Positions 1-64,000 of a stretch of 64,000 bases of DNA are shown one piece after another. The translations under genes and the position numbers were made by a program. The notes below the pieces were generated by a model. That model searched no databases. It had not been told where the DNA came from and worked only from the letters and a program-made list of their open reading frames with translations. Position 1 is the stretch's first letter, and each line of letters starts with the position of its first letter. Source of the stretch: a virus (taxonomy: Duplodnaviria; Caudoviricetes). The stretch lies in IMG/VR virus record IMGVR_UViG_2630968332_000001, positions 32,001-96,000 of that record; one strand, written 5' to 3'.

Positions 1-482
1 AGTACTTTGTATTAGATACGTTAAAGTTAGACAATGATACAGGTTCACATGTTAGTGATAAAAGTTGGTTAGTTATGCAACAAAACATGGTTAGATTGTA
101 TAACGTTATCAAGGAATCCAGCTTGAATGTTCATGTCTGGGTTACAGCTCAATTATCTAAAGGTGGACGCAATTCAAGATATTTAGACCAATCACAATTA
201 GGGGTTTCTAAAAATATCATTGACGTTGCCTCATCTGTTATGTTGGTTCGTGATGTAACTCAAAGTGAAAAAGACCCAGAGGCTAAGGCTTCTGAAAGAT
301 TAACGGTGCATAATGCAGCTGGATATGAAGTTGAATTACAACCAGAAGATGATTATGTGATTGTATTCTGGGACAAGAACCGTCAAGGGACAACTAATGA
401 ACAAGTTGTATTAAAGGTAAATCGAGGGTTAAACACCTTTACAGATGTAGGGACTTGTCGTTTGGATAGAGCATTGGTATAG
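1..482 (+). CDS. Replicative DnaB-like (SF4) helicase, C-terminal part (5' end outside window)
   Basis: Open frame from window start; motifs DTLK, TAQLSK, SKNIIDVAS, KNRQG resemble DnaB H2-H4 and the arginine finger. Confidence 0.75.
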   Translation, partial: YFVLDTLKLDNDTGSHVSDKSWLVMQQNMVRLYNVIKESSLNVHVWVTAQLSKGGRNSRYLDQSQLGVSKNIIDVASSVMLVRDVTQSEKDPEAKASERLTVHNAAGYEVELQPEDDYVIVFWDKNRQGTTNEQVVLKVNRGLNTFTDVGTCRLDRALV

Positions 483-489
483 GAAAATT

Positions 490-514
490 AGCACTCAAAA
501 ACGAGTGCTTTTTT
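490..514 (+). terminator. Rho-independent terminator
   Basis: AGCACTC-aaaaac-GAGTGCT followed by T run. Confidence 0.8.
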
Positions 515-526
515 CATATCTAATTA

Positions 527-590
527 TTGACTTAATATGTATATATGTTATAATGTAATAGTTAAGTTAAGTGTTTAGAGAATAAACAAA
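527..590 (+). promoter_or_regulatory. SigA-type promoter with conserved leader motif
   Basis: TTGACT 527-532, TGnTATAAT 546-554, then AGTTAAGTGTTTAGAGAATAAACAAA 565-590. Confidence 0.75.
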
Positions 591-624
591 TGACTTACAA
601 GCACGAAATAAGGAAGGTGATTTT

Positions 625-1119
625 CTGCTTAGTAACTCTTTCTACGAGCATTTAAAAAACGCAGAGTATAAGAACGGTTTAGATATTGAATGGACATTAG
701 ATGATAATGACCCAGACCTAGTATGGTGCAGAGAATATCTAAGCAATCGTTATTTCTATCAAAGATATTTCGCATTTGCAAATATGGTGATGGAGAACTT
801 AACTCTACGAACAAAACCAACTCTCAAGCAAGTCCTTTCTAAATTTGCTGGTAAAAAGACAGATGAGCCATTCATAAAGAAGTTGAAAACAGATAAACAC
901 TTCAAAGAATATGTAAGTCTTGTCAAAAAACACCAAAATCATTATGTATTATCTAGTTCGCTCGGTATAGATGATACTACTATCTTTTCTAGTAAGGCAA
1001 AAGCCCTTAAATATATCCGTACAAATAATTTACAAGGCTATATTCCTTACCCCTACACCAAGTTACTTTGCAAGAAATACTTGAGAGGAAGGGAGGATAT
1101 AGATGGAAATTGTAACTGA
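625..1119 (+). CDS. Hypothetical protein (probable CTG start at 625; track start 784)
   Basis: SD AAGGAAGGTG before CTG; open and in frame with ORF 784..1119. Confidence 0.6.
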   Translation: MLSNSFYEHLKNAEYKNGLDIEWTLDDNDPDLVWCREYLSNRYFYQRYFAFANMVMENLTLRTKPTLKQVLSKFAGKKTDEPFIKKLKTDKHFKEYVSLVKKHQNHYVLSSSLGIDDTTIFSSKAKALKYIRTNNLQGYIPYPYTKLLCKKYLRGREDIDGNCN

Positions 1120-1405
1120 TGAAGGTCGTGGAACTTTTAAGTTAAGACGTGATTTTAACATGGCAAAGTTCAAGTCGATTATTCATTATGAAATGTTCAC
1201 AACTCTTGACCTTAAAGAGTATCATCGTTCCAAAGGTGCTATATCAGCTGTTTTAAGTAAAGATGATGTGGACAGAGCTATTGAGTCTGGTAGACCGATT
1301 TTGGTTTATCACGAAACAAGTAATCATGTAGCAGACATGCTAGATTATTACAACGTTGATGACGCTCAAGCAATGCAAATAGTAAAGGCTGTGAAAAGTT
1401 CATGA
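1103..1405 (+). CDS. Hypothetical protein
   Basis: SD GGGAGG, coupled to neighbours. Confidence 0.7.
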   Translation: MEIVTDEGRGTFKLRRDFNMAKFKSIIHYEMFTTLDLKEYHRSKGAISAVLSKDDVDRAIESGRPILVYHETSNHVADMLDYYNVDDAQAMQIVKAVKSS

Positions 1406-3723
1406 GAGATGGAATTAAATTTGTAGGAACGCTTAATAACTATATTTTTTCTTCCAAAACAAGTGATTTTAAAATTGCTAGTATTAACGTTCTTGATGAG
1501 CTAGAAGGCTTATTCAGGTACAACAATTATGGCAATATCACTCTTAAAGGTGGTATGGAGCTACTACCGAAAACAGAGTATGAAATTGTTGCCTCATACA
1601 TTGTTGATAAGAAATATGGTGAGCAATATAATATCGAGTCATACAAGCGTACACGTGCTATTGAAGATATGAGTGTAGAAGACTTTAACGAGTTTATGGC
1701 TAGTCTAGGCAATAGTGCTGATAAGGTCGCTGAATACTTCGGTGAAAAGACTAAAGATATTATGAATAAAGCTCTTGAACAAAACGATACCAGTGAGCTT
1801 GAAAAGGTAAACGGTATTGGCAAGGTTAAGGCTTCAAAGATATTAGATAAGTATGGTAGCCAACGTGATTATAGTATGGCTATTGCAGTATTTGGTAAGT
1901 GGGGCTTTACTCATTCTAAGATTAAAACTATCGTTAACAAATATCGCAATCAAGATTTGGCTATTAAAAAGCTGAATGAAAATCCATACAATCTATATCT
2001 TGACCGTATTCCTGGCATAGGGTTTAAGACTATTGATAACAAAGCGTTAGAAAATGGTATTGCACCTAATGACAGAAGACGTGTGGAGGCTTATATCTAT
2101 AATTTCTTTGATGATTTAAGCATGTCTGGTGACTCATATATTCCTATTGAAAAGCTACGTAATCATCTACGTACAGAAGTCTACAATGCTGATTTAGATA
2201 GTGCTACTAACTTTATCTTAGGCAATGAAGACTTTAAGATATTCAAAAAAGATGGTGTTAATTGTGTAGCTTTAAGGGAAACATATGAACTTGAGAAGAA
2301 AACAGCTTATGAACTATTAAGGGTTCAAAATGCTTGGGATAGCAAAAAGAGTATTGATGATATTGATACCTACATATCAGAAGTTGAAAAGGAACAAGGC
2401 TGGAAGTATGGGAAGCAACAATTAGAAGCTATCCATACCATCGCCACAAATAATGTCTTCTTATTACAAGGTTATTCTGGTACGGGTAAATCATCTTTGC
2501 TTAAAGCAGTAGTAAGAGCTATGCAAGCTAACAACTTTACAATAGCTCAATGTGCTTTGTCTGGTAAGGCAGCAGATAACTTGACTAAAGTTACAGGGTT
2601 GCAAGGTATGACTATTCATAGGTTATTACAATACAATCCTAGTTCAGAATCCATGTTTAATTATTGGAAGAAGAACCCATTGCCTTACGATGTAATTATT
2701 TTAGATGAAGTTTCAATGGTTAGTTTAGACCTGTTTTATAGTCTGGTTAGTGCAATCAAAGATGGGGCTAAGTTAATCATGGTAGGTGACTCGGGTCAGC
2801 TTGACTCAATCGGTATCGGTGTTATGTCTGGTATTTTAGACTCGCAAGTTATTCCTACAATCACCTTAACTGAAATTCATAGACAAGCAGAAGAAAGTGC
2901 CATTATATCTCATTCTATTACGTATCGTAAAGGTGCTATGCCAAAGGAAGTAAACAAAGAAGGCTTATTCCTATGCGGCACTAAAAAGGACTTAGTATAT
3001 AAGTTACTCGAGAATGAGAAGGAACATGATAATCAAGGTAAAGTGGTAGATAATCTAATTCCTAATGCTTTAGTCTTTTTCAAGAAAGCCTTGAGCAAGT
3101 ATAACGTGAAGGATATTCAGATTATCACACAAACTACAAAGAATTGTAATGCGTTAAATGCCCTTTGCCAACAGATTGCTAATCCTAAGAATAGGGAAAA
3201 AGAAGAGTATGTCGTTTCATTCCAAAACAAAGATGATGATTATGTTTTACGTGTAGGTGATAAGGTCATCAATACAGTAAACAATAGACGCACTGTTTCT
3301 GCTGAAAAAGGTAATGCTATCACACCTATCTATAATGGTAACACTGGAATAATCGAGTCTATTACAAAGCAAGTTGACGAAGATGGCGATGAATATATCG
3401 AGTCTGTAATTAACTTTGATGGTATCGGCAGAGTGCTTTTGGACAGTGGTGATTTAAGAAGTATTAGACTTGGTTATGCAATTACAGTACATAAGTCACA
3501 GGGTTCAACTATCCCATGTGTAATTGTGGTATTACCATTCCAATTCATGTTGAACAGTCGTGAGTTGGTTTATACAGCTATTACACGTACAAGTGAATTA
3601 TGTTTTGTAATATCTAGTTATGCTACTTTGGCTAAGGCTATTAAGAAGTCTACAAACAAGGTGCATAAGACAAATCTATCTGCATTCATGTCTTTGGAAG
3701 CTAGAAAGCGAGGTGATATTTAG
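1402..3723 (+). CDS. recD2: RecD2/TraA-family SF1B DNA helicase
   Basis: HhH (VNGIGKVKA, IPGIGFKT), Walker A GYSGTGKS, DEVSMV, GDSGQL, YAITVHKSQGS, YTAITR. Confidence 0.92.
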   Translation: MRDGIKFVGTLNNYIFSSKTSDFKIASINVLDELEGLFRYNNYGNITLKGGMELLPKTEYEIVASYIVDKKYGEQYNIESYKRTRAIEDMSVEDFNEFMASLGNSADKVAEYFGEKTKDIMNKALEQNDTSELEKVNGIGKVKASKILDKYGSQRDYSMAIAVFGKWGFTHSKIKTIVNKYRNQDLAIKKLNENPYNLYLDRIPGIGFKTIDNKALENGIAPNDRRRVEAYIYNFFDDLSMSGDSYIPIEKLRNHLRTEVYNADLDSATNFILGNEDFKIFKKDGVNCVALRETYELEKKTAYELLRVQNAWDSKKSIDDIDTYISEVEKEQGWKYGKQQLEAIHTIATNNVFLLQGYSGTGKSSLLKAVVRAMQANNFTIAQCALSGKAADNLTKVTGLQGMTIHRLLQYNPSSESMFNYWKKNPLPYDVIILDEVSMVSLDLFYSLVSAIKDGAKLIMVGDSGQLDSIGIGVMSGILDSQVIPTITLTEIHRQAEESAIISHSITYRKGAMPKEVNKEGLFLCGTKKDLVYKLLENEKEHDNQGKVVDNLIPNALVFFKKALSKYNVKDIQIITQTTKNCNALNALCQQIANPKNREKEEYVVSFQNKDDDYVLRVGDKVINTVNNRRTVSAEKGNAITPIYNGNTGIIESITKQVDEDGDEYIESVINFDGIGRVLLDSGDLRSIRLGYAITVHKSQGSTIPCVIVVLPFQFMLNSRELVYTAITRTSELCFVISSYATLAKAIKKSTNKVHKTNLSAFMSLEARKRGDI

Positions 3724-4106
3724 TGACAAAACCATATCGTTGGTATAAAGGTGAGCCTGTTATCATGAAGAGAGTCTATTACATAGGCAATCAAATGTTT
3801 ACTAGGTTGGAACACTTCTATACTAAGAAAGTAATTCCAGCAGTTGATGTTCATGAAGTTAAAGATACTCGTGAAGAAAGCCTAGAAATCGCTAGTGATT
3901 TACAGGAAGAACCAAAGCAAGAAGAACAAACACAAGTCAATAAGATTAAATTTACTGACACAGATGGTAATGAAAGTGTGTTTGAAGAAAACAGCGAAGA
4001 ATACCAAAAGTTTGTTGATGATAACAAGCTAAAAGATGAGTTTATTGGACGTGTCTTAGATGGCAAAATCAATAAACATAAAGGTTTTAATATCGAACGT
4101 GTATAG
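3723..4106 (+). CDS. Hypothetical protein
   Basis: ORF coupled to recD2 stop. Confidence 0.7.
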   Translation: MTKPYRWYKGEPVIMKRVYYIGNQMFTRLEHFYTKKVIPAVDVHEVKDTREESLEIASDLQEEPKQEEQTQVNKIKFTDTDGNESVFEENSEEYQKFVDDNKLKDEFIGRVLDGKINKHKGFNIERV

Positions 4107-4139
4107 CCTTAACATTCGGGAAGTGTGCAAGGGTATGTA

Positions 4140-4286
4140 ATGTTTGATGATTATGAAACTTCTGAATTATTAGATATACTCAATTACATTTTACGTTCTG
4201 GAAGATGGAAAGAGTTGGAGTATGTCTATTCAGAGTTAGTTTTAGAACTACGAAAGCGTAGTGAATTGATGGGTATGATTTATTAA
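4140..4286 (+). CDS. Small hypothetical protein (48 aa, MFDDYETSELL...)
   Basis: Read manually; ends before hairpin at ~4300. Confidence 0.5.
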   Translation: MFDDYETSELLDILNYILRSGRWKELEYVYSELVLELRKRSELMGMIY

Positions 4287-4289
4287 AAG

Positions 4290-4460
4290 GTATAAAAATA
4301 GGATAGCCTTATCAGAATCAGCTATCCTAGAACCTCGTGAGTGTACCGACCTTTTTTAATTCCGAATATTAGGTTTACAGGATGGAAGTAAGAAAGGTGT
4401 TTTTGACATTTTTCGTTTCAGTTTCAGTATGTTAAAACAATTAGAGGTACACTCGGTTCA
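4290..4460 (-). ncRNA. Candidate small RNA
   Basis: Minus-strand TATAAT at ~4466-4471, 9-bp stem GAGTGTACC/GGTACACTC, terminator AGGATAGC..GCTATCCT plus T run; no ORF. Confidence 0.45.
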
Positions 4461-4576
4461 TACCTATTATACCTTAAATTCATTACGTTTTCTATAACAA
4501 ATTAAGAAGCGATGTTAATCGTGGATAAGCAAGTCGTAAGACTGAAAGCTAAAGAGAAGAAAGAGGTTGAATTATT

Positions 4577-5344
4577 TTGGAAAACAATACAATAGATAAG
4601 TTTGATAACACAGGTGCATGGTATAACGTGTTGAAACCAACATGGTATGTAGAACAAATGAAAGGCTGGTCTTTTCCTAGCTACATGCTGTTGATGTTTG
4701 GTTTGGGTGCAATTATTGGTATGACAGCTGCTAGTGGTATCAATGGTATCTCAATTTTAACTTTGTTGGCTGGTACATTAGGTTTCACATGTACTATTTC
4801 TATCACAAACGCTAAACCATTAAACGGTATTTTTGGTTTGGTTAGTGCTTTGATTTACATTACAGTAGCTATTCATGCTAAGAACTTCAATGATGTTTTA
4901 TTGCAAACTGTTTATATCCTGTTATTAGACTTACCAGTATTGCTTATGCCATCTTGGGCAAAGAACGTTGAAGAAAAGGTGCGTTTCTTACATGAAGGTG
5001 GTAAAGGTAAGCGTAATTGGTTATTAACATTAGTATTCTTTGTAGTGGTTGCTTTGGTATTGTACTACTCAGATACACATTGGTTCATTAGCCCACGTCC
5101 AGTTGTAGATAGTGTGGCAGCGGCTATTGGTATCACAGGTGCTATGTTAACTACATTACGTTTCTCAGAAAGTTATTATTTCTGGATTGCACAAGGTCTT
5201 TCTTCTGTTGTTTTATGGGGAATTACCGCAGCAAGTGGAGCAGTTAACTGGGTATTATTCGTAACATACCTATTGTACTTATCTAATGACGCAGTTGCAT
5301 TATTCGATAAGAAAATTAGCTGGTTTCACCATAATAATAAATAA
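4577..5344 (+). CDS. pnuC: PnuC-family (nicotinamide riboside/nucleoside) transporter
   Basis: Multi-TM protein with PnuC-like motifs (NGIFGLVSA, LQTVY, PVVDS, ESYYFW). Confidence 0.8.
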   Translation: MENNTIDKFDNTGAWYNVLKPTWYVEQMKGWSFPSYMLLMFGLGAIIGMTAASGINGISILTLLAGTLGFTCTISITNAKPLNGIFGLVSALIYITVAIHAKNFNDVLLQTVYILLLDLPVLLMPSWAKNVEEKVRFLHEGGKGKRNWLLTLVFFVVVALVLYYSDTHWFISPRPVVDSVAAAIGITGAMLTTLRFSESYYFWIAQGLSSVVLWGITAASGAVNWVLFVTYLLYLSNDAVALFDKKISWFHHNNK

Positions 5345-5448
5345 GACTTCCAAATGCTAAAAGAATAATGGTTGTTGTAGACTGGTTTTCCAGTCTTTTA
5401 GAAGCGGTAGATAATAAGCTACTGTTTCTAAAAGGGGGGGGAAAGAGG

Positions 5449-5676
5449 ATGAATAATACGGAAAGAGAAAAACGCAACAGACTTATCGGTGTGTTTTTAA
5501 CTATCATCGGGTTTATTGTCGGAAACATATATGTAGCATTATTTGCTATGTATTGGGGTACAAGTCGAGTAGCAAGCGGATTGTTGCTAATAAATGGTTT
5601 TTTCGTTTTTGTACCTTCATTCTTTTGCTTCGTAGCTGGATTGGTTACGATGATAATTCTGTTAGATTGGCGATAA
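5449..5676 (+). CDS. Small membrane protein
   Basis: Two hydrophobic segments; ATG after purine-rich SD. Confidence 0.55.
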   Translation: MNNTEREKRNRLIGVFLTIIGFIVGNIYVALFAMYWGTSRVASGLLLINGFFVFVPSFFCFVAGLVTMIILLDWR

Positions 5677-5692
5677 AAAGGAAGTGATATAG

Positions 5693-5872
5693 ATGGAAGT
5701 ATTAAAACTATTCGTAGGAACTTGTGCCTTCACATTGGCTTTCCTTTTCCTGTACATATCGAGTAGAGCATTCATGGTAGGTATGTTTGTTATTGGCTTC
5801 ATGTCTGCATTAATTGTAATAGGCATGGGTCATCTATCATATTCAATGTTCATAGATTTGTTTGAAGAATAA
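5693..5872 (+). CDS. Small membrane protein (59 aa, MEVLKLFVG...)
   Basis: Read manually; SD AGGAAGTG; hydrophobic. Confidence 0.55.
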   Translation: MEVLKLFVGTCAFTLAFLFLYISSRAFMVGMFVIGFMSALIVIGMGHLSYSMFIDLFEE

Positions 5873-6098
5873 AGGAGTGGTATTCATAGTAGGAAAGATG
5901 CTTGATGGAATATTATTAGGGCTATTAACGGTTGTGTATTTAGTTCTACTAGCTTGTGTAATATATTTCTTCCCACATGTAATCCATGTATGTCTTGGGG
6001 TTGGTTGGTTGATATTATATTGGCTATTCTTTGGCATACAAACTACGCTTGGTTTAGTTGTAGTGCTGCTAATTATTATAGATAGCTTAGGTGATTAG
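5862..6098 (+). CDS. Small membrane protein (start uncertain)
   Basis: Hydrophobic ORF; SD AAGGAG inside the 5' end suggests a later start. Confidence 0.55.
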   Translation: MKNKGVVFIVGKMLDGILLGLLTVVYLVLLACVIYFFPHVIHVCLGVGWLILYWLFFGIQTTLGLVVVLLIIIDSLGD

Positions 6099-6158
6099 TT
6101 CAATGCGACTATAATAGATTGAGATAAATAAATGTGTTAGCAGAGGAGGGGAAGTACA

Positions 6159-6536
6159 TTGTTTGTAATGCTTGTATTTTCATGTTCTTTATATTATATT
6201 TTTATGCCACTATTGTTTTCAGCTGTGATATTAACGGGGAATGTGGGACAAGGAGTTTTGATTTTTTATATATGGACTATAATGCAGCCAATAGTATGGA
6301 CGATTATAGGTTCTTTTATGGGGTCTAAATTCTTTTTAATCGGTAAAATCCTAGAAGGCGACTTTGAAAAATTGTGGGGTTTACTTGCTAGTATTTTGCT
6401 AGTGGTTATGTGGTACACAGTTGTTCCATATTGTTTATGGCATTTGACATTGTGCTACCCAACTTGGTGGGTGTGTGTAATCTGGTGGTTGTGGGGTACT
6501 ACCCCAACCATAATGACTGTTATAACGGAGGAATAA
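6159..6536 (+). CDS. Membrane protein
   Basis: SD GAGGAGG; several TM segments. Confidence 0.6.
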   Translation: MFVMLVFSCSLYYIFMPLLFSAVILTGNVGQGVLIFYIWTIMQPIVWTIIGSFMGSKFFLIGKILEGDFEKLWGLLASILLVVMWYTVVPYCLWHLTLCYPTWWVCVIWWLWGTTPTIMTVITEE

Positions 6537-6538
6537 AC

Positions 6539-6952
6539 ATGACATTACAATTAGGTAATTTTGATGGTCTGATGATAAATAATAGATACGAATATCATTA
6601 TTGTATAGTTGCTTATATTAAAAGTGGATTGAATGACGCATATATTGCTCAGTACACTTACTTCGATGGTTTCTTTGAATTAGAAAAAGGGTATAAGAAA
6701 ATCGTTGACGCATTAGAAGGTCGTAGTAAATGGGTTAATACCGAGGCTGGAGTTTTTAGTGTAGAAGATATTGAACATATTGCTCCAGTGGTTGCCTATA
6801 ATGTCCCATCTGACGAATTTGACGAGGGGACATACAAAAAATGTTTGGACTTTAATGTGAGTAAAGGTGACGCTTTTGATGGTCGATACAATCATGTTAA
6901 ACACGTTCCTATTGATTTGATACGTGCTAGTGAAAGACAAGCACACGAATAA
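6539..6952 (+). CDS. Hypothetical protein (MTLQLG...)
   Basis: SD GGAGGA before ATG 6539 within ORF 6410..6952. Confidence 0.65.
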   Translation: MTLQLGNFDGLMINNRYEYHYCIVAYIKSGLNDAYIAQYTYFDGFFELEKGYKKIVDALEGRSKWVNTEAGVFSVEDIEHIAPVVAYNVPSDEFDEGTYKKCLDFNVSKGDAFDGRYNHVKHVPIDLIRASERQAHE

Positions 6953-6978
6953 AATGGATATTTTATAAGGAGAAATTA

Positions 6979-7248
6979 ATGGAAATAATAGACATGCGTA
7001 GCAATAGTGTTGATAAAAATATCAAAATCGGTGACGTTTTAGAGATAATTCACCCAGAAGACCATAGGCATGAATATTGGTTTGTAGGTTATAACGAAGG
7101 ACTAAGTAATAAAGGTAAGTATTCGCTTGTGAACTTAGAAACTGGTGTGGCATTATTAGCACCAGACCTTGACTCAGCACTTAAATACTATTGCTTAGGC
7201 TGTGATATTAGGGTGGTAGATACAGAACTACATATTATTAATGATTAG
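6979..7248 (+). CDS. Small paralog family protein 1
   Basis: IGDVLEI...YSLVNLETG motif shared with the next four ORFs. Confidence 0.7.
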   Translation: MEIIDMRSNSVDKNIKIGDVLEIIHPEDHRHEYWFVGYNEGLSNKGKYSLVNLETGVALLAPDLDSALKYYCLGCDIRVVDTELHIIND

Positions 7249-7259
7249 GAGGAGTAAGT

Positions 7260-7544
7260 ATGGAAATTGTAAAAGGTTTAAAGCGTAACAAGATTATTGG
7301 GTCTGGTGACGTAATCAAAATCTTGTTTTCCGACATCGAAAACGAAGAGTCTTTGGTCGTTGAAAGACGAGAATGTTATGTCATAGTAGTATATGACCCT
7401 GGTGTAGGTAAGTATCATCTGGTTAATTTAGAATCTGGTAGTATCGTGTTTTCAATAGATTTTGATAAAGATATTTGTGATGAATTAAACACTTGTGTTG
7501 ATACGTGGGAATTTGTAGACGCTGAATTGAATGTATCTAAGTAG
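7260..7544 (+). CDS. Small paralog family protein 2
   Basis: SGDVIKI...YHLVNLESG; SD GGAGGAG. Confidence 0.7.
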   Translation: MEIVKGLKRNKIIGSGDVIKILFSDIENEESLVVERRECYVIVVYDPGVGKYHLVNLESGSIVFSIDFDKDICDELNTCVDTWEFVDAELNVSK

Positions 7545-7554
7545 AGGTGTAAGT

Positions 7555-7812
7555 ATGTCAATACGTAGAAATGTGAATGTAATAAAGAGCCTTAAAAGTG
7601 GAGATATAATCGACCTCGGTTTAAACGGGCATAACGAATACTATATAGTAGCGTACCAAGCGGTTGGTGGAAAATATTGTTTAACCAGTTTGCAAGATGG
7701 CTACACAAGTGTATATGGGGATAGCCTAGCATATATTGAAGATTTCTTGCGTAGCTTGGGTTATGAAATTATAGAAGATACAGAAACAAAAGAGTTTGAA
7801 TTTAGTTTTTAG
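7555..7812 (+). CDS. Small paralog family protein 3
   Basis: SGDIIDL...YCLTSLQDG; SD GAGGTG. Confidence 0.65.
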   Translation: MSIRRNVNVIKSLKSGDIIDLGLNGHNEYYIVAYQAVGGKYCLTSLQDGYTSVYGDSLAYIEDFLRSLGYEIIEDTETKEFEFSF

Positions 7813-7825
7813 GAGGTATTGGATA

Positions 7826-8113
7826 ATGAAGATTAAAGAGATATTCGATAATTATGATGTCCAAGTAGGCGATATTATTCATATCAAAGATTATGATAAC
7901 TATTTCATGCTTTCATTTTATGATGGCGGCTATGAGAAGTTTGCGTGTGTTGTTGACTTGGACACTGGAAATGTTGGTAAGGACACTTGGGTAGGTGATG
8001 GCGAAGACTACTTTATCGAAATATTCTCTAATTTTGATTGCGAATTGGTTGGTAAGCATACGATTGAAAGAAGAATAGCCAGAAAAGAGGGAGAAGACAA
8101 TGACGAAGATTAA
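7826..8113 (+). CDS. Small paralog family protein 4
   Basis: VGDIIHI...CVVDLDTG; SD GGAGGT. Confidence 0.65.
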   Translation: MKIKEIFDNYDVQVGDIIHIKDYDNYFMLSFYDGGYEKFACVVDLDTGNVGKDTWVGDGEDYFIEIFSNFDCELVGKHTIERRIARKEGEDNDED

Positions 8114-8208
8114 AGAAAGTAAAGATTGCTTTAAGTCTACTGTTACAAAAGAAGGTCGTAAGAGTACAGTAGTATTTACAACAAATTGCATAAATGTGGT
8201 GTTAAGCA

Positions 8209-8475
8209 ATGACAATTAAAGAGATAATTAACGAGTATGGTTTACGTTTCGGCGATATAATCTACGATAGAGATAACGATAGCTTCTACATGTTTACGTT
8301 GGAAACAAACAATTCATGCGTTGTTAATCTTCATAATGGGCATATTCATATACATTATTGGGAGCATGATGTTAAAGAAACTGCGTTAAGGTTCTTTGAT
8401 AACAAGAATTGCGTACTCATTAACAAGAGTTCACTTTTAAAAGGTGCAACTAACATGGGGGGAGGAGTTCTATGA
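8209..8475 (+). CDS. Small paralog family protein 5
   Basis: FGDIIYD...CVVNLHNG; N-terminus IKEI shared with previous ORF. Confidence 0.65.
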   Translation: MTIKEIINEYGLRFGDIIYDRDNDSFYMFTLETNNSCVVNLHNGHIHIHYWEHDVKETALRFFDNKNCVLINKSSLLKGATNMGGGVL

Positions 8476-8624
8476 GAGTATGGAAAATTCTAACAACAAT
8501 AGTATTCATATTAATAACTGTAGGCATAGCTTTCTCAGAAATAGACATGGCAATGAAAATTTCAGCTGCAATGTTGGTTCTTATTTATTGGGAACTCGTG
8601 GACATTTCTGAGAAACTTGGATAG
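8472..8624 (+). CDS. Small membrane protein (50 aa)
   Basis: Read manually; SD GGAGGAG; two hydrophobic segments. Confidence 0.55.
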   Translation: MRVWKILTTIVFILITVGIAFSEIDMAMKISAAMLVLIYWELVDISEKLG

Positions 8625-8636
8625 GAGGAATAGCTC

Positions 8637-9047
8637 ATGGATAGACCATTGCAAAACATAAACGACATAGATGAATCTAAAATTATCGAAGTCTATGATA
8701 ATCTATTGTGGTATAAATTGCCATTAGATAATGGATGGACATCTTATACGCTGCGTGCGGTAGATTGTATGCACGATAACGTGGAAATCTATAACAAGGA
8801 TAATGTCTATTCTGACGATGGCTATACCCTCGGTGTTAATTTCTCACATATTCCTTCTGAACGCTATGACGAACTACGTCCCATTGTTAAATGGTATGGC
8901 TGCAAGATTGAAGACGATGGGGAAGTTGTATTAAACACTAATAAGATGAGATTTGGGAATCCATTGTTGAACATGACGTTAGCCCTTAGTACAATCGAAA
9001 ACTATTTTGAATTTAGTGGTAAGAAGGGAGATTATCCGTACAAATGA
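8637..9047 (+). CDS. Hypothetical protein (possibly DUF1828-like)
   Basis: SD AGGAGG; SDDGYTL motif. Confidence 0.6.
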   Translation: MDRPLQNINDIDESKIIEVYDNLLWYKLPLDNGWTSYTLRAVDCMHDNVEIYNKDNVYSDDGYTLGVNFSHIPSERYDELRPIVKWYGCKIEDDGEVVLNTNKMRFGNPLLNMTLALSTIENYFEFSGKKGDYPYK

Positions 9048-9418
9048 CAAGTGCTGAAAGAGAGTTTAATAAATCAGTACGTAGATTAGACATGTACTTA
9101 GAAGATGGTAATATGGTCTCTGCTGACATTGAACTAAAATCTATGCGTAGAGTATATGATGAAATGAAGAAACTAGAAAGTCATAGTGTTACCTTCTGGC
9201 TTTTTGTTACAGCAGCTCTAGTTGTGTATATTGGTATGGGGTGGGGTAAGTATGAAATACCAACTATGCTAATGACAGGGCTAGAGGCAATATCATTTGC
9301 TTTGATGACTTATGTTTCTAATATAGTAGACAATTTCATTGATAATATCGAATACTGGGAAGACAAGTATAATCTGCATAAGGAGGTGAATAGACGAGTT
9401 GACAACAGTATCAACTAA
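9044..9418 (+). CDS. Membrane protein
   Basis: Two TM segments. Confidence 0.6.
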   Translation: MTSAEREFNKSVRRLDMYLEDGNMVSADIELKSMRRVYDEMKKLESHSVTFWLFVTAALVVYIGMGWGKYEIPTMLMTGLEAISFALMTYVSNIVDNFIDNIEYWEDKYNLHKEVNRRVDNSIN

Positions 9419-9659
9419 CAATGTAGTAACAGTATATACTAAGAATAATTGTCAGCAATGCAAAATGACAAAGAGAAAGTTGCAAGCTATGGGAGTTGAT
9501 TATCACGAATATAACGTAGATAACGACCCTAAAGCACTAGAATACCTATTAGAGAAAGGTTGGACTAGCTTACCTGTTGTAGTTACAGAAGATGATGTTT
9601 GGATGGGGCTGCGAATGGATAAGTTAAACAATCTTCAAAAAAAGATGAAGATTTCTTAG
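9399..9659 (+). CDS. nrdH: NrdH-like glutaredoxin
   Basis: VYTKNNCQQCKMTKR, SLPVV, W.G.R.D. Confidence 0.88.
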   Translation: MTTVSTNNVVTVYTKNNCQQCKMTKRKLQAMGVDYHEYNVDNDPKALEYLLEKGWTSLPVVVTEDDVWMGLRMDKLNNLQKKMKIS

Positions 9660-9667
9660 TTTTTCTG

Positions 9668-9731
9668 TTGACTTTTATTTTTTATATGGTATTATAATAT
9701 ATGTAAGTTAAGAGTTAAGAGAATAAACGAA
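9668..9731 (+). promoter_or_regulatory. Strong promoter of the RNA island with conserved leader motif
   Basis: TTGACT 9668-9673, TGgTATTATAAT 9687-9698, AGTTAAGAGTTAAGAGAATAAACGAA 9706-9731. Confidence 0.75.
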
Positions 9732-9812
9732 TAACTCAAAGCTACAACAAAACAATTAAATAAATCTGTTAAATATGTTGAACTTAATGTAATTGTCCTT
9801 ACGTGAGTCAAC

Positions 9813-9893
9813 AATCGGATAGCTTAATGGCAGAGCGTACGAGTATGATAACGATACTTGTAAGGTTTGGTGTTCAATTCATCAATCCGATAT
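9813..9893 (+). tRNA. Aberrant tRNA-like element (extended anticodon stem, degenerate T arm)
   Basis: Acceptor ATCGGA/TCCGAT, D arm AGCTTAATGGCAGAGC, 9-bp stem TACGAGTAT/ATACTTGTA, GTTCAATTC loop. Confidence 0.45.
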
Positions 9894-10423
9894 TTGTCAC
9901 AGTGATATTTATTTTACGCATTCACAACGAGTGCCTCCTTGAATTTAAACTTATTTTTCTGAATTATGTATACCTAATCACTGTGACACACCTCCAAGTT
10001 AGATTGGTAGGTGGGTAAAACGGTATTGCCCATCTACATAGGGTTTGGTTAGAATGTTAACTTATAACTCCTTCCGTCCAGAAGTTGCCAAATCCTATGT
10101 AGGTAGACAAAACTTAGTTTGCCTAAACAACTTTTGCAATTCTGAAAAGGATTTGTACTTCCAAATTTTTCTTATAATTGATGATATTCTATGGTTAGTG
10201 TATCTCTAGTCTATTTTGTTAATTACATTAATACTAATTTTAATATCATCTCTTTAAAACTTTTCTTTTATATTATTTTTGTTTTTATCTGTAAATGTCA
10301 GCCCATTAGGGTTGATATATCAGCGAGTAGGCGGTTGACTCTTGATATATTTTTTAAAAACCTTCTTATGTATTTGTATTTTGGCTACTCGTTGATATAT
10401 CTATCTTAATTGGAGGTGCAAAG

Positions 10424-10639
10424 ATGGATAAGCTAAGTAATATGATTGATAGATTTCTCTTGACGAGAACATGGTATGTAATTCAATGGTTGTTCATTAT
10501 GACCGTTGCGTTTGACCTAATCTTTTATAGCTATGGTTTCTGGACTAAGTTATTTTATTTAGCTGGTTTGGCAGCTGGGTTTAGCAATATAAAAGAATGG
10601 CACAAGAAACATATCTATTCTGTTAAGAGAAAACACTAA
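10424..10639 (+). CDS. Small membrane protein
   Basis: SD GGAGGTG; two TM segments, basic C-terminus. Confidence 0.6.
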   Translation: MDKLSNMIDRFLLTRTWYVIQWLFIMTVAFDLIFYSYGFWTKLFYLAGLAAGFSNIKEWHKKHIYSVKRKH

Positions 10640-11004
10640 AACTACATAAGGCAGCTTTGATTGTTGCTAAAGGGAACGGGTTGGTTTTTCACATCCTTTC
10701 AATAAATACAGATAATTAACCCCTATTTACTAATACGATACTGACACAGTTTTTCGTCCCGTTCTCTCTAGGAGCTATTAAAATGCTCTCCCAAAACAAG
10801 TCTACTATATGTTTAGAGTCTAGAGAATAAATGGTAGACATTTGGTATGTAAAATGTTGGACTGTCGGGAACACTATACCACACAAGCTAATATGCGGCT
10901 TTTACATACCACGCTCACAGACTTTAAAGGGAATGTGGGAGCGGATAGGCGAACGCGAATAGTGTAGTTAGTAAACCTATGCGTAATTATTTATCCTAGT
11001 TGGT

Positions 11005-11079
11005 AGTCATGTGGTGTATTCGGGTAACACGCTCGTCCTTGAAACGAGAGCAGTAAGGTTCAAGTCCTTGCTATGACAT
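11005..11079 (+). tRNA. tRNA-Gln(TTG), slightly atypical
   Basis: D arm GTGT..GGTA.ACAC, anticodon arm CTCGT-CCTTGAA-ACGAG, T loop GGTTCAAGTCC. Confidence 0.7.
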
Positions 11080-11182
11080 AGAGGTGGAAACACCTCGAAA
11101 CAAACATTTATTAATTCGTTCATTTTTTATTAGTTGATTAGGTTTTGCGTATTAATCAACACTCCTTTTTAAATTATTTTGG

Positions 11183-11236
11183 TTGCCACAGGTGCAGTAA
11201 AGGTGCATTTTATAGGTTCGACTCCTACTGTGGTAA
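11183..11236 (+). ncRNA. tRNA-like element lacking an anticodon arm
   Basis: TTGCCACAG/CTGTGGTAA stem, GTGCA..TGCAT hairpin, T arm TAGG-TTCGACT-CCTA. Confidence 0.55.
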
Positions 11237-11394
11237 TTGGGGTAGAGCATGACTACCCCGAAAGCACAATAACGGTAAGTGCATAGATTTGTGTAATTTT
11301 TTGACATTGAATCTGAATTAATTCATGAACAGGTTCATTACGACTTACGGATTGGTTCATGATTTAAGATTTCCTCCTTTTGAATTAGAAGGTT

Positions 11395-11454
11395 CGCAAC
11401 GTAGCTCAACTGGTAGAGCAAAGGATGATGTGGGTTCGAGTCCCACCGTTGCAA
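11395..11454 (+). ncRNA. tRNA-like element lacking an anticodon arm
   Basis: Acceptor CGCAACG/CGTTGCA, canonical D arm TAGCTCAACTGGTAGAGC, only 10 nt before T arm GTGGG-TTCGAGT-CCCAC. Confidence 0.7.
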
Positions 11455-11500
11455 TTAGCCAATATGGCTATAAATATACAATAGAAAAGAGGTGAGATAG

Positions 11501-12757
11501 ATGAAGACAATGAGTGAGTTAAAATACCACTATGGCTTGAAGATGTGTATTCACCCTAGCACGAAGCAAAAGCAAATCATTAAGATGAACAGTGATGTAT
11601 CTAGGGCTGTATATAACGCTATGGTTGCGATTGATAAAGAGTTGTATCAACTCAAACAGGTAAAACTACCTATTGATACAATCCAAACACGTATTGCTGA
11701 ATTAGAAAAACGTAAGAAGGCTCAAAACTATTTAGCAACGCACTATACTTACATGAAACACCCTTATATTGATAGTCATTGTCGTTCTATGGCAATGCGT
11801 TCTTATAAAGCTGCATGGAATATGTTTAGAAAAGTTCATAACGTTGGTACACCTAATTTTCATAAGAAAACTTACGAGGAGAAGTATCAAACAAGTGGAA
11901 CTTATACGAGTAAGAAGAAACCAGTTAATATGTGGACTGGCTCAATTAGATTTGTAGACAATAAACATATTAATATTCCTAAGCTGGGTATTATTCGTGT
12001 GAGTGGTTCGTATAGAAAACTACTAGATAATAAAGATGATATTAGAATTGGCACAACTACTATTTCTAAAAATGCTTTTGGTATCTACTACGTTTCTATG
12101 CAGTTGGGTTCAGATACACCTTTTGTTAAAGAATTGCCTAAAACTAATTCTCAAGTTGGAATCGACTTGAATACAGATAACTTCTTAACAACAAGCGAAG
12201 GTAATGTTATAGCTAACCCGAGATTTTATAGAACTATCAAGGGTCGATTGGCTAAAGCACAACGTAAATTATCACGCAGACAAGTTAGAGCCAAGAAAGA
12301 AGGACGCTCCTTACGTGATAGCAAGAATTACCAAAAGCAACGCATAGTGGTATCAAAACTTATGAATAAAGTGCGTAATCAACGTAATAAATTCTTAGAT
12401 GAAATGTCAATAACACTTATCAAGAACCACGATTTGGTTGTGGCTGAAAATCTAAGAAGTAAAAATATGTTGAGAAATCACGCTTTGGCTATGTCTATTA
12501 GTGATGTAGGTTGGAGAACATTCCTACAAAAACTAGAATACAAAGCTGAATTATATGGTAAGACTTTTGTTACTGTAAATCCTAAGAATACTACACAAAC
12601 ATGTAGCGAATGTGGGCATGTTATGGGAACAAAAGATACGGATAAGCTAACACTAAAAGATAGAAGTTGGGCTTGTCCTAGCTGTAATACTTACCATATA
12701 CGTGATGTAAATGCAGCAAAGAATATCCTAGACAAAGGATTAAAACAATTAGCCTAG
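11501..12757 (+). CDS. tnpB: IS200/IS605-family RNA-guided endonuclease TnpB (solo, no tnpA)
   Basis: N-terminal HTH, RuvC-I GIDLN, RuvC-II VAENL, Zn finger CSEC..CPSC, RuvC-III RDVNAAKNI; catalytic D/E/D intact. Confidence 0.93.
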   Translation: MKTMSELKYHYGLKMCIHPSTKQKQIIKMNSDVSRAVYNAMVAIDKELYQLKQVKLPIDTIQTRIAELEKRKKAQNYLATHYTYMKHPYIDSHCRSMAMRSYKAAWNMFRKVHNVGTPNFHKKTYEEKYQTSGTYTSKKKPVNMWTGSIRFVDNKHINIPKLGIIRVSGSYRKLLDNKDDIRIGTTTISKNAFGIYYVSMQLGSDTPFVKELPKTNSQVGIDLNTDNFLTTSEGNVIANPRFYRTIKGRLAKAQRKLSRRQVRAKKEGRSLRDSKNYQKQRIVVSKLMNKVRNQRNKFLDEMSITLIKNHDLVVAENLRSKNMLRNHALAMSISDVGWRTFLQKLEYKAELYGKTFVTVNPKNTTQTCSECGHVMGTKDTDKLTLKDRSWACPSCNTYHIRDVNAAKNILDKGLKQLA

Positions 12758-12936
12758 AAATAGGTAGTCCGTTTGTCTGTTGCGGACTCAAAAGCATTTG
12801 GTAATTACCATGTAAGACCTTTATTTCAGATTTTTCTGATACAAAGGCAACGGTGTATCTAATGAAATTTTGGCAACCCTAAAAAATTAGGAGTTCCCAA
12901 AACCCTAGTACTGTGGGATTTGTTAGTCTGTTTTTA
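12755..12936 (+). ncRNA. omega-RNA/tracr-like scaffold of TnpB
   Basis: Directly 3' of tnpB; hairpin AGTCCGT-ttgtctgtt-GCGGACT; RE-like hairpin CAAAACCC..GGGATTTG. Confidence 0.65.
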
Positions 12937-12938
12937 GT

Positions 12939-13155
12939 GTGTTACCCATATGTGCGTGGGGACAGACTGGAATACGTACAAACGATATACTCAAACTCAA
13001 GGTGTTACCCACATACGTGTGGGGCAGACTACGGCAAGTTTTTTAAAGACAATGAAGAATATGTGTTACCCATATGTGCGTGGGGACAGACTATATGTAG
13101 TTAAGAGTTTAGCGAACAAACGAAAGTGCTACTCATATGTGTCAAAGAACATATA
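12939..13155 (+). CRISPR. CRISPR-like mini-array: 3 repeats plus 1 degenerate, 3 spacers
   Basis: GTGTTACCCATATGTGCGTGGGGACAGACT at 12939-12968 and 13063-13092 (identical), variant 13002-13030, degenerate from 13126; unique spacers of 33, 32 and 33 nt; repeat hairpin. Confidence 0.88.
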
Positions 13156-13165
13156 GCTATATTTA

Positions 13166-13207
13166 CTCACCTCGGTAGTTCTGTTCTGGTTCAACTCCAG
13201 AAGTGAG
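13166..13207 (+). ncRNA. tRNA minihelix-like element (acceptor plus T arm)
   Basis: CTCAC/GTGAG stem stacked on TTCTGG-TTCAACT-CCAGAA. Confidence 0.4.
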
Positions 13208-13214
13208 CTTTGTA

Positions 13215-13612
13215 CCAACTCCTGATACACCTCTAATCAAGGCAAGACCGTTATGCGTCTTTTAATGTAGGACAGGTGCGGTACGGCATCTCATTAGTAC
13301 GTTACTCGAGGGTACGGAAGGTGTTTTGCAAGGGATATACTATGCCAAGTGTGGAGGTTGATTACCTCGCAGCAGATAGCTACTGTTGTCATACGTGCGA
13401 GCTTGGTGTGTGTAGTTAGATGTGCCGATTATTTAGTAAGTTATCTCAAAGTGGCGAGATGACTTTTTCGCTGGGGATAAGCCCAATCGTTTAGATATAT
13501 CCACCAGTTGCTTTAGCCAGTTATCCTCTCGTAGCAGTGGAGTTCTTTCGCCGAACTTGCTAGGGAACAGATTGTTGAGGCGAATGCAATTTAATGTTCG
13601 ATAACTGGTTAT
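13215..13612 (+). ncRNA. Candidate large structured RNA (GOLLD/ROOL-like context)
   Basis: About 400 nt, GC-richer than flanks, no credible ORF, many helices, abuts tRNA-Ser. Confidence 0.6.
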
Positions 13613-13616
13613 ATTT

Positions 13617-13706
13617 GGTAAGTTACTCAAGTTGGTGAAGAGGACTGTTTGCTAAACAGTTAGGTCTGCGATTGTGGACGCAAGGGTTCGAGTCCCTTAC
13701 TTACCG
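13617..13706 (+). tRNA. tRNA-Ser(GCT)
   Basis: GGTAAGT/ACTTACC acceptor, ACTGT-TTGCTAA-ACAGT, long variable arm, AAGGG-TTCGAGT-CCCTT, discriminator G. Confidence 0.92.
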
Positions 13707-14013
13707 TTAACAATTAAATATTAAAATTCGTGTGTATATAGGAACAAATCTGATTGTATTTATAATTTTGGTTTGTACAAACAAAAATCTTATAATATTT
13801 ATAATTATCTTATTGTTTTAGAACAAATTGCGACACCTCCTTTACTAAACCGCCCGCTTTTTGTCCTAACATGCAATTTTTAAAATAAAAGCCTGTGAGT
13901 GAAAGTAGCTACTGTTTTAAGCAAGTGCCCCGCTACTTAAATTTTTAAAAGTGAAATTTTAGCAAAACTAAAGCCAGATTTGTTCCTACATGCACACGAA
14001 TTAGAGAAAGAAG

Positions 14014-14739
14014 TTGGTTAGTATTATTTTCGTGAATGCCCCGATAGGTGCGGGTAAGACAAGCCTAACACGTATGCTCGTTGCAGATTTAGGCACTAAA
14101 GGTTTCTATGAAGAAGTTGATAAGATACCTATGCTCAAAGAGTTTTACGCACAAGGCGAAGAAAGTAGAAATGATTTAAGTTTTGCTTTACAAATCGCCT
14201 TTTTAAATTACCGTTTTGGACAATTACGTGAAGGACTGCATTTGGCTGAACGTGGAATTGTCAATACAGTATATGATAGTTCCTTGATTTCTGACGCTTT
14301 AATGAGTTTTAACTTGTATAAGCGTGGTGAATTTCCAGAAGTTATGTACAATCTTTACGTAAGTTTAAATCAAAATATGGTTTCTGATGTTGCGGGTCAT
14401 CCGTTCAATGGTTATCCAGATTTAATTGTATTCCTAGATATTCCATTTGATTTAATGCTAGACCATATTTCTAAGCGTGGTCGTGATATGGAAGATATAC
14501 GTAAAGACCCTAAGCTAGTAGATTACTATTATTCTGTATGGAACACATACAATTCATGGTACGACAGTTTCGGTCAAGCACCAGTAGTTCGTGTGGATAT
14601 GAGTAAATACGATTTCGTAAACAACTTATCCGACCGTAATACCGTACTTAATCTAATTGAACAAAAACTGGTTGATTTAGGTAAATTAACACAAGATGAG
14701 TTCGATAAAATCAAAGCAAAACGTGATAAGGAGGTGTAG
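14014..14739 (+). CDS. Deoxynucleoside kinase (dNK family)
   Basis: APIGAGKTSL P-loop, FALQIAFL, ISKRGRDME. Confidence 0.88.
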   Translation: MVSIIFVNAPIGAGKTSLTRMLVADLGTKGFYEEVDKIPMLKEFYAQGEESRNDLSFALQIAFLNYRFGQLREGLHLAERGIVNTVYDSSLISDALMSFNLYKRGEFPEVMYNLYVSLNQNMVSDVAGHPFNGYPDLIVFLDIPFDLMLDHISKRGRDMEDIRKDPKLVDYYYSVWNTYNSWYDSFGQAPVVRVDMSKYDFVNNLSDRNTVLNLIEQKLVDLGKLTQDEFDKIKAKRDKEV

Positions 14740-14747
14740 CCGATTTA

Positions 14748-14969
14748 TTGCGTAACATTGAAAAGTTATCTAAACCAATTTATATCATTAAAGGTTTGAG
14801 CGATGATTACTATCATGTAACCACAGATAATACTGCTGATGGTACAGATGTATTGTTTAGTAGCGATAATGGTATTGAGTTATTATCATTCGTTAGTGGT
14901 TATAATATCAACGCTCAAATTAAAATCAATGAAGATGAATTGGAAAATCTAATTACTGAATTATCATAA
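14748..14969 (+). CDS. Hypothetical protein
   Basis: SD AAGGAGGTG. Confidence 0.6.
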   Translation: MRNIEKLSKPIYIIKGLSDDYYHVTTDNTADGTDVLFSSDNGIELLSFVSGYNINAQIKINEDELENLITELS

Positions 14970-14981
14970 GGTAGGTAAACG

Positions 14982-15611
14982 ATGAGTTCAATTAACAAGG
15001 TGTTGTATGGAGATACTAATTATCTCAATACACTTAAAGATAAAGTTAATAAAGTAGTAAACAAAAACTTGAAACAAATCTCTAAAGAAAAGGACGGTGA
15101 CTATATGTTTACAAGCACAAAATTGGTAGAAGCTCCTATGCCTCCAGTCAAAGCATATATTGGTTGTTCATGGTTTAGTGATAAACAAACGGAACATATG
15201 AAAGCTGGGATAGAAGCTATCAAAGCTAACCCTAGTGTAAGTTGGGAATACTCACATTATCCATTGGCACATCAATATAAAGGTATGGACGTGAATAACA
15301 ACCCAGAAATTATGCTTGATAAAGAGTGGCAGATGGCAACTGTATCAGCCGATATTGAAGGAATTAAAGGCTGTGAATTAGGTATTATGCTTTATGTTCC
15401 AAGTGAACCAGATGATGGGCAAGCATGGGAAATGGGTAACTTATACGGACATGGTAAGCAATGTGTTGTAGTTATTCCAGATGATGAAGTACACGAACCA
15501 TTAAATCTTATGGTTGCATGTGGTACAACACGCATTATTAAGTTATCTGAATTAGCTACATTTGATTTCAGACATGTAGTTGCTGATGTCTATGACGGTG
15601 AAGTCTACTAA
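14982..15611 (+). CDS. ndt: Nucleoside 2-deoxyribosyltransferase (start may be 15104)
   Basis: YIGCSWFS, HQYKG, EW..AT...D, DDGQAWEMG, LNLM motifs of Lactobacillus NDT/PDT. Confidence 0.85.
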   Translation: MSSINKVLYGDTNYLNTLKDKVNKVVNKNLKQISKEKDGDYMFTSTKLVEAPMPPVKAYIGCSWFSDKQTEHMKAGIEAIKANPSVSWEYSHYPLAHQYKGMDVNNNPEIMLDKEWQMATVSADIEGIKGCELGIMLYVPSEPDDGQAWEMGNLYGHGKQCVVVIPDDEVHEPLNLMVACGTTRIIKLSELATFDFRHVVADVYDGEVY

Positions 15612-15729
15612 GACCATTCTTACACACCGAAATAAGCAAGTGTTGTTATGATAATCAGACTAGATTGTAATTAGACTATAATAACACTTCGATACATATT
15701 GATACTGATATAAGGAGGGATTAGCTTGT

Positions 15730-16011
15730 TTGAGTAAACAAGTACAGTGGGAATTTATTAAAGGTGAATCATTAGATGGAGAAAAGATTGTGTTCGCACA
15801 TAGCACAAAATACTTGGGACGTGTTGACGCTGCGACATGGAGTCCGAAATGGGCTTTACAACAATCTATCTTTGATGAATATATTTATGTAATTGAAGAT
15901 GAAGATATGAAATTGGTTGATGTATTAGATAAGCATGGCTTGTCAGAACATACATTAATCAAAAACCAAAAAGAGTTCATTGATATGAGTAAGCCAAGAA
16001 CAGAGGTGTAA
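15730..16011 (+). CDS. Hypothetical protein
   Basis: SD AAGGAGG. Confidence 0.6.
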   Translation: MSKQVQWEFIKGESLDGEKIVFAHSTKYLGRVDAATWSPKWALQQSIFDEYIYVIEDEDMKLVDVLDKHGLSEHTLIKNQKEFIDMSKPRTEV

Positions 16012-16015
16012 ATTC

Positions 16016-16399
16016 ATGTACGACCGAGTATTAATGGTTGACGCTAGAACATATGATAGAACTGGCTATATGACAAGTACTACTAGATATACCGTTATTG
16101 ACGACCAAAGTCTAGCAGAAGAAATAGCCGAAGATTTAGCTTTTGAATGTATGAAAGAATTAAATTATCAAATTCGTAGTAATGTTTATGCTGATGATTT
16201 CACGAATGAGGAATACACAGAAGCTGATATGCACAAGAGATATGTTGGCGATGAGGACTTCCCAGAATTGAAGTATATAACTATTGCTGATAAAGACGTA
16301 CCAGATTTCATGAGAGTGGTCGTAGAAATCACTCCATCAACATTAATCAAAGAAAGAGATGATTATTTTTCATTGAAATCATTTCGTGATTATAAATAG
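16016..16399 (+). CDS. Hypothetical acidic protein
   Basis: SD GAGGTG. Confidence 0.65.
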   Translation: MYDRVLMVDARTYDRTGYMTSTTRYTVIDDQSLAEEIAEDLAFECMKELNYQIRSNVYADDFTNEEYTEADMHKRYVGDEDFPELKYITIADKDVPDFMRVVVEITPSTLIKERDDYFSLKSFRDYK

Positions 16400-16469
16400 G
16401 AACGGCAATTCCTAGTCCTAGCGACCGTTTAAGACGGTGGTTAGTCTTGGTTTTTAATAATTAATTAAT

Positions 16470-16500
16470 CCACTAGCTTAGAAATGAGTTAGTGGTTTTT
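16470..16500 (+). terminator. Rho-independent terminator
   Basis: CCACTAGCTT..GAGTTAGTGG plus T run. Confidence 0.65.
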
Positions 16501-16699
16501 GTTTTAAATAGAGTTATTATGCGGTAATTATTTATATAAATCATTAGATAAATCCACTAATTTTAGACTTTACTTATTTTATACAAATTCGATAAAGTTA
16601 TTTCCTATCTTTTCAACAAATCGTATTTGCACCATTTATACTTTATCGAAAAAGTAGTATAATGTATTTAATCAGTAAAGTAGGTTTTGGGGTGGAAAT

Positions 16700-17257
16700 A
16701 TGGTTTACAATTCTAAACCACTTAGAACACAAGCCCAGATAGATGATGTGTTATTCTATTTAAGACGAACTCGTTATCCAGAACGTGATACATTCTTATT
16801 TTTGATTGGAATTAACACTGGGTTAAGATGTTCTGACATAGTGAAACTCAAAATAGGTACTTTAAGACATTCCAAGCGACCAGAAATCACAGAGAAGAAA
16901 ACTGGTAAAAAGAGAACGTTATTCCTAGACAATGTGCAAGATATTGTGCGTGATTATATCGAAGGCAAAGATGATAGTGAGTGGGCATTCCCATCTAGCT
17001 ATGATAAGAGCAAACATATAACGGTGCAGAATGTATATAAACTATTCAAACGAATTGATAATGAATTAGGTGGAATAGGTTTTACCACACACTCTATGAG
17101 AAGGACGTTCGGTTTGTGGTATTATCGTAAGACTAAAAACATATATTACTTGATGGAGTTGTTCAATCATTCCAGTCAAACCATCACCATGAGATATATC
17201 GGTCTTACGGAAGATGAGTTAGGGGACTCTTTAGAAGGGTTCAGAATAGGGTATTAA
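16700..17257 (+). CDS. Tyrosine recombinase (catalytic domain only)
   Basis: TGLRCSD, EKKTG, HSMRR, FNHSS, RYIG give the R-K-H-R-H-Y set. Confidence 0.9.
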   Translation: MVYNSKPLRTQAQIDDVLFYLRRTRYPERDTFLFLIGINTGLRCSDIVKLKIGTLRHSKRPEITEKKTGKKRTLFLDNVQDIVRDYIEGKDDSEWAFPSSYDKSKHITVQNVYKLFKRIDNELGGIGFTTHSMRRTFGLWYYRKTKNIYYLMELFNHSSQTITMRYIGLTEDELGDSLEGFRIGY

Positions 17258-17315
17258 ATAACCCCTATATAATAGGTAGAGTTTTTTCAAAAATTAAGAA
17301 GGGTAGGTAATTAAT

Positions 17316-17417
17316 ATGCGTGATTTGGTTGGTTGCGTAGGTTGTTTGTTCTATATTATTTTAGCTATTTTTAGTATTGGATTGATTATGTTTTCATTCA
17401 TTGAGATGAGTTTGTAG
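17316..17417 (+). CDS. Hydrophobic 33-aa peptide
   Basis: Read manually; SD AAGGGTAGGT; single TM. Confidence 0.45.
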   Translation: MRDLVGCVGCLFYIILAIFSIGLIMFSFIEMSL

Positions 17418-17695
17418 ATGTGTTATAATATAGGTAGCTAATCTGCACAGGAAGATTAGTTTCAAAAGAATATTAAATCGAGTTAAAACTCGTAGTCCCG
17501 CAGCAGTGTGGGGCTTTTTCTTTACAAGCAGATATATTAGTGCTATTATAAACTTGTATGAAGTATAAATTCATAATCTTGTTTTGTGAGATTACTTGAG
17601 CGAGCCTTTCACTTCCACTATTGTTAGGCTTGCTTTTTGTTTATATAAAAAGACCCACCGAAGTGAGTCTTAAGTTTGACATCTAAAACGCTGTA

Positions 17696-17782
17696 TCAAC
17701 GTTTCTTAAAGACGTCATACAACCAGTTTGCAAGCAAACCAGTTATTACACCTATTGCTAGGTTTGTGAGAATGGTAAACAA
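17696..17782 (-). CDS. Type I toxin-like peptide (28 aa, MFTILTNLAIGVITGLLANWLYDVFKKR)
   Basis: Single TM, Trp, basic tail (Fst/Ldr-like pattern); SD hidden in hairpin AAGGGA-GTG-TTCCCTT; own TGgTATAAT promoter and terminator. Confidence 0.7.
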   Translation of the reverse strand: MFTILTNLAIGVITGLLANWLYDVFKKR

Positions 17783-17887
17783 AAGGGAACACTCCCTTCT
17801 TGTGCGTAATTAGAGTTTGGTAGGCTCTAGCACAATATCTATTATACCATTAATTTTGACTTAATGTGCTATCCATAGTATAATACA

Positions 17888-17986
17888 GTTGAGAATGGTA
17901 ATCATAGCAGTGGGAACACTCTTTATGATTTCGGGGCTGGTAACCCCATTTATGACGATTTGGGCGGGACTTAGTTCCGTCCTTTT
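17888..17986 (+). ncRNA. Candidate antitoxin sRNA
   Basis: TTGACT-17-TATAAT promoter (17856-17884); two blocks complementary to the toxin 5' region; terminator GGGCGGGAC..GTTCCGTCC-TTTT. Confidence 0.65.
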
Positions 17987-18008
17987 GTTTATTCAGAGGT
18001 GATTTTAG

Positions 18009-18347
18009 ATGGAATATATGGGCGAAATTCATGCAGATATTGTCAATCAAAGCAATGACTACAATGTTAATTGGTATGTCACACGCAACAATTTTGGCAG
18101 CTTTAATGGCTATGCTGAATTACCAGATGACTGGCATGATGGTGATGAAGATGATTTGCTAGTGCATGGTGGAGTAACATTTCGTGGTAAGTTAAATGGT
18201 GTAGAAGTAATAGGCTTTGACACAACAGATGAGTTAGACTATGACATGAGATGGTCTTTGAATGAGGTAGTGCGTGAAACCAAAGAGAGATTGGCACGTG
18301 GAGTAGATGATAGTATAACATATAGAAGAAGTCAAAAGGCTAGGTAA
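18009..18347 (+). CDS. Conserved phage hypothetical protein
   Basis: NGYAEL, VHGGVTF, IGFDT motifs; SD GAGGTG. Confidence 0.7.
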   Translation: MEYMGEIHADIVNQSNDYNVNWYVTRNNFGSFNGYAELPDDWHDGDEDDLLVHGGVTFRGKLNGVEVIGFDTTDELDYDMRWSLNEVVRETKERLARGVDDSITYRRSQKAR

Positions 18348-18414
18348 GACAAATAAGACCCGCACCGTAATAGTGTAGGTCTTTTATTGTATTGTCAACT
18401 TATTTTATTTATCT

Positions 18415-18442
18415 AGTTTACATAAGATACGTTATCGAAAGT
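18415..18442. other. dif-like site-specific recombination site
   Basis: Reverse complement ACTTTCGATAA-CGTATC-TTATGTAAACT, 11-6-11 layout; right arm equals the Firmicute dif XerD arm; located at transcription convergence. Confidence 0.75.
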
Positions 18443-18635
18443 ATAACAAAGTTGGAAAATACATAAAAGTTTATATCATAACAATCATATAATTAGATGT
18501 CGCATACACGCATTTTAAGGTATATTTGTGATGGTTCGTCTGTTTAATGTTCTGAACTCGTGCTTAGAATGCGTCTGTCAGCACCTAAACATAATAAAAT
18601 AAGGTATTAACCCACTACGAGCCAATACCTTATAC

Positions 18636-19301
18636 TTATTTACTACTTGCTTTTCCTATTCTATCAACGATTTCTTCAACTGGAGTATTTTTGTTGTCAA
18701 CGTCTTTTGTAACAGCAGTTTTTAGTCTACCCAACTTCCAATGAAATCTACATAGTGATGTATATTCTTCATCACCTATTACCACTTGTTCACCATTGGT
18801 TACTTGCTTACCATCTACTAACCTTGCATTCATTGTGGCTTTGCGTTGGCATGTTGGGTTTGCACAAACTGTTTTGATTTCTTCCAGCTTATCTGCATAC
18901 TTTAATAACGCTTCTGACCCCTCGAATAACTCACCACGAAAATCAGTCTTTAAACCATAACAGATAACTGGCATATTATAATAGTCTACTATTCTGCAAA
19001 GGTCATGCACATTACTCTTTGATAAGAACTGTGCCTCATCAACTAAAACACAGCTAAGTTTATCTTTGTCTTGAGCGTTCTTATACACCACATTAACCAA
19101 GTTATCATCTGCATTGATAGCAATAGCGTCTTCTGACAAACCAATACGACTAGCAACCGTTCCAACACCATCACGTGTATCTAAGGCACTTGTCATAATA
19201 ATAACCTCTTTACCCTGTTCTCTATAATTATGAGCTGTTTTGAGTAATTCGATACTCTTACCACTGTTCATAGTGCCATACTTAAAGAATAGTTGAACCA
19301 T
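18636..19301 (-). CDS. tdk: Thymidine kinase
   Basis: YGTMNSGKS, VDEAQF, YGLKTDFRGELFEGS, Zn cysteines, CRFH. Confidence 0.95.
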   Translation of the reverse strand: MVQLFFKYGTMNSGKSIELLKTAHNYREQGKEVIIMTSALDTRDGVGTVASRIGLSEDAIAINADDNLVNVVYKNAQDKDKLSCVLVDEAQFLSKSNVHDLCRIVDYYNMPVICYGLKTDFRGELFEGSEALLKYADKLEEIKTVCANPTCQRKATMNARLVDGKQVTNGEQVVIGDEEYTSLCRFHWKLGRLKTAVTKDVDNKNTPVEEIVDRIGKASSK

Positions 19302-19645
19302 TATTCAGCCACCTCTTTACTTGCAAGGAGCTTGTCAATTTCATCTTTTTCAATACGTACAATACGTGTATCTTTTTCAACCCATTCTTCAAATTCCTTA
19401 CGTTTGAAACCAGAATGAGAACGGAAACGATTATCTCCGTCTACTTCATCAAAACGTGAAGCGTCAAATACAATAACTGTACGTGATGTTTGTTCAAATA
19501 CAGGATATAAGAAGTCTGCTACGAATACTAAACCATCATAGCTCTTAGGTAAGCCTGTATCTTCATCATACTTAATGTTTTCGTAAATGTCTTCTTTTGG
19601 ATAAATGTAATATAAAATCTTGTAATCGTTGTTTTCTTCTGTCAT
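19301..19645 (-). CDS. Hypothetical protein
   Basis: SD AAGGTG; coupled to tdk. Confidence 0.65.
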   Translation of the reverse strand: MTEENNDYKILYYIYPKEDIYENIKYDEDTGLPKSYDGLVFVADFLYPVFEQTSRTVIVFDASRFDEVDGDNRFRSHSGFKRKEFEEWVEKDTRIVRIEKDEIDKLLASKEVAE

Positions 19646-19669
19646 TAATTCACCTTGCTTTATGTTTAA

Positions 19670-19813
19670 TTAGAATCCTAACTTGAATGCTGCATTGAGA
19701 ATATCAACTGTCTTAGCATTTTGTAACTTAACTCGACTACCATTTGCTAATGTAATTGTGTTAATTCCTTTTGATTTCATGAATTTCTTTACTTGTGCTT
19801 TTAATCCTGTCAT
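19670..19813 (-). CDS. Small basic protein (47 aa, MTGLKAQVKKFMKSKGIN...)
   Basis: Read manually; SD GGAGAG. Confidence 0.6.
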   Translation of the reverse strand: MTGLKAQVKKFMKSKGINTITLANGSRVKLQNAKTVDILNAAFKLGF

Positions 19814-19904
19814 ATTATTTTCTCTCCATTCTTTGTATAATAAAAGTCAGCTATTGCTGCTGACATGTTTTTTCTTTTATAATTAATTTAGAGTCGCATT
19901 GTTA

Positions 19905-20213
19905 TTAACTAGGAACTCTATTCCATTCTACCTCGGTATATACACGAACCATTTTACGAACCTTATACGGTTGTTCATATTCGTATGAGTTAGTAGATTG
20001 GTTATATAACCCTGTAATATCAAAAGCATATCCATAATCTTGATTAGCAAAATTAGGAACGACAATGATTTCATAATCATTATCTTCTATGCTAGAGATT
20101 AATGGGCTGTTATCTAACTCACCGTCATAATAAGCATTTACAATGTATTGCTTATCTGAATTGTTTAGCTCTTTTCCCTTATGCAACTTGTTAAATATCT
20201 TCTCTAGGCTCAT
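19905..20213 (-). CDS. Hypothetical protein
   Basis: Coupled ORF. Confidence 0.6.
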   Translation of the reverse strand: MSLEKIFNKLHKGKELNNSDKQYIVNAYYDGELDNSPLISSIEDNDYEIIVVPNFANQDYGYAFDITGLYNQSTNSYEYEQPYKVRKMVRVYTEVEWNRVPS

Positions 20214-20731
20214 TAAAATTCTAAATCCTTTTCTGTTGCCTTTTCTGCTTCCTCTTTATCTACTTCTTTTACTATCTTTTTCCAGAGTAGATTAAAAAAA
20301 TGGTTGCCTAATTCTTCTGCATATTTTTCTGTATCTAATCCGTCAATATCACTACTATTCTTTTCCATGTAGTCTTGAACAATAGCTGTATATAAGCGGT
20401 TATTGATTATTTTAGCTACTTCTTTGTCACCGTTTTCTGTATCGAAATTAAGTAAATCGTCAATAGCTTGGTCTACATCAATATGTTCTTGATATTTCAA
20501 TGGGACTTTTACGTCCTTTTCATCGTCTGTACTATCATCTTCAACCTTTTCATTGTCTACTGCATAGCCAGCAACTTGTTCTAAATTAAACATAGCATGA
20601 CGTTTTTTCATTACAGTTTGTCCATAATAATCAAATTCAAGAATTTCATTGTATTTATCACCACTAACGTTTTCTACGTCCATAAAGTGATATGTAGCAC
20701 CATTTTGTAAAAATACTGTTAATTCAGCCAC
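20213..20731 (-). CDS. Hypothetical acidic protein
   Basis: SD AGAAGGA. Confidence 0.65.
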   Translation of the reverse strand: MAELTVFLQNGATYHFMDVENVSGDKYNEILEFDYYGQTVMKKRHAMFNLEQVAGYAVDNEKVEDDSTDDEKDVKVPLKYQEHIDVDQAIDDLLNFDTENGDKEVAKIINNRLYTAIVQDYMEKNSSDIDGLDTEKYAEELGNHFFNLLWKKIVKEVDKEEAEKATEKDLEF

Positions 20732-21053
20732 TATAATTCCTTCTTTCTATTTAAGTTAATAACCCCATTGAGTACTCGAAACTCATGTCTAACCACCTAG
20801 CAGCAACGATAGGTTATAGAATAGGGTTTGCATTTGCTCCACCTACGATACGAAAAAGTTACGAAGATGTTAGTAGTTTATGAAATTAGACGGGCAAACA
20901 ATCGTAAAATGCACCGCCTTTCCATAAGATTTTAGTTTAATGTGTAGGTGGAGTAATAACAGAATTGTACCTACTGATTAAGTTATTTAGTTTTTATTTG
21001 GTAGTTTCCTACCTATAACCTACCAGCCTTTTACAACTGATAGGTTTACAATT

Positions 21054-21611
21054 CTAGTCTTTTAAATCAGCCTCTTTGACAAACACACCGTCAATCATTT
21101 TACCTTTACGGTCTTTGATTTCGTTGTATGCCATCTCTAATGTTTCTTCCAAAGTAGTGTTGTATTCCTTAGCAATGTCATGCAAGCATTCCATAACACG
21201 TTCTACTGAAAGATGTTCAAGTTGAATAGGTCGGTTTCTGTTGTATGCACTGATAATTCGTGAGCTACTGAAAACTAAGTAATTGAACACTTTGTTTACG
21301 TCAAAGCTCCCCTCTTCCTTATGTTTTTGGGCAAGGTCATCATACTCAGTCCAGAAACTACCTTCTTCTTCAACTTGTTTCTTAAAGTCGATACCACGAA
21401 TTAAACAATAGATAATTAAGGTTACTTGATAATCACCTAAGCTATCTTTTACCCCAGAGTCACCATTGATGTTTTCTTCCAACATAGCTAACCCTAACTC
21501 GCCTTGTTCTTCAATTAACTTACTATATTGAGTACGTGCCTCAACAGTATCTAAACCCCTATCCTTAGCCCATTGCTCTACTTTATTTAATAATTCCAAA
21601 TATTCCATCAA
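21054..21611 (-). CDS. MazG-like NTP pyrophosphohydrolase
   Basis: WAKDRGL, KLIEEQGEL, DSLGD, AYNEIKDRKGKMIDGVFVKE. Confidence 0.85.
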   Translation of the reverse strand: MMEYLELLNKVEQWAKDRGLDTVEARTQYSKLIEEQGELGLAMLEENINGDSGVKDSLGDYQVTLIIYCLIRGIDFKKQVEEEGSFWTEYDDLAQKHKEEGSFDVNKVFNYLVFSSSRIISAYNRNRPIQLEHLSVERVMECLHDIAKEYNTTLEETLEMAYNEIKDRKGKMIDGVFVKEADLKD

Positions 21612-22022
21612 TTAAACCTCCAAAGCGATTTCTTCTGTTTCTTCATCAACCTTAATGATAGGTTTTGTTTTACCTCTTTCATCAACAAAATCTCTAAACT
21701 CATCTACTGAATTAAATTCCAACAGCTTATTATTGTCTAAGATAACCGTTGGTGCGTCAATCATATCATTACGTGTTTTTAGTTCAGCCACATATGTTAC
21801 AGGTACAGAACCCTTAATCTTTACACGCAAAGCAAATGCTCTTACGTTGTCATTTTGTTTGTCTGTAAACATCGCATGAATTGATTTGATTACATCGCCC
21901 CTAACACCATAAGATGAAGGCTTGTAACCATATTCAGCTGCAATGTCTAAGACTTGATTGTACCTGTCTAATAGTTCCTTACGTACTTCTGTACCACAAA
22001 ACTTAGATGATGTCATTGTCAT
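21612..22022 (-). CDS. Hypothetical protein
   Basis: SD GAGGT. Confidence 0.6.
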   Translation of the reverse strand: MTMTSSKFCGTEVRKELLDRYNQVLDIAAEYGYKPSSYGVRGDVIKSIHAMFTDKQNDNVRAFALRVKIKGSVPVTYVAELKTRNDMIDAPTVILDNNKLLEFNSVDEFRDFVDERGKTKPIIKVDEETEEIALEV

Positions 22023-22671
22023 TTACCTCGTTTTCATCTACCCAGATTACGTTTAATTCTTGTGCGAACTCATCTGTCTTAGGTAATTCAATTACTTCTG
22101 AAAATTTTAAGTAATCAGATGTGTTATTGCGAATAAAGTAAGCGTGAGTAGCTTTACGAGTTAAACTATCACATTGAATAGCAACACCATTCATGCCACG
22201 AATAGCCATATTAAAGATTAAGAATGGCAATGCTCGGTCTGATAGTTCTTCTGCTTGATACCAGTAAGCACGAGGGTCATAAGTCATTAATTGGGCTAGT
22301 GGCAATTCACTTGCTACTGGGTTATAAATTCTATCTTTTTGCCATTTAGCAACTAAGATACTACCTGTACCAGCAGCTGGTTCATAGTAAATGTTGTCGT
22401 CCTTATCTTCGCCACTGATTAGTGCATTGAGCAATTTAGCAACGGAATCTGGAGTAAAATCTTGTTTCTTTGATTTTCTTTCAGCTTGTTCCTTTTGGAA
22501 ATACTCTCTGAACCAATCACGACTTACATCTGTTTCCACTTTCAAGAAACGCTTAAACATTTCTTCACGTTTCTTATCATCTAACATGACGTCCATCACC
22601 TTTTGTGGTGCTTTATAAGCGTCATTTACACCCAACAATTCATTAATTTCTTTTACACTAAACTTTTTCAT
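22003..22671 (-). CDS. N6-adenine DNA methylase-like (HsdM N-terminal-like) protein
   Basis: QDFTP, EPAAGTGS SAM motif, FNMAIRG; no NPPY visible. Confidence 0.8.
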   Translation of the reverse strand: MKKFSVKEINELLGVNDAYKAPQKVMDVMLDDKKREEMFKRFLKVETDVSRDWFREYFQKEQAERKSKKQDFTPDSVAKLLNALISGEDKDDNIYYEPAAGTGSILVAKWQKDRIYNPVASELPLAQLMTYDPRAYWYQAEELSDRALPFLIFNMAIRGMNGVAIQCDSLTRKATHAYFIRNNTSDYLKFSEVIELPKTDEFAQELNVIWVDENEVNDNDII

Positions 22672-22890
22672 GGTTTAGCACCTCCAAAGTATTGTTAAAA
22701 ATTCTCGGCACGAATTAACGGTATGTGCCTAAGCCCCACCACGCTCTCAAAAACGTGTGATAGCTCAAATCTGCTAATGTAAGGCGATTGACGTGACTAA
22801 TAAAGTACAATCCATTCATACCTTATTTTATATTGGTAGATTTATCTACCTATGACCTATTAACCTTTTACAATTAATAGACCCAGTGCA

Positions 22891-23403
22891 TTACTGTAAG
22901 GCTAACGCTGAACCATGCCCAAAACGTGCCACAACAGCACTACATAATGCTAAGAACAAATCATCAGCAAATGTATTTACTTTACCATCTTCGTTATCAA
23001 GTTTCTTAGCTAACCCTAGCTTAACCTTGTCACCTAAACCAAAATTGGAACTTGAGATAGTACCGTATAGCTGTGTAATATTGAACGCTAAGGCTTCGTC
23101 AACACCAAACATACCTAAGTCATTTGCAATGATAGTATGCAATACTGGTGTTAATTTGTTTTCTGCTGCTAGGTTATCTAATTCAAACCCAATAGCTAAG
23201 ATATTAAGCACTTCACGTTTCTTTAACACGTTCTTTAATTCACTACCAAATTGTTCTACTGTAACATCTGGATAGTATTCGTGTTGTAATTCGTAGGCTA
23301 CTTTACCTACTTCGATTTCATTAATGCCACGCTTGTCTAACTCTTGCATAACAAAATCATACAATTCTTTATCTGGGTACTTTACACCTTTAGTTGCTAC
23401 CAA
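22891..23403 (-). CDS. pgpA: Phosphatidylglycerophosphatase A (PgpA/YutG family)
   Basis: VLKKREV, FGVDEALA, YGTI..NFG..DK, TFADD. Confidence 0.85.
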   Translation of the reverse strand: MVATKGVKYPDKELYDFVMQELDKRGINEIEVGKVAYELQHEYYPDVTVEQFGSELKNVLKKREVLNILAIGFELDNLAAENKLTPVLHTIIANDLGMFGVDEALAFNITQLYGTISSSNFGLGDKVKLGLAKKLDNEDGKVNTFADDLFLALCSAVVARFGHGSALALQ

Positions 23404-23526
23404 ATAATCACCTCCGTTTATTCTCTAGGCTTTTAATTACATTTATTATAATATCACACAAAAACAAAAAGTCAATACATATTCACAAAAAAATGAACAT
23501 GTTTTGACTTTCTTCTAATTATTTAA

Positions 23527-23616
23527 TTAATCATCATCTTCAAACAACCATTCTTGTTCTTCTTCTTGAATTGAACGTAGGTAGCTTGTATCATCAAAAT
23601 CTACAAAGTTATCTAT
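23527..23616 (-). CDS. Very acidic 29-aa peptide (ATA start)
   Basis: SD AAGGAAG; (M)DNFVDFDDTSYLRSIQEEEQEWLFEDDD. Confidence 0.4.
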   Translation of the reverse strand: MDNFVDFDDTSYLRSIQEEEQEWLFEDDD

Positions 23617-23787
23617 GCAACCATCTTCCTTATTTTGTAATGTTATGGTATACTAAAAACATTAGAGGGAATAAATTACCGCCCTTTAATTCTTAATTTT
23701 TGTTTTTTGTTAAAAATTCTTTTAAAGAACAGAAGGTTTACCCGACTTTCTGTTTTTTTTATTTGCCATAATTTCTTATTTTTTGTA

Positions 23788-24072
23788 TTATAAAACTAAG
23801 TTTTTATTAAGCTCGTTTTGTTGCTCATTATATAATTTGATGAAATCTTCAAGGTTATTCATGTACTTATAAACCTTGTCGTCAGAAACCATATTATCTG
23901 GTATAGCTGTGGAGTCTGATACAAACTCACTATACTTGATTTGTGGTTCTTTCTTTAATCTAATCTTTGTTTCATACAAATCAGCCACATCATTGCTAAC
24001 ATAATGATATACGTATGTATTATTAGCTTGTGGTGAGTATGCTAAAATGTGTGTGTATTTGATATTAATCAT
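23788..24072 (-). CDS. Hypothetical protein
   Basis: ORF in operon. Confidence 0.55.
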   Translation of the reverse strand: MINIKYTHILAYSPQANNTYVYHYVSNDVADLYETKIRLKKEPQIKYSEFVSDSTAIPDNMVSDDKVYKYMNNLEDFIKLYNEQQNELNKNLVL

Positions 24073-24232
24073 TCCTTTCTATTACTCCCAAGTAAAACAT
24101 AAACCCCACCATCACGATAACGGTTTAATGTTATTATATTTGTTATGTTGCGTTTGTATATTTCTTTAAAGAATATCTTGAGATATATTGGAACGTCATT
24201 TTTCTCTTTGGTTTTATTTGGATAATCACCTA

Positions 24233-24730
24233 TTACCATTCAAAAATCACCCACGTTTCATATTCATCTTCTTTACGCTCACCGTCTTCGTATACGAGGT
24301 CTTTTAAATATTCTTTGGAAGATACTCCTATTCCCATAGTTCTACCTAGTTCACTTAGTACTTCTACTAAGTCATCTATATCAACACCACCAAAACCTTT
24401 ATCTTTCAGTATATTTTTCACATCTTCTTCTGAAACGGTATAACGAAAACGACCGTTGTTTGCTTCCTCCCGTAGTTGTTCTTTTGTATTATTAAATACT
24501 ATTTCTGCGTAATGTTTATATTGGTCTTCTCTTATTTCTCTCATTTTCTTTAGTTTTTCCATGTACTCTTCATGTATAGGTGTTGCTATTTCTCTTAGTT
24601 CCTTGCCCAATGTCTTTGGTTGTGGCTTAGGAGCGATAACTGGCGATTTCCCTTCTTCTGGTAGAACACCTTTATTGCCACCATAGCAATTACCACCACA
24701 AACACGCTTTTGTTCTTTCTTAAACCACAT
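24233..24730 (-). CDS. Hypothetical protein
   Basis: Coupled ORF. Confidence 0.65.
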   Translation of the reverse strand: MWFKKEQKRVCGGNCYGGNKGVLPEEGKSPVIAPKPQPKTLGKELREIATPIHEEYMEKLKKMREIREDQYKHYAEIVFNNTKEQLREEANNGRFRYTVSEEDVKNILKDKGFGGVDIDDLVEVLSELGRTMGIGVSSKEYLKDLVYEDGERKEDEYETWVIFEW

Positions 24731-25011
24731 TAATTATCACCCAACTCAAATTCTACATTTTCAACGTGTTTGTAAGCGTCAAAATATAGCTCATTCTTGT
24801 CGCCATTATATGTTACTTCGTAATACATACCGTCTTCTATTGTGGTAGATAATAGTGCTTTGTTGTTTTGCAGCGTTCTGTTCAACCACACCACATACAC
24901 ACTATCGGTAGTAATAGCAACTGATGATTTAGTATTGGTTACATTAATTCCATTGTTATTGTAATCAACTACTTTTTCTTTACATAATTCTACAAATTCT
25001 TTATTATCCAT
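24730..25011 (-). CDS. Conserved phage protein (DUF6275-like)
   Basis: VYVVW..TLQNNKALLST..DGMYYEVTYNGDKNELYFDAYK. Confidence 0.75.
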   Translation of the reverse strand: MDNKEFVELCKEKVVDYNNNGINVTNTKSSVAITTDSVYVVWLNRTLQNNKALLSTTIEDGMYYEVTYNGDKNELYFDAYKHVENVEFELGDN

Positions 25012-25012
25012 A

Positions 25013-25375
25013 TTAATCTCTCCAACCTATTTCTAAATATCTTTCGTTATCCACATAATACACATCAGATAGGTATAAACTCTCATGATTTTCGATAGTT
25101 TCTTTTAGTTTATATTGTACTGACTCATTAAGTGTAGAGCGATTTAATGGGGTAAAAAGTATACTGTGCACCATTCCATAATTTCGTATCGGACTTGTCA
25201 TATTCTCAACAAAATCACTAATGTACTTGTCAGATACGGTTACATATGCTTCGTCATCATTACAATCTACACCCAAACTGATAAGAGTGCGTATACTATC
25301 TTCTATCACGCTCATGATATTATCTACACACCCTTTTACTTTCTTGTCATATTCACGTTCCATACTACTTTTCAC
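25013..25375 (-). CDS. Hypothetical protein
   Basis: Coupled ORF. Confidence 0.6.
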   Translation of the reverse strand: MKSSMEREYDKKVKGCVDNIMSVIEDSIRTLISLGVDCNDDEAYVTVSDKYISDFVENMTSPIRNYGMVHSILFTPLNRSTLNESVQYKLKETIENHESLYLSDVYYVDNERYLEIGWRD

Positions 25376-25745
25376 CCAATATATCTTTCATATCATCTTC
25401 CATTTGGTTAGTAATTTCTTCTAATCTATCTGTCATACTTTCAACAGATTTGCTTGCTGTATCAACACGCAATGCAAGTAATCTGAATACTCTCCATGCC
25501 CAAATGATATTGTCAAGAACATACATAGCTAATTTAATAACTAAGAACATAACAGTATAAGTTACAAATAAACCTAATGTATGCCATGAAATAACCTTGT
25601 CTACAATGAACCATGAATAGTTGTTTAAAATTAAATATGTGTTAATTGCTAAAAATATAACCACACTCAACCAGCTGAAAACTCGTGGGTGCTTTTCTTC
25701 AAACGTATATAATTCACGTTTTCCTTCATCTACAAAATCAAACAT
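25365..25745 (-). CDS. Membrane protein
   Basis: Two TMs; SD GGAGG. Confidence 0.65.
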   Translation of the reverse strand: MFDFVDEGKRELYTFEEKHPRVFSWLSVVIFLAINTYLILNNYSWFIVDKVISWHTLGLFVTYTVMFLVIKLAMYVLDNIIWAWRVFRLLALRVDTASKSVESMTDRLEEITNQMEDDMKDILGEK

Positions 25746-25758
25746 TAATCTGCCTCCA

Positions 25759-26199
25759 TTACTTTCTCTTTTCCCATACTAATTTAGCTTGCTTTACTAA
25801 TTCTTTATCGTCCAACATCTTGTCAGAACGCACATAGTCAAAGCAACTCGAGTAATCGGGATGTATACAATCTTCTAATGCCGACATGAAACTGTCATAT
25901 ACACCGTTGTCCTCTGTGTATGTTGCTTTTTTGAACAGCATATTGAACTTAAATCCCAAGATTAAAATTAAGGCAACCAAAACACAGGAGAGCAAATAGT
26001 ACAAGAAATATAGTGGGATAATAGGAGCTGAAATATACCAGTTGATAGTTGTTTTTGTCATCATCCTGTAAGCATAATCCCCATTTTTACTCCACTTAGT
26101 AGGCTTAGTCGAAACATATAATTTGTTCTTACCTACAAGTCCATACCTCTTTGCTGTTACGTATAGGTATCTCTCATTTCTGTAATTGATACTTCTCAT
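25759..26199 (-). CDS. Membrane protein
   Basis: Central TM; RYLYV motif resembles 27247..27621. Confidence 0.6.
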   Translation of the reverse strand: MRSINYRNERYLYVTAKRYGLVGKNKLYVSTKPTKWSKNGDYAYRMMTKTTINWYISAPIIPLYFLYYLLSCVLVALILILGFKFNMLFKKATYTEDNGVYDSFMSALEDCIHPDYSSCFDYVRSDKMLDDKELVKQAKLVWEKRK

Positions 26200-26708
26200 T
26201 ACTTCACCTTTCTTTCAAAAGTCGTAATTGTGTCATTGTGCCAGCTACCATGAGCCACCAATAGTATTTCCTGTATCTCAAAACCATATTTCTTACCGAT
26301 ACCACCGCTATTCCAAGCACAACTGATGACATAGCCATCTTGCTTTACAATACGTGCAATCTCACGTTTTTGCTTAGTCCAATAGCTATTTTGTGTGGTT
26401 TCCATATTCACACTCATATCTAGTTTTCTATACGACTCGCTGACTTGTCGTTGTGAATATGGTGGGTCATATAATACTAAATCTACTGAATTGTCTTTAA
26501 TTTGTTTGAGAAAATCTAATGCGTCTAAATGATAGTCTGTATCATATTGTGGGTCTAAATCATTTGTGATAGTCGCTAGTTTATTAGCGTTTGCGAAGGG
26601 GTCAACCACAAGCATATCTTCCTTCAAATACCTGTGAATTAACTCATTGATAGGTTTTATGTTGAATGTATTTTTGTTAGGCATAGCCCATTTTCTATTT
26701 ATTTCCAG
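26199..26708 (-). CDS. Adenine-specific DNA methyltransferase (probable CTG start at 26708)
   Basis: VVDPFA, DLVLYDPPYS; SD AAGGGAG 8 nt before CTG. Confidence 0.8.
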   Translation of the reverse strand: MEINRKWAMPNKNTFNIKPINELIHRYLKEDMLVVDPFANANKLATITNDLDPQYDTDYHLDALDFLKQIKDNSVDLVLYDPPYSQRQVSESYRKLDMSVNMETTQNSYWTKQKREIARIVKQDGYVISCAWNSGGIGKKYGFEIQEILLVAHGSWHNDTITTFERKVK

Positions 26709-26721
26709 TTAATCAGCTCCC

Positions 26722-26979
26722 TTATTCATCTTTGAAAGTGTAATACAATTCGAGTAAGACTATACCAAATGCTATTACTCCCAATACTCCTAAAAGCACC
26801 ATACCAATACGGAGTAACAACAATGACATCGCTATGGCATAATCATTTTCTGATGTGGTTAATACCACAGCTGCTACCAACATAAGTAACTGTATTATTG
26901 CACCTGGTATTCCTATGAATACTGCTATGGGGTCTTTATTAACCATCTTTCTTATGGTAGCTTTGACCTTATTCATCAT
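26722..26979 (-). CDS. Membrane protein
   Basis: Two TMs; paralog-like to next ORF. Confidence 0.6.
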   Translation of the reverse strand: MMNKVKATIRKMVNKDPIAVFIGIPGAIIQLLMLVAAVVLTTSENDYAIAMSLLLLRIGMVLLGVLGVIAFGIVLLELYYTFKDE

Positions 26980-27250
26980 TATCTTCGTCTGGGTATCTGC
27001 CTTTATTGTGTATTCTTGAGTAGGTTGTATAGATTAACGATAGTATTACACCAAATGCAAATATAACTACAAAAGCAAAACCAATAAAACCAATGTTTAA
27101 AATCAACTTAGCGAAACCCATATTGATTGCTGTAGCAATAAGCGAAATAATATAAATGGGAACTAATATGAAAACGATAAATACCGCTAAGCACACCGTT
27201 ATACGTTCAAGACTAAATACTTCACGAATGAAACTCTTTATCTTATTCAT
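26969..27250 (-). CDS. Membrane protein
   Basis: Two TMs. Confidence 0.6.
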   Translation of the reverse strand: MNKIKSFIREVFSLERITVCLAVFIVFILVPIYIISLIATAINMGFAKLILNIGFIGFAFVVIFAFGVILSLIYTTYSRIHNKGRYPDEDNDE

Positions 27251-27621
27251 TTAATCAACCTCTCAATTCCATATCCCGATACCTTACCTGTTGTTCTGAT
27301 ATTTCTTAACCAGTTTGTAGCAGCGAATAATATATCAATCTCACTAACCTTTTCTTGCGTTAATATACAATGTAGATGGCTTGCATAACCTATTCCAGCG
27401 TTTTCAAATAGTAGTCTTAGTAATAACCTATCTTTCCTAACTTCTAATATGTCGTATGCGTAACCATAATCAATATTAACTCTAGGTTTTGGACTAACAT
27501 AAATATCTGTCTTACTTTCAAGTTTGTGTATTGTGCCAACATACAACCATCTGTCGTCTTGATAAGTTATATTTTTCTTTTCATTTATTTCGACTTTTCT
27601 AATCTTTACACCGAAACTCAT
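27247..27621 (-). CDS. Hypothetical protein
   Basis: SD GAGGTG. Confidence 0.6.
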   Translation of the reverse strand: MSFGVKIRKVEINEKKNITYQDDRWLYVGTIHKLESKTDIYVSPKPRVNIDYGYAYDILEVRKDRLLLRLLFENAGIGYASHLHCILTQEKVSEIDILFAATNWLRNIRTTGKVSGYGIERLIK

Positions 27622-27630
27622 TTAGTCACC

Positions 27631-27891
27631 TCAGTCAAATATATCAAATAACTTAGCTGTGATTGTTCCAATTAAGGCAGATATAATAATAACAATACTG
27701 CATACCAACAGTGTTAATAGCACTTCGACAATCCCAACCTGTATTGCAACGCATACAAGGAGATAAATCGTGACGAACAAACAGATAACCATTAGTCCTA
27801 TCAGCGTATTCAAAACAATGTCCAACAAATTACCCTTCTTTCCAATCCCATCATACTGGTAACAACACTTGTTTCTTATTAATTTCTTCAA
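27631..27891 (-). CDS. Membrane protein
   Basis: Two TMs. Confidence 0.55.
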   Translation of the reverse strand: MKKLIRNKCCYQYDGIGKKGNLLDIVLNTLIGLMVICLFVTIYLLVCVAIQVGIVEVLLTLLVCSIVIIISALIGTITAKLFDIFD

Positions 27892-28390
27892 ATACTACCT
27901 GTCTAGGTAGAATGTCATGTGTGATATATACACTAGAAAACGGTGGGTTTAAAGCAGTCTTCCCACTCGTAAAGTCTTTCATAAATGAAACTCTACGGTT
28001 AAGATACATAATTTCCCAGTCGTTATCTCTAAACATTTCAAAGCGTCTTTGGCTTTCAAATAGTCCCACTACACCTATTAGCATTGCAAATGGTTTACCT
28101 AATTCAAATAATCGTTCTAATACTTCTGTTTTTAGCGAATATGGTGGGTTACTTACGATGTAATCATAGCTATCTCTATTAGGCTCATATTCAAAGAAGT
28201 CATACCCATCTTCGATATGAGTTGCTATCACATCGTACCCCCCCATCTGTAATGATTTAACAAATTGGCTATCTTGTGTATCAAAAGGACACCAAATTGT
28301 TGCACCCTTTTTCAAATATTTTAATATTGGTTTAACAGCATAATATGGAGTATAGAACTCATCATTCTTGCTGCCAGCTACTTTATCCAT
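27851..28390 (-). CDS. Phage N6-adenine methyltransferase
   Basis: NDEFYTP, IWCPFD, DYIVSNPPYS; G7 tract in frame. Confidence 0.8.
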   Translation of the reverse strand: MDKVAGSKNDEFYTPYYAVKPILKYLKKGATIWCPFDTQDSQFVKSLQMGGYDVIATHIEDGYDFFEYEPNRDSYDYIVSNPPYSLKTEVLERLFELGKPFAMLIGVVGLFESQRRFEMFRDNDWEIMYLNRRVSFMKDFTSGKTALNPPFSSVYITHDILPRQVVFEEINKKQVLLPV

Positions 28391-28408
28391 TTTCAGCTTA
28401 CGAACTCT

Positions 28409-29965
28409 CTGCTATATAAAATGTGGAATAATGTAGAACAATATTTATTAGTTCTACATTATTAGAAAGAAATATAGTTTTTCCTTTCCTAGATTTTATT
28501 TACTACCGTCAACAACAGTATTCCCATATCCTAATAAAAGGGTAATGACATTGACTGTCTCTGATAACCTAAGGGTGTAGCCCACCCCGTTGTATTTTTA
28601 TGCTACTAAATTCAATAAATTCATAACCGCATTTTCATCTCTATCCATAATCGAACCACATTCATAACAAATATATTCGTTATGTTTTGTTCCATGCTTA
28701 CGATTACCATTAAGACCAACTTTATCTTCGCCAGTCTTGATATATCCACATTCAGAACATCTTTGTGTGCTTGGATAATATTGGTCTGCTAAGACTATTT
28801 CCTTGCCATACCAGCCAGCTTTATAAACCAATACTTGTCTAAAAGTTCCAAATAATGACCTTTGTAAACCTTTAGAAGCAACGTGTGTCATCTGCATTTT
28901 CTTCACATCTAAATCTTCGATTACGATTTTGTCGTAATCACTTACTAATTTAGTTGTAAATTTATGAATAATATCATGTTGGATATTAGCCACTTTACGA
29001 TAATCACGTTGCAACTTGGCTCTCGTTTTAACGTAATTATTCGACTTAGTTGCTTTCTTTCCATTAACAACACGTTTTCTAGCTAACTGACGTTGGTAAT
29101 GTTTGATACGTTTATAGAGTTTCTTTAGATGATTAGGCAATGTATTAACTTTACCTTCGGTATAGTTAAAATGACCGACATTAATATCTACAGCTGTTTT
29201 CTTACCAGTTTTAGTTTTCTTGGTTATTTCAACTTCAAAAGGTAAACTAGCCCAATATTTACCGTTTTCACGATAAATTGATACAACTTTTAAATCACCA
29301 TCTAAACTCTTAGCGCCTTTAAAACTAATACCATACCAAGTTTTAACCCCACGAGGTTTATCAAGTCTTAACTTGCCATTAATAATCTTGGCTCTGTCAG
29401 TTTTAAAACCTTGTCTAGTAGCTTTCTTAGATTTAAATTTAGGTTTACCCCAGTCTGGCATAGCTTTATTAAAAAAGTTGCTCCATGCTTTACCTAAATC
29501 AGAAATCGCTAACTGTAAGCAACGAGGTGATAATTGATACTGCCAATCCTCTTTATTAGCTACTAACTCATCACGCACCTTGCGTTCGCTAGGTTTTAAC
29601 TTTTTATCATCTAAAATCAACGAACTATCATACATATCATTCCATAAAGCTAAGCCTTGATTCCAACAATATCTACGATAATCACATAAATCATCAAGAA
29701 CTTTCTTCATGGTTTTATTTGGATAAAGTCTTACCTTTTGCGTTCTAATCATATATATCACCACCTTGCTTCACAAAATTGATATAATAAATTTATCTTC
29801 TATATTATACTAACTTTAGAGAAGTAAGTCAAGATATATTCATGAAAAAATGAAGATGTTTTATGTTTTTGAATTCATTGTTTTTAAGCCTATTTCACAT
29901 TTTTACTCTTTCTAGTAGGCTCGTTGTTCTATATAGTTCTACATAATTCTATATTTTTGTTAACA
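28409..29965 (-). mobile_element. Non-autonomous IS607-family element (tnpB only); ends approximate
   Basis: TAGAA subterminal repeats at both ends (~29925-29955 and ~28430-28460); separates an SD and CTG from the MTase frame. Confidence 0.6.
28598..29764 (-). CDS. tnpB: IS607-type TnpB RNA-guided endonuclease
   Basis: MIRTQKVRLYPN, TAVDIN, VIEDLD, CSECG..CYECG, DRDENA; catalytic residues intact. Confidence 0.9.
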   Translation of the reverse strand: MVIYMIRTQKVRLYPNKTMKKVLDDLCDYRRYCWNQGLALWNDMYDSSLILDDKKLKPSERKVRDELVANKEDWQYQLSPRCLQLAISDLGKAWSNFFNKAMPDWGKPKFKSKKATRQGFKTDRAKIINGKLRLDKPRGVKTWYGISFKGAKSLDGDLKVVSIYRENGKYWASLPFEVEITKKTKTGKKTAVDINVGHFNYTEGKVNTLPNHLKKLYKRIKHYQRQLARKRVVNGKKATKSNNYVKTRAKLQRDYRKVANIQHDIIHKFTTKLVSDYDKIVIEDLDVKKMQMTHVASKGLQRSLFGTFRQVLVYKAGWYGKEIVLADQYYPSTQRCSECGYIKTGEDKVGLNGNRKHGTKHNEYICYECGSIMDRDENAVMNLLNLVA

Positions 29966-29985
29966 GTTACCGTCCTCCTTATTGT

Positions 29986-30563
29986 TTAATATATCCAGTC
30001 AATCGTAGGTTTACCTTTATATCCTTTTTCCCATACAAACCAAGCATGACACATAGCTGTTGACTTGTATTTATCAAACTCACCATTCTTAGCTGTGCTG
30101 ATACGTTTTGAATAAACAAATACATGTTTTAATTCATTGTGTTTGTATAATTCTTCGTATCTCTTAGCACCTTCTAAGAATTGGATTTTAAGGAAATAGC
30201 AAACTTTATTCCCTACTGTTACTGTATCTAATGCCTTAGTAACAAATTCTGTGGCTAACTTATATGGAGGGTTAGTAACAATATCACAATTAACTGGTTG
30301 TATTTCTTCTTCTAAAAAATCAAATACTTTATCGAACTTCTTAGCTCCTCTATCTTTAATGTCGGTAGCGGTTACGTTATAGCCAAGCTCAATTAACTTG
30401 TCTGACAACGCACCCCCCCGCAAGCACATTCCCAAACATTTTTATTTAACGAAATCTTGGATAGTAAATCATCTATTGCTCTAGGCGGTGTTGCATAGTA
30501 ATCATCTTCTTGGCGATTAGGGTTATGATTACCTCCAATGCCTCTTACATAAGCGATACCCAT
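29986..30563 (-). pseudogene. N6-adenine methyltransferase frameshifted at a G7 tract
   Basis: ATG 30563 MGIAYV..DDYYATP..WECACGG switches frame at C7 30413-30419; downstream IVTNPPY; 578 nt, one extra G restores the frame. Confidence 0.8.
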
Positions 30564-31288
30564 TATTTCGCCACCGCCTTTTCAATTCTATCTTTGGCAA
30601 TGTTATAGTACTCACTACTCAATTCTATTCCTATAAAATTACGGTTAGTGTTTGCACAAGCAACACCTGTGCTACCAGAACCCATACAGTTATCTAAAAC
30701 TGTATCGCCTTCGTTAGTATAGGTTTTGATAAGGTATTCTAATAATGCAACTGGTTTTTGTGTTGGGTGGAGTTTCTTACCATCATGTTTAAATTCGATA
30801 ATATCCACTGGGTAGCGTCTACCATCTTTACTTTCGCTAGGAGTATAAGGTCTTTGCTTATCGTAATTACTAGATTTACTACGTCCTTGCTTTACTTTAT
30901 ATGGAGTGCTATACCACCATTGTGGGTTGTAAGTAGGTAATTTCTTGTAAAACACTAAGATATTCTCATGCTTTTTAAGTGGCATTTTCTTAGCATTCAA
31001 ATGACCTGTTGCCAAACCCTTTGTCCAAATCCGTTCATATCTGAACATCTTTGGATTACTTTCAATCAACTTTGAACTGAATGGTTGTTGTGAGAATAAT
31101 ACGATTGCACCATTATCCTTGATGATACGGTTGTAATGTTCCCACAACTTGTCCAAATCAATTATCTTATCCCATTTATTTCTTGTAGTGCCATAAGGTA
31201 GGTCGCACAAGATAAGGTCAATCGACATATCTTGTACCCCCCCCAGAAGCTCTAGGCAGTCACCTTTCTTCAAATCAATGCTTACTAT
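30563..31288 (-). CDS. N4/N6 DNA methyltransferase, beta class (probable ATA start 31288; track 31273)
   Basis: KGDCLE, DLPYG, HPTQKPVAL, VLDNCMGSGST; G8 tract in frame. Confidence 0.9.
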   Translation of the reverse strand: MVSIDLKKGDCLELLGGVQDMSIDLILCDLPYGTTRNKWDKIIDLDKLWEHYNRIIKDNGAIVLFSQQPFSSKLIESNPKMFRYERIWTKGLATGHLNAKKMPLKKHENILVFYKKLPTYNPQWWYSTPYKVKQGRSKSSNYDKQRPYTPSESKDGRRYPVDIIEFKHDGKKLHPTQKPVALLEYLIKTYTNEGDTVLDNCMGSGSTGVACANTNRNFIGIELSSEYYNIAKDRIEKAVAK

Positions 31289-31308
31289 CTTCCCTAAATC
31301 CCACCTTA

Positions 31309-31665
31309 TTATTTATTTGTACTATTTTTGGTTACACTGCTATTGTCAAAGAACTTAGCTTTAATCAAGAACATGTAATAATATATCCTACTTGTTAATC
31401 TGCCCCAAAATGTTCTATTCTTACGTCTGAAATACAAACATTGGAATACAATCTCATCTAGGTCATGGTTCTTTAACAATACGTTCATACCATTAATAGC
31501 TTGCTGATTTGTTTTAATGTTTAAATCTTCTTGTTTAGCCAGTGTAGTTAGGCTATAAGCAACTTCGCCTTCTGGCTGTTCTTTTAACCAATCCATTAGT
31601 TTATAGATTGACTTATTATCTTCTGGTGTAATATCTTCATAGTCACCATGAAAGAATGCACGCAA
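31309..31665 (-). CDS. Hypothetical protein
   Basis: ORF in operon. Confidence 0.6.
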   Translation of the reverse strand: MRAFFHGDYEDITPEDNKSIYKLMDWLKEQPEGEVAYSLTTLAKQEDLNIKTNQQAINGMNVLLKNHDLDEIVFQCLYFRRKNRTFWGRLTSRIYYYMFLIKAKFFDNSSVTKNSTNK

Positions 31666-31669
31666 TTAA

Positions 31670-32323
31670 TCACCCCACATACACAATCATCACACCGTCT
31701 TCTGTGGTACTTATTTTAAATAGCCTTTCGTACTCTTCGATATACTTATAGACATAGTTCTTTTTAACCTGTGACTCGTTTGAATGATAATTCAAAATTT
31801 TCGTTTTAACACCTTTGCCAGTAAAGAAGTCTTCATAACCAAAAAGAGTGTATGGAATAATAGCTTTGGCTCTACCGTTTTTATCTATGTTGCGTAGTAT
31901 TTCACGTTCTATTTCATAAAAAATGTGTAAGTATTCCACACTGTACTCATCTTCAGACAATCTAAACATTTTACTTGCAGTAGTCCCAAAGCCATCAGCA
32001 TTTCGCCACGAGATATTAATTTCGTAATCATTGTTTACAAGTCTAAAAATCTCTGGTGTTATAACATCAAAGTCGTTATCATCATTGACTAAGATTTTGA
32101 TAAATCTTTCATAACATTCCAGTCCTTCGCTAAGATTGTGACCGATAGATTTATCAACAAACAGATTTTGCAACTTACAATAAGTAACATCAATTTCTTT
32201 TAACCCAATTTTTGCTGCTGCTTCAATTTGTTTAAGTGCCACATCTAGCAAATTGTCAATAATTATTTCTTTTCTTTTTCTATCTATTCTATTATCAAGA
32301 GTTTTTGTATAAAAAATACTCAT
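31670..32323 (-). CDS. Hypothetical protein (distant member of the next paralog set)
   Basis: IEAAAKIGLKE resembles MAKIGICA; SD GGAGGTG. Confidence 0.65.
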   Translation of the reverse strand: MSIFYTKTLDNRIDRKRKEIIIDNLLDVALKQIEAAAKIGLKEIDVTYCKLQNLFVDKSIGHNLSEGLECYERFIKILVNDDNDFDVITPEIFRLVNNDYEINISWRNADGFGTTASKMFRLSEDEYSVEYLHIFYEIEREILRNIDKNGRAKAIIPYTLFGYEDFFTGKGVKTKILNYHSNESQVKKNYVYKYIEEYERLFKISTTEDGVMIVYVG

Positions 32324-32335
32324 ACCAACACCTCC

Positions 32336-32872
32336 TTATTCGTATTTGAACGTAATCTCATTTCTATCACCATTCAGATAAGCATATATGTGATGAGCCT
32401 CGAGATACTTGAGTGCCTCTGGTGTCGTTAGTATCATGTATTCTGTAATATCTCTTTTTACGATAATGTCATATACATTCTTGCCATGTTCAAGGTTCTT
32501 AGCCTTTTTAATCATTTCATCTATGACCCCTGTTATTTTCTTGGCATTATCACGATTATCTTCTGCAATTTTAATAGCTTTATGTGCTGGTATTAAACCG
32601 AACCAAAACTTTAACTTTTTATTTTCTTCTTCGTATACAGATGGTAAATCTATCCAAGCTGCGTCAAAGCGTACTGTCATTTTTACAGTAGGCTCTATTT
32701 CACCAGCACTAACTCTAACGTCATATCCTAGATGCAACAACATGTTGCAGATGTCATCATAATAAGTCTTTGGAATGATAAAGCTGGTTTCGTAAGCACC
32801 CATATGAGCAGTATCAGTAATCTGGTTACTAATATTATTAATTACCGATAATTCAATGTCTGCTAAACTCAT
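32336..32872 (-). CDS. Paralog family B protein
   Basis: LGYDV, YLEAHHIYA. Confidence 0.7.
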   Translation of the reverse strand: MSLADIELSVINNISNQITDTAHMGAYETSFIIPKTYYDDICNMLLHLGYDVRVSAGEIEPTVKMTVRFDAAWIDLPSVYEEENKKLKFWFGLIPAHKAIKIAEDNRDNAKKITGVIDEMIKKAKNLEHGKNVYDIIVKRDITEYMILTTPEALKYLEAHHIYAYLNGDRNEITFKYE

Positions 32873-33390
32873 ATTTCCACCTCTTTAACTTCAAACACAA
32901 CAGTATTCCCATCATTAATGGTATGAACGTGAATGTCATAGTAGGCTTCAAGCCACCATAATTCTGCCCCACCCATAATGGAACTTACATTATTCAATCT
33001 CTCTTTTAATGCTTCGCCCTTTTTGTGTGCCTCATAGGTTTTGCTAACAATATCTTTAAGCAAATCTGAGGTGTCTAAATTCTTATTCCAACGTCCCCAT
33101 GCTTCGTCAGCTGTGAGCATTTCAATAGCACAATCTAGTTCACAAGCACCATGTGACTTAGTAGGTTTACAAAAATCAATGCTTAATGATTTCGTGTGAC
33201 GTGGGTAGGTATTGTGAAATACCTTGACTTCGTAACCTAGATACTTTAAGATTTCAACAACTTGGTCTACATACTTATCATCTACAGTTGTGTCTAAGTA
33301 ATGTAAACCAATCTCAGAGTTACTATGAATTGCGTCATCAATCTCAGTTAGCAATGTTAAAGGTATATTATCTGTATTAACCTTGCCCAT
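32869..33390 (-). CDS. Paralog family B protein
   Basis: DNIPL, LGYEVK, LDCA, ELWWLE. Confidence 0.7.
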   Translation of the reverse strand: MGKVNTDNIPLTLLTEIDDAIHSNSEIGLHYLDTTVDDKYVDQVVEILKYLGYEVKVFHNTYPRHTKSLSIDFCKPTKSHGACELDCAIEMLTADEAWGRWNKNLDTSDLLKDIVSKTYEAHKKGEALKERLNNVSSIMGGAELWWLEAYYDIHVHTINDGNTVVFEVKEVEI

Positions 33391-33913
33391 CTTCCACTTC
33401 ACCATCTTTCAACTCAAAAATAGCTGTATCGCCGCCATCAACAGCATGTGCATAAATATTGTGATAATGTTCCAAATACCATAATTCAGTTTCATGCAAG
33501 ATATTTGCTACATCATCTACATGTTCTTTTAATGTATATCCTTTTTCCTTCATACGTTTAGTTCTCATAATAACAAGTAGCAAGGATATTCTTTTCTTTT
33601 TATGGGCTTCAGCATAAGCATTTGCGTTCTGGGCTGTATCTATATAAACAGCACAATCCAAGTTGTAATCACCGTTTAAATTTCGTGGTTCATTAAAATC
33701 AATACATAACTTTGTCGTATCTGTATTAGTGTTACTACCAAGATTTTTAACCTCGTAACCCAAAATTTTTAAAGCCTCCACAACCTTAACCAAATATTGA
33801 TTTGGGATATGTACGTCAGCTGCACATATACCGATTTTAGCCATGTTATTGATTGAACTACTTACCTCTGCCAATACCCTTAACGGAATGTTGTCCATGT
33901 TAACCATGCTCAT
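33377..33913 (-). CDS. Paralog family B protein
   Basis: DNIPL, LGYEVK, LDCA, ELWYLE. Confidence 0.7.
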   Translation of the reverse strand: MSMVNMDNIPLRVLAEVSSSINNMAKIGICAADVHIPNQYLVKVVEALKILGYEVKNLGSNTNTDTTKLCIDFNEPRNLNGDYNLDCAVYIDTAQNANAYAEAHKKKRISLLLVIMRTKRMKEKGYTLKEHVDDVANILHETELWYLEHYHNIYAHAVDGGDTAIFELKDGEVEDGQG

Positions 33914-34427
33914 AATAACCATTCTCCCTCAACACTTTTTCTATTTTGTTTAAATGTTTACTTACGATAGCCAATGCGTCACTAAATACTTCCATATAAC
34001 TAATAGGGACAAGTCCATCTAATTCATAAAAGACACTACCATAGGTTTTATCGAGATAAACAGTTTCACCTTTATATTCGATATATATTCTGGTAAGTTT
34101 TTCGGCACGAAACTCGTCACCGTCATCATAATTAAGTTCTGTATCAAACTCATTAAAATCAAAGTCCATAACGAAGATTTCTACTTCGCTACCGTACTTT
34201 TTCTCTACTTCATCAATCATGTCAGTGAGTATATGCTCGATTTTCCAAGACCAATCATACATAGGCCACCCCTCCTTCTTATCAATATAGTTATTCAATT
34301 CTTGTATCAAATTAAGGTACTCATTCAAATCAGACCAAATTGAAACATTATCTAAATCTTGATTATGAAATACTATTTTGTAGTGATTGTCACGAAAATC
34401 ATCTAACAAATCCTTTAAATCTCTCAT
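33900..34427 (-). CDS. Hypothetical acidic protein
   Basis: ORF in operon. Confidence 0.65.
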   Translation of the reverse strand: MRDLKDLLDDFRDNHYKIVFHNQDLDNVSIWSDLNEYLNLIQELNNYIDKKEGWPMYDWSWKIEHILTDMIDEVEKKYGSEVEIFVMDFDFNEFDTELNYDDGDEFRAEKLTRIYIEYKGETVYLDKTYGSVFYELDGLVPISYMEVFSDALAIVSKHLNKIEKVLRENGYYEHG

Positions 34428-34430
34428 GAA

Positions 34431-34907
34431 CTAATCAACCCTCTTAGTCATTTCTTCTAAAGCGTCTTGCCACTTGTATTCCACATCTTCCTTGATAATA
34501 GGGTTGGTTTTCTTCGTCAGACCAACAACCTTAACCCTAAAGTCATGCACACGAGGAACTACAATTTCAACAGGAATACCATATTGCTTAGCAAACATCT
34601 TAAATCTTAATTGTGCTGCTGGGTCAATATTGTATGTTGAGTTAAACCCTGTCTTAACGTCATAAACATGTAGCAAGTTACCATCTTCATCTCTTATCAC
34701 AACATCTGGTGTGTAATTAGCACTTCTCAAACGCAGACCATTGTGTAATTCCACCATAGGTTGGATTGTAAAAGACTCGTGTACGGTAGCATTTAAATCT
34801 CTACCATAAATAAATCGCTCATAAAACTTAGCTTCTTTTTCAGAGTCAAATTTCAGACCATCAAATTCAACTTTCTTACCAAAGTAAGCTGTTCTACCTC
34901 TATTAAT
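34431..34907 (-). CDS. DUF1064-like PD-(D/E)XK nuclease (probable ATT start 34907)
   Basis: KKVEFDGLKFDSEKEA upstream of track start, YTPDV, VYDVKTG, LRFKMF. Confidence 0.75.
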   Translation of the reverse strand: MNRGRTAYFGKKVEFDGLKFDSEKEAKFYERFIYGRDLNATVHESFTIQPMVELHNGLRLRSANYTPDVVIRDEDGNLLHVYDVKTGFNSTYNIDPAAQLRFKMFAKQYGIPVEIVVPRVHDFRVKVVGLTKKTNPIIKEDVEYKWQDALEEMTKRVD

Positions 34908-34945
34908 TCTAGTTTTGCACCTCGCTTATTCGATTTTGTTAAGAG

Positions 34946-35009
34946 TTCGTTTATTCACTGAACTCTTAACTTAACTATTATATTATATCATATATTAATA
35001 TTAAATCAA
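34946..35009 (-). promoter_or_regulatory. Promoter with conserved leader motif and hairpin
   Basis: TTGATT..TGaTATAAT then AGTTAAGAGTTCAGTGAATAAACGAA. Confidence 0.7.
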
Positions 35010-35169
35010 GAATTAAACACAAAAAACCTCGCAGCAAAATACTACGAGGTCAAAAAGGTTTACAGTGTGTTATAATGTATCGTGGCGAAAGTTATAAAGA
35101 CGGTGGCTGACTTATTAGAAAGTGTGGTGTTGCCTATGCAATGCGAAACTAACGAAAGGAAAGCCATTT

Positions 35170-35253
35170 GTGTCTGTCTATCAAGCCTTGATGTTGACGT
35201 TAACATTCGGTATGTTCCTATTGGCATTACTGACATACATCAGCAAAAAGTAA
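35170..35253 (+). CDS. Holin-like type I toxin (BsrE/BsrH-like, 27 aa)
   Basis: MSVYQALMLTLTFGMFLLALLTYISKK; SD GAAAGGA; own promoter and terminator. Confidence 0.85.
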   Translation: MSVYQALMLTLTFGMFLLALLTYISKK

Positions 35254-35481
35254 GCAACTTTGTTGTAACGATAGTAGATACAGTAAAACCGTCCGATTGT
35301 AACTTTGGCGAGTTCGTGGACGGTTGCTGTATGTGACTATCTAAATAACTATGCCACCGTCTTTTAAACGGTCGCTGTGAGTCATGCTTCGGCATGGCTT
35401 TTTCTATTTATAGAATATCACAAAATGCAATAAATTACCATATTTGATATTTCACAACGTTTCACAGCATTCCATTTATTG

Positions 35482-36873
35482 TGATTTATGCTTCGTATGA
35501 AATGTCTTCTGGAGTTTTGTCTAATCGAATTGATTTAATCGTTGGAAATCTAAGAGAGATATTATTATCGTTTTGATTGTTTGTTTCTTCAAAGTATTGG
35601 ACATCTACAACTTTGCCGATAATCTTGTTAGGGTTAGCCCAATATGTGTTACGTTCTTCCAATGTAAAGCCAGAACCTACCTTAACGTCATTGCCTTTAT
35701 AGTCAATAATTACACCGCCTAGTGTGCAGATAGTTCGCCTGTGCCTTCAAATACACCTTTGACTAAGACATCAGCATTGAAAAACTCTTTAACTTTTAAA
35801 ATATCACTTGTGCGTTTGGTTTGATATAAACCGTCTGAAAGATTAATCATTAAGCCTTCCCAGCCTAATGGTTCTACGTATTCTTCTTGTAAGGATAGGA
35901 TAACATTTGGGTGATATGTGTCTTCATAGATATTTTCAACTTCATATAAGTGTCGTGATGGTGGATTTATTTCGCTTTCTGGTGATTTAGTAGATTTGAG
36001 TGGGTAGATAGAATAGAAAGCATTAGATAAATCTTCTTTGCGTTTCCAGAATGGGTCTTTAGATATGCCAGTGATAAATTCTTCGTAAGGTAAACAGTCA
36101 AATGCGTTGAATAAAACTGAACTTTTATCAGCACTATCACTTCTCAAAATACTTGTCGTCAATCTAAACAAGTCCTTAGTTTCTAGCCCATCTGCGTTGT
36201 ATGCAAGCAACTCGCCATCTAACACATAATCTTTTCCACCGAAACCATGTTTCACTAATTCCTCTGCCTCATGTTGTTGAATATCTAAACCATTAACCAC
36301 CAAGCCCTTTCTCGTATAGAATGTAGCCTTACCGTTCTTTACAATACAGATAGACCTATGCCCATCTAACTTTTGTGTAACGATAATTTCGCTACCTTCT
36401 AGCTTATTTAAATACTTGTGATAGGGATAGGCTAACTGGCAGCCAAATTCTTCAATAAACCCCTTGCCTAGCACCTTATTAATTGTTTTGGCTGTAATAC
36501 CAACCTTTAGCTTTTTGGTAAAGACATCTTTTAGGAATTGCCTTGTTTCTTCATCTTCAAACTGATTGATATAGGTTTGCAGAATATATACTGTATCTAA
36601 CTTACCAGTGTTATGTTCTTTAACCCAATCTAACAGGCTCTCATAGTTGTATTTAAACCCTGTATTCAGCACCATAAATTCATTGTCTTTGATGTTGGCA
36701 TTAATCTTCTTGGTTGAAATACCAGTGGTGATAAAGTCGTCATAGACAAACTTCAATGTCTTGGTAAACAACTGATTATCCTTGTATTTGTTGATAATAT
36801 CTTCTTTGGCTTTCTTAGAAGATACAGATTTGATTTCTTTGAAAATGTCCTTTAATTCAATGATATTATTCAT
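35482..36873 (-). pseudogene. ATP-dependent DNA ligase with a 1-nt frameshift near 35725
   Basis: QKLDGHR, VLDGEL, EGLM, ILKVK; OB domain (GGVIIDYKG..VGSGF..SLRFP) continues in another frame after TAG at 35719. Confidence 0.85.
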
Positions 36874-37345
36874 TCACGCTTACCCCGCTGCCTTCAAGAT
36901 TTTCTAGTTTGTCTTTGACTTGATTAAATCTATCATCATCTTTGCCTTGTTCTTCTAAAATCTTAGCAAACAAACCAGATGTTTCACTTTTAGTCTTTAC
37001 CAAATATTCTTTTAGTGTTAAGACTTCACATTCATCATTACTGATAACCTCATCAATTTGGTATAACATACCATCATAGATGTACTCGAACTCTACTAAG
37101 CATAATCTGTCTTCACCCAGCATGTTGCCTACATCATTGCAATGCAATACCAAGTTGTTTGTATTCATAATCTCACGTAGTAATTCTTGCCAGTTTCTCA
37201 ATGCTGTTTCACAACTACTAATCTTTTCATCATTGTTTGGGTCGGCCGCTAGTATTGTAGTTAATACATCAACATCACGACAAGTTTTTGATAATTCGAT
37301 ATTTTTAATTGACATTACACGTTTAACTTTCACTTTACACACCAT
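36866..37345 (-). CDS. Hypothetical protein
   Basis: Coupled ORF. Confidence 0.6.
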   Translation of the reverse strand: MVCKVKVKRVMSIKNIELSKTCRDVDVLTTILAADPNNDEKISSCETALRNWQELLREIMNTNNLVLHCNDVGNMLGEDRLCLVEFEYIYDGMLYQIDEVISNDECEVLTLKEYLVKTKSETSGLFAKILEEQGKDDDRFNQVKDKLENLEGSGVSVNE

Positions 37346-40300
37346 CGTCCTTTTTATTTAAATTTATTAAACTAAATGCTTCTAACCAGAACTCCCTCTC
37401 ATCTTCGCTCTTAGTCCATTTTCCATTAACGTTAACTATCTTAGGTTTTGCAACAACCTTCTTAATATTGATGAAGTCACCTATCTCTATTTTTTGAGAT
37501 ATATAATTTCTTTTTGATACCAATATTTGACTTATTTTTCCAGTTTTTAAGCTATAAATATTTAATTTGCATCTATTACTCATCTTAGCTAAATCAGTCA
37601 CAAAAACGTAAGTATTAGGTAATTTGTCATTGGAATAGCTAATTTTCCCCTTGAGTTCTAACTGTTGTTTAAGTTGATAATCTAGCGGAAAATCAATGTT
37701 AGCAGACGTTCTTTCAAACTCAAGACATTCAAGGTATGCCTTCTGTTTATTGATGAGCGTCTTATTCTTCGGTTTGTATATTTTAATGAACTTTTTATAA
37801 GTTTCAGCTAATAGTTTAGACCCACCAAATTCATCAAAATAATTCAGCGATATTAAGTTTAGCATAATAGACTTATTAACTTCAACACATTTTTCTTTTT
37901 TTATGAAGATGTTTTTGTTGCACTTTGCAAGTTTGTCTATTTCCTTGACTTTGTCAGATGATAATTTATACAAATTTGTTAATTTTGTTATATAATTACT
38001 CTCTTGAATTGCTTGGATAGGCTCGTAAATATCCAATAACAAGTCTGTAAATGTGTCATATTGGTTATCACGTAAACTGTATAATTGTTCACCAGCTTTC
38101 TCATTTACACGTTTAATCGGTTCGATACCTTCATAAATTGAGTTAGTTTCCTTATCCATGTAATACAAGGCACGTGATTTTCTAAATCTAGCTGGCTTGA
38201 TATTGATACCTCTACTTTCAAGATATGAAGTAACCTTAGCAATCTTTTCTGGTTTATCTTTCCAGATTTCACATGCTGCTGTACCCCATTCCAGTGGATA
38301 GTAATATCTTAGCCAAGTTGAGATATAACCAATATATGAATATGCCATTGAGTGATTAATAGAAAAACCGTAGTTGGCAGCGTCCATGAATACTTGCATA
38401 AAGTCTTTTGCAATCTTTTCAGCGTGTTCTTCACTATCACCATATTTTTCCATCATGGTCTTAACAAACGCTTTATGAATTTTAGGCACTTCTTCATCGA
38501 GAATTGACTTAATCTTCTTGCTGAAACCCCGTCTAACGATGTCAGCCGCACCAGCTGTATATCCACAAAATTGCACTAGAAATTGGATTAATTGTTCTTG
38601 ATACACAAGATTGCCAAGCGTAGGAGCTAAAAACTCATTTAAGGCTGGATGTCCATTATCTTTAACAATGCCATGAGTAACATTGTATAAATAACTTGCA
38701 CCAGAAGGTCTTTGAGCTGCGTTAGCCAAACTCAATAAATCCATGTACCGAACTTTTGTTCTTTTATTATTATCGAACCCATTTTCGATTTTGTCAATAG
38801 TATCTGGTGCGAACAAATCTTTAAGAATTTGACCCGCCCTATCTGCTTCAAATTGGAAGATACCAATGTTGTTATCACGCATAGAGCCCCAAACCTTTTT
38901 ATCTTCAAAATCAACAATGTCTGTACTGTCTGGTGTTAGGTATGGCAAACCAGCTAATTTACATGCTTTAGAGATTAAACCAACATTATCTAAACCTAAC
39001 ATATCAAACTTTACCCAATTATAGTGGTCTATCTCTTTCATAGTAACCTGTGTTACAGGGTAGTCCCATTTAGAGATGGTTTGAATACCAACATGGTCGT
39101 CAATAGTATTAGTGTCAATCAAAACACCAGCCGCATGTCTACCAAAGGAGTCAATCACACCTACAATTTGCTTTGCATTATCAAACAATTCTTTATGTTC
39201 TTCGTATAAGCTATTGTTGTAATTACCCTTATCATCAATTTGATTTCTAATACTTTGAATATATTGTGGTTTGCCAGCATATCTATCCATACCATCAGCA
39301 ATAGCCTTGATAGCACCTTTTAGACCATAAGTGTTAGTTGTTAAGATAGAGGCAGCGTGCCATTTATCATTAGTCAACATCCATTGTTGTATCCATTGTT
39401 GGTCTTTGCTCTCGAGGTCTAGGTCTATATCGGCGAGCGATACACGTTCTGGGTTCATAAAGCGTTCAAAATTTAAACCTAATCTAACACTATCCATGTC
39501 AGTTTGATGGCATAGATATGCGATTAAAGACCCAGATACGCTTCCGCGACCTGCACCTGTATCAATACCATTTTTATGGGCTGTATTAACAATATCTTCG
39601 TGGCATAACATATAATCAATCGCACCGTTATGTTTGTATACTTCATATTCGTGTTTAACTCTATCTAAGTACACTTTACGTTCTTCTTTTGGTTTGTCTA
39701 AGATACCTCTATCCTTTAACCCTTGTTTAATTCTCTTTTGGAACTCTTTTTCTGGGTCTTTATACAGTTTAGGGTATTTATGGCTCTTATCTAGCTCAAA
39801 TTCTTCCACACTGTCAGCAATGTCTAAGGTTGCTTGTAATGCTTTTGTGATTACTTCATCGCTCATAATATCAACATTAAAATCAGCTCTTTGTTTTTGA
39901 AATGAACTAACCATTTCATCATAAGTTTTAACCCATAACTCAAACTCATCGTCGCTATCATAACCATTATGCTTTCCTTTTTTAACAATCATTCTAAGTT
40001 CATTGTGTTTGGGATTTAAAGCGTGGACGTCATTACTAGCAATAACATGGCAGCCAATCAATTTAGCATACTTAATAGCTAGGGTATTTAATTCGGCTTG
40101 TTCTTTATTGTCATGTGGTTGAATTTCAAAATAGAACATATCCTTATGCAACTTAGCCATATCAAGCCATTGTTGTACTACGTTCTTTTTATTATTTCTA
40201 ATTTCTTCTGTATCATCTTTTTGGGGTTTGTTTTGATAGATAAAGCCCGCCAAACAGGCTGTGGTAATGTAGATATTACCGTTTTTGAAAGTGTCTTTTA

Positions 40301-40676
40301 ATTCATTGAATAGAATACGTGGTTTGCGATAGAAGTGTCCGTCCGTTCTATTAAAAGACTTTGATGATAATTTATTGATTTCCTTAACACCGTCATAATT
40401 TCGTGCTAAGAGAATTGTATGATATGCTTCTTTGCCTTCTAAACTCATTGTTACATAGGCTTCCATTCCATGAATATATTTTAAACCAGCTTGTTCTGCC
40501 AGTTCCTTTCGATATATCCACCGAACTACATTCCCATGTTCAGTTGATGTAACTGCATGTAGCCCATGTTCTTTAGCATAAGCAACATAATCTTTGAATT
40601 GAGTTACAACTTCAAAATAGTTGCTATTACTAATGTCTGTATGTTGATGTAAACTTATCCATTGCTTATCTGCCAT
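37335..40676 (-). CDS. dnaE: DNA polymerase III alpha subunit
   Basis: PHP HQHTD..TEHG, GRGSVSGS, FERFMNPER, ADIDLD, RHAAG, KFDMLGL, VYQEQ, YGFSINHS. Confidence 0.95.
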   Translation of the reverse strand: MADKQWISLHQHTDISNSNYFEVVTQFKDYVAYAKEHGLHAVTSTEHGNVVRWIYRKELAEQAGLKYIHGMEAYVTMSLEGKEAYHTILLARNYDGVKEINKLSSKSFNRTDGHFYRKPRILFNELKDTFKNGNIYITTACLAGFIYQNKPQKDDTEEIRNNKKNVVQQWLDMAKLHKDMFYFEIQPHDNKEQAELNTLAIKYAKLIGCHVIASNDVHALNPKHNELRMIVKKGKHNGYDSDDEFELWVKTYDEMVSSFQKQRADFNVDIMSDEVITKALQATLDIADSVEEFELDKSHKYPKLYKDPEKEFQKRIKQGLKDRGILDKPKEERKVYLDRVKHEYEVYKHNGAIDYMLCHEDIVNTAHKNGIDTGAGRGSVSGSLIAYLCHQTDMDSVRLGLNFERFMNPERVSLADIDLDLESKDQQWIQQWMLTNDKWHAASILTTNTYGLKGAIKAIADGMDRYAGKPQYIQSIRNQIDDKGNYNNSLYEEHKELFDNAKQIVGVIDSFGRHAAGVLIDTNTIDDHVGIQTISKWDYPVTQVTMKEIDHYNWVKFDMLGLDNVGLISKACKLAGLPYLTPDSTDIVDFEDKKVWGSMRDNNIGIFQFEADRAGQILKDLFAPDTIDKIENGFDNNKRTKVRYMDLLSLANAAQRPSGASYLYNVTHGIVKDNGHPALNEFLAPTLGNLVYQEQLIQFLVQFCGYTAGAADIVRRGFSKKIKSILDEEVPKIHKAFVKTMMEKYGDSEEHAEKIAKDFMQVFMDAANYGFSINHSMAYSYIGYISTWLRYYYPLEWGTAACEIWKDKPEKIAKVTSYLESRGINIKPARFRKSRALYYMDKETNSIYEGIEPIKRVNEKAGEQLYSLRDNQYDTFTDLLLDIYEPIQAIQESNYITKLTNLYKLSSDKVKEIDKLAKCNKNIFIKKEKCVEVNKSIMLNLISLNYFDEFGGSKLLAETYKKFIKIYKPKNKTLINKQKAYLECLEFERTSANIDFPLDYQLKQQLELKGKISYSNDKLPNTYVFVTDLAKMSNRCKLNIYSLKTGKISQILVSKRNYISQKIEIGDFINIKKVVAKPKIVNVNGKWTKSEDEREFWLEAFSLINLNKKDDGV

Positions 40677-41280
40677 ATTCCTCTAACCACTTCTTTTCTC
40701 TATTTTCTGTATCAAAATGTTCTGCCAAGACCAACAAATTGCTACTGTCAAAGTCTTCGTAAACATGAAGGTCATATGTTTTATCGGTGTAATATAACGC
40801 TTTACCGTCTGGATGGTAGTCAAATTCCATATCAAACATTGTGAATTTGATATGGCTAGTTGCATAACTGTCTAAATCTATATAACAATCATCAGCTCTA
40901 ACAGTTTTGCCACGATAAGTAACCAATACAACAGAGTCTGCATAGATAGGGTTACCTTCTCTATCTTTAATACCTAAGTCACCACAGACACTAAAATATT
41001 CCATAATGGCACTTTCCAACCAATCTGTATCAAACTTAGTGTCGTTGCGATATACTTTTGTATCTAACCATTCTGCAAAATGAACTAAGTTATTAATTGG
41101 TGGCACTGTTGCATTATCCCAGCTGTCCCACCAACCATTTACCGTAATTTCTTTACCGTTAGCTAGTTTGAATATGAAAGTAGGGTATTTAAACGTTTCG
41201 TAAGTTCCAAAGCAAAATTCGCAAGTCCCAACATCAACTTCTTCATATTCAGTTTGTACATCAACTAAATGTATTTTCAT
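40666..41280 (-). CDS. Hypothetical protein (CxxC near N-terminus)
   Basis: GTCEFCFG; SD GGAGGG before ATG 41280. Confidence 0.65.
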   Translation of the reverse strand: MKIHLVDVQTEYEEVDVGTCEFCFGTYETFKYPTFIFKLANGKEITVNGWWDSWDNATVPPINNLVHFAEWLDTKVYRNDTKFDTDWLESAIMEYFSVCGDLGIKDREGNPIYADSVVLVTYRGKTVRADDCYIDLDSYATSHIKFTMFDMEFDYHPDGKALYYTDKTYDLHVYEDFDSSNLLVLAEHFDTENREKKWLEEYGR

Positions 41281-41303
41281 TAAAATTCCCTCCATTAAAA
41301 ATA

Positions 41304-42482
41304 CTATCCAAACAGCATATTCATGATTTCATCTGTTTCATCATCTTGTTGTTTATCCATTTCGCCACCAAATAACCATGCTGTATCTTCGTCTAGGTTT
41401 TCTTCTGGTGGTAAATCGTCTACTAAATTCTCACGTTTCTTAAAGTAATCAGATGTATGATATGCACACAATTTCTTGTCATAATAGTTATCTGGGTCAT
41501 ATGGGTATGTGTATGATAGGTAACCTTCTAAGTCTTCAATATCTTCTAAAGCTACAATCTCATCGCACTTATTACCAATATGTTTATTCAATTCTTTTAT
41601 ATCATCTTCGTTAATATCAATTTCAATGAAGTAGTTTTCAATATAGAATTGTTCACGAATATCTTCTGGTAAGTTATCCATATCATTGTTTGCACAAGCT
41701 GTATCAATCATTTCTTCGATTGTAATGGGGTCTAAGTCAGTTTTCTTCAACTTAGTTTCTAACTTCTTACGCATTTTTTCTACCCATTGATAACGTTCTT
41801 GTACACTTGTTTTCCATTTACCATTTTCTTGTTTGAAATGAACCGTACAATACTTAGCCATATCAAAACGTGCTTTAATCTTATCGTAAGGAGTGCCATG
41901 CACTTGATGTTCTGCCATAGCATACAACCTTAACTGCATTGATTTTTCTGGTAACTTGGCTTTTGAGAAACTAGACTTAGATGAAGTCTTGTAATCAACT
42001 AATACTAAATTCCCATCTTCATCAGTATATTCTGTATCGACATAACCAACGAATACATATTTATTTCCCTTATCACTTTCAACAATAGCTCTAACAGGCT
42101 TTTCATTAACTGCTTTGTCTGTCATAACCTTTGTATGTTTAAAGTAGTGATTAAGGTTTTTGATATAGCCATCTTTAATCTTTACAGTATCAAACATGTA
42201 ACGTGCTGGGTCGCTTTCCCATTTAGCTACAAACTTACTCCATTGTTTATATAAGTCATCATATCCAATTTCATGGTTGTAAAAGTCTTCCATTTCTTGA
42301 TGGAATTGAGAACCCATGAATGAATAGATATTACCTTTAGCCAAATCCATATGCCATAAGTAAGTAGCTACGTAATCTACTGGGCATGCTTCAAACTTGG
42401 AAATTCTACTATAACTCCAAATTCTATCCACATCATACTTTTTCTTTAACGCATTTAATTGTTCTTTAGTTAATCGTGCTAT
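41304..42482 (-). CDS. PD-(D/E)XK RecB/AddB-like exonuclease (probable ATA start 42482)
   Basis: WSYSRI, GSQFH, GYVD, LVDYKTS, QLRLYA. Confidence 0.82.
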   Translation of the reverse strand: MARLTKEQLNALKKKYDVDRIWSYSRISKFEACPVDYVATYLWHMDLAKGNIYSFMGSQFHQEMEDFYNHEIGYDDLYKQWSKFVAKWESDPARYMFDTVKIKDGYIKNLNHYFKHTKVMTDKAVNEKPVRAIVESDKGNKYVFVGYVDTEYTDEDGNLVLVDYKTSSKSSFSKAKLPEKSMQLRLYAMAEHQVHGTPYDKIKARFDMAKYCTVHFKQENGKWKTSVQERYQWVEKMRKKLETKLKKTDLDPITIEEMIDTACANNDMDNLPEDIREQFYIENYFIEIDINEDDIKELNKHIGNKCDEIVALEDIEDLEGYLSYTYPYDPDNYYDKKLCAYHTSDYFKKRENLVDDLPPEENLDEDTAWLFGGEMDKQQDDETDEIMNMLFG

Positions 42483-42498
42483 TTTAGTTTATCTCTCC

Positions 42499-43575
42499 TT
42501 ATACAAAATTTACTTTATTTCTAGTTTTCATTGAATACCGCCAGCCTACACCTTTCTTTCCCAATGTATCTATTGGTGATTGCTTAGGTTTGAATATATT
42601 AACAGGCGGTCTAATATACGATACTCTACGGAAATTGGAGAACTTATCTGCTACTTCTTTTAGATATTCTTCCCCACCATTTTCACCAAACATAACATCT
42701 TCATCAAATGCTATGACAATCTCACAATCTTCTGGAGTATTTCTTATAATGAATTTCCGTTGTATTTCAGATACGTTGTGATTGCCTAATGCAACAGAAT
42801 ATCCCTTACCACGTTTATATGTGAATTGCTTTAATACCGACTTTTCACCCTCGAACAAAACAAGCATATTACTCTTAGCTAAATTGTTCTTAGACTGTTG
42901 GAATCCATACAAGTTATTGCTCTTAGAAAAGCCATCAATGTAATTCCAGTACTTAGGAACACCTAATAACTTGGCTGTATCACTATCTAATATAGTTCTG
43001 CCTTGTATGCCAACAATGTTATTCTCATCATTCCAATCATAATGTGGGAAGATTATCCTATCTCTTTCTGGGTCATAACAAATATTGAATTGTTTAATCA
43101 CATCTGGTGAAATGCCTTCTTCAATCAATGATTTATGTGGCATTGGAATGAAACAACTAAGATAGCTGTTGTCATACTTTTTATTTTCTTTGCCTTGCAC
43201 AACCATTCCGTACTTAGCAAATTGTCTATATTCTTCAATTAGGCTAGTAGTTTGAACTTGCTGTATTGAGTTTCCAATCCCAAACAATGCTTTCATGTAA
43301 GCAAACGTTGTAGTGAAGTCCCAACCTTTTATCTCCTGTATTGCACCAATCAAATCACCACTGTAACTGATTGAGAACATAGATGTAGATAGGCTTTCAT
43401 TTAATACCACACGTAATGAGGTGTTGTTATCATGGTCTGGCAAAGCTCCACGTATAACATCTTCTTTCTCATACCATAAATCATGAAAGTTTATATCTTC
43501 TAGTATCTTAATTATTCTGTTGCTATCTTTAAGCAAGTATTCTTTAAACTCTTTGACTTCCGATTTACTTAACAC
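42499..43575 (-). CDS. DNA primase (TOPRIM)
   Basis: RIIFP, GIQGR, LYG, VLFEGEKS, IAFDED. Confidence 0.85.
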   Translation of the reverse strand: MLSKSEVKEFKEYLLKDSNRIIKILEDINFHDLWYEKEDVIRGALPDHDNNTSLRVVLNESLSTSMFSISYSGDLIGAIQEIKGWDFTTTFAYMKALFGIGNSIQQVQTTSLIEEYRQFAKYGMVVQGKENKKYDNSYLSCFIPMPHKSLIEEGISPDVIKQFNICYDPERDRIIFPHYDWNDENNIVGIQGRTILDSDTAKLLGVPKYWNYIDGFSKSNNLYGFQQSKNNLAKSNMLVLFEGEKSVLKQFTYKRGKGYSVALGNHNVSEIQRKFIIRNTPEDCEIVIAFDEDVMFGENGGEEYLKEVADKFSNFRRVSYIRPPVNIFKPKQSPIDTLGKKGVGWRYSMKTRNKVNFV

Positions 43576-43601
43576 CTCACTACAAATTTCTCTTTAAACG
43601 C

Positions 43602-43634
43602 AAAAAAGGACACACTACTTCCGTAATGTGTCCT
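43602..43634 (-). terminator. Rho-independent terminator
   Basis: AGGACACA..TGTGTCCT followed by T run on minus strand. Confidence 0.7.
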
Positions 43635-43682
43635 AACGTTTTTCAACTATATTATTATAACATTTTAAACTATCTAAGTCAA

Positions 43683-44168
43683 TTATTGTTTTAACTTCAT
43701 TTCAAGACTAAAGGTTAACTCTTCATTGCAATGTGGACATTTAACTACAATATAATTACCTCCACCACGTCTTTTACCCTTGTTATGAACTGCAATGTCT
43801 TTATACCTATCTTTATACATACCAAGTATTTCTTTGTCCTTGTCTGATATTTCCATTAACTGTGGCAATATATAATGATATAAATCTTCGTCATGTTCTT
43901 TGATATACTCTATCTTTTCTGGTGTTTCAAAAGCTGAATTAAGTTGCATAATTCTAGTAATAGTTGTGCTATTTAAATTGCCTTCTTCTCTTAATATCTT
44001 TCTCATATACCCTATCATTTGTGAACTAATACCTGTTAATTCCGCTAAATCTACGTGTTTCATCTTGGATTCCAACAATCTTACAACATTATTGTAGATT
44101 TGTTCTACAACTGGTGTACCATACCTGTACACACCAATATCTTCCTTGTTCTCCATAATCAATCCCAC
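43683..44168 (-). CDS. HTH transcriptional regulator with C-terminal CPHC
   Basis: HVDLAELTGISSQMIGYMR helix-turn-helix. Confidence 0.6.
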   Translation of the reverse strand: MGLIMENKEDIGVYRYGTPVVEQIYNNVVRLLESKMKHVDLAELTGISSQMIGYMRKILREEGNLNSTTITRIMQLNSAFETPEKIEYIKEHDEDLYHYILPQLMEISDKDKEILGMYKDRYKDIAVHNKGKRRGGGNYIVVKCPHCNEELTFSLEMKLKQ

Positions 44169-44202
44169 CCATTATAATTATTTATAAGTAAATGATAACA
44201 TG

Positions 44203-44237
44203 AAAATAAGCTACAACCAAAAAGATTGTAGCTTATT
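44203..44237 (-). terminator. Terminator after lysin
   Basis: AATAAGCTACAA..TTGTAGCTTATT plus T run. Confidence 0.7.
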
Positions 44238-44241
44238 AAGA

Positions 44242-45516
44242 TTATATTGTTAATGTTTGACCTGGGTAGATTAGGTTTACGTTATGAATACCGTTCTTTT
44301 GAGCAATAGCCCATGCACTCGTACCATAGCGTGCTGCAATTCCACCTAATGTATCACCATAACGTACTGTATAGCGTCTTACATTGCTTGCTTGGCTAGC
44401 TGTACCATTGATAACAATTCGTTGTCCTGGGTAAATCCAGTTCACATTACTAATACCATTGTTACGAGCTAAAGTATAAACATTCACTCCATAACGGTTA
44501 GCAATAGCACCTAAAGTATCGCCATAACGTACATAGTAAACAGATTGTGTTGTAGCTGGAGTATTATTACTCTTAACTTGACCTGTTACCTTTAATACTT
44601 GACCGATATATAGGTAGTTAGGATTGCTTAAACCATTTAGACTTTGTAATGCTTGCCATGTTGTGCCATAACGAGCTGCGATAGCTCCTAAAGTATCTCC
44701 AGACTTAACCACATAAGTGCCTGTTGCTTGTGGTTTATTTTGTGGTTGTGATGGTTGTTGTGCTGGCTTAGCTTGATTATTGTTATAGCTTGCACCGTAA
44801 CCATTCTTAGTAATATCCTTACCATTTGGTGCTAAGGAAATGTTACCGTCTAAACCACCAGACATATATGTTGAAGTAAATTGCCAAATGGAAATTCCGT
44901 CCATAGATGGGAAGATGCTCCATACAGGTTCAGTAGTTACATTGTAGTTAGGATATGCAGCAATCCATAAACTATCTGGGAACTCTGCTAAAATTCTATG
45001 ATAATCAACATGAGCTAATGTGTATGGCTTATATGAGTAATACATAGGAGTATAGCCACAATCTCTAATATATCTCATACCATATAAGATATTGTTTGTA
45101 TTGGCTTGAATATCACCAGAAGCACCAGACTCATAGTCCAAAGCTACAATACTACCTTTTGGTGCGTTAATCTTAGGCATGAAGTAGTCTAGCATTTGTT
45201 TTGTTTGCCATTGGTTAGCCCCAGTCTGCATCCAAATGTAAGTGTGCATACGTTTACCAGCGGAACGACCGTAATTCATTTGAGAATTATAAGTCCATTG
45301 GTCGTAAATATAACCGTTGATAGAACCACCAATTTGGGCAATACTAAAGCTATCTCTACCATAACCCAAGTTACCATTTGCTCCTTGATACTTAGAAACA
45401 TCAGTACCATAGGAACGTGCGTCAGCAGCTTGCACACCAGCAAAGCCACCTACACCCATGAATAAAGTCATAGCTGTAACCATCGCTACAACTACTTTGT
45501 TAAATAGTTTTCTCAA
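44242..45516 (-). CDS. Secreted endolysin: signal peptide, GH25 muramidase, 3 LysM
   Basis: [27 protein letters not shown]; three YxVxxGDTLxAIA repeats. Confidence 0.93.
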
Positions 45517-45595
45517 CTAGGAAAACTCCCCTCATGTTAGTTTTCCCTCCTTTGTTGAAGACACCTCACTATTTAACTTAGTTTACATTAATTAA

Positions 45596-47965
45596 TTAGT
45601 ATTTATATGGTGCTGAGAAGAAGATAGCTTTCATTTTGCTACTTCCTCCCTCATCAATGATTGGCTTAATCGCACCATCTAACATCTTTGTTAAACCTTC
45701 GCCTGTGATAGTATATGGTATTCTTACTAAAAAGATGTCATTGTCATCACAGTATTGGTTTTTAATTTTGTCGTAATTGATACGTTCTTCAAACTTTTCA
45801 TCGCCACCCCAGTATTCCACTGATTTGAAATGCTGTTCACCATCATATTCGATAGCCATATTAGCAGATGGGATATAGAAATCGAACGGTAGTGGTTGTG
45901 CATTACCAACACAATCATTAAAAGTCTTTTGTGGTTCATAATCAATATTATGTTCAATCAGGTAATCTTCGATTTGAGCCTCACCACGCGACCTACCTTT
46001 TCTAACACAACGTGGACATTCTGTCCCGCCATTAACAAAATTGCTAGGACTCGTCTTCCATTCATAACCGCAAGTATTGTGCTTCATAAGAATAGGTGTA
46101 CTACTGTTCACATATTTACCTAGCACAGTATACTCATCACCTCGCAATGCCGCTACTTCATCTTTATATTGTTTTGTTGTCTTTTTAAACTTACCAAAAC
46201 AATGTGGACAACCAGTCCCATTTATTATATGCGACGGAGCCATCTTAAACTCTTTACCACATACGACATGTTTAAATAATGTTTTTTCCTGTGCTTTTAC
46301 ATATCTACCCAAAAGTATATACTCGTCACCACGTACTTTTTTCAATCTCTTTTCAAACTTTTCGGTAGTGATATTCTTGCCACCACCATGACATTCGGCA
46401 CACATACCACGTTTATGAAGAAATTGGTTAGGGGTTTTCGTATAGATAGTACCGCATGGATTGTGCTTATATTTAATTGGTACTCTTGCACCTTTGTATT
46501 CCTCCAAAAAAGTGTATTCATCTCCAACTAAATCATATACCTCTTTTAAAAACTCCTCGTTTGTTTTCGTGGCATTTTTAATATGACACTTTATACAACG
46601 TGAACCAGATTTAAATTGTGCTGGACGTGTTTTCCATATATAGCCACACTTGTTATGACGTACCCGAATAGATGTTGAGTAGTTAACATATGGGGCTAAG
46701 AATGTATATTCATCTCCAACCATGTCATATACTTCTTTTACCCATTCTTCATTAGTTTTGCCTCCACCTATTCTGCCCTTCTTCCATGAATGATAATTTC
46801 CAGTTCTTTTACCTCTACACTTTTTACAGCCTTTCCAATGTGAAAGATAATCGGCACGAACCGTAGTTACCTCACCACATGATAAATGTTTTATCTCTAA
46901 TTTTGTTTTTGCATTTTCGTATTCATTTAAGATTGTATAATCTTTACCATGAACTTCGTGTAATCTTTTTACTATTTGCTCGGTAGTCATTGAACGTGAT
47001 TTATCATAGCATTTTTTACATCTTTGTCCTTGAAGATAAAAGTTATTAGGCGATATTTTAAATTCATTACCACACTCATTATGTCGACATAGTATTGGGT
47101 GCTTACTATTAACATAATCTTCCAAAAAGACGTATTCGTCCCCAGCTACCTCTTTTACCCTTTTCGCCCACTCTTTATTGCTTATTTTACGACTATTTAT
47201 TTCGCATTGTGGACATCTAGTACCAGCTAAAAAATCATGCGGTGTAACACACCATTCATACCCACAAACACTATGTTTGCATTTCATTTTAACATTAGAC
47301 CTTGTATATGGTTCTGGGAATAAATACTCATCACCTGTAAGACTATGGTAATCTTTCTCCCATTGTTCCTGTGTTTTAAGCGTACCTTTGTTTTTAGCAC
47401 ATTTCTTACACCTTGTACCATACAAAAAGTTCTTTGGTTTAATTTTGTAAACATAACCACATTCGTTATGTCTAACCCTCATAGCTGTTTCACGATTTTG
47501 ATAAGTATCTAAAAAGGTATACTCATCGCCCACAAGATTAAATACATCTTCTTTCCACTGTTTATCACTTTTATTATGTCTTTCAGCTTTACAGATTGGA
47601 CATCTTTCGCCCTTCATAAAATCAATAGGCATAACATTAAACGTCTTACCACAAACAGTGTGTTCTGCGTGGATAGCAGTTTGATTATCAACGTAATCGC
47701 CAATGAAGTTATATTCATCAACGCTATTGAGTTTCTTTATACCTTTAAGCCACTCGCCATTATTTTTAAACGTTCTATACTTACCACACTTTAAACACGA
47801 ATTTCTGCGCATAAATTGTTTAGGTGTTATTAGATAGGTTTCGTTACAAACATTATGTTTAATTCTTAATTTTGTATAATTATTTTCATACTCATCAAGA
47901 ACCTCATATTCGTCACCATATCTCTCTTTAACTCTATCTTCAAAATTGTTTCTTCTCAAATACAT
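45596..47965 (-). CDS. Multi-Zn-ribbon repeat protein with C-terminal Vsr/DUF559-like endonuclease (homing endonuclease-like)
   Basis: Ten ~64-aa repeats GDEY..H..CG..P..F..G..CxxC; SRGE..PFDFYI..IEYDGEQHF..D..KN. Confidence 0.8.
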   Translation of the reverse strand: MYLRRNNFEDRVKERYGDEYEVLDEYENNYTKLRIKHNVCNETYLITPKQFMRRNSCLKCGKYRTFKNNGEWLKGIKKLNSVDEYNFIGDYVDNQTAIHAEHTVCGKTFNVMPIDFMKGERCPICKAERHNKSDKQWKEDVFNLVGDEYTFLDTYQNRETAMRVRHNECGYVYKIKPKNFLYGTRCKKCAKNKGTLKTQEQWEKDYHSLTGDEYLFPEPYTRSNVKMKCKHSVCGYEWCVTPHDFLAGTRCPQCEINSRKISNKEWAKRVKEVAGDEYVFLEDYVNSKHPILCRHNECGNEFKISPNNFYLQGQRCKKCYDKSRSMTTEQIVKRLHEVHGKDYTILNEYENAKTKLEIKHLSCGEVTTVRADYLSHWKGCKKCRGKRTGNYHSWKKGRIGGGKTNEEWVKEVYDMVGDEYTFLAPYVNYSTSIRVRHNKCGYIWKTRPAQFKSGSRCIKCHIKNATKTNEEFLKEVYDLVGDEYTFLEEYKGARVPIKYKHNPCGTIYTKTPNQFLHKRGMCAECHGGGKNITTEKFEKRLKKVRGDEYILLGRYVKAQEKTLFKHVVCGKEFKMAPSHIINGTGCPHCFGKFKKTTKQYKDEVAALRGDEYTVLGKYVNSSTPILMKHNTCGYEWKTSPSNFVNGGTECPRCVRKGRSRGEAQIEDYLIEHNIDYEPQKTFNDCVGNAQPLPFDFYIPSANMAIEYDGEQHFKSVEYWGGDEKFEERINYDKIKNQYCDDNDIFLVRIPYTITGEGLTKMLDGAIKPIIDEGGSSKMKAIFFSAPYKY

Positions 47966-48056
47966 ACCACCTTTATAAAGATTAATATAATATTATATTA
48001 TCTCTATTATTTTATTAAAGTCAATATATATTCATGTAAAAATGAAGATGTTTTAG

Positions 48057-48737
48057 TTATTTCCAATAGGTTATTTGTAGCTTAGGACTTCTCCAACCGT
48101 TGTGTGCTCCATAATAATAACCATAATGCAAATGGCTTAGGTCGTAACCTCTCACAGTTAGACCCGATAATTTATTATCTCTAAAATTATCTCCTACCCA
48201 AGTTGGTAAATCTATCCATGCACCTTCGCCATAACTCATGCGTCTTTCTGCAACTAAGCCATTAGCTTCTTGGAAACGGTCAGACCAACCAGAACGATTG
48301 TTATGAGTACCAACCCTAGCTACACCACCAGAATAGTAATACCAGTGTGCATTACACAAATAGACCTTGACCGACTCAATTCTAGCTCCAGCCAACTTGT
48401 TCCTTATGTCACCATCATTGAACCACATCATAGAACCTTCATCTCCCCTGTCATACACATCGTGTGCAGGCGAATAACACCCGGCGGACATGAATTTCTT
48501 TGGGTTTACCAAAGCCGAAAAACCTTTCGCAGCACCCCCGTTAATCATATTACTCCAGTAGCTCCAGCTTCCTGTCGCTTCCCATGTGTCTACATGACGT
48601 TCTTCACTCAACATAACCCATCTATGTCCGTCCCAGCCACGTATCTTAGCTTTCTTCCAGTTATGACCGTCCCATATTCTAGTGTTATGAGCTACATCCC
48701 ACCAGTCATTTCCATGCCATATCTTTACCTTACCCAA
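48057..48737 (-). CDS. Tail fiber-associated/receptor-binding protein
   Basis: Trp/Gly-rich WDG repeats, PKLQITY end, position after tail fiber. Confidence 0.6.
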   Translation of the reverse strand: MGKVKIWHGNDWWDVAHNTRIWDGHNWKKAKIRGWDGHRWVMLSEERHVDTWEATGSWSYWSNMINGGAAKGFSALVNPKKFMSAGCYSPAHDVYDRGDEGSMMWFNDGDIRNKLAGARIESVKVYLCNAHWYYYSGGVARVGTHNNRSGWSDRFQEANGLVAERRMSYGEGAWIDLPTWVGDNFRDNKLSGLTVRGYDLSHLHYGYYYGAHNGWRSPKLQITYWK

Positions 48738-48749
48738 ATAATCAACCTC

Positions 48750-50078
48750 CTAGAAACCAATCCAAATAGAACCATATGGAATTTCAACATTAGTAGGCAA
48801 ACCATCTTGCAAGAATAATCTACGTCCTTGCCACTTAGGAGCTTCACCCATTTCCACATAGTTTGTATCTGTGTCATATCGCCAGATGAGACGGTTCTTG
48901 TACCAGTCCCATGCACCTAAACGACCATTGGCGTCTTCTTTGAAATAGAATCCCATATGACCGTTGCCAAATCTAATATCCTTTTCTGTACCGCCAGCAA
49001 ATTCAAGATTACCTGTTGTGTATACTCTATCGCTATACAAACCAAGCAATTCATTATTTCCATCTGGACTGATAGACATACCATCGCCATCAGACTTGGA
49101 GATATAACCCACATTACCTTTATTGCTCTTGGCACTCATGAATTGAATTGGTATAGCAGAACCTTGTACATTGCCTACAACAAATCTTAATGGTGCTGCA
49201 TTACTATATGTTTGAACACCAGACCAATCATTATTTTGGTCTTTACGAGCATATAGGTTAGCGTCAACTCCACCAACCTTATCAGCATTTAAACCATTCG
49301 TACCTGTTGTAACAACCTTTTGTCCATTAAGGTAAACATCACCTTTGGATTGAATATTTAACCCCATTTCGCCGTTACCAAACACAAGGTTATTACCGTT
49401 ACGACTAATTACACTAGGTGCTGTACCTGTAGAACTTCTAAATGCTAGGTTAGCCCCATTTTCAAATACTAATGTGCCTTTGAAACTATCACCTGTACCT
49501 GTTTTACGGATATATCTGTCATCATGGTTGTGTTTTTTATATTCATTTAAAGCACTATTAACGCTGTCCGTATTGTCGTTTACTGTGTCAATTTTGCTTT
49601 GCAATTCATTCACAGCATTAACCAAACTAGACTTGTTCCCTGTTTCTAAATCACGCAACTCACCTACTTGGCTATCCAAGTTATTAATAGCATTTTGTAA
49701 TTGAACCCCACCTAGAGTCCAACCACTTTGATTAGAGCCAGAAACAGTCATTTCTTTTGATACACCAGATGGCGATGTAACCTTATAGAAGATTACGTCT
49801 GGATTATCTTGGTTTCCAATAGCTTTTACTTCAAGAATTGAGTATTGATTGCTAGGAATTTCGCTAGGTAAACCACTCAACCCTTTAATCTTGTACACTC
49901 CAGAATGTTTAATGTTGGTAACACTGCCACTTGTAACAGTCTTGCCTTCAAATAAATACTCTTGTAATGTACCCAATTCATTTTTATTATTATCTAATAC
50001 TTTAGTTGTTACTGCGTCATTATCAAAATAGAAGACATCATCTCCCATTCTGTACCTTGTTCGCTTAATTAAGGTCAA
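48750..50078 (-). CDS. Tail fiber protein
   Basis: KSSLVNAVNEL, HNHDDRY, LNADKVGG fiber motifs. Confidence 0.75.
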   Translation of the reverse strand: MTLIKRTRYRMGDDVFYFDNDAVTTKVLDNNKNELGTLQEYLFEGKTVTSGSVTNIKHSGVYKIKGLSGLPSEIPSNQYSILEVKAIGNQDNPDVIFYKVTSPSGVSKEMTVSGSNQSGWTLGGVQLQNAINNLDSQVGELRDLETGNKSSLVNAVNELQSKIDTVNDNTDSVNSALNEYKKHNHDDRYIRKTGTGDSFKGTLVFENGANLAFRSSTGTAPSVISRNGNNLVFGNGEMGLNIQSKGDVYLNGQKVVTTGTNGLNADKVGGVDANLYARKDQNNDWSGVQTYSNAAPLRFVVGNVQGSAIPIQFMSAKSNKGNVGYISKSDGDGMSISPDGNNELLGLYSDRVYTTGNLEFAGGTEKDIRFGNGHMGFYFKEDANGRLGAWDWYKNRLIWRYDTDTNYVEMGEAPKWQGRRLFLQDGLPTNVEIPYGSIWIGF

Positions 50079-50097
50079 CTAACTTTTCACCTACTTA

Positions 50098-50496
50098 TTA
50101 ATTAATCACTAAATCATTATCTGTTAAATTGCCATTATCATCAGCAAATTTAGTAACTCCACTTACTAAATCACCTTTGCCCTCTTGATTATTACTGATA
50201 ACCATAGTCTGTTTACGAGTTGAACCAGATGAGCCTGTAACTACCCATTCCTGTCCATTGCCCATTGCGTCTTGTACATACACAATGTCATCTTTGCTAA
50301 TCCAATTATGCAAGTGTTCGGGAAGTGTGCATGTCCTTTCTACTTTATTTATCTCTACGATACATTTGTAGCCTTCTGGGTCTTGTACAACTACACCTAC
50401 ATAAGTTTGTGGAATGTTTAGTCGGCTAACCTTAGAGTCAACTACTACATCTACTGTATCAATAATTCCTTTTTGTAAATCATTCAAGAGTTTCAC
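50098..50496 (-). CDS. Baseplate/tail spike-like protein
   Basis: OB-fold-like pattern; tail module position. Confidence 0.5.
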   Translation of the reverse strand: MKLLNDLQKGIIDTVDVVVDSKVSRLNIPQTYVGVVVQDPEGYKCIVEINKVERTCTLPEHLHNWISKDDIVYVQDAMGNGQEWVVTGSSGSTRKQTMVISNNQEGKGDLVSGVTKFADDNGNLTDNDLVIN

Positions 50497-50503
50497 CTAC
50501 TTT

Positions 50504-51205
50504 TTAGTTATAGACTTCTAAATAGCTAATAGCTGGATGTAGGTTTTGTGGCTTACTATTCCCGACAATAATAGATTGTGGGTATGGAAACCAATTTGCT
50601 GAATTGATATTAGGTTCTTTGCCTGTGCTATCATTCTTCGCTACAAACACAATACCATCTTTGCATACTGCGTCACCTAAATGGTATGTTGTACTACCAT
50701 TCCAATCGCCTTTGAATGTAGCATTTAAACCTACATCACCCTTATCGCCTTTAAAAGCTACTTGACGATAAGTATCTGGGGTTAAATCTGGAGTATGGTT
50801 ATTATCAGCAACCACATCTTTTAGCACCAAGAATAGATGCCCACGATAGTTAACTAGGTTTTGAAAACTATATTTAGTTTGGTTAGTCCAATTACCAACA
50901 AATCTAAATGAGTCAACATAGTGTCGCCATTCTTCTTGCTTTTGTAAGATGTAACCCCTTACATTTTTATCGAAAAATGTTTCTAAAGCAGTCATACAAT
51001 CTGTAATTCTATTCCATTGTTCTGGAGTAATCATATAGTCTTGCAATTTTGCTGTTAGAGCTTTAATTTCGTTTTGTTCATTTGTATCTAAACTTGCCTT
51101 ACCCTTTAATTCGGTTAATCTGTTAGCGTCATTAACCTTATCACTAGGTAGGTCAAATAACTCTGGGAATGTATCTATCCCATTAGGAAACACACTTCTA
51201 CTCAC
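50504..51205 (-). CDS. Baseplate protein with carbohydrate-binding-like repeats
   Basis: FPNGIDTF, W..TTY..GDAV, KGDKGD. Confidence 0.6.
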   Translation of the reverse strand: MSRSVFPNGIDTFPELFDLPSDKVNDANRLTELKGKASLDTNEQNEIKALTAKLQDYMITPEQWNRITDCMTALETFFDKNVRGYILQKQEEWRHYVDSFRFVGNWTNQTKYSFQNLVNYRGHLFLVLKDVVADNNHTPDLTPDTYRQVAFKGDKGDVGLNATFKGDWNGSTTYHLGDAVCKDGIVFVAKNDSTGKEPNINSANWFPYPQSIIVGNSKPQNLHPAISYLEVYN

Positions 51206-51344
51206 GAAGCCTTAATCCCACCTTATCATAAATTTAACTTAATTATTATAACATATTGCTTACTAAAAGTCAATAGATATTAGTAAACTTTTTTAATATT
51301 ATTTAATATTTTCAGAATCCATTTTGCAACTTTTTTAATATTAT

Positions 51345-53507
51345 TTAATATTCATATTCAATTTTGAAACCAATACTATCAGTCTTAGCTTCACCTTCGT
51401 TAAACACATCATCAGCATCTAATGCTTTGTCATAAAGGTTATTAAAGTGAATACCACCTACTGAAACAGTATCATGGTCTTGACTATCTTGTAACCAGTT
51501 CCAAATATCATTCCAGTTGTTTAAGGTATTAATAATGATTTGTATAGCTCTATCATTATTTCTATCTTCTTGGTTCTTAGGCACTTCTAAATATCCACCT
51601 AATTCTAATATCTTAACAGGGAATATAGACCATAAGTTGCCTTCGCCATGCAAGCCTTCAAACATCTTCTTGATACCATCTTTACCAACTAACTTCCAAA
51701 TTGTCGCAGCTAATAAGAATGCACTGGTATAATCTTCTGAAACAGCGATGGTTTGCGAACCATTCTTTTGTCCCCATGCACCTTTTAATTGTAATTCAGC
51801 TCTATCTACTAAAGCCTTTTTCTTTTGTGCAAAGCTATCGTAATCTAATGATTGGTAACGTTCACGTCCGCCATGAATAAATTCAGCAAATCCTTCTTTA
51901 AACCATTGTGGCATATCCGCAGCCTTATCAAAACCATAGTAGTCATTGCATACCCCATGAAACATTTCATGAGCCAGAACTCTATCTAAATAGTCACCAC
52001 GAGAACGATTAGGAACTTCACCGTTTTGACTATTCTTAATAATGTTTCTGAAATCTCGTATATCAATACCAAGAGTTTGTACTTTAGTTGTTGGATAGCC
52101 TTGAACATAAGCCTGTTCGCCACCTTCTTCTTCTGAGAAGAAACGAACACGAATAATGTTTTTACCAGAACCACTGATACCATAACAATCTTTAATACGT
52201 TGTTCGCCAAGTGATAACCAACCCAACTTATCAATACCGTTTTTGATTGTCTTAACAAATGGTGACTCAACATCTCCATAAGATGTACGTACATAGTGTA
52301 ATTTGTGTGTATTGATAGTCATAATACCATCTACACCGAAATCAATACCTATCTTATCAATAATGTATCTGTTCTTTTCTTTGGTTACTGGATTAACAAT
52401 AGTGATAATATCCTTGCCATCTAACACATAGATAGGAACTGTTGTTATATCACATGTTTCTTGTAAATGAGCTGTTTGCCATAAATGATACTTAGCTTCT
52501 GATACGCATTGAATATCATCACTTAAATCATTGTTTTGCACAACTTTAGTTCTCATACCAATAGCGTCAATATTGTAAGGAACACTAGGGTCGGTCAAGC
52601 CTACTTCTGCATAAGGAGTATATCTTGTCTTGGATGATGTACCACCAAATACAACAATATGATTATATAAGCCTTTAAAGTTATAATCTTCTGAAAATGA
52701 AACCATTAAATCAGACCTATCTGCTCCTGTTGGGTCAAAGTCCCATTTAGCTGGTGTAACTTCATCTTCCTTTTGTACATCAATCTTAGTAAATTCAAAC
52801 TCGCCACGCACATTAAAACCACAAGTATAATCCATGTACATATCACGTAAATCTGTAATTATATCAAGTTTATTCGTTCCAATTTCCTTAATATAATCGT
52901 ATTGAACCACTTCTTGTTCTGAGCTTTCGTGCATTTTGCCAAAGACTGTTTCACCCATTTCTTCCATAACAGAACGGATAGCACTATCAATCTTTTGTCC
53001 TCTAGGTATCTTTACTCGATATGCTGTTGTAGCATTTTCATACAATGACATCTTATCTTCTAAAGTAAAGGTAATCGTACTATTTGTGGTATTGATACTC
53101 AGGTTTTCATTTGTAATGACAAACGTTCCTAATAAGAAGTTGATAGGTTCTTTATTATAAGACCCCATATCAATAATGCTTTGATACAACTTAAACTGCT
53201 TATCAAACCATGCTATACCTCCAGATTTAGGTAGATAGTCTTTATCAACCGCTAAAGTAAGTGAACCTGTACGTCTAGTAAGCGATGTTGCGTCTATTGA
53301 GATATTACCAGATATAGCTTTACCTTCGATTGTTTGATATACAGACCCATCACGATTAATAACCTGTATAACTGTATCAATATTTCTGATTGGCTGTCTT
53401 AGAACTTCACCAATTCTACTGTCTGGTTTTACACTTAAATCACTAATGATATTAGGTAGAACGTGATTGTTACTACCTTTCATTAATTCGCCATCTGTAA
53501 AATCCAA
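51345..53507 (-). CDS. Tail hub protein fused to HExxH metallopeptidase
   Basis: N-terminal tail-hub region (RRTGSL, LGTFVI, NHIVVFG); AHEMFH..WFKEGFAEFIHG. Confidence 0.75.
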   Translation of the reverse strand: MDFTDGELMKGSNNHVLPNIISDLSVKPDSRIGEVLRQPIRNIDTVIQVINRDGSVYQTIEGKAISGNISIDATSLTRRTGSLTLAVDKDYLPKSGGIAWFDKQFKLYQSIIDMGSYNKEPINFLLGTFVITNENLSINTTNSTITFTLEDKMSLYENATTAYRVKIPRGQKIDSAIRSVMEEMGETVFGKMHESSEQEVVQYDYIKEIGTNKLDIITDLRDMYMDYTCGFNVRGEFEFTKIDVQKEDEVTPAKWDFDPTGADRSDLMVSFSEDYNFKGLYNHIVVFGGTSSKTRYTPYAEVGLTDPSVPYNIDAIGMRTKVVQNNDLSDDIQCVSEAKYHLWQTAHLQETCDITTVPIYVLDGKDIITIVNPVTKEKNRYIIDKIGIDFGVDGIMTINTHKLHYVRTSYGDVESPFVKTIKNGIDKLGWLSLGEQRIKDCYGISGSGKNIIRVRFFSEEEGGEQAYVQGYPTTKVQTLGIDIRDFRNIIKNSQNGEVPNRSRGDYLDRVLAHEMFHGVCNDYYGFDKAADMPQWFKEGFAEFIHGGRERYQSLDYDSFAQKKKALVDRAELQLKGAWGQKNGSQTIAVSEDYTSAFLLAATIWKLVGKDGIKKMFEGLHGEGNLWSIFPVKILELGGYLEVPKNQEDRNNDRAIQIIINTLNNWNDIWNWLQDSQDHDTVSVGGIHFNNLYDKALDADDVFNEGEAKTDSIGFKIEYEY

Positions 53508-53521
53508 TATCTCACCTCACC

Positions 53522-54541
53522 TTAAATATCATTTAAAACCTTTTGAGCATTTCTACTCTTATTCACATCTTTAATCAAGTTTGTATCGTCAAAGATGATT
53601 TCGCCATGTTCGTCATAAGTAAAGTTAGATAAACCAGCTGTTGCGATTAAACCAGATTTTTCCATTGTGTTGTAATCTAATTTACCTACTTCTGTGAATG
53701 AGAATGTAACATTAGATAATTCATCAAAGCTATCTGATAATGGTTGTAAGTTAATATCATTTGTAGCAACTGCCATAATATCACCATCATCACGTCTAAT
53801 AACCTTAATCTTACCATTGTTTAAGAACTCAATAATTTGATTTCTATTTCTCAATTCTTCTTTTGTATCTAGGCTATTTCTCAAACCTAATTCTTGTTGT
53901 TTTGTTAATGGGAGGAATGTTGCTGTACCAGAACGGTAATTTTGAGCCCCTTGTGTTACGATAGGAAATTGTCCCGAAAGAGTTGTTTGAATGCTTGTGT
54001 TCTTATTATATCTTAAATCGCCAAATCTAAAGTTCAAATTCATAGCATAATTGTGTTGCAAATCTGATATGAAGTTCCCTTTAAACACTGCTGCGATTGG
54101 TTCTGACATAACCTTATCCCCTTGAATATCCTTAGATAAAGGAACAATAGCATATTGATATGTCTTACCATTTTGAATAAACCTATCTGTGATTGTATAA
54201 GTATTGTAATCTTGGTCGTAATCCCATTGAGCAATAAGTGTCCAATCACTATCAACTGCTTTGTATTCACGTCTATAGCATTGGAGCTTAACTACTTTAT
54301 GCCCGCCACCATCAATCGAACCAGCTTCCAAGCTACCATTAAACTTTGCGTCCATGATAGTTTTGAGTTGCCATCCAGTTGGCTTTTCATTTGTGGAATT
54401 AATGCTGGTATCAACGGACACAAACACTTCGTCATACATTCCTTCTCCGAGCCATACTTCATCAAGTTCGTCTGTTGGGATTGCTGTGTCATATACTACT
54501 CCCTCCATTCCTCTACCAAAAAACGTATGTCCTACTATCAT
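53522..54541 (-). CDS. Tail protein (distal-tail-like)
   Basis: FN3-like YQYAIVP, QNYRSG, FSFTEVG. Confidence 0.6.
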   Translation of the reverse strand: MIVGHTFFGRGMEGVVYDTAIPTDELDEVWLGEGMYDEVFVSVDTSINSTNEKPTGWQLKTIMDAKFNGSLEAGSIDGGGHKVVKLQCYRREYKAVDSDWTLIAQWDYDQDYNTYTITDRFIQNGKTYQYAIVPLSKDIQGDKVMSEPIAAVFKGNFISDLQHNYAMNLNFRFGDLRYNKNTSIQTTLSGQFPIVTQGAQNYRSGTATFLPLTKQQELGLRNSLDTKEELRNRNQIIEFLNNGKIKVIRRDDGDIMAVATNDINLQPLSDSFDELSNVTFSFTEVGKLDYNTMEKSGLIATAGLSNFTYDEHGEIIFDDTNLIKDVNKSRNAQKVLNDI

Positions 54542-54544
54542 TTT

Positions 54545-55696
54545 CTAACCTCCATAACCTATCTTTTCGATTATCATCTGCACCCTATATTCTGTTACTT
54601 TGATATAGAGATAGAATGGTTGTTGCCCTAGACCTTGAACAATGTTAGACCTAGCACGAGATTTAACTCTACCAAATGACTTTTCCATAGTAATATAATC
54701 ATCATGCTTAACAAAATTGATTTGCACCCCAGTCCCAGTCGGGTTCTTTTTATCTGTCTTAGTAGAGAATTGAAGGAATAAGCCATTATCTACTCCAGCA
54801 CACCATAATTTAGCTGTAAAATCACTTGCCTTAGCCATGCCCAAACGAGTAAACATTAATGGATTATCCTTTGGAATTATGACGTAATGAGCGTCTGTTT
54901 GACCGCTTGGACTCCAATAATCATAGTGATAATCACTATCAGTAGCACGATTAGGAATGTAAGGTTTAGCTGGTGTACCTAAGATTTGTTTCAAGAACGC
55001 ATGAATTTGTATTTGTCCTTCATCTTCATTCAATTCTGGTTGCACAACTGAATTAAGTGTAGGGATAACATATTGTGGAACAAATTCCTTGCCTTGACTT
55101 TCCCAGACCATACCATGCTTTGTAGTTACTCTAACTATTGCATAATACAATCTACCTTTTTGTAAGCCTTTAATGTGTTCTGAAAATCTGAATGGGTCAT
55201 CTGCTGCTGGAATACGTACTGGGTATTCTTGAATGTTGACATGGTTATAGTCTTGTAAAATAAATTGGTATGTTTCTACTTTTTCTGATTGTTCTTGTGC
55301 ATATAATACACTTAACATCATTTCATTTGTATAGACATACTTGCTATTACCAATTTGTTCAAAATAGAAGTTTGGTTTAGTCAAACACATAAATTCTATT
55401 TCAGCAGACCATTCAGTCCATGCCCCATTGTCTAATTGAACACGAACCTTAGCTAAATAACTCAGTCCATTCTTCAAAGCATTTCTAGGAACAATATGAA
55501 CTTTGTCAAAACTTGTTCTAGTTTCTGTATAGACTGGCGATGAGTTAGGTTCATCTGGACGGATAGATACTTGATTAACTGTCGAACGTTCTGTCCCTAG
55601 ATACATATAAGTTAATGTATGTTCTTCGGTAGCATCAAAGTTCGACACCATATTTAAAATTGGTTGTGTCAAATTTAATATCATTCCTTTCTTCAA
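54545..55696 (-). CDS. Tail protein with FN3-like domains
   Basis: LKNGLSY..VRV..WTEWS; follows tape measure. Confidence 0.6.
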   Translation of the reverse strand: MKKGMILNLTQPILNMVSNFDATEEHTLTYMYLGTERSTVNQVSIRPDEPNSSPVYTETRTSFDKVHIVPRNALKNGLSYLAKVRVQLDNGAWTEWSAEIEFMCLTKPNFYFEQIGNSKYVYTNEMMLSVLYAQEQSEKVETYQFILQDYNHVNIQEYPVRIPAADDPFRFSEHIKGLQKGRLYYAIVRVTTKHGMVWESQGKEFVPQYVIPTLNSVVQPELNEDEGQIQIHAFLKQILGTPAKPYIPNRATDSDYHYDYWSPSGQTDAHYVIIPKDNPLMFTRLGMAKASDFTAKLWCAGVDNGLFLQFSTKTDKKNPTGTGVQINFVKHDDYITMEKSFGRVKSRARSNIVQGLGQQPFYLYIKVTEYRVQMIIEKIGYGG

Positions 55697-55826
55697 AATT
55701 TTGATTTTTATAAAATCCGTATTTTATATTGCAAAAATATCAAATTACTTATTTGCAATTATCAAAATACTTATTATATGTACTCCCATATCCCCACCTT
55801 TTACAGTAGAGATATGAGCCAACTGA

Positions 55827-58800
55827 TTATAATGATTTAGATTGGACTTGTTGCTTAGCAATCTGTGGTAAGTTCTTAATAGCTTCTTCAAATCCCGTTG
55901 GGTCTGTTACATTAGGGAACTCTAATGTTTGATGTTGAATAACCATAGACAATGTTTGTGTTGGTGCATTAGGTATTCTAGGTGAAAGGTTAGGGTCTAG
56001 TTTAAGAGCGTCCCTTAATTGTTGACCGAACATTTCACTAATTTCCTTACCAACCACTTTGAATTGGTCTGTGAACCCTTGTAGGATTTCTTGGTAACCT
56101 GTTAAGCTACCAACAGCCTTAGAGTCACCATACTTGCCTAAAATGTCCTTATTTCTATTCACATAATCAGTATATTGTTGGATAATGTTTTCAAGCTGTC
56201 CAGCGTTGTATTCTGGAATATCATCTAAAATACCAACACCATAAGCGTCTTGTAATTGTTGTAGTCGTGTCTTAACTTCATCAATGTTTAATTCGCCTGT
56301 CTTAGCACCGTCAATTACTTTTTCAACAGCGTCAACAAATTGTGACTTCATCTGTTTTTTGTAATCTTCCATATCTACTTTAGCTTGTGTTAAGTTTTCT
56401 CGTGCAGTATCAACATCATCTTGGTTAGCCATGTAAGTCCAATTAAACTTACCGTCTTCCCCTTGTGTTAATACCTTAGTATCACGTTTACCTAACGTAT
56501 TATCCAAAGCCTGTTGTGCATTTAACACATCTATTTGTTTATCTACGTAATCAGCTTGTATCTTAGACATTCTTGATTGAGCGTCCAAAGCCTCAATACG
56601 TTTCTTCACAACTTCATTTTCTAGTTCAATAGACTTTTGTCTTAATTGTTCTAGTTTAAGTTGCTTAGATACACCATCAATCCAGATGTCATCTTCAAAT
56701 TTAGTTCTATCAGCGGTACGTCCACCATTGATAGATTTTTCAAATTCCTTAGATGTAGCCTCCATTGTGTTTTCAAATTGTGAACGTGAAGCCTCTAGTA
56801 AATCAGCGATAGATTGATTTACTCTTGAGTCCATTTCATCAATTTGTTTTTGCAATGTATTCCATTCAAATGAGTTTACACCATATCCAGATTGTTGTTC
56901 TCTTAGCTTGTTAGCTAATGCAATATAGGTGTTGTATTGCTTTTCAATAGACTTGTATTGTTGCTCTAACAACTTAGCTTGTGTTGCTGGTTGCATTTGT
57001 AAGGTCTTAGCCAATGTTACTAAGTTACTTACTGTATCTGTAACCTTTTGATATTTATCTAATTGGTCTTGAATAAGTGTATTTTCATACTCAAATCTTT
57101 CCTTGATAATATCTTTAATATTGTTTTGAGCGTCAATATTATCTTTTTCATATTGTGCAATACTTTCTTTTAATGTTTGACGTTGTTCTGTTGTTAAATC
57201 TTCTGTCTTGAGTTTCTTTTGCATATCATCAATAGCTTGTAAATTACTATTAATAATTTGTTGATATAACTCACGTTGCATATCCATTTGTTGAACAGCA
57301 AACTTCTGATTAATTCTTGAACGTTGCTCATCATTTGCAGCAGCTTTAAGTTGTTTATTGTACTCTTCACGCAACTTCACTAACTCATCTTGGTATTTAA
57401 CCATTGCTTTGGTATATTCAACACTACGTTGACCTCCACCAATAGTAATATCATTTAAGTTAGCTTGACCCGTTGGTGTTGCGTAAGTAGCAAACTTAGT
57501 ATTGATTTCACCCACATACCCTTTAGCATAATCTTTTGCAAGGTTAAGCATTTGAGCATATTTGTTTTGTTCAACTCTTAATTGAGCCGCAGCAACATTA
57601 TTTTGTCTATCAACATTCTTTTTAGCAAAAGCGTCCATAGCACTATCTAATTGCTTTTCCAAATCAATACGTTGTTGCATTTGTCTTGATAAAGCAGATT
57701 GTTGCTCAAAATCAGTAACAGCTAGATTAGAACTCAATAAGTCATCAAACGTTGTACCACTTAACAATCCATCTTGTAATTGTTGTACATTAGACTTCAA
57801 ACGGTCAATATTGTTATTAATCGTATCAGTGAATGATGTTAGGTTTTCTGTGTATTGGTCGATTTCTGCTTGTTTCATATTGTTTTGTAATTCCAATACG
57901 CTATCAGCAGTATCTAAAATGGTTTGTCTTAAATCGTTTAAGCTATCTTCAATCTTTTCTGCCTGTTCCTTCTTTGAGAATGTCATAGCAGATAGTTCGT
58001 TGAATTGACCTATCAATTTTTCTAAACCAGCTGATTGTTCATTGATTTCCTTTGCACTGAAACCTAACTTCATAGCGTAATCTTTTTCACTCAAGGAGTC
58101 GATTACCCTATCTGCCAAATTCTTGGAGTATTCAACTGAACGTTGTACCATTTCCAATTCACGTTGAGCCTTTTCAATAGCTTGTGACTCAATTTCTTCT
58201 TGGTAATCTTGGATATTCTTGTTTTGTTGCCAAATATCTGTATTCAATTCATCTATCTTCTTAGTTACATCAGATAAGTTTTGATATACATTTTGGTAGG
58301 TACTCAATAACTCATCAACCTTGCTTGCCTTATCGCCCTTAAAGTTCTTGGCGATGTCCAAGTTAGTAATTTGATTACCATTCGTACGGAAACCATATCC
58401 ACGTAATTTACCCATAACATCATTTAATTGGTTTTGATATGCACCACGCATTTCGTTTTGATATGCTAATTGTTTTCTATCTACATCAATCTTTTGACGT
58501 GCGATATTAATCAATTTATTCATATCTTCGTCAGCTTGCGTTACAGCATTTTCCAATTTAGACGCTTGTTCATCTAATGGTAAACCTTTGTAGAGTTCCT
58601 TACCCATGTATCTCCAGTAATCTTCATTTACCTTTGTATCATCGGAAGCGTCAGAATAATCTCTAATTCCCATATTAGCAGCAGTACCATTCATAGCACT
58701 TACCACATCTGGATTATCGGTTGCCACAGACATAGAACGGAATGGATTTGGATTTACAGCGTAGCTTGCGTCAACATTACCCAATATACCAAGCGAGCTA

Positions 58801-61800
58801 CTAATACCAACAGAAGGGTTTTTCTTTGTTACAGTCACTGTTTCAGATTTTGTAACACTAATTGACACACTCTTTTCTGATGGAATACTATTAACAGCAT
58901 TAGCTACGTTTGTCGCTGCAGCTGCGGCTGCCTCTGCACCAGTAACACTAATAACCGTATCGTGTTTTGGTGGAATTGAGTCAATCGCACTCTTAACAGT
59001 ATCAATAACAGAACTTGCTTGGTCGTCAGCGGTGATGGTTACTTCTGCCTTAAGTCCTTGTACCGAACTTTGAATACTAGATATTGTTGAGGCTGTATCA
59101 TCTTTGGCTGTAATACTAATTTGAGCCTTAACACCAGTGATTTTACTCTTGATACCTGAAATTGTATCACCAGTCTTATCTTCTGCAGTAATAGGTATCT
59201 TAGCCTTGATATTTTGAACCTTAGATTTAATCTTGCTTATACCATCACCAGTTTTGTCTTCGGCAGTAACAGGTATCTTTATCTTTTGCCCCTTACCTTT
59301 GGACTTAATCTTATCCATCGTACCTTTAGTTTTATCTTCACCTTTGATAGGGACTTTGATATTTGCTTTTTTGCCTTTAGATTTAATTTTGCTAAGCGTA
59401 TCCTTAGTTTTATCCTCGCCTTTAATAGGTACTTTAATATTAGACTTTTTACCCTTAGACTTAATTTTATTAAGTGTATCTTTAGTCTTATCTTCGCCCT
59501 TGATAGGTACTTTAATAGCCTTTTGTTTACTGTTAGATTTGGCTTTACTTGATGAAGACTTGGAACTAGACTTACTACTCTTTTTCTTGGCCGCCTGTGC
59601 CTCAATCTTAGCTTCTTCATTTAACTTCTTAGCTAAATTACGCTTTTCTTTAGCAGATAACTTACCGTCATTATTCTTATCGGCTGCGTTGTACTTCTTG
59701 GCAAGTCTTTCCATTTCTTTTTGTCTAGCTTGAAGATTACGTTTTTCCTTAGCTGTTAGCTTGCCACCCTTTGAGTCGCTGAGCTTGTGCATTTTGCCAT
59801 TTTCGTCTAAATAATCTTTCTTATTAGACTTCTTGGATTTACTAGACTTATTAGACTTTGTATCTTCCTTGTCTTCTTTTTTCTTGTTCTTTTTATTTTC
59901 GGATTGTTTACCTTTATTTTCAGCAGCAGCTTTTCTCTTACCTAGTTCTTCATATTTCTTTTGTTCAGACTTGCTTAGCTTACCGTCACCGTTCTTATCA
60001 GCTTTATTGAAATTCTTAACAGCTTTTTGATAATTGTCGTAGGCTGTTTTATCATCTTTCTTTAATTGTGCCAACTGTTTCTTTGTTAAAGCTGAATATT
60101 GCCCATTCTTCATGGCTTTGAGTGCCTTATTAGCGGCTTGCATACTCTTCGTATTCTTTAATTCATCAGCTTCTACTGTTGGAATTATGCCAGGTGCTGT
60201 AATTTTGTCGTTTTTCTTATCGTTCTTACTACCCTTGCCGCCTTTATTACCTTTTCCACCTTTGCCACGCTTACTATTACTACTTGAGCTAGAACTAGAA
60301 CTATCATCATCAACAGCACCTTTTTTAGTGCTACCGTCTTTCTTGATGTTCTTATCTACCCATTTATTAGCAGACTTGCTATCAAACCCCATTCTCTTTA
60401 AATAGTCTTTTAACATTGATTTGCTACCCATAGCTTCTGCTAAATCGGACATTGCCTTCTTATCAGCTTTTGAACTAAAACCATTATTTAATTGTTTTCT
60501 GGCTTTTTCATAGATTTTACCTTGCTTGTCTAATGCAGCTATATCACCTTGATATACCCCATTTTCTTTCATTTCTGCTTTAGCAAGGTCATAGTTCCCT
60601 TTATTATTCTTCATATAATCATTGAAGACTTTTTTAGCGTCTTTGGACTTACTATTAAATTTGCCACCATCTAAATTAGATTGGTAACGTCCTGTTTGAT
60701 GATAGTCAGCTTTTCCACTAACTAAGTCTTGCAATAGTCCTAATGGATTGCTTGAGCCTTGCACACCTTGTAAGTTAGTCAATAACTTAGATAAATCTAC
60801 TTGTCCGTCTTTGTCAGCAATATGGAGATTTTTAAGGTTCTTACTACCCAAAGCGTTGATTTGAGAAATCTTAGATGTATCTACTATTCCATCACCATCA
60901 ACTAAAGCCCTAGAAGCAGCTGTCGTACGACCATTCTTTGAATTGAACTTATCTATGTTGCCTTGCATACTTTGCATGACTTTATTCCATGATTTGCCAT
61001 ACTGTGCCTCAAACATGGCAGATAAGCCCAACATTGATTTACCAAATTCACCTTCACGACCCATTAAAGAGATATACTTCTTATTATCTCCGCTTTCGTA
61101 AGCGTCCTCAATTTCTTTCTTACGCTTCTTACCAATGCCACGTGTTGTTAGTAAATCATCAAGATTTTGTTTTGCTCTAGTATAATCATCAGAATTTTTA
61201 TTTCTAGCTTGATTAAACTTATCTCTTTCGTCTTGAGTCCATTTGCTAGTGTCTTTTCTAACAGATATACCCATATCGTTAAGTCTTCTAGCTTCACCTT
61301 TGGTTAATTTCTCACCGTTTTGTTGTTTCTTATTTATCTCATCTAGGAAACTAGCTTCTTGTTTTCTGTTACGTAAGATTTGACCTGTTGCTATTGTAGC
61401 TTGTTGTAGTGTATTTTTATCCCAACCCTTGTAGTCATCTTTACTAAAGTTGCCAGAGTCAATACTCTTACCCATTCCACGAATATTGGAACGAATATTT
61501 TTTTGAATCGCAGCATTTTCCGCCTCAATCTTGCGTCCATCTTTCGACATCCATGCTGCATTTTCAGCATTACGCATATCTTCGTCATACTCTTTTTGAG
61601 TTATGTTTTTATTGGCGAGATTATACCTATCTGTATCCCTTGTTTTTACATACTTGTCATTTCCCTCGTATAGTTGCTTGGTTTTATTCTTACTTGATAC
61701 ATCATTTAATTTGCTAGATTCTTTTTTATTGTCTTTAGCCCCTTTAACAATCTTATTGTTGTTAATTTCCTTTATATCAGCCAAGACGTCTTTCAGTTGG

Positions 61801-64000
61801 TCTTTTATAACATCAAGGTTGTTGGACTCAACATCAATATGAAGATGATATTTTTTATTAACATCTTTTATGAAGTCTTTATATTTCTGGTAGTTCTCGT
61901 CATTTAATTTGTTATTTGCTACTTCATCATAACTAGCATTATTAACAGCGTCTGAAAGACTTTCGCCAGACTTCTTAACACTAATTGCAGCACCGTTAAA
62001 TACAGGATTGTTATTTATTCCACTTTGTATTTTATCTACTTGTTTCGCTGTTGTATCTAACGCTTTGTTTAAATCATCAGACGCAGCTTTAGTTGGATTA
62101 ATAGCTCTTCTAATGCTTTCAAATGGCTTAGCACCTGTCAATTCCAGTAAGGTCATTCCGATAGCTATACCATCTAAAATTACACCTATAGGCCCAAGTA
62201 CACCACTTACCAAACTTGCAGCCGCAGCCATTTTACCCATTCCACTGGCTACTTTACCACCAACTCTTGATAAGCCACCTATTCTACCTTCGGCACGATA
62301 TGATACATTGCCAAGATTATCTACTTCTTTTGCTACATTCCCTATACTTCTGGACTCAGTAGCTAAGTCACCTTTAACTTTTCTCTTACCTATTTTTGAC
62401 TTGTTTCTATTTAATGAGTATCTTTCTCTACGACTTGCTGCTATATCTGCACTTTCTTCTGCTACATCTGCGGCATTAGCAACAGCATTTGCCATTTTAT
62501 TTCTTTCTGCTACATGTCTTGTTTCTCTATCTGGTTTCTTGCCGATACCCAACTGTCTTTTTCTTTCGTTCATATCGGCAGTCCAGTTCTTCCACGTTTC
62601 ACCACTTAAGAGCGATGTTAAATTATCCCACTTAGCAGCAGTAACTTCTCTAGCAGCACTAGCCAACCCACTTAGAGCCTTATGGAATGCCCCAATGGCG
62701 ACAATAGCACCAGTAAACATTGCAGTGCCTCTAAATATCTTATTATTAGCTAAACTATCTAGCACATTAACTACTGATGTGCCAGTATCAACAATCTTAT
62801 TTAAACCTTCACGTCCACCAACAACGTCATTTAACATTTGTGTCCATGAGTTCTTTAATGTAGCCAGATGGAATTGGACTGATTGTTGTTGTTTCTCAAA
62901 TTCTTGGAAAGCAGAACCGTGGTCTTTATCAACTAAACTTACCTGACCTTGTGACTCACGCATAGCCTTTTGAACTGTTTTCCAATTATCTAGCATACCT
63001 GTAAATTGGTTGGAATGTTCCTTACCAGCAGCATATAAAGCAGCGTCAGATTTTTGTTGTTTACTTAACTTGCCCCATACCTTAGATAAATCATTCATAA
63101 TTTGATATGTGGATTTCATCTTTCCATCAGATGTCTTTAAATCAACACCTAATCCATGAAAGAACTCGGAACGTTTCTTATCTGTTGCTGTAACACCAGA
63201 ACTCATCTTAGAGAAGTTAAGTGAGATTGCCTTGATAGAACGTCCAACAACATCACCACCAGCACGAGTAGCTTCTTGAGCACCAGTAATCATACCAGTT
63301 AACTGACTAAATGTAGTACCCGTACTTGCTACAACAGAACTGGCTTTAGAATATGCTTGACCCAAATCTTCCATTTCAATAGCGTTCTTGTTAGAAACTT
63401 GGTTCATACTATTGATAATATCTTTAGATTTAAGCCCTTCTTTTCTAAATGAGTTCAATGGAACAGCCATGTACTTAACCATATCATTAACATCTACGTT
63501 ACCAACGAAAGAACCCATAACAGAGTCTTTAGCCAAGCCAATAGATTGTTTTAATGATTTACCAGTTGTAATCCATTGTTCAACAGCGTCAGCATACTCT
63601 GGAGCTGTCTTACCTACTGCACTAGCATTCTTATAGATTGATTTAGTAAATGCGTCTATATCTTTTTGTGGTGCATTAGCAACTTTAGTAACACGAGTAA
63701 TAGCAGCGTCAACTTCGCTTAATGCAGAAACAGCACTAGCAACAGCATAAGCACCTTGTTGTGCCATGTTGTAAACGTCCATTGTTGCATTAAACCCAAT
63801 ACGAGTTTTACGTTGTTTCCTTGCTTGAACTCTGGTTGTACCCAATTCTTCTGACAAAGCATTAACTCTACGGTCATGAGCCGCACTTTGATACCCATTA
63901 TCACGTATTTGCTTGCGAATAGAGGCTTCCTTTTCACGTTCTTCTGCTAATTGTCTACGTGTATTACGCTTAGCAGCAGTATCAGTAGCTCTAGCCAATT
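55827..64000 (-). CDS. Tail tape measure protein (5' end outside window)
   Basis: More than 2700 aa, TP901-type core (EDLGQAYSKASS, VGRSIKAIS, AAGKEHSNQF), long coiled coils. Confidence 0.9.
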   Translation of the reverse strand, partial: LARATDTAAKRNTRRQLAEEREKEASIRKQIRDNGYQSAAHDRRVNALSEELGTTRVQARKQRKTRIGFNATMDVYNMAQQGAYAVASAVSALSEVDAAITRVTKVANAPQKDIDAFTKSIYKNASAVGKTAPEYADAVEQWITTGKSLKQSIGLAKDSVMGSFVGNVDVNDMVKYMAVPLNSFRKEGLKSKDIINSMNQVSNKNAIEMEDLGQAYSKASSVVASTGTTFSQLTGMITGAQEATRAGGDVVGRSIKAISLNFSKMSSGVTATDKKRSEFFHGLGVDLKTSDGKMKSTYQIMNDLSKVWGKLSKQQKSDAALYAAGKEHSNQFTGMLDNWKTVQKAMRESQGQVSLVDKDHGSAFQEFEKQQQSVQFHLATLKNSWTQMLNDVVGGREGLNKIVDTGTSVVNVLDSLANNKIFRGTAMFTGAIVAIGAFHKALSGLASAAREVTAAKWDNLTSLLSGETWKNWTADMNERKRQLGIGKKPDRETRHVAERNKMANAVANAADVAEESADIAASRRERYSLNRNKSKIGKRKVKGDLATESRSIGNVAKEVDNLGNVSYRAEGRIGGLSRVGGKVASGMGKMAAAASLVSGVLGPIGVILDGIAIGMTLLELTGAKPFESIRRAINPTKAASDDLNKALDTTAKQVDKIQSGINNNPVFNGAAISVKKSGESLSDAVNNASYDEVANNKLNDENYQKYKDFIKDVNKKYHLHIDVESNNLDVIKDQLKDVLADIKEINNNKIVKGAKDNKKESSKLNDVSSKNKTKQLYEGNDKYVKTRDTDRYNLANKNITQKEYDEDMRNAENAAWMSKDGRKIEAENAAIQKNIRSNIRGMGKSIDSGNFSKDDYKGWDKNTLQQATIATGQILRNRKQEASFLDEINKKQQNGEKLTKGEARRLNDMGISVRKDTSKWTQDERDKFNQARNKNSDDYTRAKQNLDDLLTTRGIGKKRKKEIEDAYESGDNKKYISLMGREGEFGKSMLGLSAMFEAQYGKSWNKVMQSMQGNIDKFNSKNGRTTAASRALVDGDGIVDTSKISQINALGSKNLKNLHIADKDGQVDLSKLLTNLQGVQGSSNPLGLLQDLVSGKADYHQTGRYQSNLDGGKFNSKSKDAKKVFNDYMKNNKGNYDLAKAEMKENGVYQGDIAALDKQGKIYEKARKQLNNGFSSKADKKAMSDLAEAMGSKSMLKDYLKRMGFDSKSANKWVDKNIKKDGSTKKGAVDDDSSSSSSSSNSKRGKGGKGNKGGKGSKNDKKNDKITAPGIIPTVEADELKNTKSMQAANKALKAMKNGQYSALTKKQLAQLKKDDKTAYDNYQKAVKNFNKADKNGDGKLSKSEQKKYEELGKRKAAAENKGKQSENKKNKKKEDKEDTKSNKSSKSKKSNKKDYLDENGKMHKLSDSKGGKLTAKEKRNLQARQKEMERLAKKYNAADKNNDGKLSAKEKRNLAKKLNEEAKIEAQAAKKKSSKSSSKSSSSKAKSNSKQKAIKVPIKGEDKTKDTLNKIKSKGKKSNIKVPIKGEDKTKDTLSKIKSKGKKANIKVPIKGEDKTKGTMDKIKSKGKGQKIKIPVTAEDKTGDGISKIKSKVQNIKAKIPITAEDKTGDTISGIKSKITGVKAQISITAKDDTASTISSIQSSVQGLKAEVTITADDQASSVIDTVKSAIDSIPPKHDTVISVTGAEAAAAAATNVANAVNSIPSEKSVSISVTKSETVTVTKKNPSVGISSSLGILGNVDASYAVNPNPFRSMSVATDNPDVVSAMNGTAANMGIRDYSDASDDTKVNEDYWRYMGKELYKGLPLDEQASKLENAVTQADEDMNKLINIARQKIDVDRKQLAYQNEMRGAYQNQLNDVMGKLRGYGFRTNGNQITNLDIAKNFKGDKASKVDELLSTYQNVYQNLSDVTKKIDELNTDIWQQNKNIQDYQEEIESQAIEKAQRELEMVQRSVEYSKNLADRVIDSLSEKDYAMKLGFSAKEINEQSAGLEKLIGQFNELSAMTFSKKEQAEKIEDSLNDLRQTILDTADSVLELQNNMKQAEIDQYTENLTSFTDTINNNIDRLKSNVQQLQDGLLSGTTFDDLLSSNLAVTDFEQQSALSRQMQQRIDLEKQLDSAMDAFAKKNVDRQNNVAAAQLRVEQNKYAQMLNLAKDYAKGYVGEINTKFATYATPTGQANLNDITIGGGQRSVEYTKAMVKYQDELVKLREEYNKQLKAAANDEQRSRINQKFAVQQMDMQRELYQQIINSNLQAIDDMQKKLKTEDLTTEQRQTLKESIAQYEKDNIDAQNNIKDIIKERFEYENTLIQDQLDKYQKVTDTVSNLVTLAKTLQMQPATQAKLLEQQYKSIEKQYNTYIALANKLREQQSGYGVNSFEWNTLQKQIDEMDSRVNQSIADLLEASRSQFENTMEATSKEFEKSINGGRTADRTKFEDDIWIDGVSKQLKLEQLRQKSIELENEVVKKRIEALDAQSRMSKIQADYVDKQIDVLNAQQALDNTLGKRDTKVLTQGEDGKFNWTYMANQDDVDTARENLTQAKVDMEDYKKQMKSQFVDAVEKVIDGAKTGELNIDEVKTRLQQLQDAYGVGILDDIPEYNAGQLENIIQQYTDYVNRNKDILGKYGDSKAVGSLTGYQEILQGFTDQFKVVGKEISEMFGQQLRDALKLDPNLSPRIPNAPTQTLSMVIQHQTLEFPNVTDPTGFEEAIKNLPQIAKQQVQSKSL
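58900..59520 (-). repeat. In-frame ~78-bp (26-aa) tandem repeats in tape measure
   Basis: IKVPIKGEDKTKDTL.KIKSKGKK units degenerating into ITAEDKT/ITADDQA. Confidence 0.8.

Follow-up and report, generated by a model that had tools for sequence, protein, structure and literature searches.

The tRNA region of phage T4 co-transcribes two stable RNAs of unknown function, and in Firmicutes the regulatory RNAs RsaE/RoxS and RNAIII pair through C-rich loops with ribosome-binding sites. RNase III of B. subtilis cleaves stems that flank 16S and 23S rRNA, the scRNA and an early RNA of phage SP82 (PMC4838370). TnpB-derived type V variants (the V-U groups) and TranC carry arrays that arose from duplicated omegaRNA segments downstream of the nuclease gene, as summarised in PMC10691335 and 10.1101/2025.09.28.678669. 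Virus-borne mini-CRISPR arrays serve conflicts among related viruses, by the summary account in PMC6858448.

The phage locus described here resembles T4-type tRNA clusters in holding tRNAs and non-tRNA structured RNAs in one unit, from which tRNA-processing enzymes would free them. Unlike those clusters, it includes a nuclease gene with guide RNAs, a conserved stem follows each cutting signal, and of its five tRNA-type elements only two are regular tRNAs, the other three being truncated or odd. Long RNA-bracketing stems in an early phage transcript recall the Firmicutes RNase III substrates, although two modules (M1 and M4 below) are shorter than usual and cleavage of the phage stems is a prediction. 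Unpaired C/U-rich tracts next to hairpins, complementary to ribosome-binding sites, recall RsaE/RoxS and RNAIII; unlike those RNAs, the modules match no Rfam family and lack a promoter or terminator of their own, and several tracts are not conserved.

A plus-strand operon of genes, tRNAs and structured RNAs

Positions 9660-14013 of the window (the whole 64-kb stretch of DNA analysed) are a single, mostly non-coding plus-strand operon of a ~129-kb phage whose host is probably a member of the Lactobacillaceae in the bird gut. The operon is driven by an early-type promoter and would be transcribed early. Its parts are two tRNAs and three further elements (TL1-TL3) that resemble tRNAs but are truncated or odd, a gene for a 71-aa membrane protein, two conserved RNAs of no assigned class (RNA-A and RNA-B), a 418-aa TnpB nuclease, its omegaRNA and a 3-spacer CRISPR-like array, together with the stem modules M1-M7:

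9668-9695, plus strand: strong early-type promoter at the head of the operon (TTGACT and TATTAT 16 nt apart, with TG)
9696-9745, plus strand: ~35-nt leader, directly 3' of the promoter
9814-9892, plus strand: TL1, folding as a tRNA whose anticodon stem has 9 bp
9893-9990, plus strand: M1, 12-bp closing stem 3 nt past TL1, inner hairpin, then unpaired CCTCCTT
9988-10018, plus strand: hairpin H1b, CACCTCC tract paired to a GGTGGG-type partner
10020-10116, plus strand: M2, 18-26 bp stem, 39-nt loop with invariant CTCCTTCC
10300-10415, plus strand: M3, 29-bp stem
10424-10639, plus strand: gene for the 71-aa hydrophobic protein, with a strong ribosome-binding site
10665-10772, plus strand: M4, 10-bp closing stem and unpaired ATCCTTTC tract
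10785-11005, plus strand: RNA-A, conserved, directly upstream of tRNA-Gln
11006-11078, plus strand: tRNA-Gln (UUG), by tRNA call and Rfam
11079-11179, plus strand: fragment S2, in which an A/U-rich linker containing CAT joins a G+C hairpin (11081-11096) to the M5 hairpin (11133-11160), plus invariant unpaired ACTCCTTTTT
11180-11237, plus strand: TL2, composed of an acceptor stem, a single 5-bp arm whose loop has 7 nt, and a T arm
11238-11394, plus strand: fragment S3, in which a variable linker joins a G+C hairpin (11239-11259) to the M6 hairpin, plus invariant TTTCCTCCTTT
11395-11454, plus strand: TL3, acceptor, D and T arms
11501-12757, plus strand: RNA-guided nuclease TnpB (418 aa), which retains the acidic residues of RuvC
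12758-12938, plus strand: omegaRNA scaffold
12939-13155, plus strand: CRISPR-like array, three 29-30 nt repeats and a decayed fourth
12969-13001, 13031-13062 and 13093-13125, plus strand: array spacers, by repeat analysis
13156-13615, plus strand: RNA-B, structured, core ~13336-13610, containing decayed tRNA pieces
13616-13707, plus strand: tRNA-Ser (GCU), by tRNA call and Rfam
13722-14005, plus strand: M7, 37-nt bracketing stem (26-37 bp), 17 nt past tRNA-Ser and 9 nt before the kinase gene
14014-14739, plus strand: deoxynucleoside kinase gene (Pfam dNK), the downstream border of the operon

Every gene, tRNA and other feature between 9660 and 14013 lies on the plus strand. The ~35-nt leader also stands behind 5-6 similar promoters per genome, and these promoter-plus-leader units precede ribosome-binding sites. 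A first-pass annotation of the DNA had read the stretch as plus-strand RNA modules, and a non-coding-rich, plus-strand region is supported by the strong promoter, the common direction of genes and tRNAs, the retention of G-U pairs on the plus strand only and the M3 fold. Its inventory missed TnpB, the omegaRNA, the spacer array, the 71-aa ORF and the three tRNA-like elements.

TL1 and TL3 score 32.4 and 46.1 bits with the Rfam tRNA model (gathering score 29), and TL1 is absent from the ARAGORN calls. By our reading, the two changes of TL1 in the related phage G002 retain their pairs as G-U. TL2 has no D arm, and its 5-bp arm is compensated, as judged from the fold and sequence comparison; in TL3, 5 nt replace the 17-nt anticodon arm. 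The tRNA-Gln orthologue of G002 has the anticodon UUA. The 71-aa ORF is kept in both relatives, G001 and G002, and a family search with its product gave no match.

RNA-A shows one change over ~150 nt among three phages, and 11 of 179 predicted pairs of RNA-B are compensated between the two phages compared; neither RNA has an Rfam match. Parts of the operon are present in RNA libraries: gut metatranscriptome contigs (two runs of one study, carrying neither strand nor true RNA ends) cover 10580-10736, 10763-10986, 11637-11905, 12708-12960 with pieces of the array, and 13228-13622. RNA-A is covered by contigs at 10785-10986 (depth 32) and 10763-10924, RNA-B at 13336-13608 (depth 162) and 13228-13622, and the omegaRNA at 12708-12960. 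Contig depths range from 2.6 to 162, which in our judgement is too uneven for contaminating DNA to be likely. M1-M3 and M5-M7 have no RNA contig, which carries little weight as both tRNAs are equally uncovered.

Stem modules and the proposed shaping of the precursor

The five stems proposed in the first-pass annotation are all present and are 81-100% complementary or, in M4 (10671-10680/10758-10767), pair at 10/10 positions with one G-U allowed. The arms of M1 (9895-9906/9977-9988) are complementary at 12/12 positions, and those of M2 (10023-10048/10088-10113; 26 nt), M3 (10302-10330/10385-10413; 29 nt) and M7 (13725-13761/13966-14002; 37 nt) at 81%, 83% and 84%, respectively. Three of the four longest inverted repeats of the 64-kb window are operon stems. 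The remaining one of the four is a Hol_Tox toxin locus. Plus-strand folding energies were compared with those of 200 shuffles. M1 (9893-9990), M2 (10020-10116) and M3 (10300-10415) gave z scores of -6.4, -4.4 and -6.8; M4 (10665-10772; z -1.8), M5 (11098-11178; z -1.3) and M6 (11300-11392; z -1.5) folded no better than the shuffles on this strand, and the minus-strand fold of M4 was better (z -5.1). M3 folds at -40.5 kcal/mol on the plus strand versus -23.5 on the minus strand, with three and no G-U pairs, respectively.

Stem pairing is kept in the two related phages despite altered arm sequence: the M1 arms differ in G001 and G002 and remain complementary, and one-sided changes retain pairs as G-U on the plus strand only. 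M7 exists as two interior alleles on a common outer stem; the G001/G002 interior differs, each allele having its own inner stem. Across 11079-11470, seven of 93 predicted pairs are changed on both sides among four sequences, including pairs in three short hairpins 3' of tRNA-Gln, TL2 and TL3; the last of these (11456-11470) has two compensatory pairs. Covariation statistics are thin because only 3-4 related sequences are available.

We tentatively read the stem modules as spacer and processing cassettes that shape, stabilise and insulate the products of the precursor, a reading to which we give somewhat less than an even chance. The two tRNAs and three truncated tRNA-like elements would punctuate the precursor as RNase P and RNase Z cutting signals. 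Downstream of all five, a conserved stem begins after 2-17 nt (at 9895, 11081, 11239, 11456 and 13725); lying within 18 nt, it would shield the following fragment from exonucleases that attack the 5' end. M2, M3 and M7, with their long stems, would provide double-stranded RNA of the size that RNase III may cut, and M3 and M7 terminate right at the start regions of two protein genes. Products insulated in this way would be the tRNAs, the two abundant unclassified RNAs, the mRNA for the small membrane protein, the tnpB mRNA, the omegaRNA and the guide array. The excision by tRNA processing or RNase III suggested in the first-pass annotation fits this anatomy, from which the cuts themselves are predicted. 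Against the processing reading, the G-U asymmetry across all stems is weak (8 on the plus strand versus 4 on the minus strand), the plus-strand folds of M4, M5 and M6 stay at shuffle level, and RNase III substrates are usually longer than the stems of M1 (12-14 bp) and M4 (10 bp). Nor does it account for the five-fold enrichment of CCTCC/CTCCT, the invariance of these tracts in M2, M5 and M6, or the prediction that they are mostly unpaired.

Possible roles of the CU-rich tracts

The anti-Shine-Dalgarno-type motifs were all found where the first-pass annotation had placed them, as were two CAT triplets (11121 and 11305), each with a hairpin between it and a CU tract. In the 2389 nt of non-coding sequence, CCTCC/CTCCT occurs at 8 plus-strand sites, compared to 1.57 +/- 1.21 expected from 500 dinucleotide shuffles, none of which reached 8, and at 4 sites on the minus strand. 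With 7 sites, the 3-kb interval starting at 9501 is the plus-strand maximum of the genome. One of the 8 lies in a tRNA-like T arm (11222), and two or three (9990, 11092, 13364) are buried in local hairpins with a GGAGG-like partner.

One explanation, which we consider unlikely, is that tRNA-processing enzymes excise some modules (chiefly S2 and S3, perhaps also M1 and M7) as stable small RNAs whose exposed CU tracts would pair with ribosome-binding sites in host or rival mRNAs and prevent translation. S2 and S3 each open with a compensated G+C hairpin after one tRNA-type element (one compensatory pair in each) and end at the next. Both have the build of a small RNA that exposes an invariant CU tract, and they may conceivably act in trans. 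The tracts of M2, M5 and M6 are invariant in 3/3 or 4/4 sequences, and the predicted P(unpaired) is 0.8-0.99 for M1, M4, M5 and M7 (0.95-0.99 for the S2 motif). In the predicted ensemble, the M2 and M6 tracts are paired roughly half of the time (P(unpaired) 0.41-0.43 for the S3 motif), and conservation fails elsewhere: in G001 the M1 motif carries a mutation, the M3 CCTTCTT is conserved in neither relative, and the M7 interior with its motif (CACCTCCTTT) is missing from the G001/G002 allele. AAAGGAG is the register to which the tracts are complementary. AAAGGA precedes 26/287 crude gene starts in Lactobacillaceae loci versus 6/150 in the phage and AAGGAG in 25/287 versus 7/150, a weak lead that assumes the host and carries no significance test; phage start regions favour GAGGTG (18/150 crude starts). 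For none of six loops were exact complements to the 150 crude phage starts more numerous or longer than with shuffles. In addition, S2/S3-type fragments lack RNA contigs, and a general anti-ribosome-site RNA would strike the phage's own mRNAs too. Of the first-pass interpretation, the non-coding-rich plus-strand unit is supported and antisense silencing is not.

It is distinctly unlikely that the tracts act in cis, pairing with the ribosome-binding sites of the 71-aa ORF, tnpB and the kinase gene and silencing them until processing parts the two. Pairing of H1b with the start region of the 71-aa ORF is predicted at -21.2 kcal/mol (shuffles -10.9 +/- 2.6; 0/200 reach it), and the M3 3' arm overlaps the ribosome-binding site of the same ORF. 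Of 24 module-by-start-region pairings, however, this H1b pairing is the only one to beat shuffles, and by our reading the H1b match is down to ~9 nt in G001 and G002. Minimum-energy folds of 11296-11505 and 11360-11505 join the M6 tract to the ribosome-binding site of tnpB, over TL3, in all three phages, but 181/200 shuffles equal this pairing and the longer fold 11079-11505 gives other partners. The tracts (6-8) also outnumber the genes (3).

We regard as highly improbable that the stems are DNA-level features, namely recombination sites, or the scars or ends of small mobile elements, within a hot spot of rearrangement. In favour of this, the M7 interior is exchanged among phages while the outer arms stay constant, a second TnpB element in G001 sits exactly at the M3 5' arm, which it shortens, an unrelated 180-kb contig shares the tnpB-omegaRNA unit (11482-12919) at 89%, and RNA-B with part of tRNA-Ser is deleted in G002. 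However, the modules are single-copy in the genome, the pairing tolerates G-U, which is relevant to RNA only, the compensated pairs lie in short hairpins rather than element ends, and a Y1 transposase is absent from all three phages. That translated mini-ORFs on the minus strand use the CAT triplets as start codons and the CU tracts as ribosome-binding sites, the refuting case named by the first-pass annotation itself, is hardly credible: although the tracts would be good ribosome-binding sites on that strand and ORFs of 15-51 codons begin at 9922, 11123, 11307 and 11360, site-to-ATG spacing is 12-14 nt (M1, M6) or 37 nt (M5) and M2 and M4 have no start codon, both by our reading, the M1 peptide differs in frame and length among phages (15 versus 35 codons), its site being the one mutated in G001, the M6 ORF varies in length (35 codons in a single phage, 16 in the rest), the ORFs run antisense to tRNA and tRNA-like genes, and the neighbouring genes are all on the plus strand.

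The RNA-guided nuclease and its spacer array

Among the products that processing cassettes would insulate, TnpB matches the Pfam families OrfB_IS605, Cas12f1-like TNB and HTH_OrfB. Its best natural PDB match is a 408-aa TnpB chain (8bf8, E 1.3e-35), with which the acidic motifs align in the single alignment inspected. The omegaRNA scaffold is homologous to the region downstream of array-less TnpB relatives of 59-63% identity. With a nuclease of TnpB size, an intact RuvC, a downstream array whose repeat resembles the last omegaRNA hairpin, and no cas1, the system resembles the TnpB-derived V-U/TranC kind as outlined in the sources above. Unlike the systems in those outlines, it is phage-borne, and 2 of the 11 spacers of the family match relatives' copies of the same operon. 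Compared to the solved TranC, its TnpB is distant, the match being limited to the C-terminal part (E 4.9e-23).

The spacers are wholly different in G001 (5 spacers) and G002 (3 spacers). Spacer 3 of the array described here matches the operon leader of G001 and G002, and spacer 5 of G001 matches TL2 of a further relative, L031, at 30/31 positions. A short array in a virus genome with spacers matching close relatives is also the pattern of the virus-borne mini-CRISPR arrays, as these are outlined in the source cited above. The archaeal viruses concerned reportedly carry arrays only and use host Cas proteins, whereas this phage supplies its own nuclease. Together, these results suggest that TnpB, the omegaRNA and the guide array would cut the DNA of rival phages, and this small RNA-guided nuclease with its spacer array is the clearest working component of the operon.

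Layout of the operon and the phage that carries it

The operon at 9660-14013 contains the elements below, in this order and all on the plus strand.

Elements of the operon (window coordinates)
9668-9695, plus: strong promoter
9814-9892, plus: TL1, a tRNA-like element
9893-9990, plus: M1, a stem module
9988-10018, plus: H1b, a hairpin
10020-10116, plus: M2, a stem module, followed by an A/T-rich stretch
10300-10415, plus: M3, a stem module
10424-10639, plus: ORF for a 71-aa hydrophobic protein
10665-10772, plus: M4, a stem module
10785-11005, plus: RNA-A, highly conserved
11006-11078, plus: tRNA-Gln
11079-11179, plus: fragment S2, a G+C hairpin followed by stem module M5 (11098-11178)
11180-11237, plus: TL2, a tRNA-like element
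11238-11394, plus: fragment S3, a hairpin followed by stem module M6 (11300-11392)
11395-11454, plus: TL3, a tRNA-like element, followed by a hairpin
11501-12757, plus: tnpB, followed by an omegaRNA and a repeat-spacer array
13156-13615, plus: RNA-B, followed by tRNA-Ser
13722-14005, plus: M7, a stem module, followed by a kinase gene

The promoter is one of five to six near-identical promoter-plus-leader units per genome (TTGACT, 17 nt, TATAAT, then a leader of ~35 nt). Such units were located at 9696-9745, 563-587 and 34946-34973 in the window and at three sites elsewhere in the genome, and those other than the operon's own precede ribosome-binding sites. Membership of this promoter family suggests that the operon is an early unit transcribed by the host polymerase.

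ARAGORN called two tRNAs over the interval and no more. With the Rfam tRNA model, tRNA-Gln and tRNA-Ser scored 38.3 and 57.4 bits, and TL1 and TL3 scored 32.4 and 46.1 bits. The anticodon arm is over-long in TL1 and replaced by 5 nt in TL3, and TL2 is predicted to fold into an acceptor stem, one arm, which is compensated, and a T arm. An Rfam search of 9000-15000 at E up to 1 returned tRNA matches and one weak plastid match and nothing else. The idea that TL3 is a Y RNA bound by Ro was rejected, as neither a TROVE domain in the phage genome nor an Rfam Y-RNA match was found. In the related phage G002, the orthologue of tRNA-Gln (5580-5652 of its locus L002) has the anticodon UUA and is called tRNA-Stop by ARAGORN; it is possibly an ochre suppressor. 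Small deletions in the tRNA-Gln anticodon region were seen in DNA contigs of two runs.

The virus record containing the window comprises 129,218 bases. Two related phages, G001 and G002 (~127 kb each), are 80-97% identical to it at the DNA level when compared in 500-nt tiles. This range was the same inside and outside the operon, and the idea of homing, by which the operon would be better conserved than its surroundings, was rejected accordingly. Exact-pattern scans retrieved only these two phages from the viral collection and one 1410-nt contig from metagenomes, so the comparative depth is three to four sequences. In the phage isolate collection, DNA searches for near and distant relatives (queries 9600-14100, 9660-11500 and 12700-14100) matched tRNA-Ser alone, and the Pol III alpha-type DNA polymerase is 36-38% identical to its best matches in that collection, from a Clostridioides phage and large Bacillus phages. 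Relatives of the TnpB protein at ~41-75% identity occur at 77 bacterial-genome loci, 72 of them named Lactobacillaceae, and near-identical DNA is present in public runs, mainly of bird-gut and faecal metagenomes; about 14 DNA runs contain 29-40% of the sequence words. From these loci and runs we infer that the host belongs to the Lactobacillaceae.

Stem modules and a model of transcript processing

The first-pass annotation had described long stems enclosing CU-rich loops. All five stems that it claimed are present, and the CU-rich tracts lie where it had placed them. Three of these stems, M7, M3 and M2, rank among the four longest inverted repeats in the 64-kb window, and the plus-strand folds of M1, M2 and M3 stand out from shuffled sequences (z -6.4, -4.4 and -6.8, respectively); those of M4, M5 and M6 were no better than shuffles. 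CCTCC/CTCCT occurs at eight plus-strand sites in 2389 nt of non-coding sequence, compared to 1.57 ± 1.21 in 500 dinucleotide shuffles, none of which reached eight, and the enrichment is therefore real and beyond chance. The minus-strand count in the same 2389 nt is four, and the local density in the interval is the plus-strand maximum of the genome. The tracts of M2, M5 and M6 are invariant. G001 carries a mutated M1 tract, the tract of M3 lacks conservation, and that of M7 is allele-specific. The idea that the modules are MITE-like was rejected, as there is no second copy of any of them. The fourth of the longest inverted repeats, of 32 nt (35085-35375), encloses a plus-strand ORF of 43 aa (35122-35253) that matches Pfam Hol_Tox (E 6.4e-10) and has an early-type promoter nearby; this is a stem-bracketed small-toxin locus.

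Comparison between the phages bears on the strand and on the conservation of pairing. One-sided substitutions in TL1, the M6 hairpin and M3 leave G-U pairs on the plus strand, and the M3 fold is 17 kcal/mol more stable on the plus strand than on the minus strand. Counted over all five stems the asymmetry is weak, with eight G-U pairs on the plus strand versus four on the minus strand. M4 was considered as a minus-strand RNA since it folds better on that strand, but the extra hairpin is lost in G002 and the idea was rejected. The M1 arms differ in sequence in G001 and G002 and retain their pairing, and in M7 a common outer stem encloses either of two unrelated interiors, each of which forms an inner stem of its own; M2 is invariant and hence uninformative on this point. 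Across 11079-11470, 7 of 93 predicted pairs are changed on both sides among four sequences, and these changes include the hairpins directly after tRNA-Gln, TL2 and TL3 as well as the TL2 arm.

A stem starts 2-17 nt after every one of the five tRNA-type elements. M3 ends at the start region of the 71-aa ORF, and M7 at that of the kinase gene. Each proposed cutting signal carries an acceptor stem and a T arm, as in a tRNA-punctuated precursor. RNase P and RNase Z recognise an acceptor stem together with a T arm, and 5'-terminal hairpins shield RNA in Firmicutes from the 5' exonuclease RNase J1. The most likely mode of action is that the operon transcript would serve as a punctuated precursor, in which RNase P and RNase Z would cut at the tRNA-type elements and the hairpin at each new 5' end would guard the next fragment from RNase J1. 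The long stems of the precursor would be cut by RNase III. Stems of about two helical turns, as this enzyme needs, are found in M2 (18-26 bp), M3 (29 bp) and M7 (26-37 bp), and those of M1 (12-14 bp) and M4 (10 bp) are too short. The module stems may act as RNase III sites do in early phage RNAs and rRNA operons; cleavage of long stems bracketing rRNA, scRNA and phage SP82 RNA is described in PMC4838370. The tRNA-type punctuation of the operon is reminiscent of phage tRNA clusters that include stable RNAs. An explanation is still lacking for the enriched CU tracts, for RNA-A and RNA-B, and for the truncated tRNA-like elements, three in number.

Possible targets of the CU-rich tracts, and RNAs from the operon

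The loops had been proposed to silence host or defence messages at their ribosome-binding sites, and no support for silencing came from phage messages. Complementarity to phage start regions was scored as the number of complements of at least 7 nt and the longest complement, and none of six loops exceeded 60 shuffles against 150 crude phage starts. Among 24 pairings involving three start regions within the operon, the sole standout was hairpin H1b with the start of the 71-aa ORF, for which 0 of 200 shuffles were as good. The phage's ribosome-binding sites cluster around GAGGTG, which precedes 18 of 150 crude starts. The CU tracts are instead complementary to AAAGGAG-type sites: AAAGGA precedes 26 of 287 crude starts at Lactobacillaceae loci, the host being assumed, versus 6 of 150 in the phage, a roughly twofold bias that constitutes a weak lead. 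A trans-acting role of the modules, mainly of S2 and S3, would draw on this bias and on the CU tract lying in a predicted unpaired region in M1, M4, M5 and M7 (P(unpaired) 0.76-0.99, compared to 0.41-0.59 in M2 and M6). It has against it the phage start regions, where no loop beats shuffles, and the lack of a match to any curated Rfam family. Given the complementarity, accessibility and conservation tests together with the register lead, we therefore retain it as a live rival that we consider unlikely. The CU tracts resemble the seed regions of Firmicute regulatory RNAs of the RsaE/RNAIII type, but the modules join them neither in targets nor in family match. Still more doubtful is a scheme in which one early promoter yields several small RNAs, with tRNA-like punctuation and 5' hairpin caps, whose tract in the host register (AAAGGAG) would blunt host translation and spare GAGGTG phage messages. 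A full-text literature search found no paper on point for phage batteries of anti-ribosome-site RNAs. The alternative that the annotation itself had raised, translated mini-ORFs on the minus strand, is rejected on spacing, frames and antisense course: the site-to-start distance is 12-14 nt (M1, M6) or 37 nt (M5) versus the 5-10 nt required, M2 and M4 have no start codon, the peptide frame and length vary between phages, and the ORFs run antisense through tRNA-type genes.

RNA contigs from two metatranscriptome runs of a single study were aligned to the interval with a likeness cut-off of 85%; they carry neither strand nor true ends.

RNA contigs on the interval (window coordinates)
10580-10736: depth 3.8
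10763-10924: depth 2.9
10785-10986: depth 32.1
11637-11905: depth 2.6
12708-12960: depth 16.5
array pieces with other spacers: depth 2.8
13228-13622: depth 10.6
13336-13608: depth 162.3

The depth of these contigs is uneven, whereas DNA runs cover the whole interval evenly, which argues for RNA rather than carried-over DNA. M1-M3, M5-M7 and both tRNAs alike have no RNA contig. Since the two tRNAs are equally uncovered and such libraries usually lose small RNAs, no conclusion is drawn from the bare modules. RNA-A and RNA-B appear as two abundant unclassified RNAs and are leads for further work; Rfam gave no usable match for either at E up to 10 (10640-11010 and 13120-13625). In RNA-B, 11 of 179 predicted pairs are compensated between two phages. 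Part of the 5' portion of tRNA-Ser recurs within it in decayed form at 13430-13490, and ~13160-13210 holds a minihelix resembling a T arm; the region has the look of a tRNA-gene graveyard reused as RNA structure.

TnpB, its array and the targets of the spacers

While the first-pass annotation was right about the stems and tracts, it missed the TnpB, omegaRNA and array in the same interval. The 418-aa protein has the TnpB domains PF01385, PF07282 and PF12323, and the natural protein most similar to it among solved structures is a 408-aa TnpB (E 1.3e-35). In an alignment with a 408-aa designed nuclease, its GIDLN, VAENL and RDVNAAKNI motifs coincide with acidic residues of that chain, which we take to be the catalytic positions. 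The scaffold 3' of tnpB is homologous to the omegaRNA region of relatives at 59-63% identity that have no array. It is followed by three repeats of 29-30 nt and one decayed repeat, with a period of 61-63 nt; G002 has four repeats and G001 has five plus one decayed. There are three spacers in the window, five in G001 and three in G002, none of the 11 is shared, and ~5 further, different spacers were found in four public runs. An unrelated 180-kb contig encodes a 93%-identical protein and shares with the window only the stretch 11482-12919. In this contig the omegaRNA runs straight into a guide and then into repeats that copy its last hairpin, which is the array origin, by copying of the omegaRNA end, put forward in PMC10691335. 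Cas1 (PF01867) was absent from all three phage genomes; this does not exclude type V-U membership, since many V-U groups also lack Cas1 according to PMC10691335. Two further ideas found no support. A mobile IS200/IS605 element is not indicated, as the Y1 transposase (PF01797) is found in none of the three genomes and other TnpB genes are only 29-36% identical, and a tracr-like anti-repeat was sought by RNAduplex of the repeat against 12 operon parts, none of which went beyond shuffles (|z| < 1.5).

Other TnpB genes lie within the operon or elsewhere in these phages. G001 has a second TnpB, 36% identical and with its own omegaRNA (5731-7023 of contig piece L007), which replaces 171 nt between window positions 10148 and 10319 and abuts the 5' arm of M3; its guide position is therefore the M3 arm. 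A third, unrelated TnpB-type gene lies on the minus strand at 28598-29764 (388 aa, PHROG 506 transposase). The "direct terminal repeat" of the G001 record (L007 9627-9836 and L001 1-220) falls within the repeat-spacer array; it probably reflects a break in the assembly at the repeats and not a true end of the genome.

Two of the 11 spacers had a match. Window spacer 3 matches the leader directly behind the operon promoter in G001 and G002 at 29 of 32 positions, with the first 17 nt identical; in the window's own leader, one base is inserted at position 8. TL2 of the metagenome contig L031 agrees with G001 spacer 5 at 30 of 31 positions; this spacer also matches G002 when a 2-nt gap is allowed, and its own genome only partially. 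AAT stands at the 5' side of both targets and of the element's left flanks in two genomes. The other nine spacers were compared with the three genomes and the study loci, six of them (window and G002 arrays) also with the phage isolate collection, where those arrays had no match. Window spacers 1 and 3 and one spacer of run X1 resemble the leader of the promoter unit. Because two spacers match the leader and TL2 of relatives, the operon would, on sequence grounds, bear a weapon against rivals' copies of the same operon, presumably acting by DNA cleavage. The phage array would be used like the virus-borne mini-arrays described in PMC6858448.

We place the tnpB-array part, with its RuvC nuclease, acidic residues and relative-specific spacers, among the TnpB-derived type V-U/TranC systems, as a new member or variant carried by a phage. 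Should the processing model hold, the operon would be a compact case of tRNA-like punctuation combined with 5' stem caps in a phage of Gram-positive bacteria, and one early transcript would deliver several RNA products, guide RNAs included. In the tnpB part, a transposon nuclease appears to have been turned into a phage weapon whose array arose from the end of the nuclease's omegaRNA, and its spacers turn over between close relatives without cas1. How TnpB turns into a CRISPR effector, and where new spacers come from, can thereby be tested in a natural phage population.

Follow-up and report, generated by a model that had tools for sequence, protein, structure and literature searches.

A TnpB encoded by a gut phage of the Caudoviricetes and lacking any transposase probably serves as effector in a minimal CRISPR system that is type V-like and belongs to the TranC or V-U kind, to which the type I-E machinery of the host probably adds the spacers. 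The locus lies in a stretch of 64,000 nucleotides of viral DNA (hereafter the window; positions 32,001 to 96,000 of IMG/VR record IMGVR_UViG_2630968332_000001), and the reading draws on sequence evidence of several kinds, namely the anatomy of the locus, its conservation, purifying selection, covariation of a pseudoknot, kinship of the array with type I-E arrays and the absence of Cas1 and Cas6e. The tnpB gene, an omega-RNA-type scaffold and a repeat-spacer array constitute one conserved module, which is probably transcribed as a unit. When promoters were scanned for, none was seen on the plus strand close to the array (4 sites in all versus 7.6 expected). Given that the phage carries no adaptation genes, new spacers would most likely be inserted at the TnpB-proximal end by Cas1-Cas2 of a host I-E system. 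The last 7 nt of the repeat are complementary to the GTCTGT loop of the scaffold, and hence each repeat would supply, with its tail ACAGACT, the guide-adjacent strand that pseudoknots with this loop as in an ordinary TnpB omega-RNA. The next ~16-20 nt of spacer would then act as guide, and TnpB would cut spacer-matched DNA beside a TAM, possibly ...AAT. The likely use, which is also the weakest step of the scheme, would lie in conflicts that set the phage against its siblings or against other mobile elements. The features of the locus are listed below, read from the sequence itself unless another basis is given.

9699..9731, plus strand: copy of the spacer-3 site in the phage itself (G000:41699), its match interrupted by an insertion of 1 nt behind nt 7
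11395..11454, plus strand: tRNA-like element, 46 nt 5' of tnpB (Rfam tRNA, 46.1 bits)
11501..12757, plus strand: tnpB, 418 aa, RuvC and zinc-finger motifs intact (ORF, Pfam)
12758..12919, plus strand: omega-RNA-type, tracr-like scaffold of ~160 nt, which in alignment A1 corresponds block for block to the right-end RNA of relatives that lack an array; its start may fall inside the 3' end of tnpB
12766..12788, plus strand: first scaffold hairpin, arms AGTCCGT (12766-12772) and GCGGACT (12782-12788)
12775-12780, plus strand: loop GTCTGT, proposed pseudoknot strand
12903..12917, plus strand: terminal scaffold hairpin CCC...GGG, a repeat-like element (comparison with locus L003)
12920..12938, plus strand: mini-leader, 19 nt, of which TTTTAGT (12932-12938) abuts repeat 1
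12939..12968, plus strand: repeat 1, 30 nt, tail ACAGACT
12969..13001, plus strand: spacer 1, 33 nt, translating to GIRTNDILKLK; no DNA match found
13002..13030, plus strand: repeat 2, 29 nt, compensated stem CCCACA/TGTGGG, tail GCAGACT
13031..13062, plus strand: spacer 2, 32 nt; no match found
13063..13092, plus strand: repeat 3, 30 nt, identical to repeat 1
13093..13125, plus strand: spacer 3, 33 nt, matching a site in sibling phages
13126..13155, plus strand: degenerate terminal repeat at the trailer end; the same degenerate unit closes the array of L002

The tnpB gene and its relatives

The positions given in an earlier note on this DNA all hold in the sequence, and its description of an intact TnpB with no tnpA and no obvious left end agrees with the ORF, the Pfam matches and the surroundings of the gene. 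The protein matches the Pfam families Cas12f1-like_TNB (2.2e-25), OrfB_IS605 (1.7e-16) and HTH_OrfB_IS605 (1.1e-5), and the ISDra2 TnpB structures 8bf8 and 8h1j align to its residues 17-413 (E 1.3e-35). The alignment to the PDB proteins displays the stretches GIDLN..., ...AENL... and ...RDVNAA, which we take to be the catalytic D-E-D, along with CxxC...CxxC. Among six orthologues the gene has a dN/dS of 0.04-0.09 with a dS of 0.20-0.66, which points to strong purifying selection. The tRNA-like element directly 5' of the module, which was called by Rfam and not by ARAGORN, shows that tnpA and the left end are absent, and the Y1_Tnp profile had no match across the 129-kb phage genome. The transposon context is gone, there being no TnpA, left end or flank-derived guide, and the usual marks of a mobile IS200/IS605 element (a Y1 tnpA and/or a left-end hairpin with TAM, a right end followed by unrelated flank, and several copies) were not found. 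The only other TnpB in the phage genome is 28% identical, and no repeats were seen 3' of it. In a megablast of the locus against GenBank phages the sole match was a piece of tRNA-Ser. The claim that cas genes are absent stands for Cas1 and Cas6e, the two families searched, whose profiles had no match in the whole genome of the window or in those of three relatives (0 of 4 genomes).

The scaffold and array accompany tnpB in all six loci with a TnpB of at least 92% identity (the window, L001, L002, L003, L097 and L098), and the TnpB-scaffold-array module is also carried by a 6183-nt DNA contig of run X1. We counted 20 distinct spacers, none of them common to two loci. Both the upstream and the downstream flanks of L003 and L098 differ from the window type: a different tRNA-like element lies upstream, and homology with the window context starts ~20 nt before the ATG. 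Hence, it is the module that is conserved and not the neighbourhood, and its recurrence in six of six loci with different spacers, taken with the loop-to-tail covariation described below, is more than would be expected by chance. The inspected relatives of at most 74% identity are canonical IS copies, which end in ...GTTGAC followed by unrelated flanks, are present in multiple copies within genomes and in most cases have a divergent tnpA. When 175 loci were scanned by k-mers, same-strand arrays with a period of 61 turned up 3' of tnpB in the clade of at least 92% identity alone; the linkage comparison covers identities of at least 92% and of at most 74%, with P0005-P0008 (80-85%) falling outside it, and the tree is that of a quick search from which L059 and L077 were left out.

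Scaffold and loop-to-tail pairing

Across the six loci the scaffold has 1-11 differences in 158 nt, which, when set against the dS of tnpB, indicates conservation far beyond that of synonymous sites. One of its stems has undergone a G:C to A:U double change among these loci, and the z-score of its fold is -2.7. In MFE folds the overall architectures are alike, but hairpin 1 as drawn in the phage was not reproduced. The hairpin, its loop and the complementarity of the latter to the 3' end of the repeat, all proposed in the earlier note, are borne out by the sequence itself: GTCTGT is complementary to the repeat tail ACAGAC, and in the array clade a loop GTCTGT (GTCCGT, with one mismatch, in L098) faces a partner ACAGAC, ATAGAC or GCAGAC at the end of every repeat, while the window-type scaffold carries no loop partner of its own. 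The 3' end of prokaryotic omega-RNAs forms a pseudoknot with the scaffold according to a review (PMC13565253). The earlier note had named GTCTGT loops in close array-less homologues as evidence against its inference, and this check came out in favour of it: the array-less homologues lack GTCTGT and have CAACC or CAACT there, each complementary to the tail of its own right end. The loop:tail pairs in 42 unique omega-RNAs without an array are CAACC:GGTTG in 28, CAACT:AGTTG in four, CAGCT:AGTTG in two and single G-U variants in three, i.e. fully paired in 37 of 42, the loops of the other five having been mis-assigned by the regular expression; these pairs were counted by a custom script, the MAFFT alignment A1 having left the phage tails out of register. 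Such a distribution indicates that loop-to-tail complementarity covaries in the array-less relatives. For the array clade, the case for the pseudoknot depends on one lineage-level event. The earlier suggestion that the scaffold has adapted to take guides from the array, as a TnpB-to-Cas12-type intermediate on a phage, gains comparative support from this picture; the kind of system is already published, and activity of the phage module is a prediction.

Array anatomy, type I-E kinship and spacer targets

The array comprises three repeats of 29-30 nt and spacers of 32-33 nt, plus the degenerate end repeat. Repeats 1 and 3 are identical over 31 nt. The array has the format of type I-E arrays, with a palindromic repeat of 28-29 nt, spacers of 32-33 nt and a period of 61 nt; the arrays L190 and L191 of candidate hosts have periods of 61-62 nt. 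Compared with the I-E repeat of L191, repeat 2 has 22 identical positions (0 of 20000 shuffles as good) and repeat 1 has 19 (11 of 20000). Furthermore, TTTTAGT abuts the first repeat in both Ligilactobacillus I-E arrays examined and in five of five window-type phage loci, the background being 25 matches in 2 x 64 kb. The block AGTCTGTTTTTA at 12925-12936 had been put forward as a second segment pairing to the repeat; as an anti-repeat we reject it, since its end TTTTAGT is the I-E-like junction and the block is missing from L003; a type I-E mini-leader is the more fitting reading.

The 3' tail of the repeat (the I-E handle, its last 7 nt) differs, being ACAGACT in the phage and GTGATCC or GTAATCC in the candidate hosts. 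The phage repeat pattern was found in none of a sample of 401 Lactobacillaceae genomes, and in IMG/VR it occurs as arrays solely in three sibling phages; single hits of the repeat core in L091, L092, L094 and L096 were dismissed as chance matches in unrelated DNA. Cas6e is present in three of 33 Ligilactobacillus genomes, and hence host adaptation may often be unavailable. Given that the repeat body is I-E-derived, the array was probably built by host I-E adaptation, whereas replacement of the handle argues against use by host Cascade; thus, of the earlier alternative of an array built or used by host I-E machinery, the building is retained as probable and the use is disfavoured.

In L003 the terminal scaffold element continues as ...GGGATAGACT and then a 32-nt spacer, and the last 29 nt of the scaffold match the L003 repeat (0 of 20000 shuffles as good). 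An origin of the repeat by duplication of an omega-RNA end is weakened by the I-E-like repeat body, even though repeat and scaffold end show homology in L003. In one array-less relative the terminal 29 nt had no detectable similarity to the repeat, 4546 of 20000 shuffles doing equally well. Taken together with the I-E-like body, this dissimilarity is better accommodated by capture of, or fusion to, an I-E array.

Two of the 20 spacers have any match, both imperfect (29/32, and 30/32 with a gap); both are the last in their arrays, and each hits a sibling phage at a site less than 2 kb 5' of its tnpB. Spacer 3 of the window matches at 29 of 32 positions, with the first 17 nt identical, in L001, L002 and L097; the matched sequence is a promoter-leader site ~1.8 kb upstream of tnpB in the sibling phages with the 5' flank ...GGTATTATAAT, and the site is also present on the X1 contig. 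Four arrays searched against GenBank phages returned nothing credible (no E below 0.07), spacer stretches of 24 nt, three in number, recovered their own arrays only in IMG/VR, the window array had no match in the 33 Ligilactobacillus genomes, and four whole phage genomes searched with the spacers yielded just the two imperfect matches. At the left ends of relatives without an array, the flanks have TTTAATGA(T/G)A in common in five of five insertions and TTCAAT(G/T)AT in four of four; these insertions do not fix the boundary between TAM and element, and the resemblance of the flanks to the two protospacer flanks, ...TATAAT and ...TAAAAT, is only suggestive.

Alternatives, known systems and significance

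The kinship with I-E arrays could also be taken to mean that this is an ordinary virus-borne mini-array run wholly by the host I-E system (Cas6e for processing, Cascade-Cas3 for interference and Cas1-Cas2 for adaptation), with TnpB as a domesticated or selfish neighbour that ignores the spacers. The 29/32-nt format, the 61-nt period and the likeness of repeat body and leader junction to the Ligilactobacillus I-E arrays would all be explained, and virus-borne mini-arrays depending on host Cas proteins have reportedly been described (by Medvedeva and by Faure, both in 2019). We nevertheless hold this to be improbable, because the 7-nt tail, which would be the Cascade 5' handle, is unlike both host repeats at most positions, the repeat pattern is absent from all 401 Lactobacillaceae genomes searched, and the tail is complementary to a TnpB scaffold loop that is altered in the array clade alone. 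Moreover, the module stays whole across two genomic contexts, and tnpB is under strong purifying selection even though the window-type scaffold has lost the tail and guide of its own.

TnpB could instead be a homing-type nuclease with a single cis guide, made up of the scaffold, the first repeat tail and the first spacer (in L003, its own tail and spacer 0), the other units being a by-product of Cas1-Cas2. L003 indeed has a complete omega-RNA-like end with a 32-nt guide, and RNA library X16 yielded a contig of 281 nt that unites in one piece the 3' end of tnpB, the whole scaffold with repeat 1, and 18 nt of a spacer, a contig that counts equally for the favoured reading; X16 is a metatranscriptome that possibly includes DNA, available as contigs with no RNA ends visible. 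Most of the stretch has no coverage in the RNA runs X15 and X16, to which no meaning is attached. The two matched spacers also hit less than 2 kb upstream of a sibling tnpB, as might be expected of homing. However, they stand last in their arrays and not first, and every repeat keeps both the stem, with the compensatory variants CCCATA/CGTGGG, CCCACA/TGTGGG and CCCATG/CATGGG, and the ACAGAC tail, which suggests selection on all units; such a single-guide nuclease has, in our estimate, a small chance of being the correct reading, much as the host-run mini-array has. A decaying or non-functional module, or a nuclease-dead regulator of the TldR type, is less probable still: L098 has two repeats only, both degenerate, and a variant loop GTCCGT with one mismatch, and in L001 a deletion joins the last repeat to a tRNA remnant, but the low dN/dS, the presence of the D-E-D and zinc-finger motifs, the high conservation of the scaffold and the complete turnover of spacers between loci all speak against it.

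The system of phage TnpB, scaffold and array that we favour has several published counterparts. TranC (Jin et al., Cell 2025; LaTranC, PDB 9jfo/9jfq), known from the citing papers PMC13565253, PMC13639567 and bioRxiv 10.64898/2026.03.27.714800, likewise combines a TnpB-lineage effector without transposase with a downstream array and an omega/reRNA divided between scaffold and repeat-guide. The phage TnpB appears to be on a different branch (LaTranC is a distant C-terminal match, to residues 282-411 only, E 4.9e-23), its repeats are of 29 nt as against 32-38 bp in TranC clades 3, 9, 11 and 20, and its array can be shown to have the I-E format together with a leader junction of I-E type. The Cas12r-CRISPR of Thermus Lalka phages (bioRxiv 10.64898/2026.04.20.719267) is also phage-encoded and without adaptation genes, with degenerate 29-bp repeats like those of the host I-E system, spacers of 31-33 nt added beside the effector gene, for which host I-E adaptation was proposed, and a role in mobile-element conflict. 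However, Cas12r is a protein of 564 aa described as using crRNA alone with no tracrRNA, whereas the phage TnpB has 418 aa and a constrained ~160-nt scaffold, whose conservation speaks for the need of a tracr-like RNA; host phylum and TnpB branch are probably distinct as well. Like the phage protein, CauTranC9 (bioRxiv 10.64898/2026.03.27.714800), which is described as targeting phages, is a TnpB-like effector that is unexpanded, encoded by Caudoviricetes and accompanied by a short array; by its description, it is set apart through repeats of 38 bp as against 29 nt. The type V-U* branches (Altae-Tran et al., PNAS 2023, PMC10691335; classification 2025, PMC12669027) are clades of TnpB that have an array downstream of the gene and lack other cas genes, and for which ~40-50 independent origins have been inferred and two routes discussed, i.e. 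duplication of the omega-RNA or insertion near an existing array; they are treated at the level of a catalogue, and an I-E leader junction and a rewired pseudoknot are absent from the portions of those descriptions consulted. With the mobile IS200/IS605 TnpBs (ISDra2; PDB 8bf8, 8exa, 8h1j) the phage protein shares architecture, size, kind of scaffold and the logic of loop and tail, but it differs from them in having no tnpA, left end or right end with flank-derived guide, in being single-copy and in its array-derived guides. The locus is hence a further natural example of the TnpB-to-Cas12 step, and not the first, this kind having been published for V-U (2023), TranC (2025) and Cas12r (2026). 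No new category is opened by it, the principle having been set by TranC, V-U and Cas12r.

A wider reading, which taken as a whole we regard as speculative and rather unlikely, is that the I-E repeat serves as a structural stand-in for the omega-RNA 3' end, in an array that is serviced by the host, employs a private pseudoknot and drives multi-guide homing or exclusion. The stand-in would consist of a GC stem-loop, a tail of 7-8 nt and the guide, which would explain why phage TnpBs have repeatedly captured I-E arrays. The leader junction and repeat body, having been kept, would let host Cas1-Cas2 service the array, and Cas6e would perhaps cut between hairpin and tail. Handle and loop would have co-evolved into a private 6-bp pseudoknot, reserving the guides for the phage TnpB and not for Cascade. 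Since the trailer spacers aim less than 2 kb from the cassette in sibling phages, with indels in the phages' own copies, the module may act as a multi-guide homing or exclusion drive among co-infecting phages. If true, this would be among the shortest traceable steps from TnpB to CRISPR, given IS relatives of 66-70% identity and the fused form of L003 beside the window form with its leader.

Sister phages keep two stages of this passage, one with the scaffold fused to a guide and the other with scaffold, leader and array, and the rewired pairing of loop and tail, 6 bp long, amounts to one mutable contact, open to a test by compensatory mutation. If a host I-E system indeed feeds the phage TnpB, it would be another case of outsourced spacer capture, and a TnpB-sized nuclease that takes multiplexed guides from an array would have practical interest. 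With an unexpanded effector of 418 aa and nearest relatives that are still-mobile IS elements, the locus offers a compact natural test case for the conversion of a transposon nuclease into a CRISPR effector.

Anatomy of the tnpB locus

The phage (source record of 129,218 bp, rated complete, with the window as bases 32001-96000) encodes a DNA polymerase whose identity to the enzymes of Bacillus and Clostridioides phages reaches only 37-38%; its lineage is accordingly absent from GenBank. The succession of TnpB, scaffold and array described in the earlier note was confirmed both in the sequence, against which all its coordinates for the module are correct, and in close loci. The relevant features are:

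11006-11078, 11395-11454 and 13616-13707: tRNA/tRNA-like cluster around the module (tRNA-Gln, a 60-nt tRNA-like element called by Rfam only, and tRNA-Ser)
11501-12757, + strand: tnpB, a 418-aa ORF with three TnpB Pfam domains
Directly downstream of tnpB: structured non-coding DNA (scaffold), ~160 nt
After the scaffold, before repeat 1: 19-nt stretch ending TTTTAGT
Array: three 29-30-nt repeats with spacers of 33, 32 and 33 nt, then one degenerate repeat
16700-17257, + strand: small recombinase-like ORF, 185 aa, with a tyrosine-recombinase-like TGLRCSDIVKLK motif

In the TnpB alignment, GIDLN, AENL and RDVNAA contain the acidic residues taken here as the RuvC triad, and two CxxC pairs, taken as the zinc finger, are also visible. 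The best solved relatives are ISDra2 TnpB (E 1.3e-35, residues 17-413 of the phage protein) and an AI-designed nuclease; the match to LaTranC is confined to the C-terminal third. Neither a tnpA nor a left end was found upstream of tnpB, where the tRNA-like element scores 46 bits with Rfam and ARAGORN makes no call. Elsewhere in the window lies a second TnpB-like ORF (28598-29764, - strand, 388 aa; 28% identity to the first), with no direct or inverted repeats in the 1.1 kb searched behind it. A 789-aa protein (45596-47965, - strand) has its best phage matches in annotated homing/HNH endonucleases of PBS1 and of Lactococcus and Enterococcus phages; within one genome many places match in part.

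Conservation of the module and its array-less relatives

A protein search of IMG/VR and metagenomes recovered five further loci (L001, L002, L003, L097 and L098) with TnpBs 92-98% identical to that of the window, and all five possess scaffold and array, the latter being cut by the contig end after repeat 1 in L097 and reduced to just two degenerate repeats in L098. The same arrangement, with other spacers, occurs on a 6183-nt contig from a DNA run (X1; 96.5% identity across tnpB and scaffold). L003 and L098 belong to a 180-kb phage type whose flanks differ from the window on both sides, the homology extending from ~20 nt before the ATG to the end of the array; a different tRNA-like element precedes the module in these two. 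Pairwise comparison of the six tnpB genes gave dN/dS of 0.04-0.09 (dS 0.20-0.66), the 158-nt scaffold next to tnpB has only 1-11 differing positions among the six loci, and in one scaffold stem a G:C pair is replaced by A:U in L003 and L098, both bases being changed. Hence, TnpB protein and scaffold RNA are both under maintenance.

The arrays hold 20 distinct spacers (window 3, L001 3, L002 5, L003 4, L097 1, L098 1, the metatranscriptome contig X16 1, and the 2 visible on the X1 contig), none of which is common to two loci. A degenerate last repeat is common to the window and L002, which places the trailer at the far end and turnover at the TnpB side. At L003:4576-4691 the units are irregular, with a full repeat followed immediately, without a spacer, by a 5'-truncated repeat, then a spacer of 35 nt and one degenerate repeat. 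At L001:4623-4700 the tRNA-Ser 3' end is joined directly to the last repeat, ~0.55 kb of window sequence being deleted.

Locus contexts were compared for the 92-98% and 59-74% identity tiers, which lie on either side of the 80-85% proteins P0005-P0008. The 59-74% tier consists of ordinary, mobile Lactobacillaceae IS200/IS605 elements without arrays, of which the closest with a species name come from Ligilactobacillus agilis (68%) and L. salivarius (66%). They occur in several copies per genome, mostly with a divergent Y1 tnpA, and end in ...GTTGAC, beyond which dozens of different, unrelated flanks begin. In a quick-method tree that left out two incomplete rows, the array clade is nested inside these array-less TnpBs with support of 96-100. 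When 175 loci were scanned by k-mers, only the close clade showed period-61 arrays downstream of tnpB and on its strand. The same scan found, on a 76-kb metagenome contig (L138:3926-4260), a canonical array-less IS copy (59% identity) ending 24 nt from a reverse-oriented host type I-E-like array, illustrating what TnpB-array fusions could be made from. Another TnpB of this family in the 180-kb phage of L003 (L182) lacks an array and has a canonical right end; the phage also has two Y1 tnpA genes elsewhere (G405:111690-112052 and 138746-139111).

The scaffold and its proposed pairing with the repeat tail

The phage scaffold has the conserved blocks of its relatives' right-end RNA, namely TTGGTAATTA, GTAAGACC, GTATCT, AAATTGTGG and CTCACAAG (alignment A1). 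In array-less relatives, the first hairpin pairs through 5 loop bases with 5 bases located 2 nt before the element end: among 42 unique sequences this loop:tail pair is CAACC:GGTTG in 28, CAACT:AGTTG, a two-sided change, in 4 and CAGCT:AGTTG in 2, while single changes are retained through G-U in 3; for the 5 non-pairing sequences the regex picked the loop of an extra upstream hairpin. This agrees with PMC13565253, which states that in prokaryotes the omega-RNA 3' end and the scaffold form a pseudoknot. A Limosilactobacillus subfamily (50% identity; L053-L057, L152-L166) mostly has loop AAACT and tail AGCTT, with one central mismatch; one copy, L055, has tail AGTTT, a perfect match.

The array clade has the loop GTCTGT (GTCCGT in L098), and the window-type scaffold does not end in a complement of GTCTGT. 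The loop complement instead ends every repeat of the clade (ACAGAC, ATAGAC or GCAGAC), with a single base between it and the spacer. The proposal of the earlier note that the scaffold loop pairs with the repeat tail before the spacers withstands the refuting condition set there, as array-less homologues have other loops (CAACC, CAACT, CAGCT) matched to their own tails. The L003 scaffold terminates in ...GGGATAGACT, followed by a 32-nt spacer and the first full repeat; its final 29 nt match its repeat at a level equalled by 0 of 20000 shuffles. Repeat stems are compensated (CCCATA/CGTGGG, CCCACA/TGTGGG, CCCATG/CATGGG). From these sequence features, the phage scaffold is predicted to be an omega-RNA that is completed by the repeat. 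In X16, an animal-gut metatranscriptome run, one contig of 281 nt spans the tnpB 3' end (50 nt), the scaffold, repeat 1 and 18 nt of yet another spacer; showing neither ends nor strand, and coming from a library type that can contain DNA, it gives only a hint that this region is present as one RNA.

Type I-E character, spacer targets and known systems

The two Ligilactobacillus type I-E arrays used for comparison (L190 and L191) both have a 61-nt period; of 33 genomes of this genus, 3 encode Cas6e. Window repeat 2 has 22 positions in common with the L191 repeat (equalled by 0 of 20000 shuffles) and repeat 1 has 19 (11 of 20000). TTTTAGT adjoins the first repeat in both host arrays and in all five window-type phage arrays, against a background of 25 matches in 2 x 64 kb. 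Because this junction is common to host and phage arrays, the block at 12925-12936, earlier suggested as a second pairing partner of the repeat end, is preferably read as a mini-leader. The last 7 repeat bases, which form the handle in I-E arrays, are ACAGACT in the phage versus GTGATCC or GTAATCC in the hosts; host Cascade is expected to depend on handle sequence. The exact phage repeat pattern was found in none of the 401 Lactobacillaceae genomes searched and, as arrays in IMG/VR, only in sibling phages; Cas1 and Cas6e were found in none of four phage genomes. A host I-E array was probably the source or the model of the phage array, whose handle was apparently swapped for a strand fitting the TnpB scaffold; the junction that would be required by a host Cas1-Cas2 is still in place.

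Only 2 of the 20 spacers have any DNA match, both imperfect; target searches for the remainder were all negative. In L001, L002, L097 and X1, a site that directly follows a -35/-10 promoter, ~1.8 kb upstream of tnpB, matches window spacer 3 at 29 of 32 positions, with identity over the first 17; in the window phage's own site (9699-9731) one extra nucleotide is inserted after position 7. Spacer 3 resembles a promoter-leader motif, ...TATAAT ATATGTA.GTTAAGAG..., that recurs in the window phage and its siblings (9699-9731, and 8313, 24901, 66946 and 112738 of the whole genome G000). The last L002 spacer matches at 30 of 32 positions, with a gap, a tRNA-like element ~0.3 kb upstream of tnpB in the phage of L001. 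The 5' flanks of the two sites are ...TTATAAT and ...ATAAAAT, respectively. No DNA target was found for spacer 1, whose frame-1 translation GIRTNDILKLK is identical at 7 of 11 residues to GLRCSDIVKLK of the recombinase-like ORF.

Recent papers describe TnpB clades with a downstream array without other cas genes (V-U6 to V-U45; PMC10691335), ~50 inferred origins of such systems (PMC12669027), a Caudoviricetes TranC9 with unexpanded protein (bioRxiv 10.64898/2026.03.27.714800), and Cas12r-CRISPR of Thermus phages with 29-bp I-E-like repeats, for which host I-E adaptation is proposed (bioRxiv 10.64898/2026.04.20.719267); a myxophage V-M array was likewise aligned to the I-E repeat of its host. 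Given these V-U, TranC, TranC9 and Cas12r precedents, the window locus is a further, independent case of an already described kind, a TnpB effector with an array. Its interpretation as a TnpB-to-Cas12-type intermediate is supported in part, by comparison with array-less relatives for the loop-to-repeat-tail pairing but not for the second block. We consider it likely that this is a phage TranC/V-U-like system in which host I-E machinery probably adds the spacers and TnpB uses them. The merit of the locus lies in an effector of TnpB size that shares 66-70% identity with live IS copies, in two preserved architectures (the L003 scaffold fused to a spacer and the window type with a leader), and in a clear I-E leader junction together with a cleanly rewired pseudoknot.

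Follow-up and report, generated by a model that had tools for sequence, protein, structure and literature searches.

Results

A tnpB gene, its scaffold RNA and a small array

The window analysed here, 64,000 nt from positions 32,001 to 96,000 of IMG/VR record IMGVR_UViG_2630968332_000001, is part of a 129-kb phage or phage-plasmid of Ligilactobacillus salivarius (G000 below), which over the 231 nt queried is 100% identical to pMP1046B, a PLSDB plasmid of L. salivarius strain JCM1046. An intact tnpB (418 aa) is followed, 181 nt downstream, by a CRISPR array of three good repeats of 29–30 nt and one degenerate repeat, which enclose spacers of 33, 32 and 33 nt (Table 1). The repeats form hairpins whose pairing is kept through compensatory changes. 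Spacers of this array are labelled A, and those of the array in the sister phage G002 are labelled C.

Table 1. Features of the tnpB–array locus and related sites, in window coordinates
Feature	Position	Strand	Description
Own copy of a spacer 3-like site	9699..9732	+	Start of the transcript behind a TTGACT...TATAAT promoter
tRNA-like element	11395..11454	+	Just upstream of tnpB; Rfam tRNA, 46.1 bits; ARAGORN calls no tRNA
tnpB	11501..12757	+	418 aa, IS200/IS605 OrfB family RNA-guided nuclease
omegaRNA-type scaffold	12706..12930	+	Begins inside the tnpB 3′ end; homologous to right-end RNA of array-less TnpB relatives
Repeat 1	12939..12968	+	30 nt, hairpin
Spacer 1 (A1)	12969..13001	+	Encodes GIRTNDILKLK, a tyrosine-recombinase Arg-box peptide
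Repeat 2	13002..13030	+	29 nt; variant, compensatory stem changes CCCACA/TGTGGG
Spacer 2 (A2)	13031..13062	+	No source found
Repeat 3	13063..13092	+	Identical to repeat 1
Spacer 3 (A3)	13093..13125	+	Matches the promoter-proximal leader of siblings G001, G002 and L124 at 29/32
Terminal repeat, degenerate	13126..13155	+	Also in G002
Own tyrosine recombinase	16700..17257	+	185 aa, Pfam Phage_integrase, E 1.6e-21

The TnpB protein carries, above cut-offs, the domains PF01385 (OrfB_IS605), PF07282 (Cas12f1-like TNB) and PF12323 (HTH_OrfB) together with a CxxC...CxxC zinc ribbon, and ISDra2-type TnpB structures match it at E 1.3e-35. The counterparts of D222, E316 and D402 in a 408-aa TnpB-type chain are residues 191, 278 and 361, which we take, following the ISDra2 literature, to be the catalytic RuvC positions, and the triad is intact. 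Judged by these residues, the domesticated TnpB is presumably a catalytically intact nuclease. Y1 TnpA (PF01797) is absent from G000–G002 and occurs in G003 only beside other tnpB copies; the similarity between G000 and G003 begins at the ribosome-binding site, so the tnpB module has no shared left end, and the set of features expected of a mobile IS200/IS605 transposon (Y1 TnpA, ends, several copies) was not found. The tRNA-like element upstream of tnpB is possibly a processing signal.

Aligning nine sequences predicts 28 base pairs in the scaffold, and compensatory changes are seen at 11 of these. Homologous scaffolds, but no arrays, accompany TnpB relatives of about 60% identity and a paralogue in G003. 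An RNA-library contig of 281 nt (X16) covers positions 12708–12960, continues into the end of the repeat and then into 18 nt of a first spacer; it counts as weak evidence, as RNA ends cannot be read from contigs, and those parts of the window that are without cover in RNA runs X15, X16 and X20 are not evidence of silence. An anti-repeat was sought in the scaffold by comparing duplex energies with shuffles, and none was significant, the best scaffold–repeat duplex (−21.8 kcal/mol) being equalled or beaten by 14% of shuffled repeats. Neither of two candidate origins of the repeats stood out from chance: a comparison with the E. coli K-12 I-E repeat scored within shuffles (at least 270/2000), and one with the omegaRNA 3′ hairpin of the G003 paralogue remained within shuffle controls.

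Conservation of the module among relatives

The tnpB products of G001–G003 are 93–98% identical to that of the window at the amino acid level, and a metagenome contig, L124, is about 88% identical at the nucleotide level over 4.6 kb. All 15 fully read spacers of G000–G003 differ from each other, as does the first spacer of L124 (25 nt), and further first spacers were found in a DNA contig (X1) and in the RNA-library contig. Close relatives thus differ in their spacers but agree in the repeats and in the sequence upstream, as in a CRISPR array. Spacer lengths are uniform (32–34 nt over the 15 spacers), and the spacer sets are wholly different between phages that are 92–94% identical. The 180-kb phage G003 has only 8,858 of its 180,095 nt in common with G000, but tnpB, scaffold and array are joined there in the same way. 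The tnpB gene and the downstream array are therefore kept as a unit in G000–G002, in L124 and in the otherwise unrelated G003. In the latter, the first spacer lies directly after the terminal hairpin of the scaffold, with this hairpin in place of the first repeat. Cas1 (PF01867) was found in none of the four phage records, with a control positive in 7 of 14 genomes; Cas6e was likewise missing from all four, with a control positive in only 1 of 14 genomes.

Which machinery reads such an array? A host Cascade–Cas3 complex might use it against the same targets, with tnpB a domesticated IS remnant that works with its own fixed guide only. The format is indeed that of type I-E, with 29–30-nt hairpin repeats, 32–33-nt spacers and the AAT flanks described below, and the available part of a report on the type I-E system of L. 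salivarius gives a 29-bp repeat, 32-bp spacers and a validated 5′-AAT-3′ PAM (PMC11288051). The failure to find an anti-repeat also fits this possibility, as does the junction in G000–G002, where 8 nt separate the homologous 3′ end of the scaffold (12930) from repeat 1, so that a classical omegaRNA would have the leader/repeat junction as its guide. Against Cascade as the reader, however, tnpB, scaffold and array have moved together into an otherwise unrelated 180-kb phage, the first spacer of G003 directly adjoins the scaffold hairpin, and the RNA-library contig runs from the scaffold through repeat 1 into 18 nt of spacer. For JCM1046, which stably carries the replicon, the 2014 description reports, in the part available, one CRISPR-Cas locus only, with 36-bp repeats and no type I-E (PMC4165912); in this strain only the phage's own TnpB could then read the array. 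A gapped repeat pattern revealed no array in 185,579 species genomes, only three single chance-like matches, and among eight single matches in metagenomes only L124 was a true relative. An exact search for repeat 1 in IMG/VR gave no match, because relatives differ by 1–2 bases. A TnpB-derived effector with I-E-like repeats also has a precedent in Cas12r of the Lalka phages, according to the available part of a preprint (bioRxiv 10.64898/2026.04.20.719267). We consider a Cascade-read array unlikely, yet it is the strongest competitor to a TnpB-read one.

Spacer 1 resembles the Arg box of a tyrosine recombinase family

Spacer 1, GGAATACGTACAAACGATATACTCAAACTCAAG (window 12969–13001), translates in frame 0 to GIRTNDILKLK, as an initial sequence-only reading had stated. 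That reading had aligned the peptide with GLRCSDIVKLK of the phage's own recombinase, and rightly so: the motif spans residues 41–51 (window 16820–16852), matches spacer 1 at 7 of 11 residues and includes R43, which does not vary among 24 aligned family members. At the DNA level the two agree at 19 of 33 positions and the own site has the flank ACT, which supports the further claim that the phage's own gene is too diverged to be targeted.

How far can this similarity be trusted? When the best six-frame BLOSUM62 score against the whole 129-kb genome was taken as the measure, 18 of 400 reversed-genome 33-mers and 17 of 400 spacer shuffles reached the cut-off of at least 38, corresponding to p of about 0.045 for one spacer and about 0.13 for any of three. 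The own-genome similarity is real but marginal, and is not significant without family-level evidence.

Such evidence comes from a subfamily of 58 recombinases of 199–208 aa, given by their sources as L. salivarius proteins (WP_161023162.1, WP_289583515.1 and WP_172412373.1 are examples of these L. salivarius recombinases). The peptide GIRTGDIVKLK, identical to that of spacer 1 at 9 of 11 positions, is present in 48 of the 58; the exact spacer 1 peptide occurs in none of them, Asn5 and Leu8 are never found together, and 9/11 is the best match. We also compared spacer 1 with 79 related viral recombinase loci (about 7 kb per locus, both strands), and in 45 of these its best DNA match fell in frame on the Arg box. 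The top match among these loci, 25/33, was reached by 1 of 200 random 33-mers. Spacer C3 of G002 encodes HSSQAITMRY, which is found 10/10 in 17 of the 58 subfamily proteins as their catalytic His/Tyr motif; the homologous site in the window's own recombinase lies at about 17168–17199. Both spacer peptides thus coincide with catalytic motifs, A1 covering the invariant R43 and C3 the invariant H157, S158 and Y166 (numbered on the window's recombinase, with invariance taken from the 24-sequence alignment). This preference may be an ascertainment effect, since only conserved segments are recognisable at the protein level. In the L. salivarius subfamily an Asn codon (AAY) stands directly before both the A1 and the C3 site, a flank deduced from the protein sequences, in which Asn makes up 5.5% of residues. 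Spacer B2 was considered as a third recombinase spacer and rejected, its peptide KRLDKEKAAA scoring 20 against the own KRIDNELGGI, within noise.

A different origin of spacer 1, with the resemblance to recombinases due to chance, would agree with the modest own-genome p value per spacer, with the motif having been noticed after the fact and with the lack of a DNA protospacer in any collection searched. This we regard as very improbable, given that the match improves in the wider family at both the peptide and the DNA level, that an independent spacer from a sister array matches the same subfamily perfectly, and that an Asn codon at each flank agrees with the AAT rule set out below.

The near-perfect DNA match in an integrase gene that had been anticipated for blastn-type searches was not obtained for spacer 1 in any collection. 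GenBank phages returned noise only (E about 4) and PLSDB plasmids the own record and noise; IMG/VR held nothing with the first 20 nt, nor with a pattern left free at every third base, and the latter pattern also found nothing in the 185,579 species genomes or in JGI metagenomes. The arrays of G001, G002 and G003 had no significant match in GenBank phages, and IMG/VR, searched with spacer 3 (its first 24 nt) and with C3 at free third bases, gave nothing, or G002 itself only. Across G000–G003, 11 of 15 spacers are without a recognisable source, and the share that targets recombinases may hence be inflated by ascertainment. A search for P0055-like genes gave best identities of 39% in IMG/VR, 52% in PLSDB (L. 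fermentum plasmids) and about 40% in GenBank phages, and by this search the L. salivarius subfamily is absent from all three collections. Its members sit on contigs mostly of 4.5–14 kb, for which reason the rival looks small and plasmid-like or satellite-like. The proposal that the array targets a rival's recombinase is thus supported by the 9/11 peptide match, the 45 of 79 loci, the perfect C3 match and the Asn flanks, but of the rivals envisaged there, a related phage or plasmid, the phage gives way to a small plasmid- or satellite-like element as the likelier one. In substance, the comparisons support a derivation of spacer 1 from a rival element's homologue of the phage's own tyrosine recombinase. 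The source gene would most likely be a distant homologue (about 45% aa identity) of that recombinase, residing on another small element of the same host species.

Sibling phages as probable targets and predicted sparing of the phage itself

Other spacers match sibling phages at the DNA level. Spacer 3 agrees at 29 of 32 positions with G001, G002 and L124, the first 17 nt being perfect, and C5 matches G001 at 30 of 32 positions with a 2-nt gap. The DNA-verified flanks, each ending at the protospacer, are TATAAT for A3 and TAAAAT for C5; AAT occurs at a per-site frequency of 3.3%. Each of the four protospacers that are known or inferred (A1, C3, A3 and C5) is preceded by 5′-AAT/AAY, and matches to foreign sequence with a consistent flank are therefore present at the DNA level for A3 and C5 and at the protein level for A1 and C3.

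The phage has its own copy of the site resembled by spacer 3, downstream of a promoter with its −35 element at 9668–9673 and its −10 element at 9693–9698. Relative to spacer 3, this copy has a 1-nt insertion at base 8 and 3–4 mismatches. Taken together, the own sites differ from the spacers by a 19/33 match with flank ACT, by a 1-nt insertion in the seed, and by a 24/32 match with five mismatches in the first 9 nt. Divergence of this extent, or an indel, would keep the phage from cutting itself. Siblings and the L. salivarius subfamily are matched better than self.

It is conceivable that the partial matches are themselves functional, the guides directing TnpB to the recombinase gene and promoter leaders of the phage itself and so tuning their expression. 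Spacer 3 resembles at least five own promoter-leader sites at 23–24/33, A1 and C3 are similar to the phage's own recombinase gene, and nuclease-dead TnpB relatives that act as RNA-guided transcription factors have been published, as the available part of that work describes (bioRxiv 10.1101/2023.11.30.569447). But the RuvC triad is intact here, the self-matches are poor exactly in the PAM-proximal bases and inferior to the foreign ones, and complete spacer turnover between phages 92–94% identical would be unexpected for a fixed regulator, and we give self-directed regulation hardly any credence. We similarly discount a fossil array without present function, left behind as the omegaRNA end transposed or duplicated time and again, with former flanks as spacers: serial duplication of omegaRNA segments is a published route to de novo arrays (PMC10691335, in the part available) and the G003 scaffold hairpin stands where the first repeat would be, but the uniform length of 15 spacers, the consistent AAT flank, the lack of a transposase and of a left end, the wholly different spacers in near-identical phages and the preserved pairing of the repeat hairpins all speak against it.

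Discussion

Our analyses revealed a domesticated TnpB whose scaffold and array travel together, a spacer resembling the catalytic Arg box of a recombinase family, and further spacers matching sibling phages. We propose the following model, to which as a whole we assign a probability of about 0.7. The omegaRNA scaffold of the domesticated TnpB would run into the small CRISPR array, and spacer 1 would have been acquired from the Arg-box region of a tyrosine recombinase gene of about 200 aa carried by another small element. The array would serve conflict between mobile elements, a view suggested by the other spacers of the array family, which match the same recombinase family and sibling phages. 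Phage TnpB probably reads the guides, of which roughly the first 16–20 nt next to the repeat would be used. Cutting of the rival's recombinase gene, or of the sibling's early promoter region, would then exclude the rival or the sibling.

Where do the spacers come from? We lean slightly towards insertion of new spacers by the type I-E Cas1–Cas2 of I-E-positive host strains. The combined proposition, in which host I-E Cas1–Cas2 fill the array and phage TnpB reads the guides in any host, is more speculative and we offer it tentatively, as a possibility less probable than either of its parts. Filling by the host machinery would explain the AAT flank, the 32–33-nt spacers and the fast turnover. If this division of labour were true, the TAM of TnpB would have converged on AAT, and the system would also work in I-E-free strains such as JCM1046. 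The phage-plasmid would remove small resident plasmid-like or satellite-like elements by cuts in their recombinase genes, and sibling phages would be excluded at the promoter of their own tnpB–array operon, with self-protection afforded by a 1-nt indel. In a bolder form of this idea, the same crRNAs would serve both Cascade and TnpB.

Known systems that the locus resembles are Cas12r-CRISPR, from Thermus Lalka phages, and TranC. As described by Trofimova et al. in the available part of their preprint (bioRxiv 10.64898/2026.04.20.719267), Cas12r is a phage-borne, TnpB-derived effector beside a short array with 29-bp, I-E-like hairpin repeats and 31–33-nt spacers. As here, adaptation genes are missing, spacer sets differ between siblings and the PAM overlaps that of the host I-E system, whose adaptation machinery is proposed to be used; the spacers target the host's other mobile elements, integrative elements with integrases like the phage's own. 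By the same source, Cas12r has 564 aa, whereas the TnpB described here is unexpanded at 418 aa and keeps a full omegaRNA scaffold in common with array-less relatives. The PAM is ARG there and AAT here, and the host in our case is a mesophilic member of the Lactobacillales. Two spacers of the present array family, moreover, lie within the recombinase gene itself while others are directed at sibling phages. The likeness is one of description, our system being known from sequence alone.

TranC systems, transposon–CRISPR intermediates attributed to Jin et al. (Cell 2025), are described in the available part of a preprint that also has the phage-borne CauTranC9 (bioRxiv 10.64898/2026.03.27.714800). 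By these partial accounts they share with our locus a TnpB-sized RuvC nuclease, a downstream array and a scaffold that goes back to the right-end RNA of the transposon, and some of them reside on phages and have anti-phage spacers (superinfection exclusion). Their repeats, however, measure 32–38 bp, as opposed to 29–30 bp in I-E format here, the likeness to LaTranC extends only to the C-terminal RuvC and zinc ribbon (residues 282–411, E 4.9e-23), and no tracrRNA-type anti-repeat was detected in our scaffold. The type V-U* groups (Altae-Tran et al., PNAS 2023, PMC10691335) are similar, as far as the available part of that paper goes, in having a short array at the omegaRNA position downstream of a TnpB-like gene, in lacking a cas1/2/4 adaptation module and in their occurrence on plasmids and viruses. 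The L. salivarius type I-E system is alike in its 29-bp hairpin repeat, 32-bp spacers and 5′-AAT-3′ motif, a comparison of format and not of repeat sequence drawn from the accessible part of PMC11288051; the phages here, tested for Cas1 and Cas6e, differ in apparently being without Cascade, Cas3, Cas1 and Cas2.

Phage-encoded spacers directed at a parasitic or competing element, or at sibling viruses, form a broader theme into which the present array falls. Cas-less viral mini-arrays are aimed at related viruses and rely wholly on host Cas proteins, and phage ICP1's CRISPR-Cas of type I-F reportedly acts against the PLE satellite of Vibrio cholerae. ICP1 has a complete Cas set, whereas here a TnpB gene stands beside the array.

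What would such a system mean for L. salivarius and its mobile elements? The locus points to mobile elements waging war on one another, in a manner that has only lately been described. It opens to direct test, in a harmless bacterium that can be cultivated, the recent proposal of minimal TnpB-derived CRISPR systems in phages, of their borrowing of type I-E adaptation and of their use against mobile elements. Candidate targets can be named in the recombinase carried by small elements of L. salivarius and in sibling phages' early promoter leader, and the candidate PAM, AAT, equals the experimentally validated I-E PAM of the host. With an unexpanded TnpB, a complete omegaRNA scaffold and array-less relatives, the locus offers a good natural snapshot of the passage from transposon nuclease to CRISPR effector. 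The replicon published as a ‘chromid’ megaplasmid, stable in JCM1046, would on this evidence be a phage-like element armed against its neighbours.

Results

The first spacer of the array that follows tnpB in this phage translates as GIRTNDILKLK, matching GLRCSDIVKLK at residues 41-51 of the phage's own tyrosine recombinase (ORF 16700-17257, 185 aa, Phage_integrase family) at 7 of 11 residues and 19 of 33 nt, and covers R43, which is invariant in a 24-member recombinase alignment; the sequence-only reading of spacer 1 as encoding a recombinase active-site motif is upheld. Taken alone, this match is weak: in six-frame comparison with the phage's own genome it was equalled or beaten by 18 of 400 33-mers drawn from the reversed genome and by 17 of 400 shuffled versions of the spacer. 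Querying 5.8 billion proteins with the recombinase returned 194 relatives; among the 120 listed, GIRTGDIVKLK occurs in at least 13 and GIRISDILKLK in at least 6, each agreeing with the spacer peptide at 9 of 11 positions. When both strands of 79 IMG/VR recombinase loci (268 kb) were compared with spacer 1, the highest-scoring gap-free DNA alignment fell in frame on the catalytic Arg box in 45 loci. Its top match there, 25/33, was reached by 1 of 200 random 33-mers, and the other 14 spacers of the array family, compared as 32-mers, attained maxima of 20-23.

The main support for this origin, which we regard as decisive, comes from spacer C3 in the array of the sister phage G002. C3 translates as HSSQAITMRY, with two extra bases compatible with Ile, and covers the invariant H157, S158 and Y166; its peptide is identical at 10 of 10 positions to P0055, a member of the subfamily best matching spacer 1, and at 9 of 10 to the phage's own recombinase. 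GIRTGDIVKLK is present in 48 of the 58 subfamily members read, and exact HSSQAITMRY in 17. The subfamily shares ~45% identity with the enzyme of the phage itself, nearly all its source-named members are labelled 'tyrosine-type recombinase/integrase [Ligilactobacillus salivarius]' (one partial is labelled Bacillus subtilis), and its contigs are mostly 4.5-14 kb, one being 92 kb. Since each spacer matches this subfamily at a catalytic motif, the two spacers, from two phages, most likely derive from a single recombinase family of the host species they share, one from each of its two catalytic motifs. The source first proposed for spacer 1, a rival element's recombinase homologue, agrees with these matches, and the phage's own gene is probably too diverged to be targeted, its Arg-box site having 14 mismatches and the flank ACT. 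G002's own His/Tyr site has the flank AAT and 5 mismatches to C3 in the first 9 nt. No recognisable source was found for 11 of the 15 spacers of the four phages (this phage, G000, and G001-G003), and the proportion aimed at recombinases may be inflated by ascertainment bias, as such spacers are recognisable at conserved motifs only.

Spacer 3 matches the sister phages G001 and G002 and a metagenome contig (L124) at 29 of 32 nt, the first 17 perfectly. In the siblings the -10 box of a strong promoter immediately precedes this site, hence the flank TATAAT; at base 8 the phage's own copy (9699-9732) carries 1 extra nt. Near-identical leaders, AGTTAAGAGTTnAGnGAAnAAAC, stand immediately behind TTGACT/TATAAT promoters in at least five places in the phage, and spacer 3 represents a variant of that motif. 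For spacer C5 of G002 the matches are to G001 (30/32, 2-nt gap) and to L124, at a site ~100 nt upstream of tnpB flanked by TAAAAT. The trinucleotide AAT has a frequency of 3.3% per position. The L. salivarius recombinase subfamily has Asn, 5.5% of residues, before both spacer sites (GINN before GIRT, IFN before HSSQ), and from these codons we infer an AAY flank at both. L. salivarius type I-E is described as having repeats of 29 bp, spacers of 32 bp and the PAM 5'-AAT-3', confirmed by experiment (PMC11288051); judged by these values, the array corresponds to host I-E in its repeat and spacer format and in its AAT flanks.

Features of the tnpB-array locus and the leader family (window positions unless stated)
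Feature	Position	Length	Annotation
tnpB	11501-12757	418 aa	Pfam OrfB_IS605, Cas12f1-like TNB, HTH
Repeat 1	12939-12968
Spacer 1 (A1)	12969-13001
Repeat 2	13002-13030
Spacer 2 (A2)	13031-13062
Repeat 3	13063-13092
Spacer 3 (A3)	13093-13125
Terminal repeat	13126-13155		degenerate
Leader family	565-590, 9706-9731, 34946-34971 (-); G000 24895-24927 (outside the window)

The TnpB aligns with TnpB structures (E 1.3e-35), its acidic triad D222/E316/D402 aligned and its zinc ribbon intact. Between tnpB and the array lie 181 nt; the alignment of the scaffold, the omegaRNA-type right-end RNA of tnpB, has 28 pairs, 11 with compensatory changes. In one metatranscriptome, a 281-nt RNA contig covers 12708-12960 and continues through the repeat 1 end into 18 nt of a first spacer; its depth exceeds that of a contig inside tnpB from that run. 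Contigs as such reveal neither where an RNA ends nor whether DNA was present. No strong plus-strand promoter was found at 11000-14000, so a promoter at ~9668-9698 may drive tRNA-like elements, tnpB and array, in which case the spacer 3 target in the siblings would be the start of that same operon. One tRNA-like element (11395-11454; Rfam tRNA, 46 bits; no ARAGORN call) lies directly upstream of tnpB, and in the 180-kb phage G003 a T-arm-like GGTTCGATTCC immediately precedes the array-linked tnpB (L098, about 2440-2480); such elements may direct processing of the transcript of tnpB and array. Between array and tRNA-Ser (13616-13707) is an ORF-free, GC-richer stretch (13210-13612) matching no Rfam family at gathering score. 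At least its first ~150 nt are kept in G002, in the part compared; G001 lacks it, repeat 4 being followed directly by sequence like the 3' part of tRNA-Ser.

TnpB-based searches found G001 (126.5 kb) and G002 (127.3 kb), both 92-94% identical to this phage over about 109 kb, L124, and G003, which has only 8,858 nt in common with it. In all of them tnpB is accompanied by this scaffold and by an array in the same position. No two of the 15 spacers, 32-34 nt long, are alike, and other first spacers appear in contigs of public sequencing runs. The G003 repeat is a variant form whose stem changes compensate one another, and the first G003 spacer directly follows the scaffold's own terminal hairpin. 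A homologous scaffold that ends in a hairpin and GTTGAC, then flank, is present without an array in TnpB relatives (~60% identity) and in a G003 paralogue. Neither Cas1 nor Cas6e was found in any of the four phages, nor a Y1 transposase in G000-G002, and upstream the G000-G003 similarity starts only at the ribosome-binding site. These features rule out a mobile transposon and identify the locus, by comparison, as a domesticated TnpB with an array. TnpB-family genes number 3 in this phage and 9 in G003; a second, unrelated one (384 aa, PHROG transposase), together with an Rfam 'Transposase-1 RNA' match at 28509-28567, lies at 28509-29752 (minus strand), and the one other copy inspected, the G003 paralogue, is followed by no array. 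A 94-nt 'direct terminal repeat' of G002 (L105 1-94; L111 end) was rejected as a physical end; it falls within the CRISPR array, which indicates that the assembly of a circular or permuted genome overlaps itself there.

The virus record (129,218 bp, scored complete by CheckV), of which the window takes in bases 32001-96000, encodes a phage DNA polymerase, tail protein, endolysin and DNA ligase. A 231-nt query from it agreed at 100% with plasmid pMP1046B of L. salivarius JCM1046 (PLSDB; NZ_CP007648.1), which is equally long and was described in 2014 as a circular megaplasmid and 'putative chromid' (PMC4165912). Given the phage genes and completeness score, this replicon is probably a large phage, phage-plasmid or carried phage. 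Vagococcus and Enterococcus may harbour related phage-plasmids: 'plasmids' of 111-135 kb from these genera code for 53-58% homologues of the mini recombinase (P0025, P0026, P0029; PLSDB NZ_CP081467.1 and others). Further Rfam matches in the phage are Listeria sRNA rli28 (65 bits, 35061-35240, plus strand) and salivarius-1 RNA (56 bits, 22731-22785, minus strand).

Discussion

Sequence comparison establishes the anatomy and linkage of the locus, that its scaffold is conserved, that spacers turn over, and what their targets and flank are, and we propose the following model. The phage TnpB would use the array's guides, a reading to which we assign a probability of about 0.6: the whole module has passed together into an unrelated phage; by report JCM1046 lacks type I-E, the sole CRISPR-Cas locus given in its genome paper being chromosomal with 36-bp repeats (PMC4165912); the 281-nt RNA contig joins the region ahead of the array to a first spacer, which weakly favours it; and an analogous Thermus phage system works. 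The main rival, that host Cascade reads an array built to the host's own I-E format, seems to us unlikely on the same evidence; no anti-repeat was found in the scaffold, which counts against TnpB as effector. Also against the model, resemblance of the repeat to the E. coli K-12 I-E repeat and to the omegaRNA 3' end of a paralogue did not exceed shuffle controls. New spacers would be inserted in I-E-positive strains by the host type I-E Cas1-Cas2, a step we favour slightly over its alternatives, and cutting would exclude small recombinase-bearing elements and sibling phages.

The closest described system, Cas12r-CRISPR of the Lalka phages, shown functional in Thermus phages, follows the same logic, its targets being, like the probable target of spacer 1, elements with integrases resembling the phage's own (bioRxiv 10.64898/2026.04.20.719267). 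The wider class includes TranC systems, one of them phage-borne and TnpB-sized (bioRxiv 10.64898/2026.03.27.714800), and the V-U* groups (PMC10691335). The particular value of the present locus is that two spacers lead to a named gene family of the same host, that the flank is the validated host PAM, and that the carrier strain is cultivable.
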